In this document: positions 1-54,368 of the stretch, piece after piece
Layout: each line of letters starts with the position of its first letter
Position numbering within the stretch: position 1 is the first letter of the stretch
DNA from: an uncultured Bacilli bacterium
Lineage (GTDB): Bacteria; Bacillota_I; Bacilli_A; RF39; UBA660
Length of the DNA: 54,368 bases
Direction: 5' to 3'
Assembly: GCA_934155005.1 (NCBI GenBank)
Contig: CAKPGR010000004.1
Location: forward strand, 1 to 54,368
Position numbers and translations under genes: made by a program
The notes under the pieces: generated by a model
Databases searched by the model: none
What the model was told of the DNA's origin: nothing
The model's input: only the letters and a program-made list of their open reading frames with translations

Positions 1-113
1 GCCACTCTTGACTTTTCTATATTATTTATTACTACTGGCGTTGTTATTAATCCTATTATACTTATTACTACTATTACAGCTAGTAATTCTATTAGCGTAA
101 AGCCTCTTTTCAT
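1..113 (-). CDS. prepilin-type N-terminal cleavage/methylation domain protein (5' end only; gene continues left of the window)
   Basis: The reverse complement from 113 reads ATG-MKRGFTLIELLAVIVVISIIGLITTPVVINNIEKSRV. It has the G|FTLIE prepilin motif plus a hydrophobic helix, and a GGTGA RBS lies upstream. Confidence 0.6.
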   Translation of the reverse strand, partial: MKRGFTLIELLAVIVVISIIGLITTPVVINNIEKSRV

Positions 114-130
114 TCTATTCACCTACTTTA

Positions 131-601
131 TTAATTTTCAGTTAAAATATTAAAAATTGATTCTATATCTTCTTTTCCTTCATATTTGTCAGTTATTTTT
201 TTATTTTCTATTTTTAATAATGTTGCTTCTTTAAAGATTGGATAATCTAAATCAAAATTACTTTCATTTGAAACATAATTTTGATTAAATGCTGAATCTA
301 AATCAACATAATAGATTTTTAAAGCATTGTCTATTTTTTGATAATTAGTTATCAAAGTTGAAAAGTCATCAGAACTCTTTGTTGCCAAAACATAATAACT
401 TTCTTCTTTTTGATTATAAATATTCTTAGCTAATATCGTTTCATAATCAATAACAATATCTTCATTTGATGTTGTTTCCTCTTTAGTTTCTTGTTTTTTA
501 TTGTTAGTTATTAAAATTGTCAATCCATAAAAAACAAACAATACAATTAATATTATAATTATAAAAACAAATAATTTTTTTATATCAAATTTTTCTTCCA
601 T
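131..601 (-). CDS. hypothetical membrane-anchored protein (single N-terminal TM, possible Cys-less thioredoxin-like fold)
   Basis: A 156-aa ORF with an N-terminal hydrophobic helix (FVFIIIILIVLFVFYGLTILI). I recognise no family motif. Confidence 0.45.
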   Translation of the reverse strand: MEEKFDIKKLFVFIIIILIVLFVFYGLTILITNNKKQETKEETTSNEDIVIDYETILAKNIYNQKEESYYVLATKSSDDFSTLITNYQKIDNALKIYYVDLDSAFNQNYVSNESNFDLDYPIFKEATLLKIENKKITDKYEGKEDIESIFNILTEN

Positions 602-640
602 ATTATCACCATTTCAATTATAACATATTTTTTTTATGAA

Positions 641-668
641 TAAAATAAAAAGCTACTGTTGTAGCTTT
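641..668 (-). terminator. rho-independent terminator after the lipoprotein gene
   Basis: Stem aaagctac (649-656) pairs with gtagcttt (661-668) around loop tgtt. An A-run on the + strand gives a U-run on the minus-strand RNA. Confidence 0.5.
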
Positions 669-1647
669 ATTTTCCAACTGGAATTGTACTAACAGAGTTA
701 GCAACCTCGAGTAATTCAGCTTTGTCCATAGAATCTGATATAGCATAATATTCAATACCATTACTAGTCCAACTAGCTGTTGTATCGGTTATATTGCCAA
801 TTGAGTCATTAATAAATTCTAAATCTCCATAAACAGGAATCGTTGTATAATCATTACTTAAAGATGCAGATTGTTCAATAATCGTAAAATCCTTATCCCC
901 TGAAAAAGTTAATATTACTCTTTTTCCATTGTCTAATTTATCCTCTGATTTTAAATATGTATTATCAGGTATATATAAAGGATATATAATATCACTTATT
1001 TTAGCAGTTGTTTTTGCACTTTGCGTTGTATTCATATTAGAATCAAGATTAAAATAATTTTTATCAAAATTAGTATCATTTTTAGTTTTATTATAAATCA
1101 TTTTTATTTTAACAATATCTTGTTTATTTAACACTTCTACTTTTGTTATGTTTAAATTTTTATCAACATAAATTTTTTGTTTTATCAAATCTTTATTATT
1201 AGAATAATTAACCGTTGTAGTTATGATATAATTTTTACCTTTTTTGTCACATGTTTTTTTATTATCATTTTTAATATCGTTTAAAAGAGATTGGTATAGA
1301 TAACTTTGCGAATTATTGTATGGCCATTCGCTTTGAAATTTAAAGCTTTTATTTAAAGAAGGAGTCAAAACATATACACCATCACTATTCTTCAAAATAA
1401 TTTGTTCATGACTATTTGTTTGATTTTTTAAATCTACGCGATAATTATCATCTTTTTTATAAGAAACATTTATATCATATTTATAAGTTGTTTCATTATT
1501 AGTAACTTCTAAAATTCCTTCAATGTAATAACTATCCATTTTTTCTAGTTTTTTAGTTAATTTTTTGATAACATCATCTTTTTTTGCAGAGCATCCTGTT
1601 AGAAGAGTTAATCCTATAAGTAAAAATGCCCATAATTTGTTTTTCAT
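667..1647 (-). CDS. lipoprotein, LolA-like / DUF4367-like (YdcC-type sporulation lipoprotein candidate)
   Basis: Signal peptide with lipobox LLTGC|SAKK. The beta-rich sequence resembles LolA-fold lipoproteins. The family call is from memory only. Confidence 0.5.
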   Translation of the reverse strand: MKNKLWAFLLIGLTLLTGCSAKKDDVIKKLTKKLEKMDSYYIEGILEVTNNETTYKYDINVSYKKDDNYRVDLKNQTNSHEQIILKNSDGVYVLTPSLNKSFKFQSEWPYNNSQSYLYQSLLNDIKNDNKKTCDKKGKNYIITTTVNYSNNKDLIKQKIYVDKNLNITKVEVLNKQDIVKIKMIYNKTKNDTNFDKNYFNLDSNMNTTQSAKTTAKISDIIYPLYIPDNTYLKSEDKLDNGKRVILTFSGDKDFTIIEQSASLSNDYTTIPVYGDLEFINDSIGNITDTTASWTSNGIEYYAISDSMDKAELLEVANSVSTIPVGK

Positions 1648-1753
1648 TTGATCACCCCATATATAATTTCTAATTAATTATATTGACAATTATTATCAAT
1701 TATGAATATTTTTTTTATTTTTGTTTATGCTATTAAATAAGAAAGGAGTTAAT

Positions 1754-1960
1754 ATGGAAACAATACAAAAAACAACATTAGTATTTACTATTATAGGAGC
1801 AATAGTATGGTTATTTATTGGATTATTTGATTTCAATATAGTTGATTATATATTTGTAAAGCTTCTTAATATAGATATTTTAACTCGTATAATATATATT
1901 ATAGTTGGTATATGTGGTTTGGTTAATATTGGTCTTCTTTTTAATCATATAGAAAAATAA
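1754..1960 (+). CDS. DUF378 family small membrane protein
   Basis: IGAIVWLFIGLFDFNIVDYIF resembles the DUF378 signature, and there are two TM helices. The start was moved to ATG 1754, behind RBS AAAGGAG (1742-1748). Confidence 0.65.
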   Translation: METIQKTTLVFTIIGAIVWLFIGLFDFNIVDYIFVKLLNIDILTRIIYIIVGICGLVNIGLLFNHIEK

Positions 1961-2031
1961 ATTTTCTAATTTTAATATTTTATATATAATAAATTTAGAG
2001 AAATATTTAACAAATATTAGTTTATTTAAAA

Positions 2032-2051
2032 AATCCCTATTATTAGGGATT
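2032..2051. terminator. bidirectional hairpin terminator shared by convergent genes
   Basis: aatcccta (2032-2039) pairs with tagggatt (2044-2051). It is flanked by an A-run on the left and a T-run on the right, and it overlaps the stop codon at 2050. Confidence 0.5.
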
Positions 2052-2865
2052 ATTTTATTATTGATTTTGAGATTGTTATTACTGGTCGAACACCACGGTT
2101 AATCTCACTAACAGAATTACTGATTAAGTTACCGCCTCCACTAATAACCCATGCAAGAGAGGAACTACCTGTATAGATATTACTTGTCCAATATCCCCAT
2201 GTAACTTGATCTGCATTATTAAAGCATCCATAATCTTTACAGTCACTTCTTGTTCTATCATATAGCCATCCATAATTACTTCTTTTGCTTGTATCACTCC
2301 CATTATTACTTCCAAAATAGAAGATTGTTCTTGCATCCCAGTTTGTATTTTTTGATATCTTTGCTACTTCATTTGCTGTGATTAATCTAGCTCCCACTAC
2401 CCAGTCTTTTGTATCATTAGATAACGTTCTTGCCACTTCATTCATTTCACTGTTATTTCCACTTGAATTATAAGCAACAACAGATGTTGTATTATGATCT
2501 AGTATTAGATTAACAGATGTTGATCCTTCTTCATCATTAAATGTATACCATTTCATACATCCATTTTTTGTTCCTGTTGTTGATACAGCAGAACTTGACG
2601 TGCATTTTTCTCCTGTTGTTGGATTATAGTATATAGCAGTTCCATTTTCATATTTCTTTGTATAATTATTTATTTTGTTATATAAATCATCTAAGGCATT
2701 TTGAAGTGTTGTATTACTTCCTAAGTTAGAGCCTGTTGGAGCACTCACTAATATTCCATTTGCATAAAATTTTGTTCCTGCATACACTCCTACACTTCCA
2801 AATACTATTCCACTTATTATTATTCCAAATATGTTTTTCTTAATTAAATTTAAAAATTTTTTCAT
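2050..2865 (-). CDS. secreted or membrane-anchored C-type-lectin/DUF1566-like protein, paralogue of the DGR target at 53805
   Basis: N-terminal signal anchor. The C-terminus ...GYWTSN...SLAWVISGGGNLISNSVSEINRGVRPVITISKSIIK is homologous along its length to the ORF at 53805 (GCMKWYTFNDEEG, ARLITANEVAKIS, RSNYGWLYDRT). Confidence 0.7.
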   Translation of the reverse strand: MKKFLNLIKKNIFGIIISGIVFGSVGVYAGTKFYANGILVSAPTGSNLGSNTTLQNALDDLYNKINNYTKKYENGTAIYYNPTTGEKCTSSSAVSTTGTKNGCMKWYTFNDEEGSTSVNLILDHNTTSVVAYNSSGNNSEMNEVARTLSNDTKDWVVGARLITANEVAKISKNTNWDARTIFYFGSNNGSDTSKRSNYGWLYDRTRSDCKDYGCFNNADQVTWGYWTSNIYTGSSSLAWVISGGGNLISNSVSEINRGVRPVITISKSIIK

Positions 2866-2905
2866 ACAACTAATCCCTTCTATATAAAAAAAAGAGGGTT
2901 TGTAA

Positions 2906-2915
2906 CCCCCCCCCC
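2906..2915 (-). repeat. homopolymeric G10 tract (C10 on the + strand) 40 nt upstream of the ATG at 2865
   Basis: Read directly: aacccccccccc gac. This is exceptional in such an AT-rich genome. Confidence 0.9.
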
Positions 2916-2971
2916 GACTTGATTTTTCTTGAAGAAAATTCCTTTCAAGTCCATATTATTATTCAAAGCAT

Positions 2972-4315
2972 CTATTTTTTTACAATTTTAATTTTTACTT
3001 TCTTAGTCATCGAACTATATTGAACCTTATTATCAGATCCTTCAACATTTACTTCAACTTCATAATCACCAGCTTCATAGCCATCTAAATCAATATAGGC
3101 AACTATATCATCAGCTGTTATTCCTGAAATTACTGATTCTACACCTTTTAAATTTACTGTAACCTGTGTAGCAGCGCTACTAGTTCCTTGAACTGTATAT
3201 CCATCGGCTAAATTTCTAGATTCAATACTTATATTTTCTATTTTTTTATTAGAAACACTGCCAAGAGAAGCTGTAATTGTTACATTATTAATAGATAATG
3301 ATTTTACTCCTACTGGTTTTTCTAATTCAACTTTATAAGTTTTGTCCTCTTTAAGGTCACTAACATCAATAGTAACTGGAATATATTTTAAATTATTAAG
3401 ACTTTCTACGTCACCATATGCTATAACCTTAGTTTCATTTGAAGTAAGCGAACTTATTGCATAATTACTAGCAACTTCTCCTTTTGGAATTATTTTAATT
3501 GGTAATTCTTTACTTGGAGATGCAATTTCAACATCAACATTTATTGTTTCTGGAACAACCTCAACATCAACTACATCACCATTAGCATCATATGCTTTAA
3601 GCGGTACATCTTTTAAAGTATAAGTTCCTACTTTTTGTTCTGGTAAGTTATTCAAATCAACTAAAGCTTTAACTTCAACTACATTTTTAAGTTGATGTTC
3701 AGCTCCTTTTATAACAACCTTGTCTGTATCATAATTTATATTTTGAACAACTAATTTTGAATCTAAACTATCTTGATTTAACAAATCAACACTTAAAGTT
3801 CTTGTTTCAGATACTTTTTCATATATGATAACAGTTGCAACAGATGGATTAACCATATATTCAATGTTTTTATTATTTTGATTATATTCAATATTTACTT
3901 TATGAGTTCCAGGTTTAAGACCACTTAAATCAACTGTTACATAATGAGAAGATGATTGTTTAGCTATATATAAATCTGTTTTACTTCCTATTAATGTTAT
4001 ATCAATTGTATCAGGCAATCCTTCAACTACATACTTTTCCTCATTATAAATAACCTTAACTTCTTGGTTTTTCAAAACCTCAGCTGTATTATCACTAAAA
4101 ACAATAATTTTTTGATCTATAAATATAAATATTATTACAGCTATAAATAGTGATACAAATAATAAAGTATTAGATTTTGATAACCATTTTTCTAACTTTT
4201 TACCTGATTTATCAAATTTTGAGGTAAAGGCAAGAACTAATTTAGTAATAGGAGTTACTATCCTTTTATCAATGAATTTAAGGATTGAATTAATTATTTT
4301 GTTTTTCTTCTTCAT
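2972..4315 (-). CDS. cdaR: YbbR-domain protein CdaR, regulator of diadenylate cyclase
   Basis: N-terminal TM followed by repeated YbbR-like beta modules, directly downstream of and overlapping cdaA. The start was chosen at ATG 4315, behind GAGGAGG. Confidence 0.8.
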   Translation of the reverse strand: MKKKNKIINSILKFIDKRIVTPITKLVLAFTSKFDKSGKKLEKWLSKSNTLLFVSLFIAVIIFIFIDQKIIVFSDNTAEVLKNQEVKVIYNEEKYVVEGLPDTIDITLIGSKTDLYIAKQSSSHYVTVDLSGLKPGTHKVNIEYNQNNKNIEYMVNPSVATVIIYEKVSETRTLSVDLLNQDSLDSKLVVQNINYDTDKVVIKGAEHQLKNVVEVKALVDLNNLPEQKVGTYTLKDVPLKAYDANGDVVDVEVVPETINVDVEIASPSKELPIKIIPKGEVASNYAISSLTSNETKVIAYGDVESLNNLKYIPVTIDVSDLKEDKTYKVELEKPVGVKSLSINNVTITASLGSVSNKKIENISIESRNLADGYTVQGTSSAATQVTVNLKGVESVISGITADDIVAYIDLDGYEAGDYEVEVNVEGSDNKVQYSSMTKKVKIKIVKK

Positions 4316-5120
4316 CTTTATCCTCCTCTTCATCATAATCAATTAACATAGATTGTTTTGGTTTTAATTCTTCTAAAAGAATCATTTTTACTTCGTCTAA
4401 TGTTAAATTATATTTTAACTCTCCATTTAAAGCAACAGATAATCTTCCTGTTTCTTCAGATACAACTAAAACAATACAATCTCCTGTTTCAGAAATACCA
4501 AGCGCTGCTCTATGTCTTGTTCCAAGTCTTTTACTAATTTTTGTACTATCACTTGTTGGGAATACTGCACCAGCACTAGTAATTTTATCACCTTGAATAA
4601 TAACTCCACCATCATGTAATGGATTATTTGGGAAGAAAATTGATACTAATAAATCACTTGATATATCAGCATAAACTTTTTTAGATCTTTGTATATATTC
4701 AGCTAAACTATTATCTCTCTCAATAACCATTAAAGCACCAATACGTTCTTTTTTTAACACTTCCATAGCGTTTATTATTTCATAAACCATTTTTTCTCTT
4801 TCATCTACTGTAAGCATTTTATGTCTACCAAGTAATTGGCTTCTTCCTAAATGCTCTAAAACATTCCTTATTTCAGGTTGGAATATAACTATCAAAGCAA
4901 GTGGCCCCCATGTAATTACATAGTCTAATAGATATCCGATTGTTACTAAATTAAGCAAATCACTTACAATTTTTAAGGCAATAATAATCAAAATTCCTTT
5001 AAATAAAAGAACCATTTTTACATTTTTTCTTAAATTCTTTAAAATATAATATAAAACTAACCATACTAAAAGAACATCAATTAAATTTCTTATAAAATTA
5101 ACAATATTATCAACTGTCAT
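4290..5120 (-). CDS. cdaA: diadenylate cyclase CdaA (DisA_N domain, three N-terminal TM helices)
   Basis: Motifs DGGVII, RHRAALGISE and VVSEETG, plus the conserved cdaA-cdaR gene order. Confidence 0.9.
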   Translation of the reverse strand: MTVDNIVNFIRNLIDVLLVWLVLYYILKNLRKNVKMVLLFKGILIIIALKIVSDLLNLVTIGYLLDYVITWGPLALIVIFQPEIRNVLEHLGRSQLLGRHKMLTVDEREKMVYEIINAMEVLKKERIGALMVIERDNSLAEYIQRSKKVYADISSDLLVSIFFPNNPLHDGGVIIQGDKITSAGAVFPTSDSTKISKRLGTRHRAALGISETGDCIVLVVSEETGRLSVALNGELKYNLTLDEVKMILLEELKPKQSMLIDYDEEEDKDEEEKQNN

Positions 5121-5192
5121 ATTATCACTCCTATCATCTTTTAAATTATATCACAAACAATAATCTTTTTTTACCCTTTTATGACAATTTCA

Positions 5193-5216
5193 TAAAAAAA
5201 ATGGAACATATCCATT
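5193..5216 (-). terminator. rho-independent terminator
   Basis: aatgga (5200-5205) pairs with tccatt (5211-5216). An A8 run on the + strand gives a U-run on the minus-strand RNA. Confidence 0.5.
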
Positions 5217-5217
5217 T

Positions 5218-5862
5218 TTAAAATTTCCAAACATCATCGTCATCATCAGATAAATCATCAATTTCTTTATCAACCGAATCTATATTTGGCAAATTAAAAT
5301 CGTCTAGTTTTTCAGGTTCATTTTCTTCTACAACTGGTTTATTTTCTTCATTTGATGGTTCAACATTAGTTGTTTCTTCGATTTTAACATCATTTTCTTC
5401 TGGCATTTGAACATTTTGATCACTCATTGGTTCAACAACAGGTTGAATTTCTGATTCTACACTTGGTTCTACATTTTCGACTGTTTGATCTTCTTGATTA
5501 GAAACCATATTATATTGATCATTATTATAAGAATCATCTACATTATATGAAGTATTATCTAAAACATTTTCTTCATTTTGATTTGAATCTAAATTAAAAT
5601 CACTAACACCATCTGTTTCAGGTTCGACATTATTAAAAGTTACATCACTATAATCCATATTTGGAGTAGGTTGTTCACTTGTAACTTCTTCATTTTCTAA
5701 TACTGGTTCTTTTTTATTTTTCTTGTTCTTTTTTACCTTTGGTGTTTTTTCTTTACTACCAAATCCTTGTTTATCAGCAATAAATCCAATTATAGCCATT
5801 AAAATAACTACGGCAATTATTATAATCATAACATAATTTTCCTCAAAGAATGTATAATCCAT
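5218..5862 (-). CDS. hypothetical membrane-anchored, highly acidic low-complexity protein
   Basis: A 214-aa ORF with an N-terminal TM, a Lys-rich linker, a long D/E/N/V-rich tail and a C-terminal DDDDDVWKF. Confidence 0.45.
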   Translation of the reverse strand: MDYTFFEENYVMIIIIAVVILMAIIGFIADKQGFGSKEKTPKVKKNKKNKKEPVLENEEVTSEQPTPNMDYSDVTFNNVEPETDGVSDFNLDSNQNEENVLDNTSYNVDDSYNNDQYNMVSNQEDQTVENVEPSVESEIQPVVEPMSDQNVQMPEENDVKIEETTNVEPSNEENKPVVEENEPEKLDDFNLPNIDSVDKEIDDLSDDDDDVWKF

Positions 5863-5920
5863 AAGTTCCCTCCTATCCTACTATATAGATATAATATCAT
5901 TATTTTATTTTTTTTTCAAC

Positions 5921-6424
5921 TTATTTTAATAAATAATCTTCACCTTTAAATGGTTCTTTAAATAATAAATCTGGATAATTTTGTTGTCTTAAAGCTTCGT
6001 ATACCATAATTGCTACTGAATTAGATAAATTTAAAGCTCTAATATTATCATTCATAGGTATTCTCATACAATGTTCTAAATCAGATTTTAAGATATCCTT
6101 AGGAATACCTGTACTTTCTTTTCCAAATACAAAATAAATATTTTCATCAGTATTATAATTAAAACTTGTATGGGGTTTACTACCATATCTAGTTAAGTAA
6201 TAAAATGTACCTTTATTTTTTTCTTTAAATTCATCATAACTTTTATATACTGTATAATCACATTTATCAATATAATTAACGCCACTTCTTTTTATACTTT
6301 TTTCATCAAGTCTAAATCCTAATGGTTCTATCAAATGAAGTTTAACATTAGTACCAGCACATGTTCTCATAATATTACCAGTGTTCCCAGGTATTTCAGG
6401 TTCATACAAAACAACATTTATCAT
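5921..6424 (-). CDS. trmL: tRNA (cytidine/uridine(34)-2'-O)-methyltransferase TrmL (SpoU/TrmH family)
   Basis: MINVVLYEPEIPGNTGNIMRTCA and NLSNSVAIMVYEALRQ closely match E. coli TrmL as I recall it. Confidence 0.85.
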   Translation of the reverse strand: MINVVLYEPEIPGNTGNIMRTCAGTNVKLHLIEPLGFRLDEKSIKRSGVNYIDKCDYTVYKSYDEFKEKNKGTFYYLTRYGSKPHTSFNYNTDENIYFVFGKESTGIPKDILKSDLEHCMRIPMNDNIRALNLSNSVAIMVYEALRQQNYPDLLFKEPFKGEDYLLK

Positions 6425-6909
6425 TCGTTATAAAAGTCCTTTTCTATATTTTTATCAATATTTTTAACAGAATCTTTATTAATATTTAAAACTTTTACAA
6501 TTTTACCATTTTTAACAATTAAAAGAGTATGATTTTCTTTATTAAAAGTTACATTTTCTTCAAAATAATTTGTTAGATTATCATAAAAATTTTGATCTAA
6601 TTCACTAGTATTTATATAAACAACATCACTTATATATTCTTTTTTTTCTAGTTTTTTAACAAATTCTTTTTCAAGTTCATTGTCATAATTGTTAGATAAA
6701 TATAACATAATATTATGATTTTCTACTAAATAATTATTTAATTCATCTCCTTTTATTTCTGATAAAGTAGAGATTGGACTATTAGTTTCATCTTGATATT
6801 TTTGGTAGTTCTTATAATAATTACAACTTAAAAATAAAGCTACAAGTGTTAGTATAGAAATAACTAAAACAATAAAATAATTTTTTACAGGTATATTTCT
6901 TTTTTTCAT
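6421..6909 (-). CDS. hypothetical membrane-anchored protein, thioredoxin-like fold without CxxC
   Basis: N-terminal TM. The stop overlaps the trmL start by 4 nt. The fold guess rests on sequence pattern only. Confidence 0.4.
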   Translation of the reverse strand: MKKRNIPVKNYFIVLVISILTLVALFLSCNYYKNYQKYQDETNSPISTLSEIKGDELNNYLVENHNIMLYLSNNYDNELEKEFVKKLEKKEYISDVVYINTSELDQNFYDNLTNYFEENVTFNKENHTLLIVKNGKIVKVLNINKDSVKNIDKNIEKDFYNE

Positions 6910-6921
6910 GTTTTCACCTCT

Positions 6922-7902
6922 TTAATATTTTTCTACATTATTATCTATATCATCAATAGTAACAATAGATAATTCAATATTTTCTTCTTTTGCTAGTTCT
7001 TGAAATTTTTCTCTAAATACAGTTAATTCTTTAACTATACTATCAGGATAAATTCTTTTAGAGTTTTTTATAGCATTATAAACATCTAATAAATTAACTT
7101 CATTTCTATTTTGGAATAGAGCCTCTGAAAAAGCCCCAGTTAAAACAGAAAAAGCAACATCTGGGTACATAGCTGATAATCCATATACTCTTTTAAATTC
7201 TGATGTAGCACTTACAATCGATTCAATTAACATTTTTGTAACATATTCATTATATTTAAATTTACATCCTGTTTGTTTTTCAATTTTTGGAAGAGAACCC
7301 ATTAATATTTTAACAGTTGTTTCTTCATTAGGTTCTTCAACATCAACACGTTCGAATCTTCTTAAAAAAGCCCTATCTTTTATAACATATGTTTCATACT
7401 CACTTGTTGTTGTAGCACCTATTGCTTTAATATCTCCACGATCAAGTCCTGGCTTTAAAATATTAGCCAAATCCATTGGCCCATCTTTATCGCCGCCAAT
7501 TAAAGTATGAATTTCATCAATAAAAATAATTACTTTTGACATTTGTTTTAACTCTTGTACTAATAATTGAATTATAAGTTCTTCTCTACCATCAATAGTA
7601 ATTTTACCAACTAAAGATGTTGAATTTAATTTTATAATACGATAATTTTTTAAAACATCTGGCACTTCATTTTTTTGAATCAAATATGCTAATCCTTCAA
7701 CTATGGCAGTTTTACCTATTCCAGCTTTACCAACAAGAAGTCCTGACTTTTCAGGAGTAAGTAATATCATTATTAATTTTTTTAGTTCTAATTCCCTAGC
7801 AATAGCTGGATTCGTAATATATTCTTTTTTTGTTAAATCCTCACCATATTTTTCAATAACATTAAATGTATCACTAAAATCTAATGTTTCTATTTCTTCC
7901 AT
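6922..7902 (-). CDS. stand-alone AAA+ ATPase resembling the D1 module of ClpA/ClpB/ClpC
   Basis: Walker A GKAGIGKTAIVEGLA, Walker B IIFIDEIHTLIGG, and GATTTSEY...KDRAFLRRF. There is no N-domain, middle domain or D2. Confidence 0.7.
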   Translation of the reverse strand: MEEIETLDFSDTFNVIEKYGEDLTKKEYITNPAIARELELKKLIMILLTPEKSGLLVGKAGIGKTAIVEGLAYLIQKNEVPDVLKNYRIIKLNSTSLVGKITIDGREELIIQLLVQELKQMSKVIIFIDEIHTLIGGDKDGPMDLANILKPGLDRGDIKAIGATTTSEYETYVIKDRAFLRRFERVDVEEPNEETTVKILMGSLPKIEKQTGCKFKYNEYVTKMLIESIVSATSEFKRVYGLSAMYPDVAFSVLTGAFSEALFQNRNEVNLLDVYNAIKNSKRIYPDSIVKELTVFREKFQELAKEENIELSIVTIDDIDNNVEKY

Positions 7903-8369
7903 TACTTTTCCTCCAAGTATCCAATTTCAACTAAAAAATCAATGATATCTTGTTCATCTTTATCACCAATCATTTTTTCATCAACAGATCCATCTTTTAC
8001 AAAAACTGTTGTTGGTGTACCACTAATAAAAGTTTTATTTTTTACAACAGCATACTCTTTTTCACTTAAATTAGCTAAATTTAGTCCATATATTGTTAAA
8101 TCAAACTCTTTTATAATATTATTTAATTTTGGCTCAAATGACTCACAATGTGAACAACCTGTTTGATATAGAAGTAAAACAAATGATTCCTTATTTTCTA
8201 ATTTCTTAGTATATTCATCATAAGTAATATCAACTTTTTCCGTTTTATTTTTTTTATCACTTACACTGATGTTGTTTTCTTCCTTCACATGATAATTACT
8301 ATAAGCACCACCACAACCTGTGAATATTAAAATTCCTATTAAGCTCATTATTATTAAATTCTTTTTCAT
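7902..8369 (-). CDS. thioredoxin-family lipoprotein
   Basis: Lipobox IFTGC|GG and redox motif CSHC. The start was moved to ATG 8369, behind GGTGA. The stop overlaps the next start as TAATG. Confidence 0.7.
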   Translation of the reverse strand: MKKNLIIMSLIGILIFTGCGGAYSNYHVKEENNISVSDKKNKTEKVDITYDEYTKKLENKESFVLLLYQTGCSHCESFEPKLNNIIKEFDLTIYGLNLANLSEKEYAVVKNKTFISGTPTTVFVKDGSVDEKMIGDKDEQDIIDFLVEIGYLEEK

Positions 8370-8439
8370 ATCATCACCAATTTTATTATACACTAATTTA
8401 AATTTTAAATAAAGACTAAAAAAAGATTATTTCTAATCC

Positions 8440-9219
8440 TTATTTTAATACATTAAATACAACAAATACCACTAATCCTGAAATAGCTATTAATCCTACA
8501 AATAACAAAATTTTTAAAAAAACACTTTTTTTAGTCTTAGGTTTTTCAAAGCCTTCAAAATCTTCATCATTAAAACTCATACTTGATGTAAAAAAGGACT
8601 TGTCAATATTTGTATTTGTAACATCATTTTTCTTAGCATCCATTTTTTTTACTTCATTTAAGATTGATTTAATTGAATCTTTATTTCCAATCATTGTATT
8701 ATTATTAGATTTCAAATCTTCTAGCATATCAAGTCCAAGTTCTTCTTCTGTAAGTTTACTAATTTTACTAGTATTATGAATAGTATCAATCATACTTTCC
8801 ACTTGCTCTTTTGGAATTTCTTCCTTGCTTTGTTCTTTTAATTTTTTTAGTAACTCTACATTTTTTTCATCTAAATTATGATATTTTTGATGTTCCTTAT
8901 TTGTCTTAGCTTTATCTAGTATATCTCTAATATCATATACTCTATCTTCATCTCTTTCAAATGTTTCATATTTTGGTTCTTCTATTTTTTCATCAATAAA
9001 ATTCCTTAAATCTTTTTGTCTTTGAAATTCTTCTCTATTTTTTAACATATTTTTTACTTTTGTGATGTCAACTTCATTATCTTTTTCAATAGTAGCAATG
9101 CCTTCAATATTACTATAAGATATATCATCATAAATATTTTTATATAAATCCCTATTCTTTTCACTTCTTTTTGTAATATTGTTTCGTTCATTACTATAAT
9201 ATCTATCCATTCTACTCAT
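8440..9219 (-). CDS. hypothetical protein with a C-terminal TM anchor
   Basis: A 259-aa charged protein ending in the hydrophobic helix FLKILLFVGLIAISGLVVFVVF. RBS AAGGTGA. Confidence 0.45.
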   Translation of the reverse strand: MSRMDRYYSNERNNITKRSEKNRDLYKNIYDDISYSNIEGIATIEKDNEVDITKVKNMLKNREEFQRQKDLRNFIDEKIEEPKYETFERDEDRVYDIRDILDKAKTNKEHQKYHNLDEKNVELLKKLKEQSKEEIPKEQVESMIDTIHNTSKISKLTEEELGLDMLEDLKSNNNTMIGNKDSIKSILNEVKKMDAKKNDVTNTNIDKSFFTSSMSFNDEDFEGFEKPKTKKSVFLKILLFVGLIAISGLVVFVVFNVLK

Positions 9220-9273
9220 TTACATCACCTTACAATTATTCTAACATATTTATTTATTTTTTTAAACCTAAAC

Positions 9274-9302
9274 TTGCTTTTATTAGTTATTTTTTTTATA
9301 AT
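9274..9302 (+). promoter_or_regulatory. sigma-A type promoter for the ferredoxin operon
   Basis: TTGCTT (9274-9279), a 17-nt spacer, then TATAAT (9297-9302). The ATG follows 18 nt later, behind GGAGG. Confidence 0.45.
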
Positions 9303-9319
9303 TAAATTGGAGGTAATAT

Positions 9320-9529
9320 ATGGAAAAAATAATTGTAGATGAAAATGTTTGTTTTGGTTGTGGTTTTTGTGCGGCTTCATCAGATGTATTTGATATAAAT
9401 GATGAAAATGTAGCATTCACAAAAGAAAATATGAATGTAATTGATAATATGAGTGAAGAAAAAAAAGAAGAAGTTTTAGAGGTTAAAGACGGATGTCCTG
9501 TTGAAGCTATTAAAATTGTAGAGGAATAA
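9320..9529 (+). CDS. small ferredoxin (single [3Fe-4S]/[4Fe-4S] type)
   Basis: CFGCGFC ... CPVEAI cysteine pattern in 69 aa. Confidence 0.7.
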   Translation: MEKIIVDENVCFGCGFCAASSDVFDINDENVAFTKENMNVIDNMSEEKKEEVLEVKDGCPVEAIKIVEE

Positions 9530-9530
9530 T

Positions 9531-10358
9531 ATGATTATAAATAAGGATTCTTTAAGTGAATACCAAAAAGATTTAAATAAATTAACAGATTCTTTAACTA
9601 GCTTATGTATTGATGAAAACCATAAAGATATAAGCGAATCTGAAGCTTTAAAATTAGCTCATAAAATCGTTAATGATTTAAGTAAAAAACAAGGGATAAT
9701 TATCCCTAATGAAGAAAATTTAGTTTCTAAAATGATAAACGAATTAAATAAATATAATGATTCTTTAATAGAAATGCCAAGAAAGATTGTTGTTTCTTCT
9801 AAAAATAACTTAGTTAATGCTGTTAAGACTAATAGTGATAATCAATTTGAAATTAATGTAGAAGGACTCGTTTTAGAAAATCTAAAAAGTTTAAAAGCAT
9901 TGGATGATAAAGAAGAAAAACATGTTAACACAGGAAAAATCATTGATAACATTATAACTCATATTAATTTCAAAAATTGTAATAATTTAGAATATGCTAA
10001 AATAGAAAATGAAGTAGAAAAAATTGTGGAAAAAAATGTTAATGAATTTATTCCAACTTATGAAGATACTTTGCAAACATCAGTAAATAATATAAAAAAT
10101 AATATCGGCAATACAATTTCTAATTTTAATTCTTTTATAAACTCTTATAATGAGAAATCAAAAGAAAGTACAATTATGACAGGAGCTTTCTTCGAAGATG
10201 AAAAAAGCAAACAAAATACAAGTAAAGGTAGTCTTATGACCGGAGCTTTCTTTGAAAATGAGAAAAAAAATATCATTTCTAATATGTCAGAAGAAGAAAA
10301 AAATAATCTTGTTTTTGGAAGTCAAAATGAAAATGAAATTTCAAGCAAAACAAAATAG
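9531..10358 (+). CDS. hypothetical protein, translationally coupled to the ferredoxin gene
   Basis: The start lies 2 nt after the ferredoxin stop. It has an internal duplicated motif, MTGAFFEDEK / MTGAFFENEK. Confidence 0.45.
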   Translation: MIINKDSLSEYQKDLNKLTDSLTSLCIDENHKDISESEALKLAHKIVNDLSKKQGIIIPNEENLVSKMINELNKYNDSLIEMPRKIVVSSKNNLVNAVKTNSDNQFEINVEGLVLENLKSLKALDDKEEKHVNTGKIIDNIITHINFKNCNNLEYAKIENEVEKIVEKNVNEFIPTYEDTLQTSVNNIKNNIGNTISNFNSFINSYNEKSKESTIMTGAFFEDEKSKQNTSKGSLMTGAFFENEKKNIISNMSEEEKNNLVFGSQNENEISSKTK

Positions 10359-10370
10359 AACAAATACGTT

Positions 10371-11090
10371 CTATTTTTTTGTTTCATTATACAATTTTTT
10401 TACTTCCTTAGGATTTAAAATCCTATATTCACCTGATTTAACATTTTGTAAATCTAAAAAAGCATACTTTTCTCTTTTTAATTTTAAAACATTGTATCCT
10501 ATGGCTTCAAACATTTTTTTTACTTGATGATTTCTTCCTTCATGAATAGTAAGTTCAACTATGGAAGTATCACTTTTTTTATCGTATCTTTTAATTCTAG
10601 CTTTTGCTTTACTAGTTTTTTTGCCATCAATAAATACTCCATTTGATAATCTTAAAAGTTCTTTTTTTCCAATCAATCCTTTTATTTTAGCAACATAAAC
10701 TTTTTCAATATTATTTTTAGGATGCATTAATAAATTAGCAAGTTCCCCATCATTTGTTAAAATAAGAATACCTGTTGTATCATAATCAAGTCTTCCTACT
10801 GGATAAATACGTTTTGTTGTATTAATTAAATCAACAACGGTTTTTCTACCTTTGTCATCATTTGTAGATGTAATAACTCCTCTTGGTTTATTTAAAAGAT
10901 AATATACTTTATTTTCATTATCATTATTCAATACCAAACCATCTATTTCAACAAAATCATTATTATCAACTTTTAATCCTAAAATGGCTGTCTTACCATT
11001 TACTTTTACTCTACCTAATTTTATTAATTCTTCTGCCTTTCTTCTAGATGTGTATCCATTATCAGCTATAAATTTTTGTAAACGTATCAT
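10371..11090 (-). CDS. rluB: 23S rRNA pseudouridine synthase, RsuA/RluB family
   Basis: S4 domain (RLQKFIADNGYTSRRKAEELI) and catalytic motif GRLDYDTTGILILTNDG. The start is at ATG 11090, behind AGGTGA. Confidence 0.8.
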   Translation of the reverse strand: MIRLQKFIADNGYTSRRKAEELIKLGRVKVNGKTAILGLKVDNNDFVEIDGLVLNNDNENKVYYLLNKPRGVITSTNDDKGRKTVVDLINTTKRIYPVGRLDYDTTGILILTNDGELANLLMHPKNNIEKVYVAKIKGLIGKKELLRLSNGVFIDGKKTSKAKARIKRYDKKSDTSIVELTIHEGRNHQVKKMFEAIGYNVLKLKREKYAFLDLQNVKSGEYRILNPKEVKKLYNETKK

Positions 11091-11137
11091 AAAATCACCT
11101 AGATACATTATACTTTAATTTTTGTATTTAAACAAGA

Positions 11138-11650
11138 TTAAAACATTAGTCTGACAATTATTATACTAGCTATTATTCCAATTAAATCAGCAAATAACCC
11201 AGCCCATAAAGCATATCTTATTTTTTTTATACCTATGCTTCCAAAATAAAGTGTTATAACATAAAAGGTTGTATCCGTAGCTCCTTGAATAACAGAACCA
11301 AGTCTACCAATTAAAGAATCTGGGCCAAAATTTTCAAAAACATTATTTAAAAGAGCAAGGGTTGTAGTACCTGAAATTGGTCGCATTATCATAATAGGAA
11401 AAGTTTGAATAGGAACTTTTAAAATATCAAATAGCGGTTTTACTACAACATAGATTAAATCAATAAAACCACTTTTTAAAAATATATTTACGCCAAAAAT
11501 CATAGCAAGTAGGCACGGAAAAATTTTAAATATCATACTAAATGACTCACTCGCCCCATTTAAAAATTCATCATATACATTAACTTTTTTTGAAATTCCG
11601 TATATAAGTATAAATAATACCATTAAAGGAATAATTAAATTTGATATCAT
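11138..11650 (-). CDS. spmB: spore maturation protein B
   Basis: Polytopic nucleoside-recognition-type membrane protein in the conserved dacB-spmA-spmB order. Confidence 0.75.
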   Translation of the reverse strand: MISNLIIPLMVLFILIYGISKKVNVYDEFLNGASESFSMIFKIFPCLLAMIFGVNIFLKSGFIDLIYVVVKPLFDILKVPIQTFPIMIMRPISGTTTLALLNNVFENFGPDSLIGRLGSVIQGATDTTFYVITLYFGSIGIKKIRYALWAGLFADLIGIIASIIIVRLMF

Positions 11651-12228
11651 AATTTCCTCCTATTTGCTAGAAAGCGGTCAAACAAAAGGCCAAATAAGGT
11701 AGAGCAAGATGTAGCTAAAATACAGGGTAAAACTATTTCAGTTGGATTTACACTTCCATACATTAGTCTCATTGATATTATAGTTGTAGGTATAATAGTA
11801 ACTCCACTTGTATTTAAAACTAAAAAGGTTATCATACTTCTACTAGCTACATCTTTATTTTTATTTAATTCTTGAAGTGAACTCATTGCTTTTAAGCCAA
11901 AGGGGGTTGCGGCAGAACCGAGTCCTGCCATATTAGCGATTATATTAGATGCTATTAAACTAAGAGATTCATGATTTTTAGGAATTTCTGGAAATATTTT
12001 TCCTAAAATAGGAGATAATTTTGTTGATAATAACTTTAATAGTCCTGACTTTTCAGCTATCTTCATTATTCCAAGCCATAAAGCCATAACAGGAAATATT
12101 TTAACTGCCAAATCTAAACTAGTCTTTGTACATTCAATAATTTCATTATTTATAACTTCTACTTTACCAGTTAGAAGACTATAAATAATACCAACTATGA
12201 TAAAGATAGACCATACTTTATTTACCAT
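11647..12228 (-). CDS. spmA: spore maturation protein A
   Basis: Polytopic membrane protein that overlaps both neighbours, in the dacB-spmA-spmB order. Confidence 0.75.
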   Translation of the reverse strand: MVNKVWSIFIIVGIIYSLLTGKVEVINNEIIECTKTSLDLAVKIFPVMALWLGIMKIAEKSGLLKLLSTKLSPILGKIFPEIPKNHESLSLIASNIIANMAGLGSAATPFGLKAMSSLQELNKNKDVASRSMITFLVLNTSGVTIIPTTIISMRLMYGSVNPTEIVLPCILATSCSTLFGLLFDRFLANRRKL

Positions 12229-13294
12229 ATTTTAGTCCTTTTATTTTGTCTATAAAGCTAGTTTTCTTTTTTTCTATTTTTTCAATATATATTTTTTCAG
12301 TGTGTATCTTACTATCTCCTAAGTAAACTTCTACATTACCAATACTAATATTATTTTTTATTTTTCTAATCTTTTCAATATTAAATTTCAAAATTATTAA
12401 ATCTTTTTCATCATTACTTAAAGGATATGTAAAATTATTTTTTAAATAAAATTTATAATTTTTATAATAAGTTTCATTTTCTATTTCTATGTATCCCTTT
12501 TTTAATATTTCATAATTTTTATAATTAGCAAAACCATATTCAAATAAATTCTCATGATCTTTAAAATCATTACCATCATTTAATGTAACTACAACTAAAT
12601 TTAAATTGTCTTTACTAGCTGAATTTACAAGTGTTCTTCTAGCTTTTTTTGTATAACCTGTTTTTCCACCTGTTGCATACCTATAATTTTTTAGTAATTT
12701 ATTTTTGTTATACCAAATATATGTATTCATATTTGTTTTCAAATTATATTTAGTTGTTGAAACTATTTTTTTAAATTCTTTATTTTTCATAGCTTCACTC
12801 ATTATAATAGCCATATCATAGGCAGTTGAATAGTTACCATTTTCTTCATCTAGTCCATTTGGATTATTAAATGTTGTATTTTTTAAACCTAAACTTTTAG
12901 CTTTTTCATTCATTTTATCAACAAATTTTGGTGTTGTGCCACCAACAAAATGGGATATAGCAAGAGAAGCGTCATTACCACTTCTAAGCATTAAGCCATA
13001 TAGTAAATCTTTAAGAGTTAAAACCTCACCTTTTTTTATATAAATTCCTGACCCATATGCGCCATCTATTTCATCACCAATAGTGATTTTTTCATTTAAC
13101 TTACCACTTTCTGTAGCAATTAAAGCAGTCATTATTTTTGATATACTAGCAACACTCCTAACCTCATGAATATTTTTACTATACAAGATTCTTCTTGAAT
13201 CCATATCCATAAGAATTGCTGAGGTAGCACTTGTATCAATAGCTTTAATGTTAATAGGAATTAATAGTAATAGAAATAAAAATATTTTTTTCAT
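12218..13294 (-). CDS. dacB: D-alanyl-D-alanine carboxypeptidase (sporulation-type, DacB-like)
   Basis: Signal peptide, SxxK (SISK), SGN and KTG motifs. It is followed by spmA-spmB, as in Bacillus subtilis. Confidence 0.75.
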   Translation of the reverse strand: MKKIFLFLLLLIPINIKAIDTSATSAILMDMDSRRILYSKNIHEVRSVASISKIMTALIATESGKLNEKITIGDEIDGAYGSGIYIKKGEVLTLKDLLYGLMLRSGNDASLAISHFVGGTTPKFVDKMNEKAKSLGLKNTTFNNPNGLDEENGNYSTAYDMAIIMSEAMKNKEFKKIVSTTKYNLKTNMNTYIWYNKNKLLKNYRYATGGKTGYTKKARRTLVNSASKDNLNLVVVTLNDGNDFKDHENLFEYGFANYKNYEILKKGYIEIENETYYKNYKFYLKNNFTYPLSNDEKDLIILKFNIEKIRKIKNNISIGNVEVYLGDSKIHTEKIYIEKIEKKKTSFIDKIKGLKYGK

Positions 13295-13347
13295 ATAGTC
13301 ACCTGTTAAAGAATATGAAAAAAAGGACTAGTTTAGTCCTAAAAAGT

Positions 13348-14499
13348 TTAATTAAAGCTAATATTGCCTGATATAATATCTGAAATGTATCTTAAATATA
13401 ATTCTATAAAGTTAGCTTTTTCTATATCTTTTTTTACAGTTAAATTAACTTCTTTTATTTTTTTGCCATCTTCTTTAACTAATAATTTACCAACGATATT
13501 TCCTTTCTTTATTGGCGCTACAACCTTGTCTAATTTAACACTATAAGTTATATTTCCAATTTTATCTGTTTTCTTTGTTAATATTGAAACATCATCAACT
13601 GGAATAATTTCTACTTTTTTAGTCTTTGCTTTTTCCACATTGACTTCCTTTATTGTTTTATTTTGATTTATAATAATAGTTGATTTATATTGAGCAAAGC
13701 CATAATCTAACATCGAAGAAATTTCTGAATTTCTAAGAGCACTAGTCGGTTCACCCATAGCAACAGCAATTAATCGCATATCATTTTTACTTGCTGTTGC
13801 CGTTAAACAATAACCAGCTTCTTTCGTATATCCTGTTTTAAGTCCATCTACCCCATTATAAAATCTTACTAATTTATTCGTATTAACTAACCAAAATTCT
13901 CTATCTGTTCCTTTTCTTAAATAATCTTCATATATAGAAGTAAATTCTAAAACTTTTTTATGTTTGACAAGTTCTTTAGCAATCATAGCCATATCATGTG
14001 CACTAGAATAATGATTAGCATCATCTAATCCATGAGGATTTTTAAAATTAGTATCTTTTAGATTTAATTCTAATGCTTTTTCATTCATTTTTTTTACAAA
14101 TTCATCTACTGTTCCATACGTTGCTTCTGCAAGCGCTACAACAGCATCATTACCACTTGCAACGGCAACACCTTTAAATAAATCTTTAACTTTCATTTGT
14201 TCTCCTGTTTCAAGAAGTATTTGAGATCCACCCATACTTGATGCATTTTCACTTACAGTAACAGTATCATTCCAATTTAAAACACCATCTTCTATTGCTT
14301 CAACTATAACTAACATACTCATCATTTTAGTCATTGAAGCAGGAGCAATTTTTTCATGACTATTTTTTTCAAACAAAATCTCACCCGTTTTAACATCAAT
14401 CAAAATAGCTGATTTAGCATTCATAGCTAGTTCTTCTGCTTTTACGCTAGTAAAAGGTATTAAACAGATAACACATAACATAATCCATATTTTTTTCAT
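13348..14499 (-). CDS. D-alanyl-D-alanine carboxypeptidase, PBP5 type with C-terminal domain (DacA/DacF-like)
   Basis: Signal peptide, SMTK, SGND and KTGYT motifs, and a PBP5 C-terminal beta domain. Confidence 0.8.
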   Translation of the reverse strand: MKKIWIMLCVICLIPFTSVKAEELAMNAKSAILIDVKTGEILFEKNSHEKIAPASMTKMMSMLVIVEAIEDGVLNWNDTVTVSENASSMGGSQILLETGEQMKVKDLFKGVAVASGNDAVVALAEATYGTVDEFVKKMNEKALELNLKDTNFKNPHGLDDANHYSSAHDMAMIAKELVKHKKVLEFTSIYEDYLRKGTDREFWLVNTNKLVRFYNGVDGLKTGYTKEAGYCLTATASKNDMRLIAVAMGEPTSALRNSEISSMLDYGFAQYKSTIIINQNKTIKEVNVEKAKTKKVEIIPVDDVSILTKKTDKIGNITYSVKLDKVVAPIKKGNIVGKLLVKEDGKKIKEVNLTVKKDIEKANFIELYLRYISDIISGNISFN

Positions 14500-14548
14500 A
14501 ATCCACCTCTATTTAAAAATATGAAATTATATAAAAAAAAAGAATATT

Positions 14549-15271
14549 TTATTTTATATATTCTTTATAAAAATTATTTGTAAAAGCATTATAAGCTTTT
14601 TCTTCCATTTTTAAATCTAACTTTTTGTATTTAAGATTATTTTTTTTCATTATTTCATTAATAAAATATTTTAAAAATTCTGGATTTCTAATTAATAAAG
14701 GTCCAACTAGATATGTTCCATAAAAATTATTATATTTAATTCCTTCTGTTTTAGAATTAGGATAACTTCCTATTCCTTTTACAACTTCAAACATAGGATT
14801 TTTATTATCTCTTAAAACTGTATTTTGATTTTGAAAACCTATAACAAAATCATTTAGAAAAGAACACTTCATAATACTCTCATCAATCATTCTAAATGAT
14901 TCTTCTTTAACATAATAATCAAATACTTCTAGTGTTTTTTCTTTGTTTTTACCTTTTAAAATATACTTACCAAATAAATTAATAGCATTACCTGTTATTA
15001 AAAAGAATTTTCCATCTGAAATAGCTTTTTTAATTTCTTTTTTATATTTTAATAGATGTGGTAAAATGATTTTTTGATTATTTTCAGTACCTGCTCCCAT
15101 ATAAACTAAATCATATTTATCAAATTCTAATTCATCGTCAACAGTTAAAAAATGAATACAAGTATTTATATTTTCCAATTCTAGATTCTTTTTTAAAGCT
15201 TTTATATTTCCATTTTCTCCATATAAATTTAAAATATCATAATAAAGATATGCTATATGAAATCTTTTCAT
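14549..15271 (-). CDS. gatD: GatD-like (CobQ-type glutamine amidotransferase) partner of MurT, with an apparently degenerate active site
   Basis: LNLYGENGNI, GTYLVGPLL and overall colinearity with GatD. The stop abuts murT. Confidence 0.65.
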   Translation of the reverse strand: MKRFHIAYLYYDILNLYGENGNIKALKKNLELENINTCIHFLTVDDELEFDKYDLVYMGAGTENNQKIILPHLLKYKKEIKKAISDGKFFLITGNAINLFGKYILKGKNKEKTLEVFDYYVKEESFRMIDESIMKCSFLNDFVIGFQNQNTVLRDNKNPMFEVVKGIGSYPNSKTEGIKYNNFYGTYLVGPLLIRNPEFLKYFINEIMKKNNLKYKKLDLKMEEKAYNAFTNNFYKEYIK

Positions 15272-16587
15272 TATTCCACCTCACTTAATTGATCTCTTAA
15301 AACATGTTCTAAATCAAATGGAAAAATTAAATAAGTTATCCCTTTTGATTTTGTTTTAAAAGTTTCTAATATTAATGATGAATCTTCTATAACTTCTACT
15401 TTTTTTGTATCAATATCAGCATACTTTAATCTTAAAGCAACATCATTTGCAAATCTGCCAAAACAAAATATTTTTTTTATACTATCATCTTTTAAAAGTT
15501 CAAAATTAACATCATATAACCAAGATAAATCTTTAATATTATATCTACCACTTATAACATTAAAACCTAAAAAAATAGTTTTATCACCAGTTTGTTTTTT
15601 TACATAATCGATAGATTGATTATAGGATATTGGTGTATCATTTTTACTTAATAAAATAACTCCTTCTTTTTTTCCAATTTTAAATGTGTCTAATCTTTTA
15701 ATTTTAAGTGAAAGATTATTTAAAGTTTCTACTATACTACTTGTGTTTATACCCGAATTTTTAGCCACTACGTAACTTGCTGATAAATTGTAAATATTAT
15801 ATAAAGCATCATTATTCATTTTAATTTTATTTCCATCTAATGTAAATGTATTATCATTATTTAATTTTGCTTCATATAAATTATCTGGTCTATTAAAATC
15901 GTTATTAGGACAATGATAATTTCCAAGATTAGCATAATGAAAATAATCAAATTCTAATTTTTTATGACAAACAGGACAATACATCATATCTAATTTTGAT
16001 GTATTTTTTTTAGTGGAATATTTTGTTTTAGCAAGGCCATAATAAGAAATTTTTCCTTTATGCCCTAAACTAAATTTCATAACAAGAGGATCATCAGCAT
16101 TTAAAACTAAATGAATATCTTTTGTAATACGCATTTTAATATCATCAAAAACAATATCAAAGTGTCCATTACGAGCTAGTTGATCTCTAGATAAATTATT
16201 AATAACAAAATAATTAGGTTTGAAATCTTTGAAAACTTCTTTTACATATCTTTCATCTGTTTCTAAAACTAAAACATCTACTTTTGTTTTCCCAAATATA
16301 TTAACACTATCTAATATTACACTAGTAACACCAGCTTTTAAATTAGAACCTTTGGAATTACTTCCAACTTTTAGTCCAGCATTCTTATATATTTCTGTTA
16401 AAGTACCTGAAATAGAAGTTTTTCCAGTTGTTCCTGTAACACATATTGTTGTTTTTGGAAGTTCTAATTTTTTTAATATGTCTTTATCCAATTTTAAAGC
16501 AATTTCACCGGGCAATGAAGTACCTCTGCCTATTTTTTTTAATATATTTTGTATCATTTTACATATGATCAATTTTAAAGTTAACAT
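15271..16587 (-). CDS. murT: lipid II isoglutaminyl synthase subunit MurT (Mur ligase family)
   Basis: P-loop GTTGKTS and Cys-rich ribbon CPVCHKK...YHCPN. The start is at ATG 16587, behind AAGAGGTG. Confidence 0.8.
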   Translation of the reverse strand: MLTLKLIICKMIQNILKKIGRGTSLPGEIALKLDKDILKKLELPKTTICVTGTTGKTSISGTLTEIYKNAGLKVGSNSKGSNLKAGVTSVILDSVNIFGKTKVDVLVLETDERYVKEVFKDFKPNYFVINNLSRDQLARNGHFDIVFDDIKMRITKDIHLVLNADDPLVMKFSLGHKGKISYYGLAKTKYSTKKNTSKLDMMYCPVCHKKLEFDYFHYANLGNYHCPNNDFNRPDNLYEAKLNNDNTFTLDGNKIKMNNDALYNIYNLSASYVVAKNSGINTSSIVETLNNLSLKIKRLDTFKIGKKEGVILLSKNDTPISYNQSIDYVKKQTGDKTIFLGFNVISGRYNIKDLSWLYDVNFELLKDDSIKKIFCFGRFANDVALRLKYADIDTKKVEVIEDSSLILETFKTKSKGITYLIFPFDLEHVLRDQLSEVE

Positions 16588-16644
16588 AAAAACACCTCTT
16601 TTAATATAATACCACAACGAATAAAAAAAAACTATCTTTTATAT

Positions 16645-16995
16645 TTAATCCTTAGGTTTAAATATAAAGGATAGAAAAAACGATATAATAATAGCAGATA
16701 TTATCCCGGAAGATGTTAAATCAAACATTCCCATAAATAATCCAATTATTCCAAACTCATTTGCTTTTTCTAAGGCACCATGTATAAGTAGATGTCCAAA
16801 ACTAGTAATAGGGACTAATGCTCCACCACCTGCCCATAAAACACATTTATCATATAAACTAAATATGTCTAAGAAAGCTCCTACAACAACAAATATAGTT
16901 GTAACATGACCTGCTGTAAGTGGAGTATTATCTAATATTATTTGTCCTATCAAACAAACAAAACCTGCAAATAAAAAGCTATTTAAATATATCAA
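16645..16995 (-). CDS. spoVAE: stage V sporulation protein AE
   Basis: A 116-aa polytopic membrane protein following spoVAC-spoVAD. Confidence 0.85.
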   Translation of the reverse strand: MIYLNSFLFAGFVCLIGQIILDNTPLTAGHVTTIFVVVGAFLDIFSLYDKCVLWAGGGALVPITSFGHLLIHGALEKANEFGIIGLFMGMFDLTSSGIISAIIISFFLSFIFKPKD

Positions 16996-17981
16996 TTTAT
17001 TACCTCCAAACTAATTGCATGAGCAATACTTGGAATTGTCATATTTTCATTGACCATGGCTGGCGAATGTAATGCTCCTGTTGCTATTAATAAAACTTTT
17101 TTTATTTTCTTTTTTTTCATTAAATTAAATATATAACTATAAGTTACAAGTGGCATACAAGCAGGGCCACTTCCACCTGCATATACTGGTTGTTTTTTTA
17201 TGTCATAAATCATACAAGCTGTATCATCATAATTATTTAAAGTAATTCCATACTCTAATTTCATATATTCTTTAAGTATATCTTTACCATATATTCCTAA
17301 GTCTCCACTCAAAATCAAATCATAATAATTAGCTTCTCTTTCTAGATCAGTCAAATGTCTATATAAAGTATCGGCACATGCTGGCGCCATAACAGCTCCC
17401 ATATTATAAACATCCTTAACACCCATATCAATTACACGGCCAATTGTACTACTTTCCACTTTTATATTACTTTCCATATCACTTAAATAAATAGTCGCCG
17501 ATCCAGTCGTTGTAAATGTTGTAGTCTTGGGTTTAGGACCACCATATTCAACTGGATATCTAAATTGTTTTTCAGCTGCATTATTGTGACTGGACGCTGA
17601 ACAAATACAATTCTTTATTTGCTTTCCATCAATCATATTTGAGGCTATTATTAAACCTTCTACACTACTAGCACATGCATTATATATTCCTAAATATGGT
17701 ATTTTTAAATAACTTGCTGCCATATTAGAAGATGCTAACTGATTTAAAAGATCCCCTGATATGAAAAGATCTATATCATATTTTGTTTTACCTATTTTAG
17801 ATAATAATAATTCTGTCGAATCTAATATTAATTTTGTTTCTGCTTGTTCCCATGTCTTTGTTTCAAAATAAAAGTCATCATAACTTTTGTCAAAATAACT
17901 TCCTAAAGGGCCTTTTTTTTCGTATGGTCCTACTACTGTTGCTGAATCATTTACATAAACGTTTTTATATTTGAATGTCAT
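16992..17981 (-). CDS. spoVAD: stage V sporulation protein AD (thiolase-like fold, dipicolinate binding)
   Basis: 329 aa with typical SpoVAD length and sequence, lying between spoVAC and spoVAE. Confidence 0.85.
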   Translation of the reverse strand: MTFKYKNVYVNDSATVVGPYEKKGPLGSYFDKSYDDFYFETKTWEQAETKLILDSTELLLSKIGKTKYDIDLFISGDLLNQLASSNMAASYLKIPYLGIYNACASSVEGLIIASNMIDGKQIKNCICSASSHNNAAEKQFRYPVEYGGPKPKTTTFTTTGSATIYLSDMESNIKVESSTIGRVIDMGVKDVYNMGAVMAPACADTLYRHLTDLEREANYYDLILSGDLGIYGKDILKEYMKLEYGITLNNYDDTACMIYDIKKQPVYAGGSGPACMPLVTYSYIFNLMKKKKIKKVLLIATGALHSPAMVNENMTIPSIAHAISLEVIN

Positions 17982-18424
17982 ATAGCACCATCGAATAAAA
18001 TTAATCTAACAAGGCCAAAGACATAAGCACTTACAACCCCAAAAATAATAACCGATCCAGCTAATTTAAACATATTAGCTCCAATACCAGTAACCATTCC
18101 TTCTTTTCGGTATTCAAGAGCTGCACTCATCATAGCATGAGCAAATCCTGTTATTGGAATAATTAAACCTGCCTGAGCAAATTTAACCCACTTATCAAAA
18201 AATCCTAGACAAGTAAGTAAAGCTCCTATAAAGATAAGAGTGATAATCATAAAAGTTCCTGCTTCTTTAGTTGGAATATTTAAAAAATATGAATAAAACT
18301 CTATTAATAATTCTCCTATTACTCCCATAAATCCTCCTACTAAAAAAGCTATTATACCATTTTGAAATCTATTTTCAGTTGGTTTATATTTTTTTACTAG
18401 TTCTTTATATCTACTTTTTTCCAT
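17978..18424 (-). CDS. spoVAC: stage V sporulation protein AC
   Basis: A 148-aa membrane protein, first gene of the spoVAC-AD-AE trio, downstream of sigF. Confidence 0.85.
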   Translation of the reverse strand: MEKSRYKELVKKYKPTENRFQNGIIAFLVGGFMGVIGELLIEFYSYFLNIPTKEAGTFMIITLIFIGALLTCLGFFDKWVKFAQAGLIIPITGFAHAMMSAALEYRKEGMVTGIGANMFKLAGSVIIFGVVSAYVFGLVRLILFDGAI

Positions 18425-18481
18425 TTAATCACCTATCTTTATTATGAATAATATTATTTTTTATATACAAAAAAAATCAAT

Positions 18482-19129
18482 TTACATTGATTCTTTTATT
18501 TTCCTTTTAATTTTAGTTAGCTCTCTTGATACCTTTACTTGATTCATATTAAATTTTTCTCCTATTTCTTGTTGGGATAAATCGGTATTAAGACTATACA
18601 AAAGTAATCTTCTACTTTCTTCGTCTAAATCTGTTATTATTTCTTTTAATAGAACCATCGTTTCAATATCAAGTTGACCATTACCAATAATATCATAAAG
18701 ACTCATATCTTTTTCACCCGTATTTACTGGTTCATCGATACTTTGAAGCGTACTTACTACTTGCATTGCTTCTTCAACTTGTTCTTCCGGAATTTCTAGA
18801 AAAATAGATATTTCATAATTACTTGGTGGTCGCATATATTTTTGACTTAAAATTTCAATTGTCTTATCAATACTACTTTTTAATTTAGTAATATTTCTGC
18901 TAACCTTTATTCCTTTATCTTCTCTAATAAGTTTACACATTTCACCAAATATATATGGATAAGCATATGTTGTAAATTTAGCATTACTATTTTCATCATA
19001 ATTATTATAAGCAGTAATTAATCCTATATATCCAGCCTGATATAAATCTTCTTTATTTTTATACCCCGAAAATTTTTTGGCAATTCCATAAATTAAATTA
19101 CTATATTCTTCTATTTTTTCATTTGTCAT
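18482..19129 (-). CDS. sigF: sporulation sigma factor, SigF-like (sigma-70 group 3)
   Basis: Region 2 (DLYQAGYIGLITAYNNYD, FTTYAYPYIFGEM, KVSR) and region 4 HTH (SQQEIGEKFNMNQVKVSR). It lies between a STAS gene and the spoVA genes. Confidence 0.75.
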   Translation of the reverse strand: MTNEKIEEYSNLIYGIAKKFSGYKNKEDLYQAGYIGLITAYNNYDENSNAKFTTYAYPYIFGEMCKLIREDKGIKVSRNITKLKSSIDKTIEILSQKYMRPPSNYEISIFLEIPEEQVEEAMQVVSTLQSIDEPVNTGEKDMSLYDIIGNGQLDIETMVLLKEIITDLDEESRRLLLYSLNTDLSQQEIGEKFNMNQVKVSRELTKIKRKIKESM

Positions 19130-19141
19130 TTTTATCTCCTT

Positions 19142-19486
19142 TTATACTTTGATTAAATTAAACGCTTCTAATTCATTATTTATTTCATCTATATATTTAA
19201 ATATTTTCATTTTATTTAATTTTTCTCTTATACTTTTATTTTCTAAATTAGTTATAAAAACAAAACCGTTATATTTATTAACTAATTCATATATATAAAA
19301 CAAAATATTTATACCTTTATTATCAATTTCCGATATATAATGCATATTTAAAACAACATTTTTTATTTTTTCATCTTTAATAATTTTATTTATTTTTCCT
19401 TCTAATTCTTTCAAATTATCTTTTGTAAGATTTCCTATAATTCTAATGAATAAAATACCCTTCCTATATTCTAAGATAGTTTCCAA
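19142..19486 (-). CDS. spoIIAA: STAS-domain anti-sigma-factor antagonist (SpoIIAA-like), TTG start
   Basis: 114 aa of STAS length and pattern (VVLNMHYISEIDNKGINIL). RBS AAGAGGTGA is followed by TTG. It lies 12 nt upstream of sigF. Confidence 0.65.
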   Translation of the reverse strand: METILEYRKGILFIRIIGNLTKDNLKELEGKINKIIKDEKIKNVVLNMHYISEIDNKGINILFYIYELVNKYNGFVFITNLENKSIREKLNKMKIFKYIDEINNELEAFNLIKV

Positions 19487-19537
19487 AGCATCACCTCTTT
19501 ATATAATTTAACACTTTTAAATTCATAAATATATTGT

Positions 19538-19544
19538 TTCGACA
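19538..19544 (-). promoter_or_regulatory. Spo0A-box (TGTCGAA on the minus strand) upstream of spoIIAA-sigF
   Basis: Exact 7-mer consensus 52-58 nt upstream of the start codon. A single 7-mer can also occur by chance. Confidence 0.35.
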
Positions 19545-19561
19545 AAACTAGAATTTTTATT

Positions 19562-19588
19562 CAAAAAAAAGTTTAGTTTCCTAAACTT
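19562..19588 (-). terminator. rho-independent terminator of htpG
   Basis: 8-bp stem aagtttag (19569-19576) / ctaaactt (19581-19588), followed by U8 on the minus-strand RNA. Confidence 0.6.
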
Positions 19589-21458
19589 ATTTTGAAATAA
19601 TATCAACTATTAAATTACTAATTTCTGTTGGATTTGCAATTGGTAATCCTTCAATTAATCTTGCTTCTGAATATAAAATTTTTGTATATTTTTCTAATTC
19701 TTTTTTGTCTTCTTTATATAATTTCTTAATTTTCTTAACAATTGGATGTTTTGAATTAATTTCTAGAATAGTTTTTGCTTTTATTTTTTCATCAGTAGGC
19801 ATATTATTAATTACTTTTTCCATTTCAATAGACACATCACCTTCTGTTGTAAGACAAACTGGATGTTTTTTAAGTCTATTTGTAAATCTTACTTCTTCTA
19901 CATCATTATTTAATTCTTCTCTCATTAATTTAAACATATCTTTATTTTTTTCATTCATTTTAGTTAACTCTTCTTGTTCTTCTAATGTATCTAAATCTAA
20001 GTCCTTTGAAGCAACATTAATAAATGGTTTTTCATCGTAATTCATAAGTGCTTTTATTGTAAATTCATCAACATAATCAGTTAAATATAAAATATCATAA
20101 CCTTTATCTTTTACCATTTCCACTTGTGGTAATAAATCAATTTTTTCTACTGTATCACCACATGCATAATATATTTTATCTTGGTTTTCTTTTATTTCAT
20201 ACTCTTTTAAAGTTATATAATCTTTTTTGTCTGCTGAATAAAATAGCAATAAGTCTTTTAATTTATCTTTATCCATTCCATAGTTGTTATATACTCCATA
20301 TTTTAATTGATTACCAAAGGTTTTAAAGAATTTTTTATAGTTTTCTCTATCTTTTGATAACATATTTTCTAATTCTTTTTTTATCTTTGTTTCTATACTT
20401 TTAGCAATTAATTTTAGACTACGATCATTTTGTAACATTTCCCTAGATATATTTAGCGATAAATCAGGTGTATCGACAATTCCTTTTACAAAACTAAAAT
20501 AATCTGGTAATAATTCTTTGCATTTTTCTTGAATAAGTACTCCATTAGAATATAGTTGTAATCCTTTTTCATACTCTTTTGTATAAAAATCATATGGCAT
20601 ATGATTTGGAATATAAAGTAAACAATTATAAGATACTTGTCCTTCCATAGAAGAATGAATTACTTTAAGTGGGGCTTCATAATCATAGAATTTATCAGTA
20701 TAAAAATTATTATATTCTTCTTCTGTAATATCTTTTTTATTCTTTTTCCAAATTGGAATCATGCTATTTAAAGTTATAATTTCTTTTACTTTTTCGTATT
20801 CTGAATCAGATCCTTCTTTTAATTTATTATTTTCAACTTCCATTTTGATTGGGTATTTAATATAATCAGAATATTTTTTTATCATTGTTCTTATTCTATA
20901 TTCTGTTAAATAATCACTATATTTTTCATCATCTGTGTCTTCTTTTAAGTGTAAAGTTATTTTAGTACCGACATTTTCTTTAACACATTTTTCTATACTA
21001 TACCCATCAATTCCATTTGATTCCCATCTATTAGAAGATCCATCTATTGTTTTAGTTTCAACAGTTACTTTATCACTAACCATAAATGCTGAGTAAAAAC
21101 CAACTCCAAATTGTCCAATAATATCAACATCTGTTTGATCTTTATTCTCTTCTTTAAATTCTAATGAGCCACTTTTAGCAATTGTTCCTAAATTATTTTC
21201 TAACTCTTTTTCAGTCATACCAATACCATTATCAGTAATTATAATATTTCTATTTTCTTTGTCTAGTTCAATATTTATTTCTAATTTATCTTTTTCTACT
21301 TTTAAACTACTATCTGTTAATGATTTAAAATATAATTTATCTATTGCATCACTTGCATTTGAAATTAATTCTCTTAAAAATATTTCTTTATTTGTATAAA
21401 TTGAATTTATCATCAAGTCTAATAATCTTTTTGATTCTGCTTTAAATTGTTTTTTCAT
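19587..21458 (-). CDS. htpG: molecular chaperone HtpG (Hsp90)
   Basis: N-terminal GHKL motifs (ELISNASDAIDK, GQFGVGFYSAF) in 623 aa. Confidence 0.95.
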   Translation of the reverse strand: MKKQFKAESKRLLDLMINSIYTNKEIFLRELISNASDAIDKLYFKSLTDSSLKVEKDKLEINIELDKENRNIIITDNGIGMTEKELENNLGTIAKSGSLEFKEENKDQTDVDIIGQFGVGFYSAFMVSDKVTVETKTIDGSSNRWESNGIDGYSIEKCVKENVGTKITLHLKEDTDDEKYSDYLTEYRIRTMIKKYSDYIKYPIKMEVENNKLKEGSDSEYEKVKEIITLNSMIPIWKKNKKDITEEEYNNFYTDKFYDYEAPLKVIHSSMEGQVSYNCLLYIPNHMPYDFYTKEYEKGLQLYSNGVLIQEKCKELLPDYFSFVKGIVDTPDLSLNISREMLQNDRSLKLIAKSIETKIKKELENMLSKDRENYKKFFKTFGNQLKYGVYNNYGMDKDKLKDLLLFYSADKKDYITLKEYEIKENQDKIYYACGDTVEKIDLLPQVEMVKDKGYDILYLTDYVDEFTIKALMNYDEKPFINVASKDLDLDTLEEQEELTKMNEKNKDMFKLMREELNNDVEEVRFTNRLKKHPVCLTTEGDVSIEMEKVINNMPTDEKIKAKTILEINSKHPIVKKIKKLYKEDKKELEKYTKILYSEARLIEGLPIANPTEISNLIVDIISK

Positions 21459-21486
21459 TTAATCTCTCCTTACGTAATTACTAAAA

Positions 21487-21506
21487 AGATCTAGAAACCT
21501 AGATCT
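21487..21506 (-). terminator. hairpin between hsp20 and htpG (partial terminator or processing site)
   Basis: agatctag (21487-21494) pairs with ctagatct (21499-21506), followed by UUUU on the minus-strand RNA. It overlaps the hsp20 stop. Confidence 0.4.
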
Positions 21507-21918
21507 AGTCACTAATTTCAACATACTTCTTTTCTGGTAATTTTTCTTGTTCTTCTTTTTTTGGAATTTCTAAGCTTAATATACCATTTCTAAATGAAGC
21601 ATTTATATCTTCTGATTGAATATCTTCACCTACATAAAAGCTACGTGAACATTCACCAAAATATCTTTCACGTCTAACATATTTGTTTTTTTCTTCTTTA
21701 TTATCTGATGAAGTTTTAGCATTTATTGTTAAATATCCATCTGTAACATCTATTTTTATGTCTTCTTTATTGTATCCTGGTAAATCAACATCAATAATAT
21801 ATTTATCATCTGCTTCTTTTATATCTGTTTTCATAAGCTTAGTTTCATTTCTTTTGAAGAATTGGTCTCCAAAAATATCATCGAACAAATCAAAATTACT
21901 TTTTGGTATCATCATCAT
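21505..21918 (-). CDS. Hsp20/alpha-crystallin family small heat-shock protein
   Basis: Alpha-crystallin domain (DIKEADDKYIIDVDLPGYNKEDIKI...NGILSLEIPK). Confidence 0.85.
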   Translation of the reverse strand: MMMIPKSNFDLFDDIFGDQFFKRNETKLMKTDIKEADDKYIIDVDLPGYNKEDIKIDVTDGYLTINAKTSSDNKEEKNKYVRRERYFGECSRSFYVGEDIQSEDINASFRNGILSLEIPKKEEQEKLPEKKYVEISD

Positions 21919-22025
21919 ATAAATCTACTTCCTTTCTTTTATGTTGCCTATTTTAGATAGGTAGCACATAGATATAATTTAATACCTGTAGGTATCTCCT
22001 ACAATTAACATGTTATCACTTTTTA

Positions 22026-22052
22026 TTAGCACTGTCAAGTGTAGAGTGCTTA
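22026..22052 (-). promoter_or_regulatory. CIRCE-like inverted repeat (HrcA operator candidate) upstream of hsp20-htpG
   Basis: TTAGCACTG-N9-GAGTGCTTA against consensus TTAGCACTC-N9-GAGTGCTAA (2 mismatches). On the minus strand, TTGACA-17 nt-TAACAT overlaps it. Confidence 0.55.
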
Positions 22053-22085
22053 TTTTGACAATTATTTTAAAATTTATATTTATCA

Positions 22086-22113
22086 AATAAAAACTCGATA
22101 TTTTTATATCGAG
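22086..22113 (-). terminator. rho-independent terminator after tRNA-Trp
   Basis: ctcgatat (22094-22101) pairs with atatcgag (22106-22113), followed by a U-run on the minus-strand RNA. Confidence 0.6.
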
Positions 22114-22151
22114 CTCATTTTAACGAACAATTTAGTTCGAATTATTCTAAG

Positions 22152-22225
22152 TGGCAGGGGTAGCAGGAGTTGAACCCACATCAGCGGTTTTGGAGACCGT
22201 TATTCTACCATTGAACTATACCCCT
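22152..22225 (-). tRNA. trnW: tRNA-Trp (anticodon CCA), 74 nt with encoded CCA end
   Basis: The reverse complement is AGGGGTATAGTTCAATGGTAGAATAACGGTCTCCAAAACCGCTGATGTGGGTTCAACTCCTGCTACCCCTGCCA. It has a 7-bp acceptor stem AGGGGTA/TACCCCT, anticodon loop CU-CCA-AA and T-loop TTCAACT. Confidence 0.9.
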
Positions 22226-22236
22226 AAAACAAATAC

Positions 22237-22265
22237 ATTATATCATATTATTTTTAATTAATCAA
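22237..22265 (-). promoter_or_regulatory. sigma-A type promoter of tRNA-Trp
   Basis: On the minus strand, TTGATT (22260-22265), a 17-nt spacer, then TATAAT (22237-22242), 11 nt before the tRNA 5' end. Confidence 0.55.
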
Positions 22266-22287
22266 TATACTTTAAATAGGTGATGTT

Positions 22288-22713
22288 ATGGGAATTATTC
22301 AATCTACAACTAAAGAAAGAAATTTACTTGCTAGATTAATGCGAGCAGAAGCCGTTGGGGAAGGAAATTTAGGTATGTTAATGGTTGGAAATATTGTTAT
22401 TAATAGGGCCCTAAGCAATTGTTTAACATTCAAAAATATTAAAACAATTAATGATGTAATTTATCAAGCTAATCAATTTTCTGGGATCAATAGTTCTTTA
22501 TTTTTTTCAAATCCTACCACTAAAGAACGTCAGTTAGCCGATAGAGTAATAAGAGGAGAATACTTTTATCCTGCTACTAATGCCCTTTGGTTTTATGCTC
22601 CACAAACAGGTGAAAGTTGTAAAGCTGTATGGTATAATCAATCGTTAGCTGGAAGATATAAAAATCATTGTTTTTATAATCCAGCGGCTGGTGTTTGTAA
22701 AGAAATTCACTAA
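22288..22713 (+). CDS. cell wall hydrolase, SleB/CwlJ catalytic-domain family (spore cortex-lytic type)
   Basis: LLARLMRAEAVGEG...MVGNIVINRA...QANQFSG matches the Hydrolase_2 signature. At 141 aa it is like CwlJ. Confidence 0.8.
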   Translation: MGIIQSTTKERNLLARLMRAEAVGEGNLGMLMVGNIVINRALSNCLTFKNIKTINDVIYQANQFSGINSSLFFSNPTTKERQLADRVIRGEYFYPATNALWFYAPQTGESCKAVWYNQSLAGRYKNHCFYNPAAGVCKEIH

Positions 22714-22741
22714 AAAACTTATCAATAAAGATAAGTTTTTT
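22712..22741. terminator. bidirectional terminator between convergent genes
   Basis: aacttatc (22716-22723) pairs with gataagtt (22730-22737), flanked by an A-run and a T-run. Confidence 0.6.
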
Positions 22742-23234
22742 AATTTTTAATTGCTATTTTAATTGTGCTATAATCATATGATATTTCATTTAATATTTGT
22801 AATAGAAAATTCATGAGTGTTTCTGTATCATAATGAGTTTCTATATATAAATCTTCATCAAGTTTAACTGGACTTCTCATATCATTGACATTAGACGATA
22901 GTCTTGTTCTTTTCCTTCCAAGTAATTTATCTCTTAGATCATATAATTTATTTTTCATGTTTTTATCCTTCATAGCATCTTCTAAAATAAATTTAACTGC
23001 ATTTTTCCACGTTGGTGTTATAACTCTCTCATCATTTAAAATAACAGCTATAACTTTTTTTCCTTTAAAACTTGATGTATTAGTTACAGGATAAATTACC
23101 TCATATTCACTTTCTTCTGAAATATTATTATTATCTATTTTTGATACTTCTTTTACAATTTGATCAAAAGTAGAATTAATCATTAAAATTATTTCATCTT
23201 GTTTTTTTCTTATTTCATCAATTACATTATTCAT
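22740..23234 (-). CDS. hypothetical protein
   Basis: A 164-aa ORF with strong RBS AAGGAGGG and its own promoter. I recognise no family. Confidence 0.5.
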   Translation of the reverse strand: MNNVIDEIRKKQDEIILMINSTFDQIVKEVSKIDNNNISEESEYEVIYPVTNTSSFKGKKVIAVILNDERVITPTWKNAVKFILEDAMKDKNMKNKLYDLRDKLLGRKRTRLSSNVNDMRSPVKLDEDLYIETHYDTETLMNFLLQILNEISYDYSTIKIAIKN

Positions 23235-23254
23235 AGTATTCCCTCCTTAATATG

Positions 23255-23283
23255 ATTTTAGCACGTGCTAAAGTTAATGTCAA
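23255..23283 (-). promoter_or_regulatory. sigma-A type promoter overlapped by a perfect 16-bp palindrome (operator candidate)
   Basis: On the minus strand, TTGACA (23278-23283), 17 nt, then TAAAAT (23255-23260). The palindrome TTTAGCACGTGCTAAA lies at 23257-23272. Confidence 0.5.
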
Positions 23284-23322
23284 TAGTATATAAAAAAAGA
23301 TTACTTGGCTTGAGTAAACTTT

Positions 23323-24498
23323 TTATATTGTTAAAACTTGACCTAATGATAGGGTATTACTTGTTAAATTATTTTTCGTTTTTATTTCATTAACTGTTGT
23401 ATTATATTTTTTAGCTATACTATATAACGTATCTCCTGATTTAACTATATATTTTATTTGATTATTAGTTGTTGGTATTTTTAATTGTTGCCCTATTGAT
23501 AATAAATTGCTTGTTAGATTATTATAATCCATAAGTTCTTGTTGAGTCAGACCATATTTTTTTGATATTGAATACAAGTTATCCCCTTTTTGAACAGTAT
23601 ATATTATTTCATCTTTTGTTTGTTCATTAGAAGGTATTTTCAATTGTTGGTTAATAGTTAAAGCATTTGAAATTAAATTATTTAATTTTTTTATTTCATC
23701 AACTGTTGTATTATATTTTCTAGCTATACTATATAATGTATCTCCTGATTTAACTACATAATAATCATCACTTATTTCTTTTGTTGGAATTTTTAGCAAT
23801 TGTCCAACAGATAATAGATTAGAAGTTAAATTATTTAATTCTTTTAGTTGGTCAACAGTAACTCCAAATTTTTTTGATATGCTCCACAAACTATCTCCTT
23901 TTTCTACTATATAAAAATCTCCTGAAATTGGTTCATATTTGGTACCTGTATATTCAGCAAGGGCCTTTACAACTGCCTCAGCATATTTTTCATAATCGTT
24001 TTTTAATTGTTCTACATCATCTAAACTACTATCCAAGAATCCATATTCAACAATTATAGGTTGTGTTTTTCCAGTATTTCTATGAATAAAATAGTAATCT
24101 TTTGATGTATCACTTGGTAATCTTCTTTGATATGCATCTCTTATATTTTGACCTTCTGCTTCTAAATTTTTTAATACTAAATTAGCTAGTTTATTACTAT
24201 TTCTAAGAGCATATATTACTTCAGCACCATCGCCACCTCCTGCATTTATGTGATTAGAAACAACTATTACATTTGGATTATTACCATAGGCATCTAAAAT
24301 TCTATTAACTCTATCAGTAGGATTCAATGTCTCATCAGTAGTCCTAGTCATTGTAACAGGTATCCCAAGTTGTTTTAATCTGTCATACATATATTGTGAA
24401 ATTTTTAAAGTCAATTCTTTTTCTATAATTCCATTCCCACTTGATCCTGGATCATCCCCTCCATGTCCAGCATCAATTACAATTTTATAGTTATTCAT
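23323..24498 (-). CDS. N-acetylmuramoyl-L-alanine amidase (Amidase_3) with four C-terminal LysM repeats
   Basis: KIVIDAGHGGDDPGSSGNG and the other Amidase_3 motifs, plus four LysM modules (Y.V..GD.L..I..K). Confidence 0.85.
   Translation of the reverse strand: MNNYKIVIDAGHGGDDPGSSGNGIIEKELTLKISQYMYDRLKQLGIPVTMTRTTDETLNPTDRVNRILDAYGNNPNVIVVSNHINAGGGDGAEVIYALRNSNKLANLVLKNLEAEGQNIRDAYQRRLPSDTSKDYYFIHRNTGKTQPIIVEYGFLDSSLDDVEQLKNDYEKYAEAVVKALAEYTGTKYEPISGDFYIVEKGDSLWSISKKFGVTVDQLKELNNLTSNLLSVGQLLKIPTKEISDDYYVVKSGDTLYSIARKYNTTVDEIKKLNNLISNALTINQQLKIPSNEQTKDEIIYTVQKGDNLYSISKKYGLTQQELMDYNNLTSNLLSIGQQLKIPTTNNQIKYIVKSGDTLYSIAKKYNTTVNEIKTKNNLTSNTLSLGQVLTI
23381..23757 (-). repeat. near-identical ~67-nt intragenic DNA repeats (LysM modules 2 and 4)
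   Basis: 23381-23448 and 23691-23757 differ at only a few positions, with a spacing of about 310 nt. Confidence 0.7.
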
Positions 24499-24568
24499 AC
24501 ATATTCCTCCTAAAATAGTTTATGTTAATTATCTATTTTGGAAACAAAAAAAGGAAATAACTAATTTC

Positions 24569-25975
24569 CTAATTATTAACCCTATGCCTAGAAGGCTTTG
24601 TTGATTTAGTAATAGCTTTAAAAGTATATCCATTATCTTTACCATATTTAATTATTCTTCTAATAGCATTCAAAGTTTTATAATTACCTTCAAAATCATG
24701 AAGTAAAACAACATTATTTTGATAAACTAAATTATTAACTACATTATTATAAATATCATTCTCGTCTCTAGCTCCACCAGCATCCTCACATGAAACATTC
24801 CAATCAAAATAACTATATCCTTTATCTAAAACTTGACTAGTTAAAATACTCATAATACCACTACTATATTTTCTACTAACTGTATTAGAACTTCCACCTG
24901 GAAATCTAATAATATTACTATATTCACCAGTAATACTATGAACTTTTTCTCTAATGCTATTTAAATCCGAAAAATAATTATCAACACTAGAATAAATATA
25001 ACTATAATCATGTGTATAACTATGAAGTGCGACTGTATGTCCATCATCATGTTCCTGTTTAATTAAATAATTAAGAGAGTCATCATGATTTATAACAAAA
25101 AATGTAACCTTAATATTTTCTTCTTTTAAAATTTGAAGTAAAGAAGGGGTTATAGTAGCACTTGGTCCATCATCAAAAGTAAGATAAATTATTTTTCCAC
25201 TTCCATCAATAGCAGGCACTTGATCATAATTAATAACATTTATAGTACGCGTAGCAACAGACTCATTACCTTTATTATCATATGCTTTATATTTTATTTC
25301 ATATTTACCAACTGTATTAGTATCAACATTTCCTTCAACAACAACATTATCTATAACACCATCACAATTATCTTTAACAATATAACCTGGTTCTACATAC
25401 TCTTCTCCAACATAAACATTAATTAAATGTTCCCCAAGCAATGCTATATCAGGGCCTTTTATATCACCATATTTAATTTTTCTTTTAACCTCACTTTTAT
25501 TTAAAGAAGAATCCTCAACGCTATATATAATAAAATCTTTTTCTTTTTTTATTTTAACTTTATTTGTAATATCACCATCATAATTATCAAATGCTTTATA
25601 TCCTTCTTCTACATATTCGCTAGAAGGGCAAGTATAACTATCACCTTTTAACTTAATACTTGGTTTAACTTTGTCAACAACACTAATTTTTCTTATTTTT
25701 TTAACTTTACCACTTCTAACATTCAAACTATACTCAACTGTATAATTACCTATTTTTTTATTATTTATATTATTTTTAATTTTAACATCATCAGTTTTAT
25801 CCAAAAAATTATATAAGCCAATATAACCTGGTTCTTTATATTTCTCATTTAAATTAATAGTCAATTCTTTTTTGCCTTTTAATATAATACTCGGTTTTGA
25901 TAAAATAAAATTAATAGAAATAAAACTTGCTAACAAAATAATAAAATAAATTCCATCATAACTTAACTTCTTCAC
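24569..25975 (-). CDS. polysaccharide/peptidoglycan deacetylase (NodB domain) with N-terminal Ig-like repeats
   Basis: Signal anchor, three repeats of KP.I.L.G....V..G..Y.EPGY (DUF5011-like), and NodB motifs TFDDGP and HSYTH. Confidence 0.8.
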   Translation of the reverse strand: MKKLSYDGIYFIILLASFISINFILSKPSIILKGKKELTINLNEKYKEPGYIGLYNFLDKTDDVKIKNNINNKKIGNYTVEYSLNVRSGKVKKIRKISVVDKVKPSIKLKGDSYTCPSSEYVEEGYKAFDNYDGDITNKVKIKKEKDFIIYSVEDSSLNKSEVKRKIKYGDIKGPDIALLGEHLINVYVGEEYVEPGYIVKDNCDGVIDNVVVEGNVDTNTVGKYEIKYKAYDNKGNESVATRTINVINYDQVPAIDGSGKIIYLTFDDGPSATITPSLLQILKEENIKVTFFVINHDDSLNYLIKQEHDDGHTVALHSYTHDYSYIYSSVDNYFSDLNSIREKVHSITGEYSNIIRFPGGSSNTVSRKYSSGIMSILTSQVLDKGYSYFDWNVSCEDAGGARDENDIYNNVVNNLVYQNNVVLLHDFEGNYKTLNAIRRIIKYGKDNGYTFKAITKSTKPSRHRVNN

Positions 25976-26058
25976 AGTAACACCCTCTTAAAAGTAAACA
26001 TACTTATTTTATTTTAACATTTTTTTTACAATCTTTAAACCTATTTATTTAAATTTAT

Positions 26059-26083
26059 AAAATAAAAGCAAGATTAACTTGCT
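26059..26083 (-). terminator. rho-independent terminator
   Basis: agcaag (26067-26072) pairs with cttgct (26078-26083), followed by a U-rich tract on the minus-strand RNA. The stop codon sits in the loop. Confidence 0.45.
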
Positions 26084-26754
26084 CTTATTTTATTTATATA
26101 ATTATTTATACTACTAGCCCATGTAGTACTAGCAGCGTATTTGGGATTAATTGTCTCTGGTGTTGTCAAACCATAAGCATAATAATTATTATATAAATTA
26201 TTCATAAAACTACTTATTCCTTCTTCTAATGAACCAAAAGCCATATAAGATCCATTCGATCCTTTTTGACCTCCAACATTATAAGAATATTTAACTAAAC
26301 CACTACATTCCCAAGAACAACCTGTTTCATGTAAAACGATTGCAACAGCAAGATATGGATCAATTCCAAGATTTAAAGCATAATCAGCGAATAAAGCACC
26401 TGTACCACTTAAAGTGGATGATAAATTTCTATTTAATTTATCTATTAAGGCATCCCTAGTTAAACCATCATAAACTATCTCAGGTTCAACCACTTGGGCA
26501 ACTTCTTCGTTTTCATCATTTTGTTCTAATGTATCATCCTCAGTTACTACTTCTTGAGTAGTTTCCGAATCTGTTTCTAAAACAGATGTTACATCGATCT
26601 TTTTTGTTGTATTTTCTAAAATGTTGTTTGATAATAATAATTCGCTATCTACTTTTTTTTCTTGCTTAACTTCGTTTTTAAATGAAAATGTTATTCCTAT
26701 TAAAACAATTGAGATTATAGCCAGGCCGGCTTTAATCTTCTGCTCAGTTTTCAA
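26074..26754 (-). CDS. membrane-anchored glucosaminidase-domain protein (mannosyl-glycoprotein endo-beta-N-acetylglucosaminidase-like)
   Basis: C-terminal domain motifs AVAIVLHETG and YNVGG. I prefer the TTG start at 26754, behind GGAGAGGTGA, over the RBS-less TTG at 26820. Confidence 0.6.
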   Translation of the reverse strand: MKTEQKIKAGLAIISIVLIGITFSFKNEVKQEKKVDSELLLSNNILENTTKKIDVTSVLETDSETTQEVVTEDDTLEQNDENEEVAQVVEPEIVYDGLTRDALIDKLNRNLSSTLSGTGALFADYALNLGIDPYLAVAIVLHETGCSWECSGLVKYSYNVGGQKGSNGSYMAFGSLEEGISSFMNNLYNNYYAYGLTTPETINPKYAASTTWASSINNYINKIRAS

Positions 26755-26889
26755 ATTTTCACCTCTCCATTTTTTGACGAAAACATTATTGATATTACCA
26801 TATAAGGGGGTATTTGTCAAATTATGACATTAATAATATACCCACTTATATTATATTCTATTCAAAAAATTTTAAGATAAAAATTAAAT

Positions 26890-29800
26890 TCAACTATTTA
26901 TTTGTATTAATTTACCATCAATAATTGAATATAAGTACATATAAATCTTCTTGTTAGTTTTTCTACAAATATAATCTCTATACCCTTTTAATTGTTTTAA
27001 ATATGCTTTATCATCAGTATTTCTCAACTTATAATCAACAATTTTAAAAGAATCATTAGTTTCAATTAATAAATCAATAATTCCATGATAATTAATATCA
27101 TTTAAATCATATATAAATTCATACTCTTTAAAAATATTAATAGCATCTTTAAATATATTTGTACTCAAAAATGTTTCAACTAGTTTAGTTTCATAGTCAG
27201 ATAATTCGGTATAATCTGGATTTAAAAAATCAATATTTTCAAATATGGTATGCATTCTTCTACCAAAATGAATACTATCATAATTTTTTTCAGTGTACAA
27301 ACTTATATTTTCTTTTGAAAAATGATCTTCAACTATTTCATCAAATAAAAAATTTTTATTCTCAATTATTATTTTTTTATCAGATTGTTTTATTTTAGTT
27401 AAATAGTTAGTGTTTCTTAATTGATTGTACATTTTAGTTAGTGGAATATCATTTAAATTAATTTTTTTTATATATGGATTTAAACTTTTAGACAAAGAAT
27501 CAACAATATCAAAGAAAGATTTATATTTCATTTTATCGTAATAATCAAATTCTTTATCTTCATTTTTTAAATTAGGCATTATCATAATCATTTTTTCCTT
27601 AGCCCTAGTAAGAGCAACATAAAATAATCTTATTTTTTCAGAAATATCATCTCTCGTATACTTATCTTTAAGTAAATATTTATAGAATGTTTGCATAATA
27701 CCATTATCAATATAAGGCGTTATAATACCATATTCATTATCAAATGTTATTTTATCATTTATTTCCTGTTTATTAAATTTTGAATATAATCCCGTATAAT
27801 AACAAAGATGATATTCAAGGCCTTTTGATTTATGTATAGTCATTATTTTAACACCATTATCTTCCATATCTCTTGAAAATGTTATTTTTGAATTTTCTTG
27901 TGTTATTTTATCTAAATAATCATTAAATTCATATATTGTATATCCCATTTCACTTAATTTATTAGAAGTATCAATAAGATAATCTAAACAAGCTATATGT
28001 TTTTTTATGTCACCAACTGTAATTATTTTTTCATAAAATTTAAATTTATCTATTATCACATCTATTACTTCATTAATAGCGTGATTCTTATAATCAATTG
28101 TTTTAATAAGTTTTATTAAATCAGAATCATCATAGTTTTCATTTTGAAAATAATTAAATATTTCATTATCACTCATATTATATAAATAACTTCTTAAAAC
28201 ACTTATAAAAGAATACCTATACTTAATATCATCTTTGTTTAAAATCATTAAATTAATAATATTTTTAATAATAAAAACATCAATATTATCACTTATATTT
28301 TCATCCTTATAAATACATAATGGAATATTTAAATATTCAAATATTTTTTTATATAAATTAAAATTAGTTGATGTGGACATCAAAATAGCAATATCAGAAT
28401 ATTCTAATTTTCTAATTTTTTTAGTGTCTTTATCAAAAATTTTATAGTCATTTTCTATTTTATTTTTTATATCATACGCACATATAAAAGCTTCTATTTC
28501 TTCTTTTTTAAATGTTCCATCAATTTCATAAGTAAAAATATCCAAATTATTATTTTGATTAACATTACCCATTTCATCATAAGCTTTATTTCCATAAATC
28601 ATTTGATGACTTTCTAAATAATCAGCACCACCAATTTTAATATCCATAATTTGGTTAAAAATTAAATTTATGTTATTTAAAACTTCATTTCTTGATCTAA
28701 AATTCTTATTTAAATCAATTTTATAACCACCATTATTTTTAGAATATAAATTATATTTATTTTTAAATAAATTAGGATTAGCATTTCTAAATCGATAAAT
28801 AGATTGTTTAACATCACCAACCATATAAACATTATTATTTTGTATATATGATATAAATAGCTCTTGTAAATCACTAGTATCCTGATATTCATCAATCATA
28901 ATTTCATTCAAAGAATTTTTTAATTCATCTCTAACACATGAATTAGATTCTACAACTTTAATTGCCATTTTAGCTATATCACTAAATTCATATAAATCAT
29001 ATTTACTTTTGAAACTGTTTAAATTTTGATCTAACAGTTTAATAATATCAATAATTATACTAACATATTCTTTTGTCATGTAAATAGAATCTTTTAAGAT
29101 TGCTGAATTTAGATAAGGCGTTAAATCTTTTATTTCTTTAATAATTTTTGAAATGTTATCTTTTATTTTTTTTGCTTCAAAAGATCCATCACGTAATATT
29201 GGTAATTTAATATTTAGACTTTTTATTTCATCATAATCCTTAACATATAAAATTGAACTTATAGCTTCTTCAAATTTAATATAATAATCATTATCAACAT
29301 ATTCTTCTAAATCAACAAATAGTTTATTTATCTCGCCTATCTTATCTCTTAAAAAATCCATATATTCTTCAATTCTTTTTTTTATTAATGTATCATTATA
29401 ATAATTATTTATATAACTTTCTAAATAACTTCCCTTATCATAAATCATATCTAATTTTTCATTAATTTTAAGAATAGCTTTTTTTATTTCATCATCATCT
29501 CTAGTACAAAAGTCATCAATTAATTTTAAAAATAATGGATTTTTATCACTATATAATTTTTCAAATATTTCATTTAAATATTCTTCTTTTTTTTGATTTA
29601 TAACACCAGGATCAACTATTGAAATATTTTTACCAATATTTAATAAATAATTATACTTTTTTACAATTGATAAAGCATATGAATCAAATGTTGTGATATA
29701 GGCACTATCTATCCTATCAAGTTGTTGTTCTAATGCTTTTACCTCTTTTATTTTTTTTCTAATTCTATCTTTCATTTCACTTGCAGCTGCATTTGTAAAT

Positions 29801-29961
29801 GTTAAAATTAAAAGCTCATCAATATTAACACCATCTTGTAATTTTCTAAGTACTCTTTCACTTAAAACAGCAGTTTTACCACTTCCCGCCCCAGCACTTA
29901 CAATAATATTAGTATTATCTTTTAAAATTGCTTCATTTTGTTCCTTTGTCCAATTAGGCAT
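26890..29961 (-). CDS. addA: ATP-dependent helicase/nuclease subunit A (AddA/RexA)
   Basis: UvrD-type motifs (SAGAGSGKT, DEYQDTS, VGDVKQSIYRFR) and C-terminal RecB nuclease motif (GIIDLL...VDYK). The start is at ATG 29961, behind GGTGGTGA. Confidence 0.85.
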   Translation of the reverse strand: MPNWTKEQNEAILKDNTNIIVSAGAGSGKTAVLSERVLRKLQDGVNIDELLILTFTNAAASEMKDRIRKKIKEVKALEQQLDRIDSAYITTFDSYALSIVKKYNYLLNIGKNISIVDPGVINQKKEEYLNEIFEKLYSDKNPLFLKLIDDFCTRDDDEIKKAILKINEKLDMIYDKGSYLESYINNYYNDTLIKKRIEEYMDFLRDKIGEINKLFVDLEEYVDNDYYIKFEEAISSILYVKDYDEIKSLNIKLPILRDGSFEAKKIKDNISKIIKEIKDLTPYLNSAILKDSIYMTKEYVSIIIDIIKLLDQNLNSFKSKYDLYEFSDIAKMAIKVVESNSCVRDELKNSLNEIMIDEYQDTSDLQELFISYIQNNNVYMVGDVKQSIYRFRNANPNLFKNKYNLYSKNNGGYKIDLNKNFRSRNEVLNNINLIFNQIMDIKIGGADYLESHQMIYGNKAYDEMGNVNQNNNLDIFTYEIDGTFKKEEIEAFICAYDIKNKIENDYKIFDKDTKKIRKLEYSDIAILMSTSTNFNLYKKIFEYLNIPLCIYKDENISDNIDVFIIKNIINLMILNKDDIKYRYSFISVLRSYLYNMSDNEIFNYFQNENYDDSDLIKLIKTIDYKNHAINEVIDVIIDKFKFYEKIITVGDIKKHIACLDYLIDTSNKLSEMGYTIYEFNDYLDKITQENSKITFSRDMEDNGVKIMTIHKSKGLEYHLCYYTGLYSKFNKQEINDKITFDNEYGIITPYIDNGIMQTFYKYLLKDKYTRDDISEKIRLFYVALTRAKEKMIMIMPNLKNEDKEFDYYDKMKYKSFFDIVDSLSKSLNPYIKKINLNDIPLTKMYNQLRNTNYLTKIKQSDKKIIIENKNFLFDEIVEDHFSKENISLYTEKNYDSIHFGRRMHTIFENIDFLNPDYTELSDYETKLVETFLSTNIFKDAINIFKEYEFIYDLNDINYHGIIDLLIETNDSFKIVDYKLRNTDDKAYLKQLKGYRDYICRKTNKKIYMYLYSIIDGKLIQINS

Positions 29962-32227
29962 TAATATCACCACCTAAAAAATCTTTATAATTTTGTTTTT
30001 CTAAATAAACAATATCTTTATTTGTCTTATAGCAAATATCTCTATATTCACAATATTCGCAACCTATTAATTTTTGATCTATATTTTTAGGATTAATCGA
30101 AAAGTCAGTATCTATTATTTTGTCAATAGCCATATCAATTTGTTTATCTACAATATGCTCTAAGTTATTCATTTCTTCATCTGTTAAAAGTTTAGAATAT
30201 ATACTAAAACCTTTGGACGTTGTTTTCATTGATTTTATAACTTTACTATCTTGATGATTTTTATCAAACTTTTCTAAAATATCAATATCATCGGTACTAT
30301 AACCTTCTAAACGATATAACTTTTTTTCTTCTTCTAAATAATTATCTTGATGATTTAATTTATTATGTATTAATTTTTGTAAATAAAATCCAGCTATTTT
30401 AACATTTTTAATTTCAGAATTTTTAATTAAGTATAAATATATTGGCAGTTGCATATTTAATCCATAAATAGTATCATCTAAGTTTATACTTGGACTACCC
30501 GTTTTATAATCAATAATAGCCACAATCATTCTATCTTCTTCTTTTTTATATTTAATTTTATCGATATAACCTTTGAATGTAATTTTTATATTTCTACTCT
30601 TATCAACTATAATTTCTTTTTCGGTTAATATTTCATTTAATTCTGAATAATTATCTTGATCTTTAATAATATTAATAATTTTAAATAAATCTTTTTTTAA
30701 TTTATTTATAAAAAATAATTCTTTATTTGTAAATAATTTATCCTTTATATAATTTTCATATTCTTTTTCAAAGTCAAAGTTATCTTTAAAACAAATGGAT
30801 AATATATAATGAAATAAGTTACCTATATAAGCATTAAAATTATCTTCTTTTCTATTTAATTTTAAAATATTTGAAATATAATACTTAAAACTACACTTAC
30901 TATAATTATTTAGTGATGAATATGACAAATTAAGTTTATTATTGATATATTTATAAAATTTTTCTTTATCAATATGTGTATACTTATTATCATAATTTAA
31001 ATAATCAATATCATTATAATTTGAATATAATAAATCAATATCATCATCTTTTTCATTGAATTTTATAAAATTATCTAATTTAAGAGACAATACTAGCTTA
31101 TTATATAAGTTAGAATAAGAATATTTTTTTTCATTCATAATAATTACATTTGAATCATTAATTAAAGAAGATTTATAATACTCTTTACCATCAAATTTTA
31201 ACTTATAAGATATAAAAACATTTTCATATGTCATTATTTTTTTTATTTTTTCTTTTTCTATTATATTTTTTTCAGATGATGTAAATAATCCATATTTTTT
31301 CTTTTCATTATCAGCTAAATAATCTTCATCTTTATATATTTTAGGAAAAATACCTTGATTAAATCCTAAAATAAAATAGTAACCATCATTTGTAATATCA
31401 TCTAACTTTACTATATTTACAGCATTATCTAATTTATTTCTACTTATTTTTTTATTTCTTATTTCTTGTTCTATTAAATAAATTACTGTATCATCAAGTT
31501 CCACAAAACTATATTTATTTATAATATCAGTAATTATTTTTTTTAATTTTATATTTTCTACATAATTTATAGCTGTTTCTAAATTTTGTTCTTGTTTTAA
31601 TTTATTTAAAAATGCATTTATTTCAATCATTCCATATATAGATATTTTTTCATTTATGTTAATAGGAACATTATATAGTTTAAATAGTCTTTTTAAGGGG
31701 ATAATATATTCACTACCTACATTTACTAAATTAAATTGATTTAAATTACCTTTTTCTAATGTCATAATTTTATCGATAACAAAATTAATTTCATCATCTA
31801 TGGTTTGAAATTCATATATAGGGTTATTAATATTATTATAAACATTTTCTAATACTAAGTAATCATATTTTTTTATCTCCTCCATAATATATGAATCTAA
31901 TTTAATATTATCTATAACAATTCTTTTTATACTTTTTTTAAACAGTGGTTTATAGTTTACCAAATTATTTTCTATTAACTCTTCTTTTAATTTTTGATTA
32001 AATAAAAAATTATCTAAATACATTTTAGCAATTTCATATTTATAATTATATTTTTTTACTAAATAATAAATAGCTCTTTCATCCACATATCCAAAATAAT
32101 CATTTATAAATTCTTGTTTTGTCATTATTTTCAAATTTAACATTTTATTTTGATTATTTAAATATTTTAAAATTTTAGTTTTATTATTTGTTATTACAAT
32201 ATCATTATTATTTAGCTTTTCATACAT
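29954..32227 (-). CDS. addB: helicase/nuclease subunit B (AddB/RexB), short form
   Basis: C-terminal nuclease motif GYIDKI...IIDYKTG and Fe-S cysteines (C...CEYCEYRDIC). It overlaps addA. ATG 32227, behind GGAGAG, is preferred. Confidence 0.7.
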   Translation of the reverse strand: MYEKLNNNDIVITNNKTKILKYLNNQNKMLNLKIMTKQEFINDYFGYVDERAIYYLVKKYNYKYEIAKMYLDNFLFNQKLKEELIENNLVNYKPLFKKSIKRIVIDNIKLDSYIMEEIKKYDYLVLENVYNNINNPIYEFQTIDDEINFVIDKIMTLEKGNLNQFNLVNVGSEYIIPLKRLFKLYNVPININEKISIYGMIEINAFLNKLKQEQNLETAINYVENIKLKKIITDIINKYSFVELDDTVIYLIEQEIRNKKISRNKLDNAVNIVKLDDITNDGYYFILGFNQGIFPKIYKDEDYLADNEKKKYGLFTSSEKNIIEKEKIKKIMTYENVFISYKLKFDGKEYYKSSLINDSNVIIMNEKKYSYSNLYNKLVLSLKLDNFIKFNEKDDDIDLLYSNYNDIDYLNYDNKYTHIDKEKFYKYINNKLNLSYSSLNNYSKCSFKYYISNILKLNRKEDNFNAYIGNLFHYILSICFKDNFDFEKEYENYIKDKLFTNKELFFINKLKKDLFKIINIIKDQDNYSELNEILTEKEIIVDKSRNIKITFKGYIDKIKYKKEEDRMIVAIIDYKTGSPSINLDDTIYGLNMQLPIYLYLIKNSEIKNVKIAGFYLQKLIHNKLNHQDNYLEEEKKLYRLEGYSTDDIDILEKFDKNHQDSKVIKSMKTTSKGFSIYSKLLTDEEMNNLEHIVDKQIDMAIDKIIDTDFSINPKNIDQKLIGCEYCEYRDICYKTNKDIVYLEKQNYKDFLGGDINA

Positions 32228-32305
32228 AATAACACTCTCCATATTTTTATTATATCATTTCAAAATAAATATTTCTATTTTATTATTTGATATTACTATT
32301 TTTTA

Positions 32306-32334
32306 TAAAAAAAAATATTGATTGATTCAATATT
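32306..32334 (-). terminator. rho-independent terminator of spo0A
   Basis: aatattga (32314-32321) pairs with tcaatatt (32327-32334), followed by U9 on the minus-strand RNA. Confidence 0.6.
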
Positions 32335-33093
32335 TTAACACCCTATCTTACTACCTTCTAATTTTAATTTATCAGCTATTGTAACGATGAATTCTGAATT
32401 TGTTGGTTTTGCTTTATCAATATCTACACTATGTCCAAATATTTCTTCCATCAAATCCCAGTCACCTCTATTCCAGCTAACTTCAATAGCATGTCTTATT
32501 GCTCTTTCAACTCTTGATACTGTTGTATCAAATTTTGCTGCAAGTTCTGGATATAACTCTTTTGTTATACCTCCTATTGTTTCTGGTTTATTATAAATAA
32601 TACTTATTCCTTCTCTAATATATTGATAACCTTTTATATGAGATGGAATTCCAAGTTCATGTAAAACCTTTGTTATTGATATTTGTAAGTTGTTATAATT
32701 AAGGTCTATACTTTTACCTTCATCTTCTCTAAACAAATTTTTAATTCTTTTTTCTAAATCAACTAGTTCAAAAGGTTTTAAAATAAAATAATTAACTCCA
32801 AAATCAGAAACTTGTCTTATAACCTCACTAGCATTATAACTAGTTGATACAATTACCTTCTTATTCATTGATCTTTTTTTCATTTCTTCTAAAACATATA
32901 AACCATCTTTGTTAGGCATAATTAAATCAAGTATTACAGCATCTATTTCATCAAAATGATCTTGTAACATATTAATTCCTTCTAAACCATCATAAGCTTC
33001 AAACATAACACGAACATCACTACTACTTCTAAAATACTCCTTAATCATATTAACTAAGTTAACATTATCATCTATTACAAGTACTTTAATCAT
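32335..33093 (-). CDS. spo0A: sporulation master response regulator Spo0A
   Basis: Receiver domain (VLVIDDN, D in DLIMP) plus the Spo0A-specific C-terminal domain (GITKELYPELAAKFDTTVSRVERAIRHAIEVSW). Confidence 0.9.
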   Translation of the reverse strand: MIKVLVIDDNVNLVNMIKEYFRSSSDVRVMFEAYDGLEGINMLQDHFDEIDAVILDLIMPNKDGLYVLEEMKKRSMNKKVIVSTSYNASEVIRQVSDFGVNYFILKPFELVDLEKRIKNLFREDEGKSIDLNYNNLQISITKVLHELGIPSHIKGYQYIREGISIIYNKPETIGGITKELYPELAAKFDTTVSRVERAIRHAIEVSWNRGDWDLMEEIFGHSVDIDKAKPTNSEFIVTIADKLKLEGSKIGC

Positions 33094-33183
33094 AAATTTA
33101 TTTACCCTCTCTTTCGTAGTACTGCTTAAAACTAATTATACTCCTTATATTTACATATTTCTAGAATTTTTTTTATCTAATTT

Positions 33184-33190
33184 TGTCGAA
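33184..33190 (+). promoter_or_regulatory. Spo0A-box TGTCGAA upstream of spo0A
   Basis: Exact consensus 7-mer 91-97 nt upstream of the spo0A ATG. Confidence 0.35.
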
Positions 33191-33904
33191 TTACTTTAAA
33201 TATAAATTAATTATATCTATAAATTCATTGTAATTAGTTGATGCTTTGCCAACTAAAACACCATCTAATCCAGCAATTTTTTTTATATATTCTATATTAT
33301 TTTTATTAATACTTCCACCATATAATACTTTAACATCTTCAATTTTATGGATTTTTTTTACATAATTTTTTATATATAATATTATTCTTTCAATTTCCTT
33401 TTTACTAGGAATGTTACCTGTTCCAATTGACCATATAGGTTCATATGCGATTATTATTTTATTTAATTTATTATCTTTTAAAGCATTATTTATTTGCCTT
33501 TTCAAGACTATTTTAGTCATACCAAATTTATTTTCTTTTTTCGTTTCACCAATACATAAAATTGGATTTAAATTATATTTAATAGCTAAATTAATTTTTT
33601 TATTGATTTTTTTATCTGTTTCATTATTATTTTTTCTTCTTTCACTATGTCCAACTAATATATATTTTATTCCTAGTGAATTAGTTTGTTTGGCTGATAC
33701 TTCTCCTGTATAAGCTCCTGTATCTTCTGAACAAATATTTTGAATTCCAATATTATAATCTTTATTCAAAAAAAAAGGTATAAATACATTTGTAGGGCAA
33801 ATTATAACATTCTCTTTATCAATTTCTCGTGTTCCTTCTATATACTCTTTTATTTCACTTAAAGTTAAATTCATCTTTAAATTACCAACTACTATTTTAT
33901 TCAT
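33191..33904 (-). CDS. tpiA: triosephosphate isomerase
   Basis: GNLKMN, VGHSERR and AYEPIWSIGTG motifs. Confidence 0.85.
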   Translation of the reverse strand: MNKIVVGNLKMNLTLSEIKEYIEGTREIDKENVIICPTNVFIPFFLNKDYNIGIQNICSEDTGAYTGEVSAKQTNSLGIKYILVGHSERRKNNNETDKKINKKINLAIKYNLNPILCIGETKKENKFGMTKIVLKRQINNALKDNKLNKIIIAYEPIWSIGTGNIPSKKEIERIILYIKNYVKKIHKIEDVKVLYGGSINKNNIEYIKKIAGLDGVLVGKASTNYNEFIDIINLYLK

Positions 33905-35123
33905 CTTTACCTCTTTTTAAAGTGTTTTTAATTTTATTAATTAAATCATGATTTTTATTACTATTTATAGCACAATTATATACATAAAGTATTTTATCTG
34001 CATAATACCTTAAAGAATGTGAATCAGCTGTAATTCTAGCTTGTCTACTCATCATCTTTAATTTATCATTATCTTTTAAAAGTTCTTCAATACATTTTTT
34101 GTATTGTTTTTTGTTTGAAAACTCTTTGCCATTCAAACCATCTATTACAACATTTTTAAAGGCCTCATCTGTAGCACATATTACTGGAAGACCAGAAGCC
34201 ATAGCTTCAATAACTGTTAATCCTTGAGTTTCGGTTGTGGATGCTGTAGCAAAAATGTCTGAAATACCATAATATTTAGGTACTTCTTCCCATGGAACAG
34301 CTCCTGTAAAAATAACTTTATCTTCTATGCCTAATTTCTTCGCTAATAACTTGAAACGTTTTAAATCAGGTCCATCACCAACTATTAATAATTTACAATT
34401 ATATTTTTTTGACAATATTTGTTGACTTTCAATTAAAATATCAATACTTTTTTCTTCTGCCAATCTTCCAACATAAGTAATAATTTTTTCATTTTTCAAG
34501 AGTTTTAAATCTTTTTTTAATTGTTCTAATTCATTTTCATTTAAATTTTCTATATAAAAACGATCTACATCTATTCCTGTTGGAACAATATGAACATTTC
34601 TATCAACAGTATATTTTTCTTTAAATAAATCATATGTTTTTTTACTTGGAACAATTAATTCAGTTGCTGTTTTGTCACAGTAAAATTTTGTAAAATACTC
34701 AACTAATTTTTTACTTGTCTTATTAAAATAACCATGTGTTATATAATGTACATAATCTTCATACATTGTATGATATGTATGAACTAATGGTATATTATAT
34801 TGCTTAGCAATTAGTCTCGCAAATGTTCCAACACCAAATTCTGTATGTGAATGAATAACATCTAGATTCCAATCTTTTATTTTTTTTAAAACCCTTGCAG
34901 GATAAATACCTGTTAATCTATAATCATAAATTCCTGTTGGTATTCCTGGTATTCTTATAATTCGACCATTATCTTCATATCTATATTTCATATCATCAGG
35001 ATTAACAGTCACAATAAAAACATCATGACCTTTTTGAGTTAAGGCTTTTTCTAACATTTTTATACTTGTTGATACACCATTAATATATGGTGGATATGTA
35101 TCTGTAAATATTCCTATTCTCAT
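33897..35123 (-). CDS. GT4-family glycosyltransferase, diacylglycerol glycosyltransferase-like (glycolipid synthase candidate)
   Basis: N-terminus MRIGIFTDTYPPYINGVSTS and an E-x7-E region (ETQGLTVIEAMASG). Confidence 0.7.
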   Translation of the reverse strand: MRIGIFTDTYPPYINGVSTSIKMLEKALTQKGHDVFIVTVNPDDMKYRYEDNGRIIRIPGIPTGIYDYRLTGIYPARVLKKIKDWNLDVIHSHTEFGVGTFARLIAKQYNIPLVHTYHTMYEDYVHYITHGYFNKTSKKLVEYFTKFYCDKTATELIVPSKKTYDLFKEKYTVDRNVHIVPTGIDVDRFYIENLNENELEQLKKDLKLLKNEKIITYVGRLAEEKSIDILIESQQILSKKYNCKLLIVGDGPDLKRFKLLAKKLGIEDKVIFTGAVPWEEVPKYYGISDIFATASTTETQGLTVIEAMASGLPVICATDEAFKNVVIDGLNGKEFSNKKQYKKCIEELLKDNDKLKMMSRQARITADSHSLRYYADKILYVYNCAINSNKNHDLINKIKNTLKRGKDE

Positions 35124-36121
35124 TTTGTTTTCTCCTTTTTAAAGTTTAATATAATGGCTCCCAAAATCATACCAAAATAATATGTAATAAAACGCCATAA
35201 AAGCATTATAGCATTAAGTGAAGATCCTTTTATAACCATACCAAAGAAAGTTATAAAGCCATATTCAAGGCCTCCTGTACCACCTGGAATAGGGACAAAT
35301 GAACCAATCAGCATAACATAGGCCATAATCAAAATACAAGTCAAACTATTTATACTATAAATTCCTATACCACAAAATAAAGCAAATGGTACTAAATAAA
35401 GACTTATAAGCGCGAAAAATTCTAATAAAATCATTATAAAAAAGGAAAATTTATCTTTAAATAACATTTCTGATCCTTTATTAAAATCTAATAAATAATT
35501 ATGAAATTTTTCCTTCAAAGTTTCCTTTTTTCTTACCAATCTTAATTTTGACAATGTATTAATAATAAAATCTACAATTGTCTTATCAGTTTTTTTAGAA
35601 AATGTAATTCCAAAAAGTACAACAATTACTAAAAAATTAATTATAAATCCTAGTGTAACTAAATATTTTAAAATATTATTTCCTAAAATATGAAAATATG
35701 AATTGCTTATAACAGCGATTACTCCTAATAGTACAAGTGCTATTTGATAAACTATAAAACATTCTATTGATATTGAAACAGCATCTGTTACCTTTACATT
35801 TTTACTTAATGAATATATTTCATATGGTTGACCACCTGTTGAAAAAGGTGTTATAGCGTGAAAAAAATTTGTTTTTAGTGTTAATGCAAGAGCATCTTTT
35901 AATTTATATTCTTTATTAAACTTTTTTGTAAAACTATATGTTACTATACTTTTTAAAAAATAGTAGATAAATAATAGTAAAAAAGCTATTATTAACCACC
36001 AAATATTTATACTTAATATAGTATTTAATATAGTATTAAAATCATCTTTTAATGAAAAATAAAGAACTAATGATGTAGCAGTTAATATTGCTAAAAAAGA
36101 TATAATTTTATTTTTTTTCAT
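35120..36121 (-). CDS. UPF0104 / lysylphosphatidylglycerol-synthase-TM-region family membrane protein (flippase-like)
   Basis: About 8 TM helices, with motifs FSTGGQPYE and PIPGGTGG typical of this family. Confidence 0.6.
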   Translation of the reverse strand: MKKNKIISFLAILTATSLVLYFSLKDDFNTILNTILSINIWWLIIAFLLLFIYYFLKSIVTYSFTKKFNKEYKLKDALALTLKTNFFHAITPFSTGGQPYEIYSLSKNVKVTDAVSISIECFIVYQIALVLLGVIAVISNSYFHILGNNILKYLVTLGFIINFLVIVVLFGITFSKKTDKTIVDFIINTLSKLRLVRKKETLKEKFHNYLLDFNKGSEMLFKDKFSFFIMILLEFFALISLYLVPFALFCGIGIYSINSLTCILIMAYVMLIGSFVPIPGGTGGLEYGFITFFGMVIKGSSLNAIMLLWRFITYYFGMILGAIILNFKKEKTK

Positions 36122-37280
36122 CTATAACATCTATTCCTGGCAAATTTTTTCCTTCTAAAAGTTCAAGTGATGCTCCGCCACCTGTTGAAATATGATCAAA
36201 ATAATCTCTATAGCCCATATTTATAACAGCCGAGGCTGTATCTCCACCACCAACTATTTTTTTTGCATCAATATTTTTTAAAATTTCACATAATCCTTTT
36301 GTTCCGTTACTAAATTCTTTTTGTTCAAACATTCCCATTGGTCCATTCCATATTATAGTCTTAGAATCCTCTAAATATGTTTTAAATAACTTTAATGTAT
36401 TAGGTCCTATATCTAATCCAACTTCATCTTTATTTATATCACTTATAAATGAAGTCTTAATGCCACCATCCTTTGTTTTATTAACACTGTCTATTGGTAA
36501 AATTATTTTATCAGAATAATTTTTTAGTACATTTTTACAAAAATCAATATTTTCTTCATCTAATATCGAGCTACCTATATCTATATCTTGTGATTTTAAG
36601 AATGTATACGCCATTCCTCCACCTATTAATATATAGTCAGCAACATTTACTAAATTTTTAATAACACCTATTTTATCTTTTACCTTAGCGCCACCTAGAA
36701 TTATAGTTATTGGTTTTAAAGCATTACTAATGTCTAATTCTTTTATTTCTTTTTCAACTAAAAATCCAATTCCACTTGGTAAATTAGTTGCAACACCGAC
36801 ATTTGATGCATGTGATCTATGGCATGTTCCAAAAGCATCATTAATAAAAATGTCTCCTAATTTTGACCAATATAATCCTAATTCTTTGTCATTATTTGAT
36901 TCTAAATTACCATTTAAATCTTCATATCTAGTATTTTCTATTAATAATACTTCACCTGATTTTAAATTGTTAACTTCATTTTCTAAAAGTTCTCCTCTTG
37001 TTTCTGTAACAAAAATAACATCTTTATCTAATAATTCACTCAATCTAAGAGCGATAGGTTCTAAAGTATTTTTTTCCAAATCTTCTTTTTGCTTTATTCT
37101 ACCTAAATGGGATAGTAAAATAACTTTTGCTCCCTCATTTATAGCATAGTTTATTGTTTTTAAACTTTCTTTAATTCTAGTATCATCCTCAATATTACCA
37201 TCTTTTATTGGAACATTAAAATCTACTCTAATTAAAACTTTTTTATCTTTTAAATTAAAATCTCTAATTGTTTTTTTCAT
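36108..37280 (-). CDS. pgk: phosphoglycerate kinase
   Basis: RVDFNVP, SHLGR, GGAKV.DKI and GGGD motifs in 390 aa. Confidence 0.95.
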   Translation of the reverse strand: MKKTIRDFNLKDKKVLIRVDFNVPIKDGNIEDDTRIKESLKTINYAINEGAKVILLSHLGRIKQKEDLEKNTLEPIALRLSELLDKDVIFVTETRGELLENEVNNLKSGEVLLIENTRYEDLNGNLESNNDKELGLYWSKLGDIFINDAFGTCHRSHASNVGVATNLPSGIGFLVEKEIKELDISNALKPITIILGGAKVKDKIGVIKNLVNVADYILIGGGMAYTFLKSQDIDIGSSILDEENIDFCKNVLKNYSDKIILPIDSVNKTKDGGIKTSFISDINKDEVGLDIGPNTLKLFKTYLEDSKTIIWNGPMGMFEQKEFSNGTKGLCEILKNIDAKKIVGGGDTASAVINMGYRDYFDHISTGGGASLELLEGKNLPGIDVIDEKK

Positions 37281-37289
37281 GCTTAACTC

Positions 37290-37646
37290 CTATTCATCAA
37301 ATTTATATTTTAAGACATTATTTTCATCTTTTGTTACTATTATTTTTTTATTTTTATTAATACTATCCGAAACTTTGCTATCATTTTTAGGATTTATTGT
37401 TGTACTTTTTAAATATCCATTATCAATTAATGTTTTTAATGATATTTCTTTTTCATTAGTAATTTCTATATTTTCACCTTCAATATATGCTTCACAAGCA
37501 ATATATAAATTATTTTTAAATGTTTCATATTTATCATTATTGCTTTTTTTTAATAATGATGTTATTTCTGGCATAGCCATTAATAAAATTATTCCTGTTA
37601 TAGTAAATACAGCAAGTAGTTCAATCATTGTAAAACCTTTTTTCAT
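37290..37646 (-). CDS. prepilin-type N-terminal methylation domain protein (pseudopilin / ComGC-like)
   Basis: MKKG|FTMIELLAVFTITGIILLMA. Confidence 0.7.
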   Translation of the reverse strand: MKKGFTMIELLAVFTITGIILLMAMPEITSLLKKSNNDKYETFKNNLYIACEAYIEGENIEITNEKEISLKTLIDNGYLKSTTINPKNDSKVSDSINKNKKIIVTKDENNVLKYKFDE

Positions 37647-37669
37647 TTTATCACCTTATACATAAAACA

Positions 37670-38266
37670 TCACTTAGTAAATGATGCTTCATAATTATAA
37701 TTATCTCCTTCTTTTGTTATAGTTACAGTCACACTACCAGATTTTGGAATATTAAGATTTGTACTATATTGTGTATTAATTCCAGTAACAATATTTAAAT
37801 CTTTAAGATTATATGTAATACTTTTCTCCTCTTTATCTTTTTTTGCTTTTTTGATTGCTGTTTTTTCTATATATTCATTTACATTTAAATATGCGTTATA
37901 AGTATATTTATAATTTGTTGTTAGAGATTCTGTTTCATCACTAACTTCTGTACATGTAATTAAAACAAAAGCTGTTGTATCATCAAAATATCCTCCATCT
38001 TTTGGATTATCTAACTTATCTTTTAAATAGCCACCATTTTGTAATTCTTTTATACCAACTGTTGTTACACCAACATTGACTTTATCAATATTATCAGTTG
38101 TCCAACTTTTACCAGCTTCTTTTATATTATCCATTTGAGCTTCATAAAGTTGTTTCTTATAATTTTTAATACTAACATATATATTTGGTGTTACAATTAA
38201 TGCAATAACGGATAATATAGCAAGAACTGCTATTAGTTCAATTAAAGTCAAACCTTTTTTATTCAT
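37670..38266 (-). CDS. prepilin-type N-terminal methylation domain protein (type IV pilin-like)
   Basis: MNKKG|LTLIELIAVLAILSVIALIV. Confidence 0.7.
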   Translation of the reverse strand: MNKKGLTLIELIAVLAILSVIALIVTPNIYVSIKNYKKQLYEAQMDNIKEAGKSWTTDNIDKVNVGVTTVGIKELQNGGYLKDKLDNPKDGGYFDDTTAFVLITCTEVSDETESLTTNYKYTYNAYLNVNEYIEKTAIKKAKKDKEEKSITYNLKDLNIVTGINTQYSTNLNIPKSGSVTVTITKEGDNYNYEASFTK

Positions 38267-38268
38267 TA

Positions 38269-39018
38269 TTACACTTCCTTTTTCTTTTGAATATTATAAT
38301 TTATTTTTAATAATAATTTTGTAGGTACTATCTTTGATAATAAAACAAATTTATTTAAGAATCCTGGAATTATTATTAATTTTCTTTTAAACATTTTATC
38401 AATAGCGTATTCAGCTACATATTTACTACTAACTGATTTTACCGAAAATTTAACCTTTGCTACATCATTGAATTCTGTATCAACAGGACCTGGACATAAA
38501 GCCCCTATATAAACATTAGAGCCTTCTTTTCTTAATTCTTCATAAATAGCTTCTGTTAATTTTAAAACATAACCTTTTGTAGCATAATAAGTAGCCATAA
38601 GTGGGCCAGATAGAAAGGCTGCTGATGAAGCTACATTTAATATATAACCAGAATCTTTTTCTTTAAAATCTTTTAAAAATAATTTTGTTAAAATATGAAC
38701 AGCTTTAATATTTGTATCAATCATATCTAATTCTTTATCTAAATTTGTTTCTGTAAACTCTCCAAACATTCCAAATCCTGCATTATTTATTACAATATCA
38801 ATATCTTCTTTTTTTACTTTATTATACAATTTCATACAATTAAAAGTTGAAGATATATCCATATTTATTATAGTAACGTTGGTTGTAAGTTCTTTTTTTA
38901 TTTCTTCTAGTTTCTTTTTTCTTCTTGCTACTAATATTAAATCATATCCCATATCACTTAATATATAAGCCATATCTTTTCCAATTCCAGAAGATGCTCC
39001 TGTTATTAATGCTTTCAT
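38269..39018 (-). CDS. SDR-family oxidoreductase
   Basis: TGASSGIG cofactor motif, NNAG, and a Y-x3-K catalytic pair (YYATK). Confidence 0.8.
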   Translation of the reverse strand: MKALITGASSGIGKDMAYILSDMGYDLILVARRKKKLEEIKKELTTNVTIINMDISSTFNCMKLYNKVKKEDIDIVINNAGFGMFGEFTETNLDKELDMIDTNIKAVHILTKLFLKDFKEKDSGYILNVASSAAFLSGPLMATYYATKGYVLKLTEAIYEELRKEGSNVYIGALCPGPVDTEFNDVAKVKFSVKSVSSKYVAEYAIDKMFKRKLIIIPGFLNKFVLLSKIVPTKLLLKINYNIQKKKEV

Positions 39019-39082
39019 ATTATCACCATTTTAATTATATTAAAATTGACTAGAAAAGTAAAGAAAATATAGTTTTTAAGAA

Positions 39083-39108
39083 CAAAAAAGATGCTTATTT
39101 AGCATCTT
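39083..39108 (-). terminator. rho-independent terminator ending the alpha operon
   Basis: aagatgct (39088-39095) pairs with agcatctt (39101-39108), followed by a U-run on the minus-strand RNA. It overlaps the rplQ stop. Confidence 0.6.
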
Positions 39109-39451
39109 CTTCTACTAATTCTAAGATAACCATTAAAGCATCGTCGCCTCTACGTTCATCTAATTTTGAAATTCTTGTATAACCACCATTACGATTAGCA
39201 TATCTTTTAGCTAAATCATCGAATACTTTTTTAGTAGCTTCTTTATCATTTTGCATAAAAGCTAATGCTTTTCTTCTTGCTACTAATGATCCGTCTTTAC
39301 CATATGAAATCATTTTATCAACAAATTTACGTGCTTCCTTAGCTCTTGGTTCTGTTGTTTCAATTCTTTCATTCATGATTAATTTTCTAGTTAAATTAGC
39401 TAATAAACTTCTTCTATGTTTATTATCACGACCTAATTTTCTATAAGCCAT
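39095..39451 (-). CDS. rplQ: 50S ribosomal protein L17
   Basis: [17 protein letters not shown], in operon position after rpoA. Confidence 0.95.
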
Positions 39452-39462
39452 AGTAAACCTCC

Positions 39463-40413
39463 TTAATCTTCATCTCTGAATTTAAGTCCCATATCTTTAA
39501 TCTTATCAATAACTTCTTTTAAAGATTTTTTACCTAAATTTCTTATTTTCATCATTTCTAATTCTGATTTTTCAGTTAAATCACCTAAAGTATTAATACC
39601 TGCTCTTTTTAAGCAATTATAAGCTCTTACAGAAAAATCTAAATCATCAATTGATGTTTCTAGTTTTTTCATTTTTGAATCTTCTTGTTTAGCGCTCATA
39701 ACACCAGTTGTGTCAGCTATTTCACTTAAATTAGTTATTATATTTAAATGTTCTATTAAAATTTTTGAACCTAGTGCTAAAGCCTCTTCTGGTCTAATTG
39801 AACCATTTGTATAAACATTCATAATTAATTTGTCATAATTATCATCTTGTCCTACACGAGCACTTTCAACATCATAACTAATTTTTTCGATTGGAGAATA
39901 TGAAGCGTCAATTGGAATAAATCCTAATTTAGCATTCTCAACAAATTTTTTATTTCCAGATGCTTCAACATATCCCCTACCATTTGCAATAATAAATTCC
40001 ATATCTAATTTACCACCTTTTGAAAGTGTAGCAATTACTTGATCTGGGTTTACTATTTCAATGTCATCTTCGCTAACTATATCAGCAGCTGTAACAACTC
40101 TTTCTTCTGATACAGAAAGATGAGCAGTTACAACTTCATCTGTATTGTTTTTTACAACAACATTTTTTAAATTTAGTACAATTGATGTTACATCTTCAAC
40201 TACACCTTCCATTGTTTGAAATTCGTGCATTACGCCTTCAATTCTTACTGCAACAATAGAACTACCTGGCATACTTGATAGCATAACTCTTCTAAGTGCA
40301 TTTCCTATTGTAATTCCGAAACCTCTTTCCAAAGGTTCTAATTCAAATTTACCATAATTATTATTTTCAACATAATCTGTTATTTTGTATATTGGTTTTT
40401 CAAAGTTTAACAC
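39463..40413 (-). CDS. rpoA: DNA-directed RNA polymerase subunit alpha
   Basis: [11 protein letters not shown] and C-terminal domain [12 protein letters not shown]. Confidence 0.95.
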
Positions 40414-40434
40414 TTTAACACACTCCTTTTCTTA

Positions 40435-40818
40435 TTATCCACGTGGACGTTTTGGTGGACGACATCCATTGTGTGGTACAGGTGTTACATCTGTAATTGA
40501 TAAAACTTCAAGTCCAGCTGTTTGTAATGATCTGATAGCTGTTTCACGACCAGATCCAAGTCCTCTTACAAATACTTCTACTTTTCTCATACCCATATCA
40601 AATGCTGCTTTACCAGCTGCCTCAGCTGACATACCTGCTGCGAATGGAGTTGATTTTTTACTACCTTTAAATCCTAATGTTCCTGCAGAAGCCCAACTTA
40701 TTGCATTTCCTTCAGTATCACTAATAGTTACGATAGTGTTATTGAAAGTTGAATGGATATAAGCTCTACCTTCTGGTACATTCTTTTTAACCTTACGTTT
40801 TCTTGCTTTATAAGCCAT
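40435..40818 (-). CDS. rpsK: 30S ribosomal protein S11
   Basis: [15 protein letters not shown] and [12 protein letters not shown]-like end. Confidence 0.95.
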
Positions 40819-40841
40819 ACTTATAACCTCCTTATTTAACC

Positions 40842-41207
40842 TTATTTTTTCTTATTAGCGACTGTTTTTCCTTTACCCTTACGAGTTCTAGCATTTCTAT
40901 TAGTTCTTTGACCTCTAACAGGTAATCCTTTTTTATGACGAGTTCCTTGATATGAATTTATTTCCATTTTTGTTTTAATATTCATATTAACTTCTCTTCT
41001 TAAGTCACCTTCGATAGTATATTTATCTAATTGTTCACGAATAACATTTAATTCGTCATTTGATAAATCTTTTGTTCTTCTATTTTCGTCTATTTTAGCA
41101 TCTTTTAAAATTTTGCTTGCTAAGCTTTGTCCTATACCATAAATATAAGTTAATGAAATAACAACTCTTTTATTATCTGGTATATCTACACCTTTAATAC
41201 GTGCCAT
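40842..41207 (-). CDS. rpsM: 30S ribosomal protein S13
   Basis: [19 protein letters not shown]. Confidence 0.95.
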
Positions 41208-41221
41208 AAAACACCTCCTAA

Positions 41222-41335
41222 TTAACCTTGTCTTTGTTTATGTTTTGGGTTTTCGCAAATAACCCTAACTTTTCCATTACGTCTAATTATTCTACATTTG
41301 TCACACATTTTTTTGACTGATGCTCTTACTTTCAT
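41222..41335 (-). CDS. rpmJ: 50S ribosomal protein L36 (absent from the ORF track because it is only 37 aa)
   Basis: The reverse complement translates to [37 protein letters not shown] followed by a stop. RBS AGGAGG. Confidence 0.9.
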
Positions 41336-41360
41336 TTTTATACCTCCTATTTTATAGGTT

Positions 41361-41430
41361 CTCACATATTATTTAAATACTATTAGCCTGTTAAAATGCG
41401 TTCTAAATCGGATTTTAACAGAAATGTGAG
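41361..41430 (-). promoter_or_regulatory. long two-tier hairpin in the infA-rpmJ intergenic region
   Basis: Inner 10-bp stem ctgttaaaat (41388-41397) / attttaacag (41412-41421). Outer 7-bp stem ctcacat (41361-41367) / atgtgag (41424-41430). No U-run follows. Confidence 0.4.
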
Positions 41431-41441
41431 TTTAATAGCAT

Positions 41442-41702
41442 TTACATTTTTCTCCAAGTAATTCTTCCTTTTGTTAAGTCATACTCAGATAATTCCATTA
41501 CTACAGTATCCCCAGATAAAATACGAATATTATTTTGTCTAATTTTTCCAGAAACATGTGCTACAACAATATACTTATTTGGTAATTCAACTCTAAATTG
41601 TCCACCTGGTAAAACTTCTAACACTTTTCCTTCTACCTCAATGGCATTTTTAGGTTTCTTTTCTTGAATTGTTGTTTGCTTTTTAATTTGTTTTTTTGGC
41701 AT
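41442..41702 (-). CDS. infA: translation initiation factor IF-1 (with a Lys-rich N-terminal extension)
   Basis: S1-like core [20 protein letters not shown]...[21 protein letters not shown]. Confidence 0.9.
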
Positions 41703-41706
41703 ATTT

Positions 41707-42453
41707 TCACCTCTTTGTCAAAATTGTATACCCATCTTTTGTTACTAAAACTGTATGTTCATAGTGTGCTGATGGTAAATCATCAGCTGTAACTATTGTC
41801 CAATCATCATCTAATATAAATACATCAGCTGTTCCCATATTTAACATTGGTTCAACTGCAATAACCATTCCTTCTTTTAAAAGTGGTCCTGTTCCTTTTT
41901 TTCCATAATTAGGAACATCAGGTTCTTCATGAACTTGACTACCAACACCATGACCTACTAATTCTTTTACTACACCTAAATTATGTTTTTTAGCAAAAGT
42001 TTCAACAGCATATCCTATATCACCAACATGAGCTCCATCTTTAATAACTGATAATCCTTCAAACAAAGCACTTTCTGTATTTTTAAGTAATTCTTTTTTA
42101 GCATCACTTATTTCACCAACTGGATACGTCCATGCTGAATCACCATGATATCCTTTATAACAAGCACCTATATCCAAAGTTACTACATCTCCATTTTTAA
42201 GTTTTCTATTTCCTGGAATACCATGAACTACTTCTTCATTAACTGAAATACAAATAGATCCTGGAAAACCATATAAACCTTTAAACGAAGCTGTCGCACC
42301 TTGTGATATGATATAATCTTCTGCTAATTTATCTAATTCTTTTGTTGTTATTCCAGGTTTAATAAATTTTTCAACATAATGATGTGTTTTCCCAACTATC
42401 TCCCCTGCTTTTTTTAACAACTCAATCTCACGTTCTGATTTTATACTAATCAT
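41707..42453 (-). CDS. map: type I methionine aminopeptidase
   Basis: Metal-binding pattern (D..D, H, E, E), VGHGVG and [11 protein letters not shown] stop. Confidence 0.9.
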
Positions 42454-43072
42454 TGATATTCACTATCTTTTCTATTTGTTTAAAAACATCTATTGTATCT
42501 AATGAACTATCTACTTCATAAAGAAGTCCCTTATTCTTATAAAATTCGATAATTGGTTTTGTTTCTTGATCATAAATTTTAAATCTTTTTTCAAATGTTT
42601 CCAATGTATCATCTGTTCTTTTTTCTAAAACTAAATCACATTTATCGCAAATGTTACTTACTTGACTATTATAAACTTTACCACAACTAGGACAAACAAG
42701 TCTATTTTCAATTCTTTTTATAGCTTGTTCTTTTTCTATATTTAAATAAATAACATAATCTATTTTCTTATTTATATTTATAAGTAATTCATCAAATAAT
42801 TTAGCTTGTTCAATATTTCTAGGAAATCCATCAAATATATAATTTCCACTATTTTCCATTTTTTTAGAAATCAATTTCATGATTAAATCGTTATCAATAA
42901 ATAATCCCTTATCCATTTTTTCTTTTATCTCTTTTGATAGTGGACTATTTTCTTTAACAATTTCTCTTAATAAATCCCCAGTTGAAATATGTTCCATATT
43001 ATATTTTTCACATATAAGTGCTGATTGCGTTCCTTTTCCAGCAGCAGGAGGAGCGATAAGAATAATGTTCAT
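42446..43072 (-). CDS. adk: adenylate kinase (zinc-lid type)
   Basis: P-loop APPAAGKGTQ and lid cysteines CPSCG...CDKCD. Confidence 0.9.
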   Translation of the reverse strand: MNIILIAPPAAGKGTQSALICEKYNMEHISTGDLLREIVKENSPLSKEIKEKMDKGLFIDNDLIMKLISKKMENSGNYIFDGFPRNIEQAKLFDELLININKKIDYVIYLNIEKEQAIKRIENRLVCPSCGKVYNSQVSNICDKCDLVLEKRTDDTLETFEKRFKIYDQETKPIIEFYKNKGLLYEVDSSLDTIDVFKQIEKIVNIND

Positions 43073-44349
43073 TATCTTCTCCTTGTACTTCTACTTCTTG
43101 AAAATTTACGAGTAACTAATTCACTATCAAGTTTTTTATATGTTTCAAGAGCAACTCCTACAACAATTAAAAGTCCAGTACCACCAACTCTAACACTTGA
43201 AGGTAATCCTGTAACTGCTCCAAATACAATTGGTAAAGCAGCTATAACAGCTAAACTTAAAGCACCTACTGTTGTAATTCTCTTTAAAACTTTTGAAATA
43301 TAATTTGTTGTTTCTTCTCCTGGTCTTATTCCTGGAATAAAACCACCATTTTTTGTTAAATTTTCTGCTAACTCTTTTGGTTTTAATTGTAAAAATGTAT
43401 AAAAATAAGAGAAAGCAAAAATACATAAGATATAAATTATAAATCCAACAACAGTATCTGTTGTTAAATATTTACTTACAAATAAAGTAAATGATTCATT
43501 TTTTATAAAACTTGATATTAATCCTGGAACAGAAATCAATGCAGCTGCAAATATAACTGGAATGACACCTGATGAATTTAATTTGAAAGGTATATAACTT
43601 TGTCTACTATTTGCTGAATTTGTTTTATTTGCATATTGAATTGGAATTCTTCTTTCTGCTGTTTCTACATAAACAACGCCTAGAATAATTGCTATATAAA
43701 CAAGTACAAATAATATAAATTTAGTTATTCCAAAAGCAACAACTTGTGTACTTCCATCTACTACAAAATTATTCCATGCCGTTACAAACGAACTTGGAAG
43801 TGATGATATAATACCAGCCATGATGATTAAGGAAATACCATTTCCAACACCTTTTGTAGTTATTTGATCACCTATCCAAAGTAATAATGAAGTTCCAGCA
43901 GTTAAGAATAAGGCAAATGTCATATAATCAATTGCACTTCCATTTGAAACAAATGCAAATGAGAACATATAACCTTGAATAAAGGCTAATGCTATACCTG
44001 TATATCTAGTTATTTGGTTTATCTTAGCTCTTCCAGTTCCACCTTGTTTATTTAATTCAGCTAAATATGGAATGATATCCATTGATAATAATTGAATAAT
44101 GATTGATGCAGTAATATATGGAGTAACACCAAGAGCAAAAATTGAAAATTGTTCTAGAGCTCCACCACCCATCATATTCATTAATCCAAGAATTCCTAGG
44201 TTATCAGTTCCAATACTTGTTTTATCTATACCTGGAACAACTATTGCTGTTCCTAATTTAAATACAAATAAACATAAGAATGTAAAATAAATTTTATTTC
44301 TTAAATCTTTATTTGCGGGATTAAATATTTGCTTAAAGTTTGCAAACAC
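43072..44349 (-). CDS. secY: preprotein translocase subunit SecY
   Basis: A 10-TM protein with typical SecY sequence, in operon position. Confidence 0.95.
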   Translation of the reverse strand: MFANFKQIFNPANKDLRNKIYFTFLCLFVFKLGTAIVVPGIDKTSIGTDNLGILGLMNMMGGGALEQFSIFALGVTPYITASIIIQLLSMDIIPYLAELNKQGGTGRAKINQITRYTGIALAFIQGYMFSFAFVSNGSAIDYMTFALFLTAGTSLLLWIGDQITTKGVGNGISLIIMAGIISSLPSSFVTAWNNFVVDGSTQVVAFGITKFILFVLVYIAIILGVVYVETAERRIPIQYANKTNSANSRQSYIPFKLNSSGVIPVIFAAALISVPGLISSFIKNESFTLFVSKYLTTDTVVGFIIYILCIFAFSYFYTFLQLKPKELAENLTKNGGFIPGIRPGEETTNYISKVLKRITTVGALSLAVIAALPIVFGAVTGLPSSVRVGGTGLLIVVGVALETYKKLDSELVTRKFSRSRSTRRR

Positions 44350-44350
44350 T

Positions 44351-44794
44351 TTAAATCACCTCTGCTTTTCCACCTATTGTTTCTATTGCTTCCTTAGCTG
44401 TTTTAGAAAATTTATTAGCTTTAACAGTTAATTTCTTTTCTAATTTACCTTCACCTAATATTTTAACACCATCTAATTGATTTTTTAAAATTCCCATATC
44501 TTTTAATAATTCTGGTGTAATTACAGCACCATCTTCAAATCTATTTAAATCACTTAAATTTAAAACTGCATAAGTAGTTTTGAATCTTGCATTTGTAAAA
44601 CCTCTTTTTGGAATTCTTCTGAATAATGGTAATTGTCCACCTTCAAATCCAGGTCTTACTCCTCCACCACTTCTTGAGTTTTGTCCTTTTTGTCCTTTAC
44701 CACTTGTTTTACCTAAACCACTTCCAGCACCACGTCCAACTCTTTTACGAGTTTTTACAGCACCGTCATTTGGATAAATTGTATGTAATTTCAT
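44351..44794 (-). CDS. rplO: 50S ribosomal protein L15
   Basis: Gly/Arg-rich N-terminus [17 protein letters not shown]. Confidence 0.95.
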
Positions 44795-45297
44795 TAAATC
44801 TCCTCTACTTTCTTACCACGAAGTCTAGCAACTTCTTCGATAGATTTTTGTGATTTTAATGCTTCTAATGTAGCATAGGCCATATTAATTTTAGTATTTG
44901 AACCAAGTGATTTTGATAAGATATCTTTAACTCCAACAAGTTCTAGTACAGCTCTAACTGGTCCACCAGCTTTTACTCCTGTACCTTTAACAGCTGGTTT
45001 AAGTAATACACGGCTTGCACTTCTTACACCAATTGCTTCATGAGAAATAGTTCTATTATCAACTAATGGGATTTTTACAATATTCTTTGTGGCAGCTGCA
45101 GTAGCTTTTTTGATTGCATCTGGTACTTCATTTGCTTTACCTGTACCTAGACCAACTTTACCTTTTCTATCACCAACAACTACTGTTGCTGAGAAACGGA
45201 AATGGCGACCACCTTTTGTTACTTTTGTAACTCTACCAATGCTGATTACTTGATCATCATATAATTTTGGGCGTGGTTCTCTTCTTCTAGTTTCCAT
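44794..45297 (-). CDS. rpsE: 30S ribosomal protein S5
   Basis: VTKGGR.F.F.A.VVVGD..G.VG.G.GKA. Confidence 0.95.
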
Positions 45298-45310
45298 AAA
45301 TACCCTCCTT

Positions 45311-45673
45311 TTAGAATTCTAATCCGTTTTCACGTGCTGCATCAGCTAATGCTTTTACACGACCATGATATAGGTATCCACCTCTATCAAAAACGACTTT
45401 TTCTATTTTTTCTTTTTTAGCTCTTTTAGCTAATAATTCTCCAACTTTAACAGCGGCTTCTACATTACCACCATTTTCTAATTTTAACTCTTTATCTATT
45501 GATGAAGCATTTACTAATGTAATTCCTTTTTCATCATCGATAATTTGAGCAAAAATATTTGAATTCGATCTAAACACATTAAGTCTTGGAATACTTGTTG
45601 TACCAACAATTTTATTTCTAACACGTGTATGTCTAGATTTACGTACTTCATTACGATTTATTTTCTTAATCAT
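45311..45673 (-). CDS. rplR: 50S ribosomal protein L18
   Basis: [15 protein letters not shown] and [22 protein letters not shown]. Confidence 0.95.
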
Positions 45674-45699
45674 AATTTACTCTCCTTTACTAAATTACA

Positions 45700-46230
45700 T
45701 TATGCTGCTTTCTTTCCTTCTTTACGACGAATATGTTCATCTTTATAACGAATACCTTTACCTTTGTATGGTTCTGGTTGTCTTATTTTTCTAATATTTG
45801 CAGCAAATTCACCAACAAGACATTTATCAGTTCCTTTTATTGTTAATTCTGTATTACTTGGAGATTCAACAGTTAATCCGTTTGGAACTTCAACAATAAC
45901 TGGATGTGAATAACCAGCATTTACTGTTATTTTATTTCCACTAACTGTAAAACGATATCCAACTCCTACAGCTTCTAAGTTTTTTTCATAACCTTCTGTT
46001 ACACCAATAATCATGTTTTTGATATTAGCATTTGCTGTACCATGGAAATTTTTATACAAATCATTGTTTCTTTCAACAACAACTGTATTATCTTTTACTG
46101 ATACAGTAATATTTTCATTTACTTCAGTAGAAAGTTCACCTTTAGGTCCTTTTACTGAAACTTTTTTACCATCAACAGTTACTGTAACATTTTCAGGTAT
46201 TGTTAATATTCTATTACCTATACGGCTCAT
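45700..46230 (-). CDS. rplF: 50S ribosomal protein L6
   Basis: MSRIGN..I.IP..V, PEPYKGKGIRY. Confidence 0.95.
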   Translation of the reverse strand: MSRIGNRILTIPENVTVTVDGKKVSVKGPKGELSTEVNENITVSVKDNTVVVERNNDLYKNFHGTANANIKNMIIGVTEGYEKNLEAVGVGYRFTVSGNKITVNAGYSHPVIVEVPNGLTVESPSNTELTIKGTDKCLVGEFAANIRKIRQPEPYKGKGIRYKDEHIRRKEGKKAA

Positions 46231-46243
46231 AAAATCTTCCTTT

Positions 46244-46636
46244 CTACCAAATGTAAGCTAAAACTTCTCCACCTAATGATTGTTTTCTAGCTTCTTTATC
46301 AGTCATAATACCTTTTGAAGTAGAAACAATGGCGATTCCAAGTCCATTTAATACTTTTGGAACTTCATCGTTTTTAGCATATACACGTAATCCTGGTTTT
46401 GAAATTCTTTTAAGTCCAGTGATTACTCTTTCTTTATTTTGTCCATATTTTAAGTTAAGAACGATTGTATTTTGCACACTATTTTCTTTTACTTTATAGT
46501 CTACTATAAATCCTTCTTCTTTTAATATTCTTGCAATTTCCAATTTTATTTTAGAAGCGGGTACTTCTACTTCTTTATATCTCATACTATTAGCATTACG
46601 TATTCTAGTAAGCATGTCTGCAATTGGATCTGTCAT
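46244..46636 (-). CDS. rpsH: 30S ribosomal protein S8
   Basis: [24 protein letters not shown]. Confidence 0.95.
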
Positions 46637-46655
46637 GAATTCTTCCTCCCTTCGT

Positions 46656-46841
46656 CTACCAACTTGATTTGGTTACACCTGGTATTTGTCCTTTATAAGC
46701 TAATTCTCTAAAGCAAATACGACAAATTCCATATTTTTTAAGTACTGAATGAGGTCTACCACATCTTGTACAACGAGTATATTCACGTACTTTAAATTTT
46801 TGTTTTCTTGATTGTTTAACAATCATACTTTTTTTAGCCAT
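46656..46841 (-). CDS. rpsN: 30S ribosomal protein S14 type Z (zinc-binding, 61 aa)
   Basis: CTRCGRP...CRIC, ending KSSW. Confidence 0.95.
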
Positions 46842-46859
46842 AAATTCCTCCTATTTAAG

Positions 46860-47399
46860 TTACTTTTTAAATGGCATACCGAAACCTTTTAAAAGAGATA
46901 ATGCTTCTTCGTTTGTTTTTGCTGTTGTTACAAAAACAATATCCATTCCACGAACTTTAACAACATTATCATAAACAATTTCTGAGAAAATTAATTGTTC
47001 ATTTAAACCTAATGTATAATTACCTCTACCATCAAATGATTTTGGTGAAATACCTCTAAAGTCCCTTACACGAGGTAATGTAATACTAATTAATTTGTCT
47101 AAGAAGTTATACATATTTTCCCCTCTTAAAGTTACTTTACATCCGATTCCTTGTCCTTCTCTTATTTTGAATCCAGCGATAGCTTTTTTAGCTTTTGTTA
47201 CAACTGCTTTTTGTCCAGTTATAGCTTCTAAATCTGCTACTGCTGCTTCTAATAATTTAGAGTTTGATGCTCCATCACCAACACCCATATTAACAACAAT
47301 TTTTTCTAAACGTGGTACTTCCATTATATTTTTATATTCAAATTCTTTTTCTAAGTTTGGTATAATTTCCTCATTATATTTTGCTTTTAGGCGGTTCAT
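46860..47399 (-). CDS. rplE: 50S ribosomal protein L5
   Basis: Typical L5 sequence ([18 protein letters not shown]), in operon position. Confidence 0.95.
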
Positions 47400-47416
47400 A
47401 TATACCCTCCTTCCAA

Positions 47417-47725
47417 TTAATCAAGGTTAGAATTAGATTTTTTTGAAACTCTAATTTTCTTACCATTTTTATCTATATTATGTCCTACTCTGGTACCTTT
47501 TTTTGTTTTTGGATCTACTATCATTACATTTGATGCATGAATTGGCATTTCCATTTCAACTATACTTCCTGATTCTTGTCCATTAGGTTTAACATGTTTT
47601 TTAGCAATGTTTATACCTTCTACAACAACTTTATTTTCATCTCTTAGTACTTTGTTGATTTTTCCTTCTTTACCTTTGTCTTTACCAGCTATGACAACAA
47701 CTTTATCTCCTGTTTTTAATTTCAT
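47417..47725 (-). CDS. rplX: 50S ribosomal protein L24
   Basis: [19 protein letters not shown]. The start was moved to ATG 47725, behind GAGGAGGA; the longer ORF would overlap rplN. Confidence 0.9.
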
Positions 47726-47744
47726 GTTATCCTCCTCTAGAAAG

Positions 47745-48113
47745 CTATAACACTTCTTTTGCAAGTGATACAATTTTCATAAAATTCTTATCACGTAATT
47801 CACGTGCAACTGGTCCAAATACACGAGTTCCAACTGGGCTCTTATCATCTTTAATTATAACGCAAGCATTATCATCAAATTTTATATAAGATCCGTCTTC
47901 TCTTCTTAGACCAAATTTACTTCTAACAATAACAGCCTTTACAACTTTACCTTTTGCAACTGTCCCGTTAGGAGTAGCTTTTTTTACTGTTACAACTACA
48001 GTATCTCCAATATTACCGAATTTAACTTTACTTCCACCAAGAACACGTATAACACTAACTTCACGAGCTCCTGAATTGTCAGCAACTTTTAAACGGCTTT
48101 CTTGTTGAATCAT
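47745..48113 (-). CDS. rplN: 50S ribosomal protein L14
   Basis: [18 protein letters not shown]. Confidence 0.95.
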
Positions 48114-48139
48114 ATATTGATCCTCCTCCCAGTTTTCAA

Positions 48140-48397
48140 TTATAAGATAATTGCTTTTTCTACTATTTCAACTAAACGGAAATGTTTATTTTTTGATAAT
48201 GGTCTTGTTTCTGCTATACGAACAACATCACCAATTTTAGCTTCATTTTTTTCATCATGAGCAGCATATTTTTTTGAAGATTTAACTCTTTTTCCATATA
48301 GTGGGTCTTTTTTGTAAGTTTCAACTAAAACAGTAATTGTTTTATCATTTTTGTTGCTTACAACTTTACCAACTAATTCACGATTAGTTTTTATCAT
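48140..48397 (-). CDS. rpsQ: 30S ribosomal protein S17
   Basis: [24 protein letters not shown]. Confidence 0.95.
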
Positions 48398-48600
48398 TAG
48401 TTACCCTCCTTATTTAGTTCACGTTCTCTTAAAATTGTTTTCATACGTGCAACTAATTTTCTAAGTTCATTAATTCTTGAAGGTTTTTCAAGATTACCAG
48501 TAGCTTGACTAAAACGTAAGTTAAATAATTCTTCTTTATATTCTTCGATTTTTTTATTTATTTCTTCATTAGATAATTCACGAATTTCTTTATTAGTCAT
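48397..48600 (-). CDS. rpmC: 50S ribosomal protein L29
   Basis: [15 protein letters not shown]. The start is at ATG 48600. Confidence 0.9.
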
Positions 48601-49021
48601 TAGTCTCACCACTTTCTTTCTTTACAAATTTACATTTAATTGGAAGTTTATGCATAGCAAGTCTTAAAGCTTCACGAGCTGTTGCTTCATCAACACCAGA
48701 TACTTCAAACATAATTTTTCCTTTTTTTACTACTGCTACCCATTTTTCAGGTTGACCTTTACCTTTACCCATACGAGTTTCTAATGGAATTTTAGTTAAT
48801 GATAAGTGTGGAAATATATTTCTATAAACTTTTCCACCACGTTTCATATAACGAGTCATAGCAACACGAGCAGCTTCTATTTGATTTTGTGTAATCCAAG
48901 CTCCTTCCATTGCTTGTAAACCATATTCTCCAAAATGAAGTTCTGTATTTCCTCTTGATACACCATCATAACGTAAACGGTGTGGTCTTCTATATTTAGT
49001 TCTTTTTGGTACTAGTGCCAT
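48593..49021 (-). CDS. rplP: 50S ribosomal protein L16
   Basis: [17 protein letters not shown]. Confidence 0.95.
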
Positions 49022-49673
49022 TTACATTACCTCCCTTTTGTTTTGAGGCAAGGATTTCTCCTTTATAAATCCATACTTTAACACCGATTTTACCATAAGT
49101 AGTATCAGCTTCTTTATGAGCATAATCAATATCTGCTCTTAAAGTATGAAGTGGAGTATTTCCTTCAGTATAACCTTCTGTTCTGGCCATATCAGCACCA
49201 CCTAAACGTCCTGATACAGCTGTTTTTATACCTTTTGCTCCTGCTTTCATTGCATTTCTAATTGCTCTTTTTTGTGCAATTCTAAATGAAACACGATTTT
49301 CAATTTGATGAGCAATGTTTTCAGCAACTAGTGCTGCATCAATTTCTGGATTCTTAACTTCCATAATAGAAATTTGAACATTTTCATCAACTAATTTAGA
49401 CAATTCTTTTCTAAGTTTTTCAATATCATTTCCGCCATGACCAATTATTACACCTGGTTTTGATGTATTTATAATTACATCAGTCTTATTGGCATTTCTT
49501 TCAATTAAAATACTTGAAACTGCTGCGTCTTTTAATTTTTTTTCTAAAAATTTACGAATTTTATTATCTTTTTCTAAATATTTAGCAAAATCTTTATTAC
49601 CTGCATACCATTTAGATTCCCAAGTTTTATTAATTCCAATTCTAAGTCCGACTGGACTAACTTTTTGACCCAT
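48996..49673 (-). CDS. rpsC: 30S ribosomal protein S3
   Basis: [13 protein letters not shown]. The start is at ATG 49673, behind AAGGAGG. Confidence 0.95.
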
Positions 49674-49689
49674 CAGTTTTCCTCCTTTA

Positions 49690-50025
49690 CTATTTTTCGT
49701 CACTTACAACAATTGTAATATGACTTGTTCTTTTTTTAATTGGATCTACGTGTCCACGAGAGCCAAATTTCATTCTTTTTAATGTTTGACCTTCATTAAC
49801 AAATGCTTCTTTTACATATAAAGTAGTTTTATCTAATCCTAAGTTATTTTCAGCATTTGCTACTGCTGATGTCAAAACTTTTTTACTCATTCTAGCTGCT
49901 TCTTTATTTAAATTACTTAAAATTCTATCAGCTTCTTCTACGCTTTTACCACGTATTAAATCTATAACTAAACGGGCTTTACGAGGCGAAATTCTTAATC
50001 CTTTTGCTATCGCTTTTGCTTCCAT
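49690..50025 (-). CDS. rplV: 50S ribosomal protein L22
   Basis: [26 protein letters not shown]. The start is at ATG 50025, behind GGAAGGAGG. Confidence 0.95.
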
Positions 50026-50053
50026 TTTAGTCCTCCTTCCTGACAATCATTTA

Positions 50054-50323
50054 TTATTTTTTCTTGTCATCACCATGTCCACCAAACTTACGTGTTGGTG
50101 AGAATTCACCTAATTTATGTCCTACCATATCTTCTGTTACATAAACAGGAATAAATTCTTTACCATTATGAACAGCAAATGTATGTCCAATAAATTCAGG
50201 ATAAATTGTTGAACGGCGAGACCAAGTTTTGATTACTTCTTTTTTTCCAGATTCGTTTAATTTTTTAACTTTATTCATTAAATGTTCATCAATGAATGGT
50301 AATTTTTTTAAACTTCTAGCCAT
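50054..50323 (-). CDS. rpsS: 30S ribosomal protein S19
   Basis: MARSLKK.PF, GHKLGEF.PTR.F.GH. Confidence 0.95.
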
Positions 50324-50339
50324 TTAAATCATCCTCTCA

Positions 50340-51170
50340 TTATTTTTTAGCACGACGAACAATTAGTTTATCAGATGCTTTTTTGTTTTTACGTGTTTTG
50401 TATCCAAGTGCTGGTTTACCCCATGGAGTAACTGGTCCTTTACGTCCGATTGGAGCTCTACCTTCACCACCACCATGTGGATGGTCATTAGGGTTCATAA
50501 CAGAACCACGAACTGTTGGTCTAATACCCATATGTCTTTTACGACCCGCTTTTCCTAAATTAACTAATTCATGATCAGCATTACCAACTTCACCTATTGT
50601 AGCTCTACAAGTGCTTAGTACTTTACGAACTTCACCACTTGTTAAACGAAGTAATGTATATTTTCCTTCACGTCCTAATATTTGAACACTTGATCCAGCA
50701 GAACGTGCCATTTGTCCACCTTTACCTGCTTTTAATTCAACATTGTGAACAACTGTTCCTTCTGGAATTTTTTCAAGTGGTAATGTATTACCAACTTTAA
50801 TGTCAGCATTTTCTCCACTTTCTATTTTGTTTCCAACTTTTAAACCTTTTGGAGCGATAATATATCTTTTTTCTCCATCAGCATATTGGATTAAAGCAAT
50901 GTTAGCAGATCTATTTGGATCGTATTCAATCGAAGTAACTGTTCCAACAACACCGTCTTTATCTCTTTTAAAATCAATAATACGATATTTTCTTTTTGCT
51001 CCTCCACCATGATGTCTAACTGTTATTTTACCTTGATTATTACGACCACCATTTTTCTTTAATGTAACAACTAATGATTTTTCTGGTTTTGACTTAGTAA
51101 TTTCTTCATTTGCTAATTTAGTCATACCACGAGTTCCATTAGTCATTGGTTTAAAACTCTTAATAGCCAT
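50340..51170 (-). CDS. rplB: 50S ribosomal protein L2
   Basis: GGGHKR-like core ([11 protein letters not shown]) and [14 protein letters not shown]. Confidence 0.95.
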
Positions 51171-51188
51171 GTTTATCCTCTCCTAACA

Positions 51189-51467
51189 CTAGTTAAGTTC
51201 TATTGAACTTCCTTCTTTTAATTTAACAATTGCTTTTTTTACTTTATTTGTTTTACCAACATAACGCCCAACTCTTTTTTTCTTAGGCTTAACATTTACA
51301 GTATTAACACTTTCAACTTTTACATCAAAAATATTTTCGATTGCTTGTTTGATTTGTGTTTTATTTGCTCTAACATCAACACTAAAAGTTATAACATTAT
51401 TAGCAGCTAAGTTAGAACTTTTTTCTGTTATAATTGGCGCTTTAATAATATCTCTATAATTATTCAT
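51189..51467 (-). CDS. rplW: 50S ribosomal protein L23
   Basis: [12 protein letters not shown] and operon position. Confidence 0.95.
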
Positions 51468-52090
51468 TAAACAAGCACCTCCTCAATATTTTTCATAGCT
51501 TGTTCTGTGATAATCATCGCATCAGCAGCTATAACATCATATGTATTAACTTCACTTGTTTCAAGTAAAATCACATTTTTTAAATTACGTGTAGCTAAAA
51601 TCATATTATCAGTCAATTCTTCAACTACAATCAAAATATTTTTTGCTTGTGTTAATGAATTTAAAACTGATTTAGCTTCACTTGTCTTATTAGTTTCAAA
51701 TTTTAAATTATCAACTACGATTAATTCTTTATTAATAGCTTTATAAGCTAAAGCTGATTTTAAAGCTAATCTTCTTTCTTTTCTATTCATTTTTTTATCG
51801 TAGCTTCTCATGTGTGGTCCAAAAACAACACCACCATGATACCATTGAGCAGCACGAATAGATCCTTGACGAGCTCTACCTGTTCCTTTTTGTCTCCATG
51901 GTTTTCTTCCACCACCTGAAACTTCGCTACGAGTTTTTGTTTCATGTGTTCCTTGTCTTTGAGAATTTCTAGTTAATGTAATTGCATCATATAACACAGC
52001 ATCATTTGGAACTATTCCCCAAACTTCTGCATTTAAAGTTATATCTTTAACCTTTTCACCTTTAATATTTAATACAGATAATTTTGCCAT
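51467..52090 (-). CDS. rplD: 50S ribosomal protein L4
   Basis: [19 protein letters not shown]. Confidence 0.95.
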
Positions 52091-52102
52091 CTATATTACC
52101 TC

Positions 52103-52837
52103 CTAATTTTCTTCTGTTGTAGTAGTTTCTTCTACAACTTCAACATTTTCTTCTTTAACAGGTTCATCAGTAATATAAGAATTTAATTCTTCTACTTCAT
52201 TAATTTTCCCTGGTTTTTTAACTGAAGACTTAATTACTACTAAAGATTTTTTAGGTCCTGGGATATTTCCTTTAACTAAAATGCAATTATTTTCTAAATC
52301 AACTTTAACAATTTCAAGATTTTGAATTGTTACTGTTAATGTTCCCATATGTCCTGGTAATTTTTTACCTTTAAAAACTCTCATTGGTCTCATTGTTCCC
52401 ATTGAACCTGGTCCTCTATGATAATGTGAACCATGTCCCATAGGTCCTCTTGATTGACCATGTCTTTTAATAACACCTTGGAAACCTTTTCCTTTTGATG
52501 TTCCTGTTACATCAACAACTTCTCCCTCTTCAAAAATATCAGCAGTGATTTCTTGACCTAAGGAATAATTGTTAACATCTACACCTCTAATTTCTTTAAA
52601 GAAGCGCTTAGGTGTAGTGTTTGCTTTGTTAGTAATACCAACAGAAGCTTTTGTCGCTAACTTTTCTCTCTTTGTATCAAATCCTAATTGAATTGCTTCA
52701 TAACCATCATTTTCAATTGTTTTAATTTGTGTTACCACATTTGGTTCAACTGAAACAACAGTTACAGGAATCAATTTACCAGATTTTGTAAATACTTGAG
52801 TCATTCCTATTTTACGACCTAAGATTCCTTTTTTCAT
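52103..52837 (-). CDS. rplC: 50S ribosomal protein L3 (with an acidic C-terminal extension)
   Basis: [21 protein letters not shown]. Confidence 0.95.
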
Positions 52838-52854
52838 TTTCTTTTCCTCCTAAA

Positions 52855-53163
52855 TTATAACTTTATTTGAATATCAACACCACTTGGAATTTCAAGATGA
52901 GTTAATGACTCAACTGTTTCCTTACTTGGGTTATTGATAACAATAAGTCTTTTGTGTGTTCTTTTTTCGAATTGTTCTCTCGAATCTTTATATTTATGAA
53001 CAGCTCTAAGAATAGTGATTTTTTCTATTTCAGTTGGTAGTGGTATTGGTCCACTTACTTCTCCACCAGTTCTTTTAACTGTTTCAACTATTTTAGCACA
53101 TGCTTTATCCAAACTTTTATGTTCAAATGCTTTTAATTTAATGCTTATCTTAGTTTTAGACAT
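52855..53163 (-). CDS. rpsJ: 30S ribosomal protein S10
   Basis: [11 protein letters not shown] and GPIPLPT, first gene of the S10 operon. Confidence 0.95.
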
Positions 53164-53294
53164 ATTGTATCCTCCTTTCGCCTATATCCAGTATAGACTT
53201 GCTCCGTGTAAAAACCCGATTTACTTTTTAAATTATTTACAACTTAACCTGGCGTATCGGCAACCTTACACATCCTAGCTGTCACACATAATCA

Positions 53295-53323
53295 ATTATA
53301 CATAAGAATTATATGAAAATCAA
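53295..53323 (-). promoter_or_regulatory. sigma-A type promoter of the S10 operon
   Basis: On the minus strand, TTGATT (53318-53323), a 17-nt spacer, then TATAAT (53295-53300). This leaves a leader of about 125 nt before the rpsJ ATG. Confidence 0.55.
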
Positions 53324-53381
53324 GTGTTTTTTTTACTTTTTTTAACTATCGTGAATTTTTAAAAATTCATTTTTTACAAAA

Positions 53382-53452
53382 TAAAAAAAAATCACAGTTT
53401 CTAGTTTTAATTCTTTTCGTCTTAAACTACTAGCAATTAAAACATCTGTGAT
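53382..53452 (-). terminator. long interrupted hairpin plus U9: terminator of the target-gene/TR transcription unit
   Basis: ATCACAG (53446-53452 on the minus strand) pairs with CTGTGAT (53391-53397). The inner stem is GTTTTAATT/AATTAAAAC (53435-53443 / 53404-53412). T9 follows on the minus strand (A-run 53382-53390). Confidence 0.6.
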
Positions 53453-53556
53453 ATAGTTTTTATTAAAAGTTTATACCTTTTAAAAGGAATAATACTTATT
53501 TCCCAATTCTTCTATTTACCTACCTTAGTAAAATAAATCGCAGTTATAAAAGGAAT

Positions 53557-53643
53557 CTGGGCGAACACCGTTGTTAGTATTGCTAACAGTGTTGTTGTTC
53601 AAGTTACCGTTCCTATTCACATTCCACGCATTAGTAGAGCCGC
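53557..53643 (-). repeat. DGR template repeat (TR), non-coding, Asn-codon-rich, with an IMH*-like 3' end
   Basis: An 87-nt copy of the target gene's 3' coding end. Conceptual reading gives STNAWNVNRNGNLNNNTVSNTNNGVRP (12 AAC/AAT codons). It differs from the VR only at TR adenines in the core. Confidence 0.8.
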
Positions 53644-53804
53644 AGGAAAAAAATAAACCTTTCAGTATTATCCCTATATATAATCTTCAATATTTACTTT
53701 ACAACCAATATCTACTATTTTATTCTTATTTATATTATTTCTTATAAGTTTATTTATTTTAGCTTTATTATTTTCTTTTTTACAGTTTGCTTACTACATT
53801 CCCA

Positions 53805-54368
53805 TTAAGAGATTATAGATTTTGAGACAGATATAACTGGGCGCACGCCGTGGCTAGCTGGATCGCTAACAGGGCCGTTGTACAAGACACCGAGCCTATA
53901 CACAAGCCACGCACTAGCAGAGTCGCTTATGTTCGCATTACTTGTCCAGTATCCCCTTGTGTCTTGATCTGCATTATTTAAACATCCAAGATTTTTACAA
54001 TAATCACTTGTTCTATCATATAACCATCCATAGTTACTTCTTTTACTATCATCACTTTGATTATTACTTCCTAAATAAAACCAATCTTGTCCTAAATTAA
54101 AATTTGTATTACCAGATATCTTAGCTACTTCATTTGCAGTAATTAATCTAGCAGTATTTTTCCAGTCTTTTGTATCACTTTCTAAAGCTGGAGCTACTTC
54201 TTTCATCTCACTATTGTTTCCACTTGAATTCCAAGCTACTTTTGCTGTTGTATTATGGTCTAATATTAAATTTACTGAATTATTTCCTTCTTCATCATTG
54301 AATGTATACCATTTCATACATCCGCTCTTTGTTCCTGTTAAACTCACTGATTCACTTTCTGTGCATTT
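53805..54368 (-). CDS. DGR target: secreted C-type-lectin/DUF1566-like variable protein (3' part; the gene runs off the right edge)
   Basis: Homologous to the ORF at 2050-2865 from GCMKWYTFNDEEG onward, with the frame open to the window end. The C-terminus is ...SASAWLVYRLGVLYNGPVSDPASHGVRPVISVSKSIIS. Confidence 0.8.
   Translation of the reverse strand, partial: KCTESESVSLTGTKSGCMKWYTFNDEEGNNSVNLILDHNTTAKVAWNSSGNNSEMKEVAPALESDTKDWKNTARLITANEVAKISGNTNFNLGQDWFYLGSNNQSDDSKRSNYGWLYDRTSDYCKNLGCLNNADQDTRGYWTSNANISDSASAWLVYRLGVLYNGPVSDPASHGVRPVISVSKSIIS
53837..53926 (-). repeat. DGR variable repeat (VR) with a GC-rich IMH-like 3' end
   Basis: 90 nt inside the CDS, aligned to the TR with 17 substitutions, all at TR adenines, plus one 3-nt insertion. 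The 3' end is GGCGTGCGCCCAG against TR GGTGTTCGCCCAG. Confidence 0.8.

What the first reader, a model, noticed from the sequence alone, without database searches (positions are those of the whole stretch)
53382..53836. Template repeat without an adjacent reverse transcriptase or Avd, wedged against the S10 ribosomal operon
In described DGRs the TR sits next to the RT gene, usually with avd (target-avd-TR-RT). Here the order on the minus strand is: target gene stop (53805), 161 nt of AT-rich non-coding DNA, TR (53643-53557), about 100 nt, a strong terminator (53452-53382), and then the S10 operon promoter. No ORF of 60 aa or more in the entire window has RT motifs such as YxDD or looks like a four-helix Avd. 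The RT must therefore lie upstream of the target beyond 54368 in an unusual order, or act in trans from elsewhere. The TR transcript would also lack the usual TR-RT spacer context used for priming in the Bordetella phage system. The clean adenine-only pattern suggests that the pair has nevertheless been active.
Basis: partly seen in the sequence, partly recalled or inferred. Interest (0 to 1): 0.7.

Follow-up and report, generated by a model that had tools for sequence, protein, structure and literature searches.

The report
Mutagenic retroelement missing its reverse transcriptase
Next to the S10 ribosomal operon of an uncultured gut bacterium sits the RNA half of a diversity-generating retroelement (variable pilin gene, template repeat, scaffold RNA, terminator) whose enzyme genes are missing, most likely deleted, so it is probably a recent relic rather than a new way of working.

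Summary
On the minus strand an 87-nt template repeat (TR, 53643-53557) matches the 3' end of a type IV pilin-like gene (VR, 53926-53837). Of 20 substitutions, 17 lie at TR adenines (P=1.6e-6). It is not fully clean: there are 3 non-adenine mismatches at the repeat edges and a 3-nt insertion in VR. No RT, Avd or MutS-like gene occurs in the 54-kb window, in 10 kb beyond its right edge, or in about 140 kb from samples carrying this strain.

One claim is wrong. The TR does not lack spacer context. Directly 3' of it (53555-53404) lies a structured RNA related to Rfam RT-14. In relatives this RNA sits between the TR and a MutS-like/bAvd/RT operon.

A related Bacilli MAG carries the full cassette (pilin target, TR, RT-14 RNA, MSL, bAvd, RT) at the same spot, just upstream of the S10 promoter. 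The window looks like that layout minus about 1.8 kb.

Sister strains carry damaging TR mutations that were never copied into their VRs, and the target lacks the post-VR hairpin seen in relatives. Most likely this is a DGR that lost its enzymes and is now inactive (about 0.55). A trans-acting RT elsewhere remains possible (about 0.35-0.4), because the whole genome could not be searched.

The parts
53805..54368 (-). 3' part of the target gene. The full gene encodes 338 aa and runs off the window. It is a type IV prepilin-like protein with a variable C-terminal domain.
   Evidence: Full gene read in L001 8343-9359. PF07963 N_methyl scores 32.9 bits against a cutoff of 21.2. The N-terminus matches solved type IV pilins at about 1e-6. 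DUF6273 is found in 9 of 25 relatives.
53837..53926 (-). Variable repeat (VR) encoding DSASAWLVYRLGVLYNGPVSDPASHGVRP.
   Evidence: Aligns to the TR with 17 A-to-N mismatches, 3 non-A mismatches and one 3-nt insertion. Across 118 homologs, entropy is 3.06 bits at residues templated by TR Asn/Thr codons and 0.92 bits at other VR residues.
53859..53861 (-). In-frame CCA (Pro) insertion in VR relative to the TR.
   Evidence: The insertion is absent from the VRs of strains L004 and L007.
53644..53804 (-). AT-rich spacer between the target stop codon and the TR. No promoter passed the scan. Strains differ by a 13-nt indel at 53655.
53557..53643 (-). Template repeat (TR). In the VR frame it reads GSTNAWNVNRNGNLNNNTVSNTNNGVRP.
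   Evidence: 28 adenines, 27 of them at codon positions 1 or 2. Conserved in L004 and L007 with no change at any adenine and 2-5 substitutions at non-adenine positions (L007 also has a 1-nt deletion at the 3' end).
53404..53555 (-). RT-14-like scaffold RNA directly 3' of the TR. It has a hairpin with a CUAAGG loop, a UAUUCCUUUU motif with a hairpin, and a long stem with UAGUAG and GAA internal loops.
   Evidence: Rfam RF02921, full model 1-144, 32.2 bits (gathering score 48.1), E 0.0086. The same family hits at the same position in L039 (36.6 bits) and L094 (54.5 bits, above the gathering score). A model built only from RT-linked copies has its top hit here (13.2 bits, E 0.28). MFE folds recover the long stem in all four sequences.
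53383..53452 (-). Intrinsic terminator. An outer stem AUCACAG/CUGUGAU encloses the last RT-14 hairpin and is followed by a U-run.
   Evidence: The sequence from the U-run onward matches the region after the RT-operon terminator in L039.
53295..53323 (-). S10 operon promoter (TTGATT, 17 nt, TATAAT).
   Evidence: Conserved in L039.
53178..53284 (-). S10-Clostridia ribosomal protein leader.
   Evidence: RF03136, 42.7 bits against a gathering score of 35.1.
52855..53163 (-). rpsJ (S10), the first gene of the S10 operon.

Best explanation
This is the nucleic-acid half of an MSL-type diversity-generating retroelement. It consists of a pilin-like target gene with its VR, the cognate TR, an RT-14-class scaffold RNA and a terminator.

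In the ancestor, as in the related MAG L039, a MutS-like/bAvd/RT operon lay between the scaffold RNA and the S10 promoter. The TR RNA was reverse-transcribed with adenine-specific errors, and the cDNA replaced the VR. This diversified the receptor-binding tip of the pilin.

A deletion of about 1.8 kb then removed the three protein genes. It joined the end of the scaffold RNA to the terminator region that follows the RT operon.

Shown: the TR/VR anatomy, the RNA homology, the absence of the enzymes locally, and the complete cassette at the same chromosomal spot in a relative.

Inferred: the deletion itself, and that the locus is now a frozen relic. Under this reading, the VR differences between strains come from earlier retrohoming plus gene conversion among at least 8 paralogous pilin genes.

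Confidence that it is an RT-less remnant of such a cassette is about 0.8. Confidence that it is currently inactive is about 0.55.
For: (1) L039 carries pilin target, TR (16 A-only mismatches), RT-14 RNA, MutS_I protein, bAvd, RVT_1, then the S10 promoter, leader and rpsJ. The window's S10 promoter and leader are 84% identical to L039's. The window's post-terminator sequence matches L039's sequence just after the RT-operon terminator.

(2) No RT, MSL or Avd is found in the window, in L001/L007 upstream, or around the other paralogs of the same samples. That is about 140 kb in total.

(3) L092 shows target, TR, a truncated MutS-like ORF, then the T-box leader and pheS. This suggests the same kind of loss elsewhere, though it rests on weak blastp matches (E 0.08-0.17).

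(4) TR changes were never copied into VR. C16T (Ala to Val at a conserved Ala-Trp) occurs in L004 and L007. Ser to Pro and a 1-nt deletion occur in L007. Their VRs keep the ancestral bases.

(5) The VR carries a codon insertion that a full homing event would erase.

(6) RT-linked pairs are cleaner than RT-less ones: 2 of 36 mismatches are non-A versus 31 of 164 (Fisher P=0.051).

(7) The hairpin ATCGC-GAA-GCGAT that follows the VR in L039 and L094 is absent here.

(8) The C-terminal domain outside the VR is 8-17% divergent between strains while the flanks differ by about 1%. Alleles are mosaics of paralogs, so recombination can account for the VR differences.
Against: Only about 10-15% of a genome of presumed 1-1.5 Mb was visible, so an RT elsewhere is not excluded.

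The window strain's own TR is in the ancestral state. All 28 adenines are intact in three strains, while 5 substitution events hit non-adenine positions.

Except for the indel, the window's interior TR/VR mismatches are all at adenines.

VRs of three near-identical strains differ at 10-18 of 28 adenine sites but at only 2-6 of 59 other sites. Recent retrohoming would also produce this pattern.

The TR RNA has its own terminator in RT-bearing relatives too, so the RT always acts on a separate transcript, and physical separation is mechanistically harmless.

The similarity at the proposed deletion junction lies in AT-rich sequence and is statistically weak (E 0.04).
Confidence: 0.55

Rival explanations
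1. Split but working DGR. The TR/scaffold RNA gene stays next to its main target, while the MSL/bAvd/RT operon is encoded elsewhere in the genome, possibly with its own TR. That operon acts in trans on this RNA and on the VRs of several dispersed pilin paralogs.
For: The TR, scaffold RNA and terminator form a complete transcription unit, separate from the enzyme operon even in RT-bearing relatives (L039, L052, L093, L094).

All TR adenines are conserved in three strains.

Strain VRs differ almost only at adenine sites.

Several remote paralogs in the same samples have A-biased VR matches to this TR. Examples are L097 12273-12359 (12 A-site and 3 non-A mismatches by my reading of the alignment) and P0005 and P0006 (16 A-site plus 6-7 non-A).

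Other TRs of this family (L090, L091) sit between targets with no RT on the contig.

Trans action of avd-TR-brt from a plasmid, and targets megabases away, are documented (PMC5758913).
Against: No RT was found in any sequence reachable for this genome.

None of the 120 best homologs of the L039 RT lies on a contig of a length known for this species.

TR mutations were not propagated to VRs, and the TR is decaying in L007.

RT-less pairs carry more non-A mismatches.

The target hairpin is missing.

The L090 and L091 contigs are short, so they do not show that an RT is absent.
Confidence: 0.37
2. The short repeat is a silent pilin cassette used for RecA-type gene conversion, as with Neisseria pilS/pilE. 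It would not be a retroelement template.
For: The target is a type IV pilin-like gene with many paralogs and clear mosaic recombination.
Against: The copy is built of AAY codons exactly at the hypervariable residues, and mismatches are adenine-specific. It is followed by an RNA of a family otherwise found next to DGR RT operons. It covers only 87 nt and is non-coding.
Confidence: 0.04
3. Chance similarity or an assembly artefact.
For: The region is AT-rich, and contigs break inside the target gene in several assemblies.
Against: The same TR/VR architecture is found in five independent assemblies. Adenine bias has P=1.6e-6. The contig breaks are explained by the identical N-terminal halves of the paralogs.
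Confidence: 0.01

Closest known systems
MSL-type DGR cassettes (Architecture D of Wu et al. 2018, PMC5758913), seen here in L039, L052, L093 and L094
   Same: The target has a C-terminal VR. The TR lies just downstream, is rich in AAY codons and shows adenine-specific mismatches. An RT-14-class RNA and a terminator follow the TR. L039 has the same chromosomal neighbourhood, with the pilin upstream of the S10 operon.
   Different: The MutS-like, bAvd and RT genes are absent. VR carries a codon insertion. The post-VR hairpin seen in L039 and L094 was not found.
DGRs with remote targets (Treponema denticola TvpA family; Trichodesmium erythraeum with 12 targets, PMC4143802; cyanobacterial remote variable proteins, PMC7517822)
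   Same: A family of dispersed paralogous targets whose VRs resemble a single TR. The TR is made as a discrete non-coding RNA.
   Different: In those systems the TR stays beside the RT and only the targets are remote. Here the TR itself sits with a target and no RT is nearby.
Rfam RT-14 (RF02921) and RT-10, the TR-RT spacer RNA of phage BPP-1 (Weinberg et al. 2017, PMC5737381)
   Same: A structured RNA immediately 3' of a TR, with the same order of helices and conserved loops. The L094 copy passes the gathering score.
   Different: The window copy scores 32.2 bits, below the gathering score of 48.1. Its last helix is nested inside a terminator stem, and no RT gene follows it.
Neisseria pilE/pilS antigenic variation
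   Same: A type IV pilin with a hypervariable C-terminus, many partial or paralogous copies, and mosaic alleles arising by recombination.
   Different: The donor here is an adenine-rich non-coding template with retroelement RNA features. It is not a silent pilin cassette.

Membership tests
Diversity-generating retroelement (DGR) | An imperfect TR/VR repeat whose mismatches fall overwhelmingly at TR adenines | tested here: met
   17 of 20 substitutions lie at the 28 adenines of the 87-nt TR, P=1.6e-6. The exceptions are at the repeat edges, plus a 3-nt insertion.
Diversity-generating retroelement (DGR) | VR at the 3' end of a protein-coding target, with TR adenines at codon positions 1 and 2 (AAY codons) | tested here: met
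   The VR ends 30 nt before the stop codon. 27 of 28 adenines are at codon positions 1 or 2. Family variability sits exactly on those codons.
Diversity-generating retroelement (DGR) | A DGR-clade reverse transcriptase encoded next to the TR. Survey pipelines require a repeat within 1 kb of the RT (PMC8144416). | tested here: not met
   An HMM built from 122 DGR RTs and tblastn find nothing in the 54-kb window or in 10.4 kb beyond the target. Positive controls L039, L052, L093 and L094 score 1e-100 to 1e-180.
Diversity-generating retroelement (DGR) | An accessory gene (avd, or MSL in this clade) | tested here: not met
   blastp with the MSL and Avd proteins of L039 and L052 gives no hit in the window or in loci of the same genome.
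Diversity-generating retroelement (DGR) | A structured spacer RNA 3' of the TR | tested here: inconclusive
   There is a full-length RT-14 match, but it is below the gathering score (32.2 vs 48.1 bits). It has the same position and motifs as in L039 (36.6 bits) and L094 (54.5 bits). An independent model gives only 13.2 bits.
Diversity-generating retroelement (DGR) | Target-site elements: a GC-rich IMH-like end and a hairpin/cruciform downstream of the VR (PMC3240598) | tested here: inconclusive
   TR and VR share a GC-rich end, CGCCCAG, with two synonymous differences just upstream. No stable hairpin follows the VR (-1.2 kcal/mol, z +1.07), whereas L039 and L094 have ATCGC-GAA-GCGAT. The requirement is known only for BPP-1-like systems.
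Diversity-generating retroelement (DGR) | Ongoing adenine-specific diversification within populations | not testable with these tools
   No reads were available. Three assemblies (L001-L003) carry an identical VR. Divergent strains differ mainly at adenine sites, but TR mutations were not transferred to their VRs.
Rfam RF02921 (RT-14 RNA) | Score at or above the curated gathering threshold | tested here: not met
   32.2 bits against 48.1. This is treated as a divergent relative, not a certified member.
Type IV pilin / pseudopilin | N-terminal prepilin cleavage and methylation motif followed by a hydrophobic helix | tested here: met
   PF07963 scores 32.9 bits against a cutoff of 21.2. The profile matches PilE1, MshA and PilA in the PDB. 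The AF2 model has a long N-terminal helix, residues 8-61.
C-type-lectin-fold DGR variable domain | A CLec fold in the VR-bearing domain | tested here: inconclusive
   The AF2 model has pLDDT 76 but is poor in residues 250-290. Foldseek against the PDB gives no match with E below 0.06. Only DUF6273 is found, in relatives.

The most novel reading that the evidence does not exclude
In these small-genome gut Bacilli, DGRs may be modular. Autonomous TR/scaffold RNA genes would sit beside individual pilin or adhesin targets, and a single MSL/bAvd/RT operon elsewhere would service them in trans. RT-anchored survey pipelines require a repeat within 1 kb of the RT, so they would systematically miss such TR modules and the many dispersed targets they feed.
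Probability: 0.33. Interest if true: 0.65.

Novelty: new variant of a known kind. Interest (0 to 1): 0.45.

Why it matters
If it is a relic, it is a dated snapshot of how a DGR dies. The enzyme operon goes first. The template RNA and the hypervariable target persist, and the target family continues to vary by recombination among paralogs.

It also gives the orphan Rfam motif RT-14 a concrete context: the RNA between the TR and the MSL/bAvd/RT operons of gut Bacilli.

It further reveals a very large family (more than 7,000 homologs) of DGR-shaped type IV pilin-like proteins whose variable residues map exactly onto the Asn codons of this TR.

If an RT instead acts in trans, it would show that the TR need not be linked to the RT. 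RT-anchored surveys would then undercount DGR templates and targets.

Tried and rejected
- A degenerate TR/VR pattern scanned against GTDB genomes gave 0 hits.
- A scan with the target-family alignment brought 79 loci from related MAGs, but not this species.
- I searched for the species' RT among the 120 best homologs of the L039 RT, using the lengths of contigs known for this species. None matched.
- The listing of cluster members returned no sample accessions, so RTs could not be tied to the source samples.
- I looked around 8 paralogous targets for an RT or a second TR and found none.
- The paralog in the window at 2050-2865 was considered as a second VR and rejected, because its mismatches to the TR are not adenine-specific.
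- The RT-14 motif was not found 3' of the TRs in L052, L090, L091 or L092.
- My own covariance model, built from three RT-linked copies, detects the window element only weakly and only with filters off.
- MAFFT could not align the last helix in register, so no formal covariation count was made.
- The structure prediction and PDB fold search did not identify the C-terminal fold.
- Viral contigs hold no close relative of the L039 RT and no copy of this TR family.
- The TANB77 pilin paper concerns Tad-type pilins and is not relevant.

Full report
**Observation**

On the minus strand an 87-nt repeat (53643-53557) matches the end of the ORF that stops at 53805 (VR 53926-53837). There are 20 substitutions. 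Seventeen lie at the TR's 28 adenines (binomial P=1.6e-6), and 27 of the 28 adenines occupy codon positions 1 or 2. In the VR frame the TR reads GSTNAWNVNRNGNLNNNTVSNTNNGVRP.

The pattern is not perfectly clean. There is one G/A mismatch at TR position 4. Two mismatches at positions 77 and 80 are synonymous third positions (GGY, GTK) after the last adenine. VR also has an in-frame CCA insertion at 53859-53861.

- A 161-nt AT-rich spacer.
- A long hairpin at 53452-53391 followed by a U-run.
- An S10 promoter at 53323-53295.
- The S10-Clostridia leader at 53284-53178, above its gathering score.

**The target**

The gene runs off the window. The same locus on a 210,930-bp ENA scaffold (L001; 1 mismatch in 1,569 nt) gives the full 338-aa protein. 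It has a prepilin N-terminal methylation motif, and its N-terminus matches solved type IV pilins. Relatives carry DUF6273.

It belongs to a very large family, with more than 7,200 homologs, mostly from gut metagenomes. Across 118 homologs, entropy is 3.06 bits at residues templated by the TR's Asn/Thr codons. It is 0.92 bits at the other VR residues and 0.89 bits in the rest of the protein. The family's variability therefore has the shape of this TR.

The C-terminal fold could not be identified.

**No enzymes nearby**

A profile built from 122 DGR RTs scores 1e-100 to 1e-180 on four control cassettes. It finds nothing in any of the following:
- the window;
- the 8.8-10.4 kb beyond its right edge (L001, L007);
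- the neighbourhoods of other paralogs from the same samples (L009, L095, L096, L097).

Together these cover about 140 kb. MutS-like and Avd queries are also negative. The RT is therefore not "just beyond 54368".

**The spacer RNA is present**

The 152 nt directly 3' of the TR (53555-53404) match Rfam RT-14 over the whole model. The score is 32.2 bits with E 0.0086-0.038, below the gathering score of 48.1. RT-1 to RT-19 are motifs found next to RT genes, and RT-10 is the BPP-1 TR-RT spacer (PMC5737381).

The same family hits at the same position, between the TR and the enzyme operon, in bona fide cassettes. L039 scores 36.6 bits and L094 scores 54.5 bits, above the gathering score. The four sequences share three features:
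- a hairpin with a (U)CAAGG or CUAAGG loop;
- a UAAUUCCUUUU motif with a hairpin;
- a 9-12-bp stem with UAGUAG and GAA internal loops, whose arms differ in sequence but stay paired.

Each is followed by an intrinsic terminator. A model built only from the three RT-linked copies has its best hit in the region exactly here, but the hit is weak (13.2 bits, E 0.28).

In this clade the TR RNA is thus its own transcription unit, separate from the enzyme operon.

**Relatives**

In the MAG L039 (uncultured Bacilli; S10 protein 87% identical) the order is:
- pilin-like target;
- TR, with 16 adenine-only mismatches;
- RT-14 RNA;
- a MutS_I protein;
- bAvd;
- RVT_1;
- the S10 promoter, leader and rpsJ.

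The window's S10 promoter and leader are 84% identical to L039's. The window's sequence from the terminator U-run onward is TTTTTTTTATTTTGTAAAAAATGA. It matches L039's sequence just after the RT-operon terminator, TTTTTTTGATTTTATAAAAATGA. The window therefore looks like L039 minus the roughly 1.8-kb enzyme operon.

A third relative, L056, has a non-DGR pilin directly upstream of S10, so pilin-S10 synteny is ancestral.

L052 carries a TR 80% similar to the window's over 45 nt, together with MSL, Avd and RT.

A scan for this TR family in metagenome contigs found two kinds of RT-less arrangement:
- L090 and L091 have the TR between two targets and no RT on short contigs.
- L092 has target, TR, a truncated MutS-like ORF, then the T-box leader and pheS. 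This looks like a cassette caught in decay.

**Active or fossil?**

Three strains share the RT-less layout, and their flanks are about 99% identical. Their VRs differ at 10-18 of 28 adenine sites but at only 2-6 of 59 other sites. Their TRs differ at 0 of 28 adenine sites. That is a DGR footprint. Several observations argue against recent homing from this TR.

- TR mutations in L004 and L007 are absent from their VRs. These include C16T, which changes the conserved Ala before the invariant Trp to Val. L007 additionally has a Ser-to-Pro change and a 1-nt deletion in the GC-rich 3' end.
- The window VR has a codon insertion.
- RT-less pairs carry more non-adenine mismatches than RT-linked ones (31 of 164 versus 2 of 36, P=0.051).
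- The post-VR hairpin of L039 and L094 is missing (compare PMC3240598).
- The C-terminal domain outside the VR is 8-17% divergent between strains.
- Alleles are mosaics of paralogs, and one scaffold switches to another paralog at residue 227. Gene conversion among at least 8 paralogs can therefore move VRs between loci.

Those paralogs lie at tuf, pnp, divIC and other loci. Their VRs are also adenine-biased relative to this TR.

**Verdict**

This is the RNA half of an MSL-type DGR whose enzyme operon has most likely been deleted.
- It is probably inactive (0.55).
- A trans-acting RT elsewhere (about 0.37) is not excluded. Only some 10-15% of the genome could be read, trans action is mechanistically plausible (PMC5758913), and surveys that require a repeat within 1 kb of the RT (PMC8144416) would never have seen such a case.

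Noticed in passing
window 2050-2865 (-): A 271-aa paralog with a membrane-anchor N-terminus instead of a prepilin signal, but the same C-terminal domain. Its VR-like stretch (2082-2177) resembles the TR, but the mismatches are not adenine-specific (15 of 36 at adenines). A 277-aa homolog in L097 (11558-12391) has a much cleaner match, 83% identical to the TR.
   Followed up: partly
L008/L009 (tuf), L089 (pnp), L097 (divIC region), L096, L006, L095: At least 8 pilin-like paralogs are scattered singly behind housekeeping genes. Their N-terminal 150-227 residues are identical. Contigs break, or switch paralog, inside the gene (L095 equals L001 up to residue 227 and then continues into a different flank). 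This suggests recombination or assembly chimeras between paralogs.
   Followed up: partly
window 53655 (minus strand, just 5' of the TR): Strains L004 and L007 carry 13 extra nt (ATGTATTAGGTTA) that the window lacks. No promoter for the TR RNA passed the consensus scan, so the TR may be co-transcribed with the target gene.
   Followed up: no
L094 334-472; L039 12019-12154: The Rfam orphan motif RT-14 lies between the TR and a MutS-like/bAvd/RT operon. It is followed by its own terminator. This gives the motif a concrete DGR context.
   Followed up: yes
L092 (1,685-bp contig): Target 3' end, TR (18 adenine-site and 2 other mismatches), a 73-codon open frame (about 62 aa from its Met) resembling the N-terminal half of the MutS-like accessory protein, then a T-box leader (107 bits) and pheS. 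This looks like a DGR cassette that has lost avd and RT.
   Followed up: partly
L093 1986-2066 versus window 10371-11108 (-): In L093 the MSL/bAvd/RT cassette lies directly upstream of rluB. The window's rluB has only 30 nt upstream before the next gene, so that site is empty here.
   Followed up: no
L091 5624-5755 (-): A group II intron D1-D4 fragment (50.8 bits) lies among the target genes of an RT-less TR locus.
   Followed up: no
L039 11638-11650; L094 28-40: A conserved hairpin ATCGC-GAA-GCGAT lies a few nt after the VR or stop codon in RT-bearing cassettes. It is a likely target-recognition cruciform and is absent after the window's VR.
   Followed up: partly

What the first reader, a model, noticed from the sequence alone, without database searches (positions are those of the whole stretch)
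53557..53926. Diversity-generating retroelement signature: adenine-specific TR/VR pair at the C-terminus of a lectin-like surface protein
The 3' coding end of the partial gene (VR, 53837-53926) is repeated 280 nt downstream in non-coding DNA (TR, 53557-53643). I aligned them by hand on the coding (minus) strand. The TR reads tct act aat gcg tgg aat gtg aat agg aac ggt aac ttg aac aac aac act gtt agc aat act aac aac ggt gtt cgc cca g. The VR reads tct gct agt gcg tgg ctt gtg tat agg ctc ggt gtc ttg tac aac ggc cct gtt agc gat (cca) gct agc cac ggc gtg cgc cca g. Across the 72 aligned core positions, 17 of 27 TR adenines differ and 0 of 45 non-adenine positions differ. The TR reads as STNAWNVNRNGNLNNNTVSNTNNGVRP (12 AAC/AAT codons, the codon type favoured in DGR templates), and the VR reads SASAWLVYRLGVLYNGPVSDPASHGVRP. 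Adenine-specific mutagenic retrohoming from an invariant TR into a VR at the C-terminus of a C-type-lectin-fold protein is the defining behaviour of DGRs, as in the Bordetella phage BPP-1 Mtd paradigm. The replaced adenines also explain the locally GC-rich VR in an AT-rich genome.
Basis: partly seen in the sequence, partly recalled or inferred. Interest (0 to 1): 0.9.

Follow-up and report, generated by a model that had tools for sequence, protein, structure and literature searches.

The report
DGR template-variable repeat pair without RT
The window holds a real diversity-generating-retroelement (DGR) template/variable repeat pair at the tail of a pilin-like surface protein gene, but the reverse transcriptase (RT) that would drive it is missing from the locus, so it is either a frozen relic or a template served by an enzyme encoded elsewhere.

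Summary
The repeat is real and lies at the stated coordinates. Over 87 aligned nt, 17 of 28 TR adenines differ, against 3 of 59 other bases, plus a 3-nt insertion in the VR (P = 3e-8). The TR is non-coding. It sits inside a ~300-nt structured RNA unit (5' leader, TR, 3' region, terminator hairpin). This unit is homologous to the RNA that lies beside MutS-like–bAvd–RT genes in related gut Bacilli, so a DGR origin is secure.

The target, full length in a same-strain contig, is a 338-aa protein with a type IV prepilin N-terminus. Its variable C-terminal domain gives only weak DUF6273/Lcl_C (C-type-lectin-like) hits among family members.

Five further paralogous genes at other chromosomal sites also differ from this one TR mainly at adenines, so homing acted in trans.

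No RT, Avd or MutS-like gene was found in the 54-kb window, in 8.3 kb upstream of the target gene, or in ~130 kb of the same genome. The VR is identical in four near-clonal assemblies. VRs of three paralog groups are invariant among diverged alleles. An RT-bearing relative shows 24 VR changes against a 0.3% background.

Best reading: a genuine DGR module that has lost, or is separated from, its RT and is probably quiescent. It is a new member of a known kind.

The parts
53805..54368 (-). 3' part (187 codons plus stop) of the DGR target gene. The full-length ortholog is a 338-aa protein with a prepilin-type N-terminus.
   Evidence: Translation. The same-strain contig L012 (99.99% identical over 11.5 kb) gives a 338-aa ORF whose residues 2-25 hit PF07963 N_methyl at E = 4e-8. 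There are 608 homologs; 29 of 50 sampled carry N_methyl, 20 of 50 DUF6273 and 7 of 50 Lcl_C.
53837..53926 (-). Variable repeat (VR). It encodes ...DSASAWLVYRLGVLYNGPVSDPASHGVRP and ends 10 codons before the stop.
   Evidence: 17/28 TR adenines substituted, 3/59 other bases, a 3-nt CCA insertion, and 61% GC.
53557..53643 (-). Template repeat (TR). It is non-coding, has 11 AAY codons in the VR frame, and ends in CGCCCAG.
   Evidence: No ORF covers it. It is the best adenine-specific donor for six VRs out of ten TRs tested.
53664..53674 (-). 5' leader of the DGR RNA (GGGATAATACT). It forms the 5' arm of a long-range stem that closes around the TR.
   Evidence: It pairs with 53486-53496 both in the single-sequence fold and in the 9-sequence consensus fold, where some pairs change on both sides. 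It is conserved in all relatives.
53486..53496 (-). 3' arm of the closing stem (AGTATTATTCC), within the conserved region 3' of the TR.
53383..53556 (-). Conserved 3' region of the DGR RNA (spacer-like). It ends in the hairpin ATCACAG(53446-53452)...CTGTGAT(53391-53397) followed by a T-run, which probably acts as the terminator.
   Evidence: It is homologous to the region 3' of the TR in the RT-linked loci L006, L008, L009, L018 and L025. The terminal stem covaries (ATCACAG / ATCGTAG / ATCATAG, each with a matching partner; 3-4 sequences changed on both sides per pair). Fold z-score is -2.8.
53675..53804 (-). AT-rich spacer between the target stop codon and the RNA leader. In relative L006 the MutS-like, bAvd and RT genes occupy the equivalent position between target and TR.
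   Evidence: No significant RT remnant is present here (score 22 against 18 ± 2.9 for shuffles). The TATAAT box seen in relatives reads GAAGAT here.
2050..2865 (-). Paralog of the target (P0009, 271 aa, hydrophobic signal/anchor N-terminus). Its VR-like end is not adenine-specific relative to the TR.
   Evidence: 12/25 A and 12/49 non-A mismatches.

Best explanation
This is a genuine DGR template/variable repeat module in the chromosome of a 26%-GC gut Bacilli-type bacterium.

**What is there**
- The TR lies inside a ~300-nt structured non-coding RNA: a 5' leader, the TR, a conserved 3' region and a terminator hairpin.
- In relatives, the homologous RNA is made beside a MutS-like–bAvd–RT gene set.

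**What it did (inferred from the sequence pattern)**
- An RT copied this RNA with errors opposite adenines.
- The cDNA overwrote the last ~85 nt of the ligand-binding C-terminal domain of a prepilin-type surface protein.
- The same happened in trans at five or more paralogous genes scattered around the chromosome.

**Present state (inferred)**
- The RT/Avd/MutS-like module is no longer at this locus. The layout matches what an internal deletion in a target–MSL–avd–RT–TR cassette would leave.
- The system is most likely quiescent: a fossil whose VRs are now fixed alleles changing only by ordinary mutation.

The DGR origin and the absence of an RT from the locus are shown. The loss of the RT from the whole genome, and inactivity, are inferred.
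For: **Adenine-specific TR/VR pair.** 17/28 A against 3/59 non-A mismatches, P = 3e-8.

**Homology of the RNA unit.**
- The TR-RNA unit is homologous to RNAs that flank RT genes in relatives. Pfam confirms MutS_I, bAvd and RVT_1 in L006. L025 and L031 carry MSL–bAvd–RT–TR–pilin after tilS–ftsH.
- There are 99 invariant columns across nine sequences, with covarying stems.

**One TR fits several VRs** (A mismatches, then non-A mismatches):

| VR | A | non-A |
|---|---|---|
| window | 17/28 | 3/59 |
| P0001 | 15/28 | 1/58 |
| P0003 | 12/28 | 3/59 |
| L015 | 16/28 | 4/59 |
| P0008 | 14/28 | 6/56 |
| P0007 | 16/28 | 7/59 |

**No RT found.**
- A YxDD / IGNxxSQ motif scan of the window found no RT-like ORF.
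- No RT is called in the 8.3 kb of L012 upstream of the target gene.
- tblastn with RT, Avd and MSL queries found nothing in the window or in the same-species loci, ~130 kb in all.

**Signs of quiescence.**
- Changes since the last homing: a 3-nt VR insertion, a TR-specific G-to-T change and a synonymous VR change. By contrast the RT-linked loci L006, L026 and L027 have 0/58, 0/64 and 0/64 non-A mismatches, and the RT-less L007 has 8/62.
- The VR is identical in the window, L012, L013 and L014.
- VRs are invariant within three paralog clusters whose members differ elsewhere by 1-7%.
- The RT-bearing relative L025 versus L026 puts 24 of 51 differences into 74 nt of VR, against 0.3% elsewhere.

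**RT loss recurs in this clade.** L016 keeps only a frameshifted C-terminal RT remnant upstream of an intact TR RNA. L007 has none.
Against: - Only about 130 kb of a genome that may exceed 1 Mb was examined, so an RT elsewhere is not excluded.
- The RNA unit shows no clear decay. All stems are kept, and only one derived change falls in a near-invariant column. That fits continued use as well as recent loss.
- P0001's VR has 0-1 non-A mismatches, so it was homed recently.
- The four assemblies with an identical VR include three that are 99.99% identical to each other, so they say little about rate.
- The three frozen paralog clusters are weak evidence for the younger VRs. Two of them (P0008, P0005) carry older VRs with 6 and 11 non-A mismatches, and the third (P0006) was not compared with the TR.
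- The RT-linked locus L010 also shows 4/71 non-A mismatches and a 3-nt indel. Such blemishes therefore do not prove inactivity.
Confidence: 0.55

Rival explanations
1. This is a functional split DGR. The stand-alone TR RNA gene next to the S10 operon is used in trans by an RT-Avd (and MutS-like protein) encoded elsewhere in the genome or on a co-resident element. Homing into the pilin-like paralogs still occurs, but rarely or only under particular conditions.
For: - The RNA unit is intact, with every conserved stem kept.
- One TR serves dispersed targets, so the cDNA step is trans-acting anyway.
- P0001's VR is essentially free of non-A mismatches.
- Remote targets more than 100 kb from the RT are documented for cellular DGRs (PMC5758913).
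- Only ~130 kb of the genome was surveyed.
Against: - In every relative that has an RT, the TR lies within about 100-450 nt of it.
- None of the RT-linked TRs retrieved matches the window's TR.
- VRs are static among alleles that have diverged elsewhere.
- Non-A changes and an indel have not been overwritten.
- The -10 box seen upstream of the leader in relatives is not conserved here.
Confidence: 0.35
2. This is not a DGR product. The 'TR' would be a decayed duplicate of the gene's 3' end, such as a pseudogene fragment or a gene-conversion donor, and the adenine bias would come from AT-biased drift or from selection on the variable codons.
For: - The family has many paralogs, and the gene body shows signs of exchange among them: 15.6% divergence between the window and L015, against at most 2.3% in the flanks.
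- Some paralogs (P0009 and the 331-aa forms) differ from the TR at all four bases.
Against: - Non-A sites are 95% identical while A sites are 39% identical. The substitutions go from A to all three other bases.
- The homology stops exactly at CGCCCAG.
- The copy is embedded in an RNA unit that is homologous, with covariation, to units lying beside RT genes.
- RT-linked relatives show the same TR design with 0 non-A mismatches.
Confidence: 0.03

Closest known systems
MSL-containing cellular DGRs ('Architecture D' of Wu et al. 2018, PMC5758913; includes the Legionella DGR)
   Same: The relatives of this locus carry MutS_I-like, bAvd and RT genes plus a TR and a target on one strand. Their TR RNA is homologous to the window's. 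The context is chromosomal, and the TR pattern is absent from IMG/VR viral contigs.
   Different: The window's locus has none of the three protein genes. Only the target and the TR RNA remain.
Treponema denticola DGR (TvpA), with seven remote targets
   Same: One TR matches several paralogous target genes scattered over the chromosome, with A-to-N differences (PMC5758913).
   Different: In Treponema the TR sits beside its RT. Here no RT has been found. The targets here are prepilin-type or signal-anchored proteins, not lipoproteins with an FGE-type domain.
Bordetella phage BPP-1 Mtd DGR (the paradigm)
   Same: Adenine-specific TR-to-VR differences at the C-terminal end of a ligand-binding protein. 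The TR is AAY-rich and non-coding, and it is followed by a structured 3' RNA region.
   Different: This system is cellular, not phage-borne, and the architecture differs. TR and VR are identical through CGCCCAG in active relatives, so no internal IMH/IMH* difference is seen. No hairpin follows the VR.
Bacteroides DGRs that diversify type V pilus tip adhesins (bioRxiv 10.1101/2024.11.15.621889)
   Same: A gut bacterium diversifies a pilus-associated adhesive protein. VRs differ between hosts when the RT is present (compare L025 with L026).
   Different: The pilus system differs: here a type IV prepilin N_methyl motif. The phylum and the RT clade also differ.
DUF6273 / Lcl_C (DUF1566) variable domains of DGR targets
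   Same: Family members give DUF6273 hits (20/50, best 3e-6) and Lcl_C hits (7/50) over the VR-bearing domain. DUF6273 has been modelled as C-type-lectin-like in phage DGR targets (PMC10743442).
   Different: The window's own protein falls below threshold for both families. The structural comparison was not significant.

Membership tests
Diversity-generating retroelement (DGR) | TR/VR repeat pair whose differences fall almost only on TR adenines | tested here: met
   17/28 A against 3/59 non-A mismatches, P = 3e-8. Five further VRs show the same pattern relative to this TR.
Diversity-generating retroelement (DGR) | DGR-clade reverse transcriptase next to the TR | tested here: not met
   No RT motif or homolog in the 54-kb window. 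No RT in the 8.3 kb of L012 upstream of the target gene. Relatives place the RT about 100-450 nt from the TR.
Diversity-generating retroelement (DGR) | DGR-clade reverse transcriptase somewhere in the same genome | tested here: inconclusive
   None found in ~130 kb of same-strain contigs. The rest of the genome could not be reached. Four RT homologs looked up (P0122, P0134, P0186, P0199) belong to other organisms with different TRs.
Diversity-generating retroelement (DGR) | Accessory gene (Avd, HRDC or MSL) in the cassette | tested here: not met
   tblastn with bAvd and MSL from relatives gives no hit in the window or in same-species loci.
Diversity-generating retroelement (DGR) | Non-coding TR embedded in a conserved RNA with a structured 3' region | tested here: met
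   No ORF covers the TR. The unit aligns with the RNA of RT-linked loci, with 99 invariant columns. 9 of the 37 predicted pairs show two-sided changes. Fold z-score is -2.8. No Rfam family matches.
Diversity-generating retroelement (DGR) | VR at the C-terminus of a C-type-lectin-fold (or Ig-fold) variable protein | tested here: inconclusive
   The VR ends 10 codons before the stop. The window protein has no Pfam hit, while family members hit DUF6273 (20/50) and Lcl_C (7/50). The AF2 model has pLDDT 69, and the best PDB match is the FGE-type protein PvdO at E = 0.31.
Diversity-generating retroelement (DGR) | Hypervariability of the VR among strains or reads, confined to TR-adenine positions | tested here: inconclusive
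   Window versus L015: 16/28 A sites differ against 6/59 non-A sites. That allele's gene body is also 15.6% divergent, so paralog exchange could explain it. The VR is identical in four near-clonal assemblies. VRs are invariant in three paralog clusters. Raw reads were not available.
Type IV pilin-like (class III signal peptide) proteins | N-terminal prepilin cleavage/methylation motif followed by a hydrophobic helix | tested here: met
   The full-length same-strain ortholog in L012 hits PF07963 at residues 2-25, E = 4e-8. The family profile hits PilE1 and other pilins in the PDB over the N-terminal helix only. The motif lies outside the window.

The most novel reading that the evidence does not exclude
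The TR RNA next to the S10 operon is a free-standing, trans-used DGR template gene. An RT-Avd complex encoded far away in the genome, or on another replicon, charges this RNA and rewrites the tips of a whole family of type IV pilin-like and membrane-anchored adhesins at six or more chromosomal sites. This would be a 'split' DGR that RT-anchored detection pipelines cannot see.
Probability: 0.3. Interest if true: 0.6.

Novelty: new member of a known kind. Interest (0 to 1): 0.45.

Why it matters
- **Detection bias.** DGR surveys start from the RT gene and look for a TR nearby, so RT-less template/target modules like this one go uncounted. This case shows that they exist, and that they recur (L007, L016). 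They keep an intact DGR RNA and leave behind families of once-diversified surface proteins.
- **An unstudied clade.** The locus points to a large chromosomal DGR clade in low-GC gut Bacilli. More than 2,500 RT homologs score at E < 1e-40. The usual target is a type IV prepilin-type protein, and searches of the open paper library for such DGR targets listed no paper on them.
- **If the RT is remote.** That would be evidence that TR RNA genes can be physically uncoupled from their RT.
- **If the RT is lost.** The locus would be a dated example of how a hypermutation system is switched off and its products become fixed.

Tried and rejected
1. **RT remnant between the target stop and the TR.** The frame reads ...KIVDIGCKVNIEDYI*, which resembles the C-terminus of the L009 RT (...KDIGCVKVEIINNEIVYK). 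The DNA alignment score (22) is within the shuffle range (18 ± 2.9, maximum 31), so this was rejected as evidence.
2. **tblastn of RT against the window with relaxed settings.** It gave only low-complexity AT-rich noise.
3. **Hunting the genome's RT through close RT homologs.** P0122 (84% identical to the L009 RT), P0134, P0186 and P0199 all sit in other organisms and carry their own, different TRs.
4. **TR pattern scans.**
   - GTDB genomes gave six loci, none from the window's species.
   - JGI metagenomes gave one locus, L016.
   - IMG/VR gave none.
5. **Alternative donor TRs for the poorly matching paralogs.** For P0009 and the 331-aa forms, none of the ten TRs tested gives an adenine-specific pattern.
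6. **Structure route to the lectin fold.** The AF2 model has pLDDT 69 and no PDB match at E ≤ 0.001. A profile search of PDB sequences found only the pilin N-terminal helix.
7. **Hairpin after the VR, as in BPP-1.** None was found.
8. **Promoter and terminator scan.** It flagged no promoter for the TR RNA, and it missed the long terminal hairpin because of its large loop.
9. **Cluster look-up of the full-length target P0249.** It is a single-member cluster, so no VR variants are on record.

Full report
**1.

All genes in this 26%-GC window run on the minus strand. The last one, 53805 to beyond 54368, is cut by the window end. Its 3' end is repeated in non-coding DNA between its stop codon and the S10 ribosomal-protein operon. 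The S10-Clostridia leader lies at 53178-53284 and rpsJ starts at 53163.

A computed local alignment gives TR 53557-53643 and VR 53837-53926:
- Of 28 TR adenines, 17 differ (to G 8, T 5, C 4).
- Of 59 other bases, 3 differ.
- The VR has one extra codon (CCA).
- The probability that at least 17 of 20 mismatches fall on adenines by chance is 3e-8.
- The TR/VR score of 42 compares with 13-18 for the TR against shuffled windows.

- The TR has 11 AAY codons, not 12.

The VR is 61% GC in a gene that is otherwise 31% GC. The TR has no start codon and lies in no listed ORF.

**2. The TR is part of a conserved DGR RNA gene.**

A degenerate TR pattern found six loci in GTDB genomes and one in JGI metagenomes. 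Further loci came from RT homologs.

In these relatives ("Erysipelotrichaceae", "Bacilli" and "Bacillota" MAGs, 20-28% GC) the TR lies beside a cassette of three genes. These are a small MutS-domain-I protein, bAvd and an RVT_1 reverse transcriptase (Pfam). Two gene orders occur:
- target–MSL–avd–RT–TR (L006);
- MSL–avd–RT–TR–pilin-type target, directly after tilS–ftsH (L025, L031/L032).

The window's sequence aligns with theirs well beyond the TR. The alignment runs from a leader GGGATAATACT (53664-53674), through the TR and about 170 nt of 3' region, to a hairpin ATCACAG...CTGTGAT followed by a T-run (53383-53452). Ninety-nine columns are invariant across nine sequences.

The consensus fold has three elements:
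- a long-range stem between the leader and AGTATTATTCC (53486-53496) that closes around the TR;
- an internal hairpin;
- the terminal stem.

Nine of the 37 predicted pairs keep pairing through changes on both sides (for example ATCACAG, ATCGTAG and ATCATAG, each with a matching partner). The window's own sequence folds the same way, with z = -2.8. No Rfam family covers the unit. This homology, more than the substitution table, secures the DGR origin.

**3. The target.**

A same-strain contig, L012, is 99.99% identical to the window over 11.5 kb. It shows the full gene: 338 aa with a prepilin cleavage/methylation motif at residues 2-25 (PF07963, E = 4e-8).

The family has 608 detected homologs and comes in two forms:
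- a prepilin-type form (323-338 aa);
- a form with a plain hydrophobic N-terminus (268-277 aa).

The window's fragment has no Pfam hit. Of 50 family members, 29 hit N_methyl, 20 hit DUF6273 and 7 hit Lcl_C (the former DUF1566). DUF6273 has been modelled as C-type-lectin-like in phage DGR targets (PMC10743442).

My AF2 model reached only pLDDT 69. Its best PDB match was the FGE-fold protein PvdO at E = 0.31. 'Lectin-like' is therefore plausible but not shown.

**4. One TR, several targets.**

The same species carries at least seven paralogs at unrelated chromosomal sites: next to hrcA–grpE–dnaK, next to recO, next to znuA, and others. One of them lies in this window at 2050-2865. The contigs share samples and coverage (~18-19x in ERZ4567843).

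Mismatches against the window's TR:

| VR | A sites | non-A sites |
|---|---|---|
| window | 17/28 | 3/59 |
| P0001 | 15/28 | 1/58 |
| P0003 | 12/28 | 3/59 |
| L015 allele | 16/28 | 4/59 |
| P0008 | 14/28 | 6/56 |
| P0007 | 16/28 | 7/59 |
| P0005 | 14/28 | 11/57 |
| P0009 | 12/25 | 12/49 |
| two 331-aa forms | 13/28 and 11/27 | 17/54 and 10/50 |

- Of ten TRs tested, the window-type TR is the best donor for the first six.
- No second TR or 3'-region copy occurs in any of these loci.
- Homing therefore acted in trans from this TR, or an identical copy, at different times. Remote targets are known for cellular DGRs such as Treponema (PMC5758913).

**5. The RT is not here.**
- A motif scan of all six frames of the window found no RT-like ORF.
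- L012 shows no RT in the 8.3 kb upstream of the target gene. That stretch holds fba, an EPSP-synthase-family gene, rpmE, two femAB genes, rpiB and DUF1146.
- tblastn with RT, bAvd and MSL from a relative found nothing in the window or in the other same-species loci, about 130 kb in total.
- The four RT homologs I could trace belong to other organisms with different TRs.
- The TR pattern is absent from IMG/VR.

The 130-nt spacer between the target stop and the RNA leader is where L006 has its three genes. The layout is what an internal deletion would leave, but I found no significant remnant there.

RT loss does recur in the clade. L016 has an intact TR RNA preceded by only a frameshifted C-terminal piece of the RT. 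L007 has none.

**6. Is it active?**

*Against activity:*
- The VR carries an uncorrected 3-nt insertion and a synonymous change.
- The window's TR has a private G-to-T change: the L015 TR and five VRs keep G.
- The RT-linked loci L006, L026 and L027 show 0/58, 0/64 and 0/64 non-A mismatches, whereas the RT-less L007 shows 8/62.
- The VR is identical in the window, L012, L013 and L014.
- In three paralog clusters, alleles that differ elsewhere by 1-7% at the protein level have identical VRs.
- In the RT-bearing relative, two samples differ at 24 positions within 74 nt of VR and at 0.3% elsewhere.
- The TATAAT box upstream of the leader in relatives is not conserved here.

*For activity, or at least not against it:*
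- The RNA unit is structurally intact.
- P0001's VR is essentially pristine.
- Three of the four identical-VR assemblies are clonal with one another.
- Two of the frozen clusters (P0008, P0005) carry older VRs; the third (P0006) was not compared with the TR.
- The RT-linked L010 also has 4/71 non-A mismatches and a 3-nt indel.
- The window and L015 VRs differ at 16/28 A sites against 6/59 non-A sites. That allele's gene body is 15.6% divergent while its flanks differ by at most 2.3%, so exchange between paralogs could explain the difference.

**7. Verdict.**

| Claim | Confidence |
|---|---|
| DGR origin of the pair | about 0.95 |
| Quiescent, RT-less relic | about 0.55 |
| Working split system with a remote RT | about 0.35 |
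| Non-DGR duplicate | about 0.03 |

This is a new member of a known kind. It belongs to the MSL-type cellular DGRs (Architecture D of PMC5758913). It has Treponema-like remote targets, an uncommon prepilin-type target, and an unusual RT-less state.

Noticed in passing
window 2050-2865 (-): A second member of the target family (P0009, 271 aa, hydrophobic N-terminus, no prepilin motif). Its VR-like end differs from the TR at all four bases (12/25 A, 12/49 non-A), so it is a decayed or never-targeted paralog.
   Followed up: yes
L025 5281-8764; L031/L032 4284-7245; L028 4275-6170: In related species the MutS_I-like–bAvd–RT–TR–pilin cassette sits at a conserved chromosomal site directly after tilS–ftsH, or near HU/spoIVA. 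More than 2,500 RT homologs score at E < 1e-40, which points to a large, apparently cellular DGR clade in low-GC gut Bacilli.
   Followed up: partly
L025 vs L026, VR at 8645-8718: Two samples carry the same RT protein, yet 24 of their 51 differences over 9.4 kb fall within 74 nt of VR. This is a clear case of ongoing DGR diversification in a relative, and it served as a positive control.
   Followed up: yes
L016 (reverse strand) positions ~60-430; L007 960-1902: RT decay upstream of an intact TR RNA. L016 keeps only a frameshifted C-terminal RT remnant fused to an unrelated ORF. L007 has a serine-recombinase fragment there instead.
   Followed up: partly
window 53927-54241 vs L015: The target gene body is 15.6% divergent between two strains whose flanking DNA (spacer, TR RNA, S10 leader) differs by 0-2.3%. 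This suggests allele replacement or gene conversion among the paralogs.
   Followed up: partly
window ~53681-53700 (-): The TATAAT box that precedes the DGR RNA leader in seven relatives reads GAAGAT in the window and in L015. No terminator separates the target gene from the TR, so the TR RNA may be made only by read-through from the target gene.
   Followed up: no
L013, L014, L015 contig ends (window ~54240-54400): Several independent assemblies of this species break inside the target gene. This is probably because the N-terminal two-thirds of the gene is nearly identical among paralogs.
   Followed up: no
L010 (reverse strand), VR vs TR: An RT-linked DGR of the same clade also shows a 3-nt insertion in the VR relative to the TR, plus 4/71 non-A mismatches. 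Codon-length indels may be tolerated in this family, or may even arise during homing.
   Followed up: no
window 53178-53284 (-); 22152-22225 (-): An S10-Clostridia ribosomal-protein leader (42.7 bits) lies upstream of rpsJ, and there is a single tRNA-Trp(CCA). Both are ordinary features that help place the organism among the Firmicutes/Bacilli.
   Followed up: no
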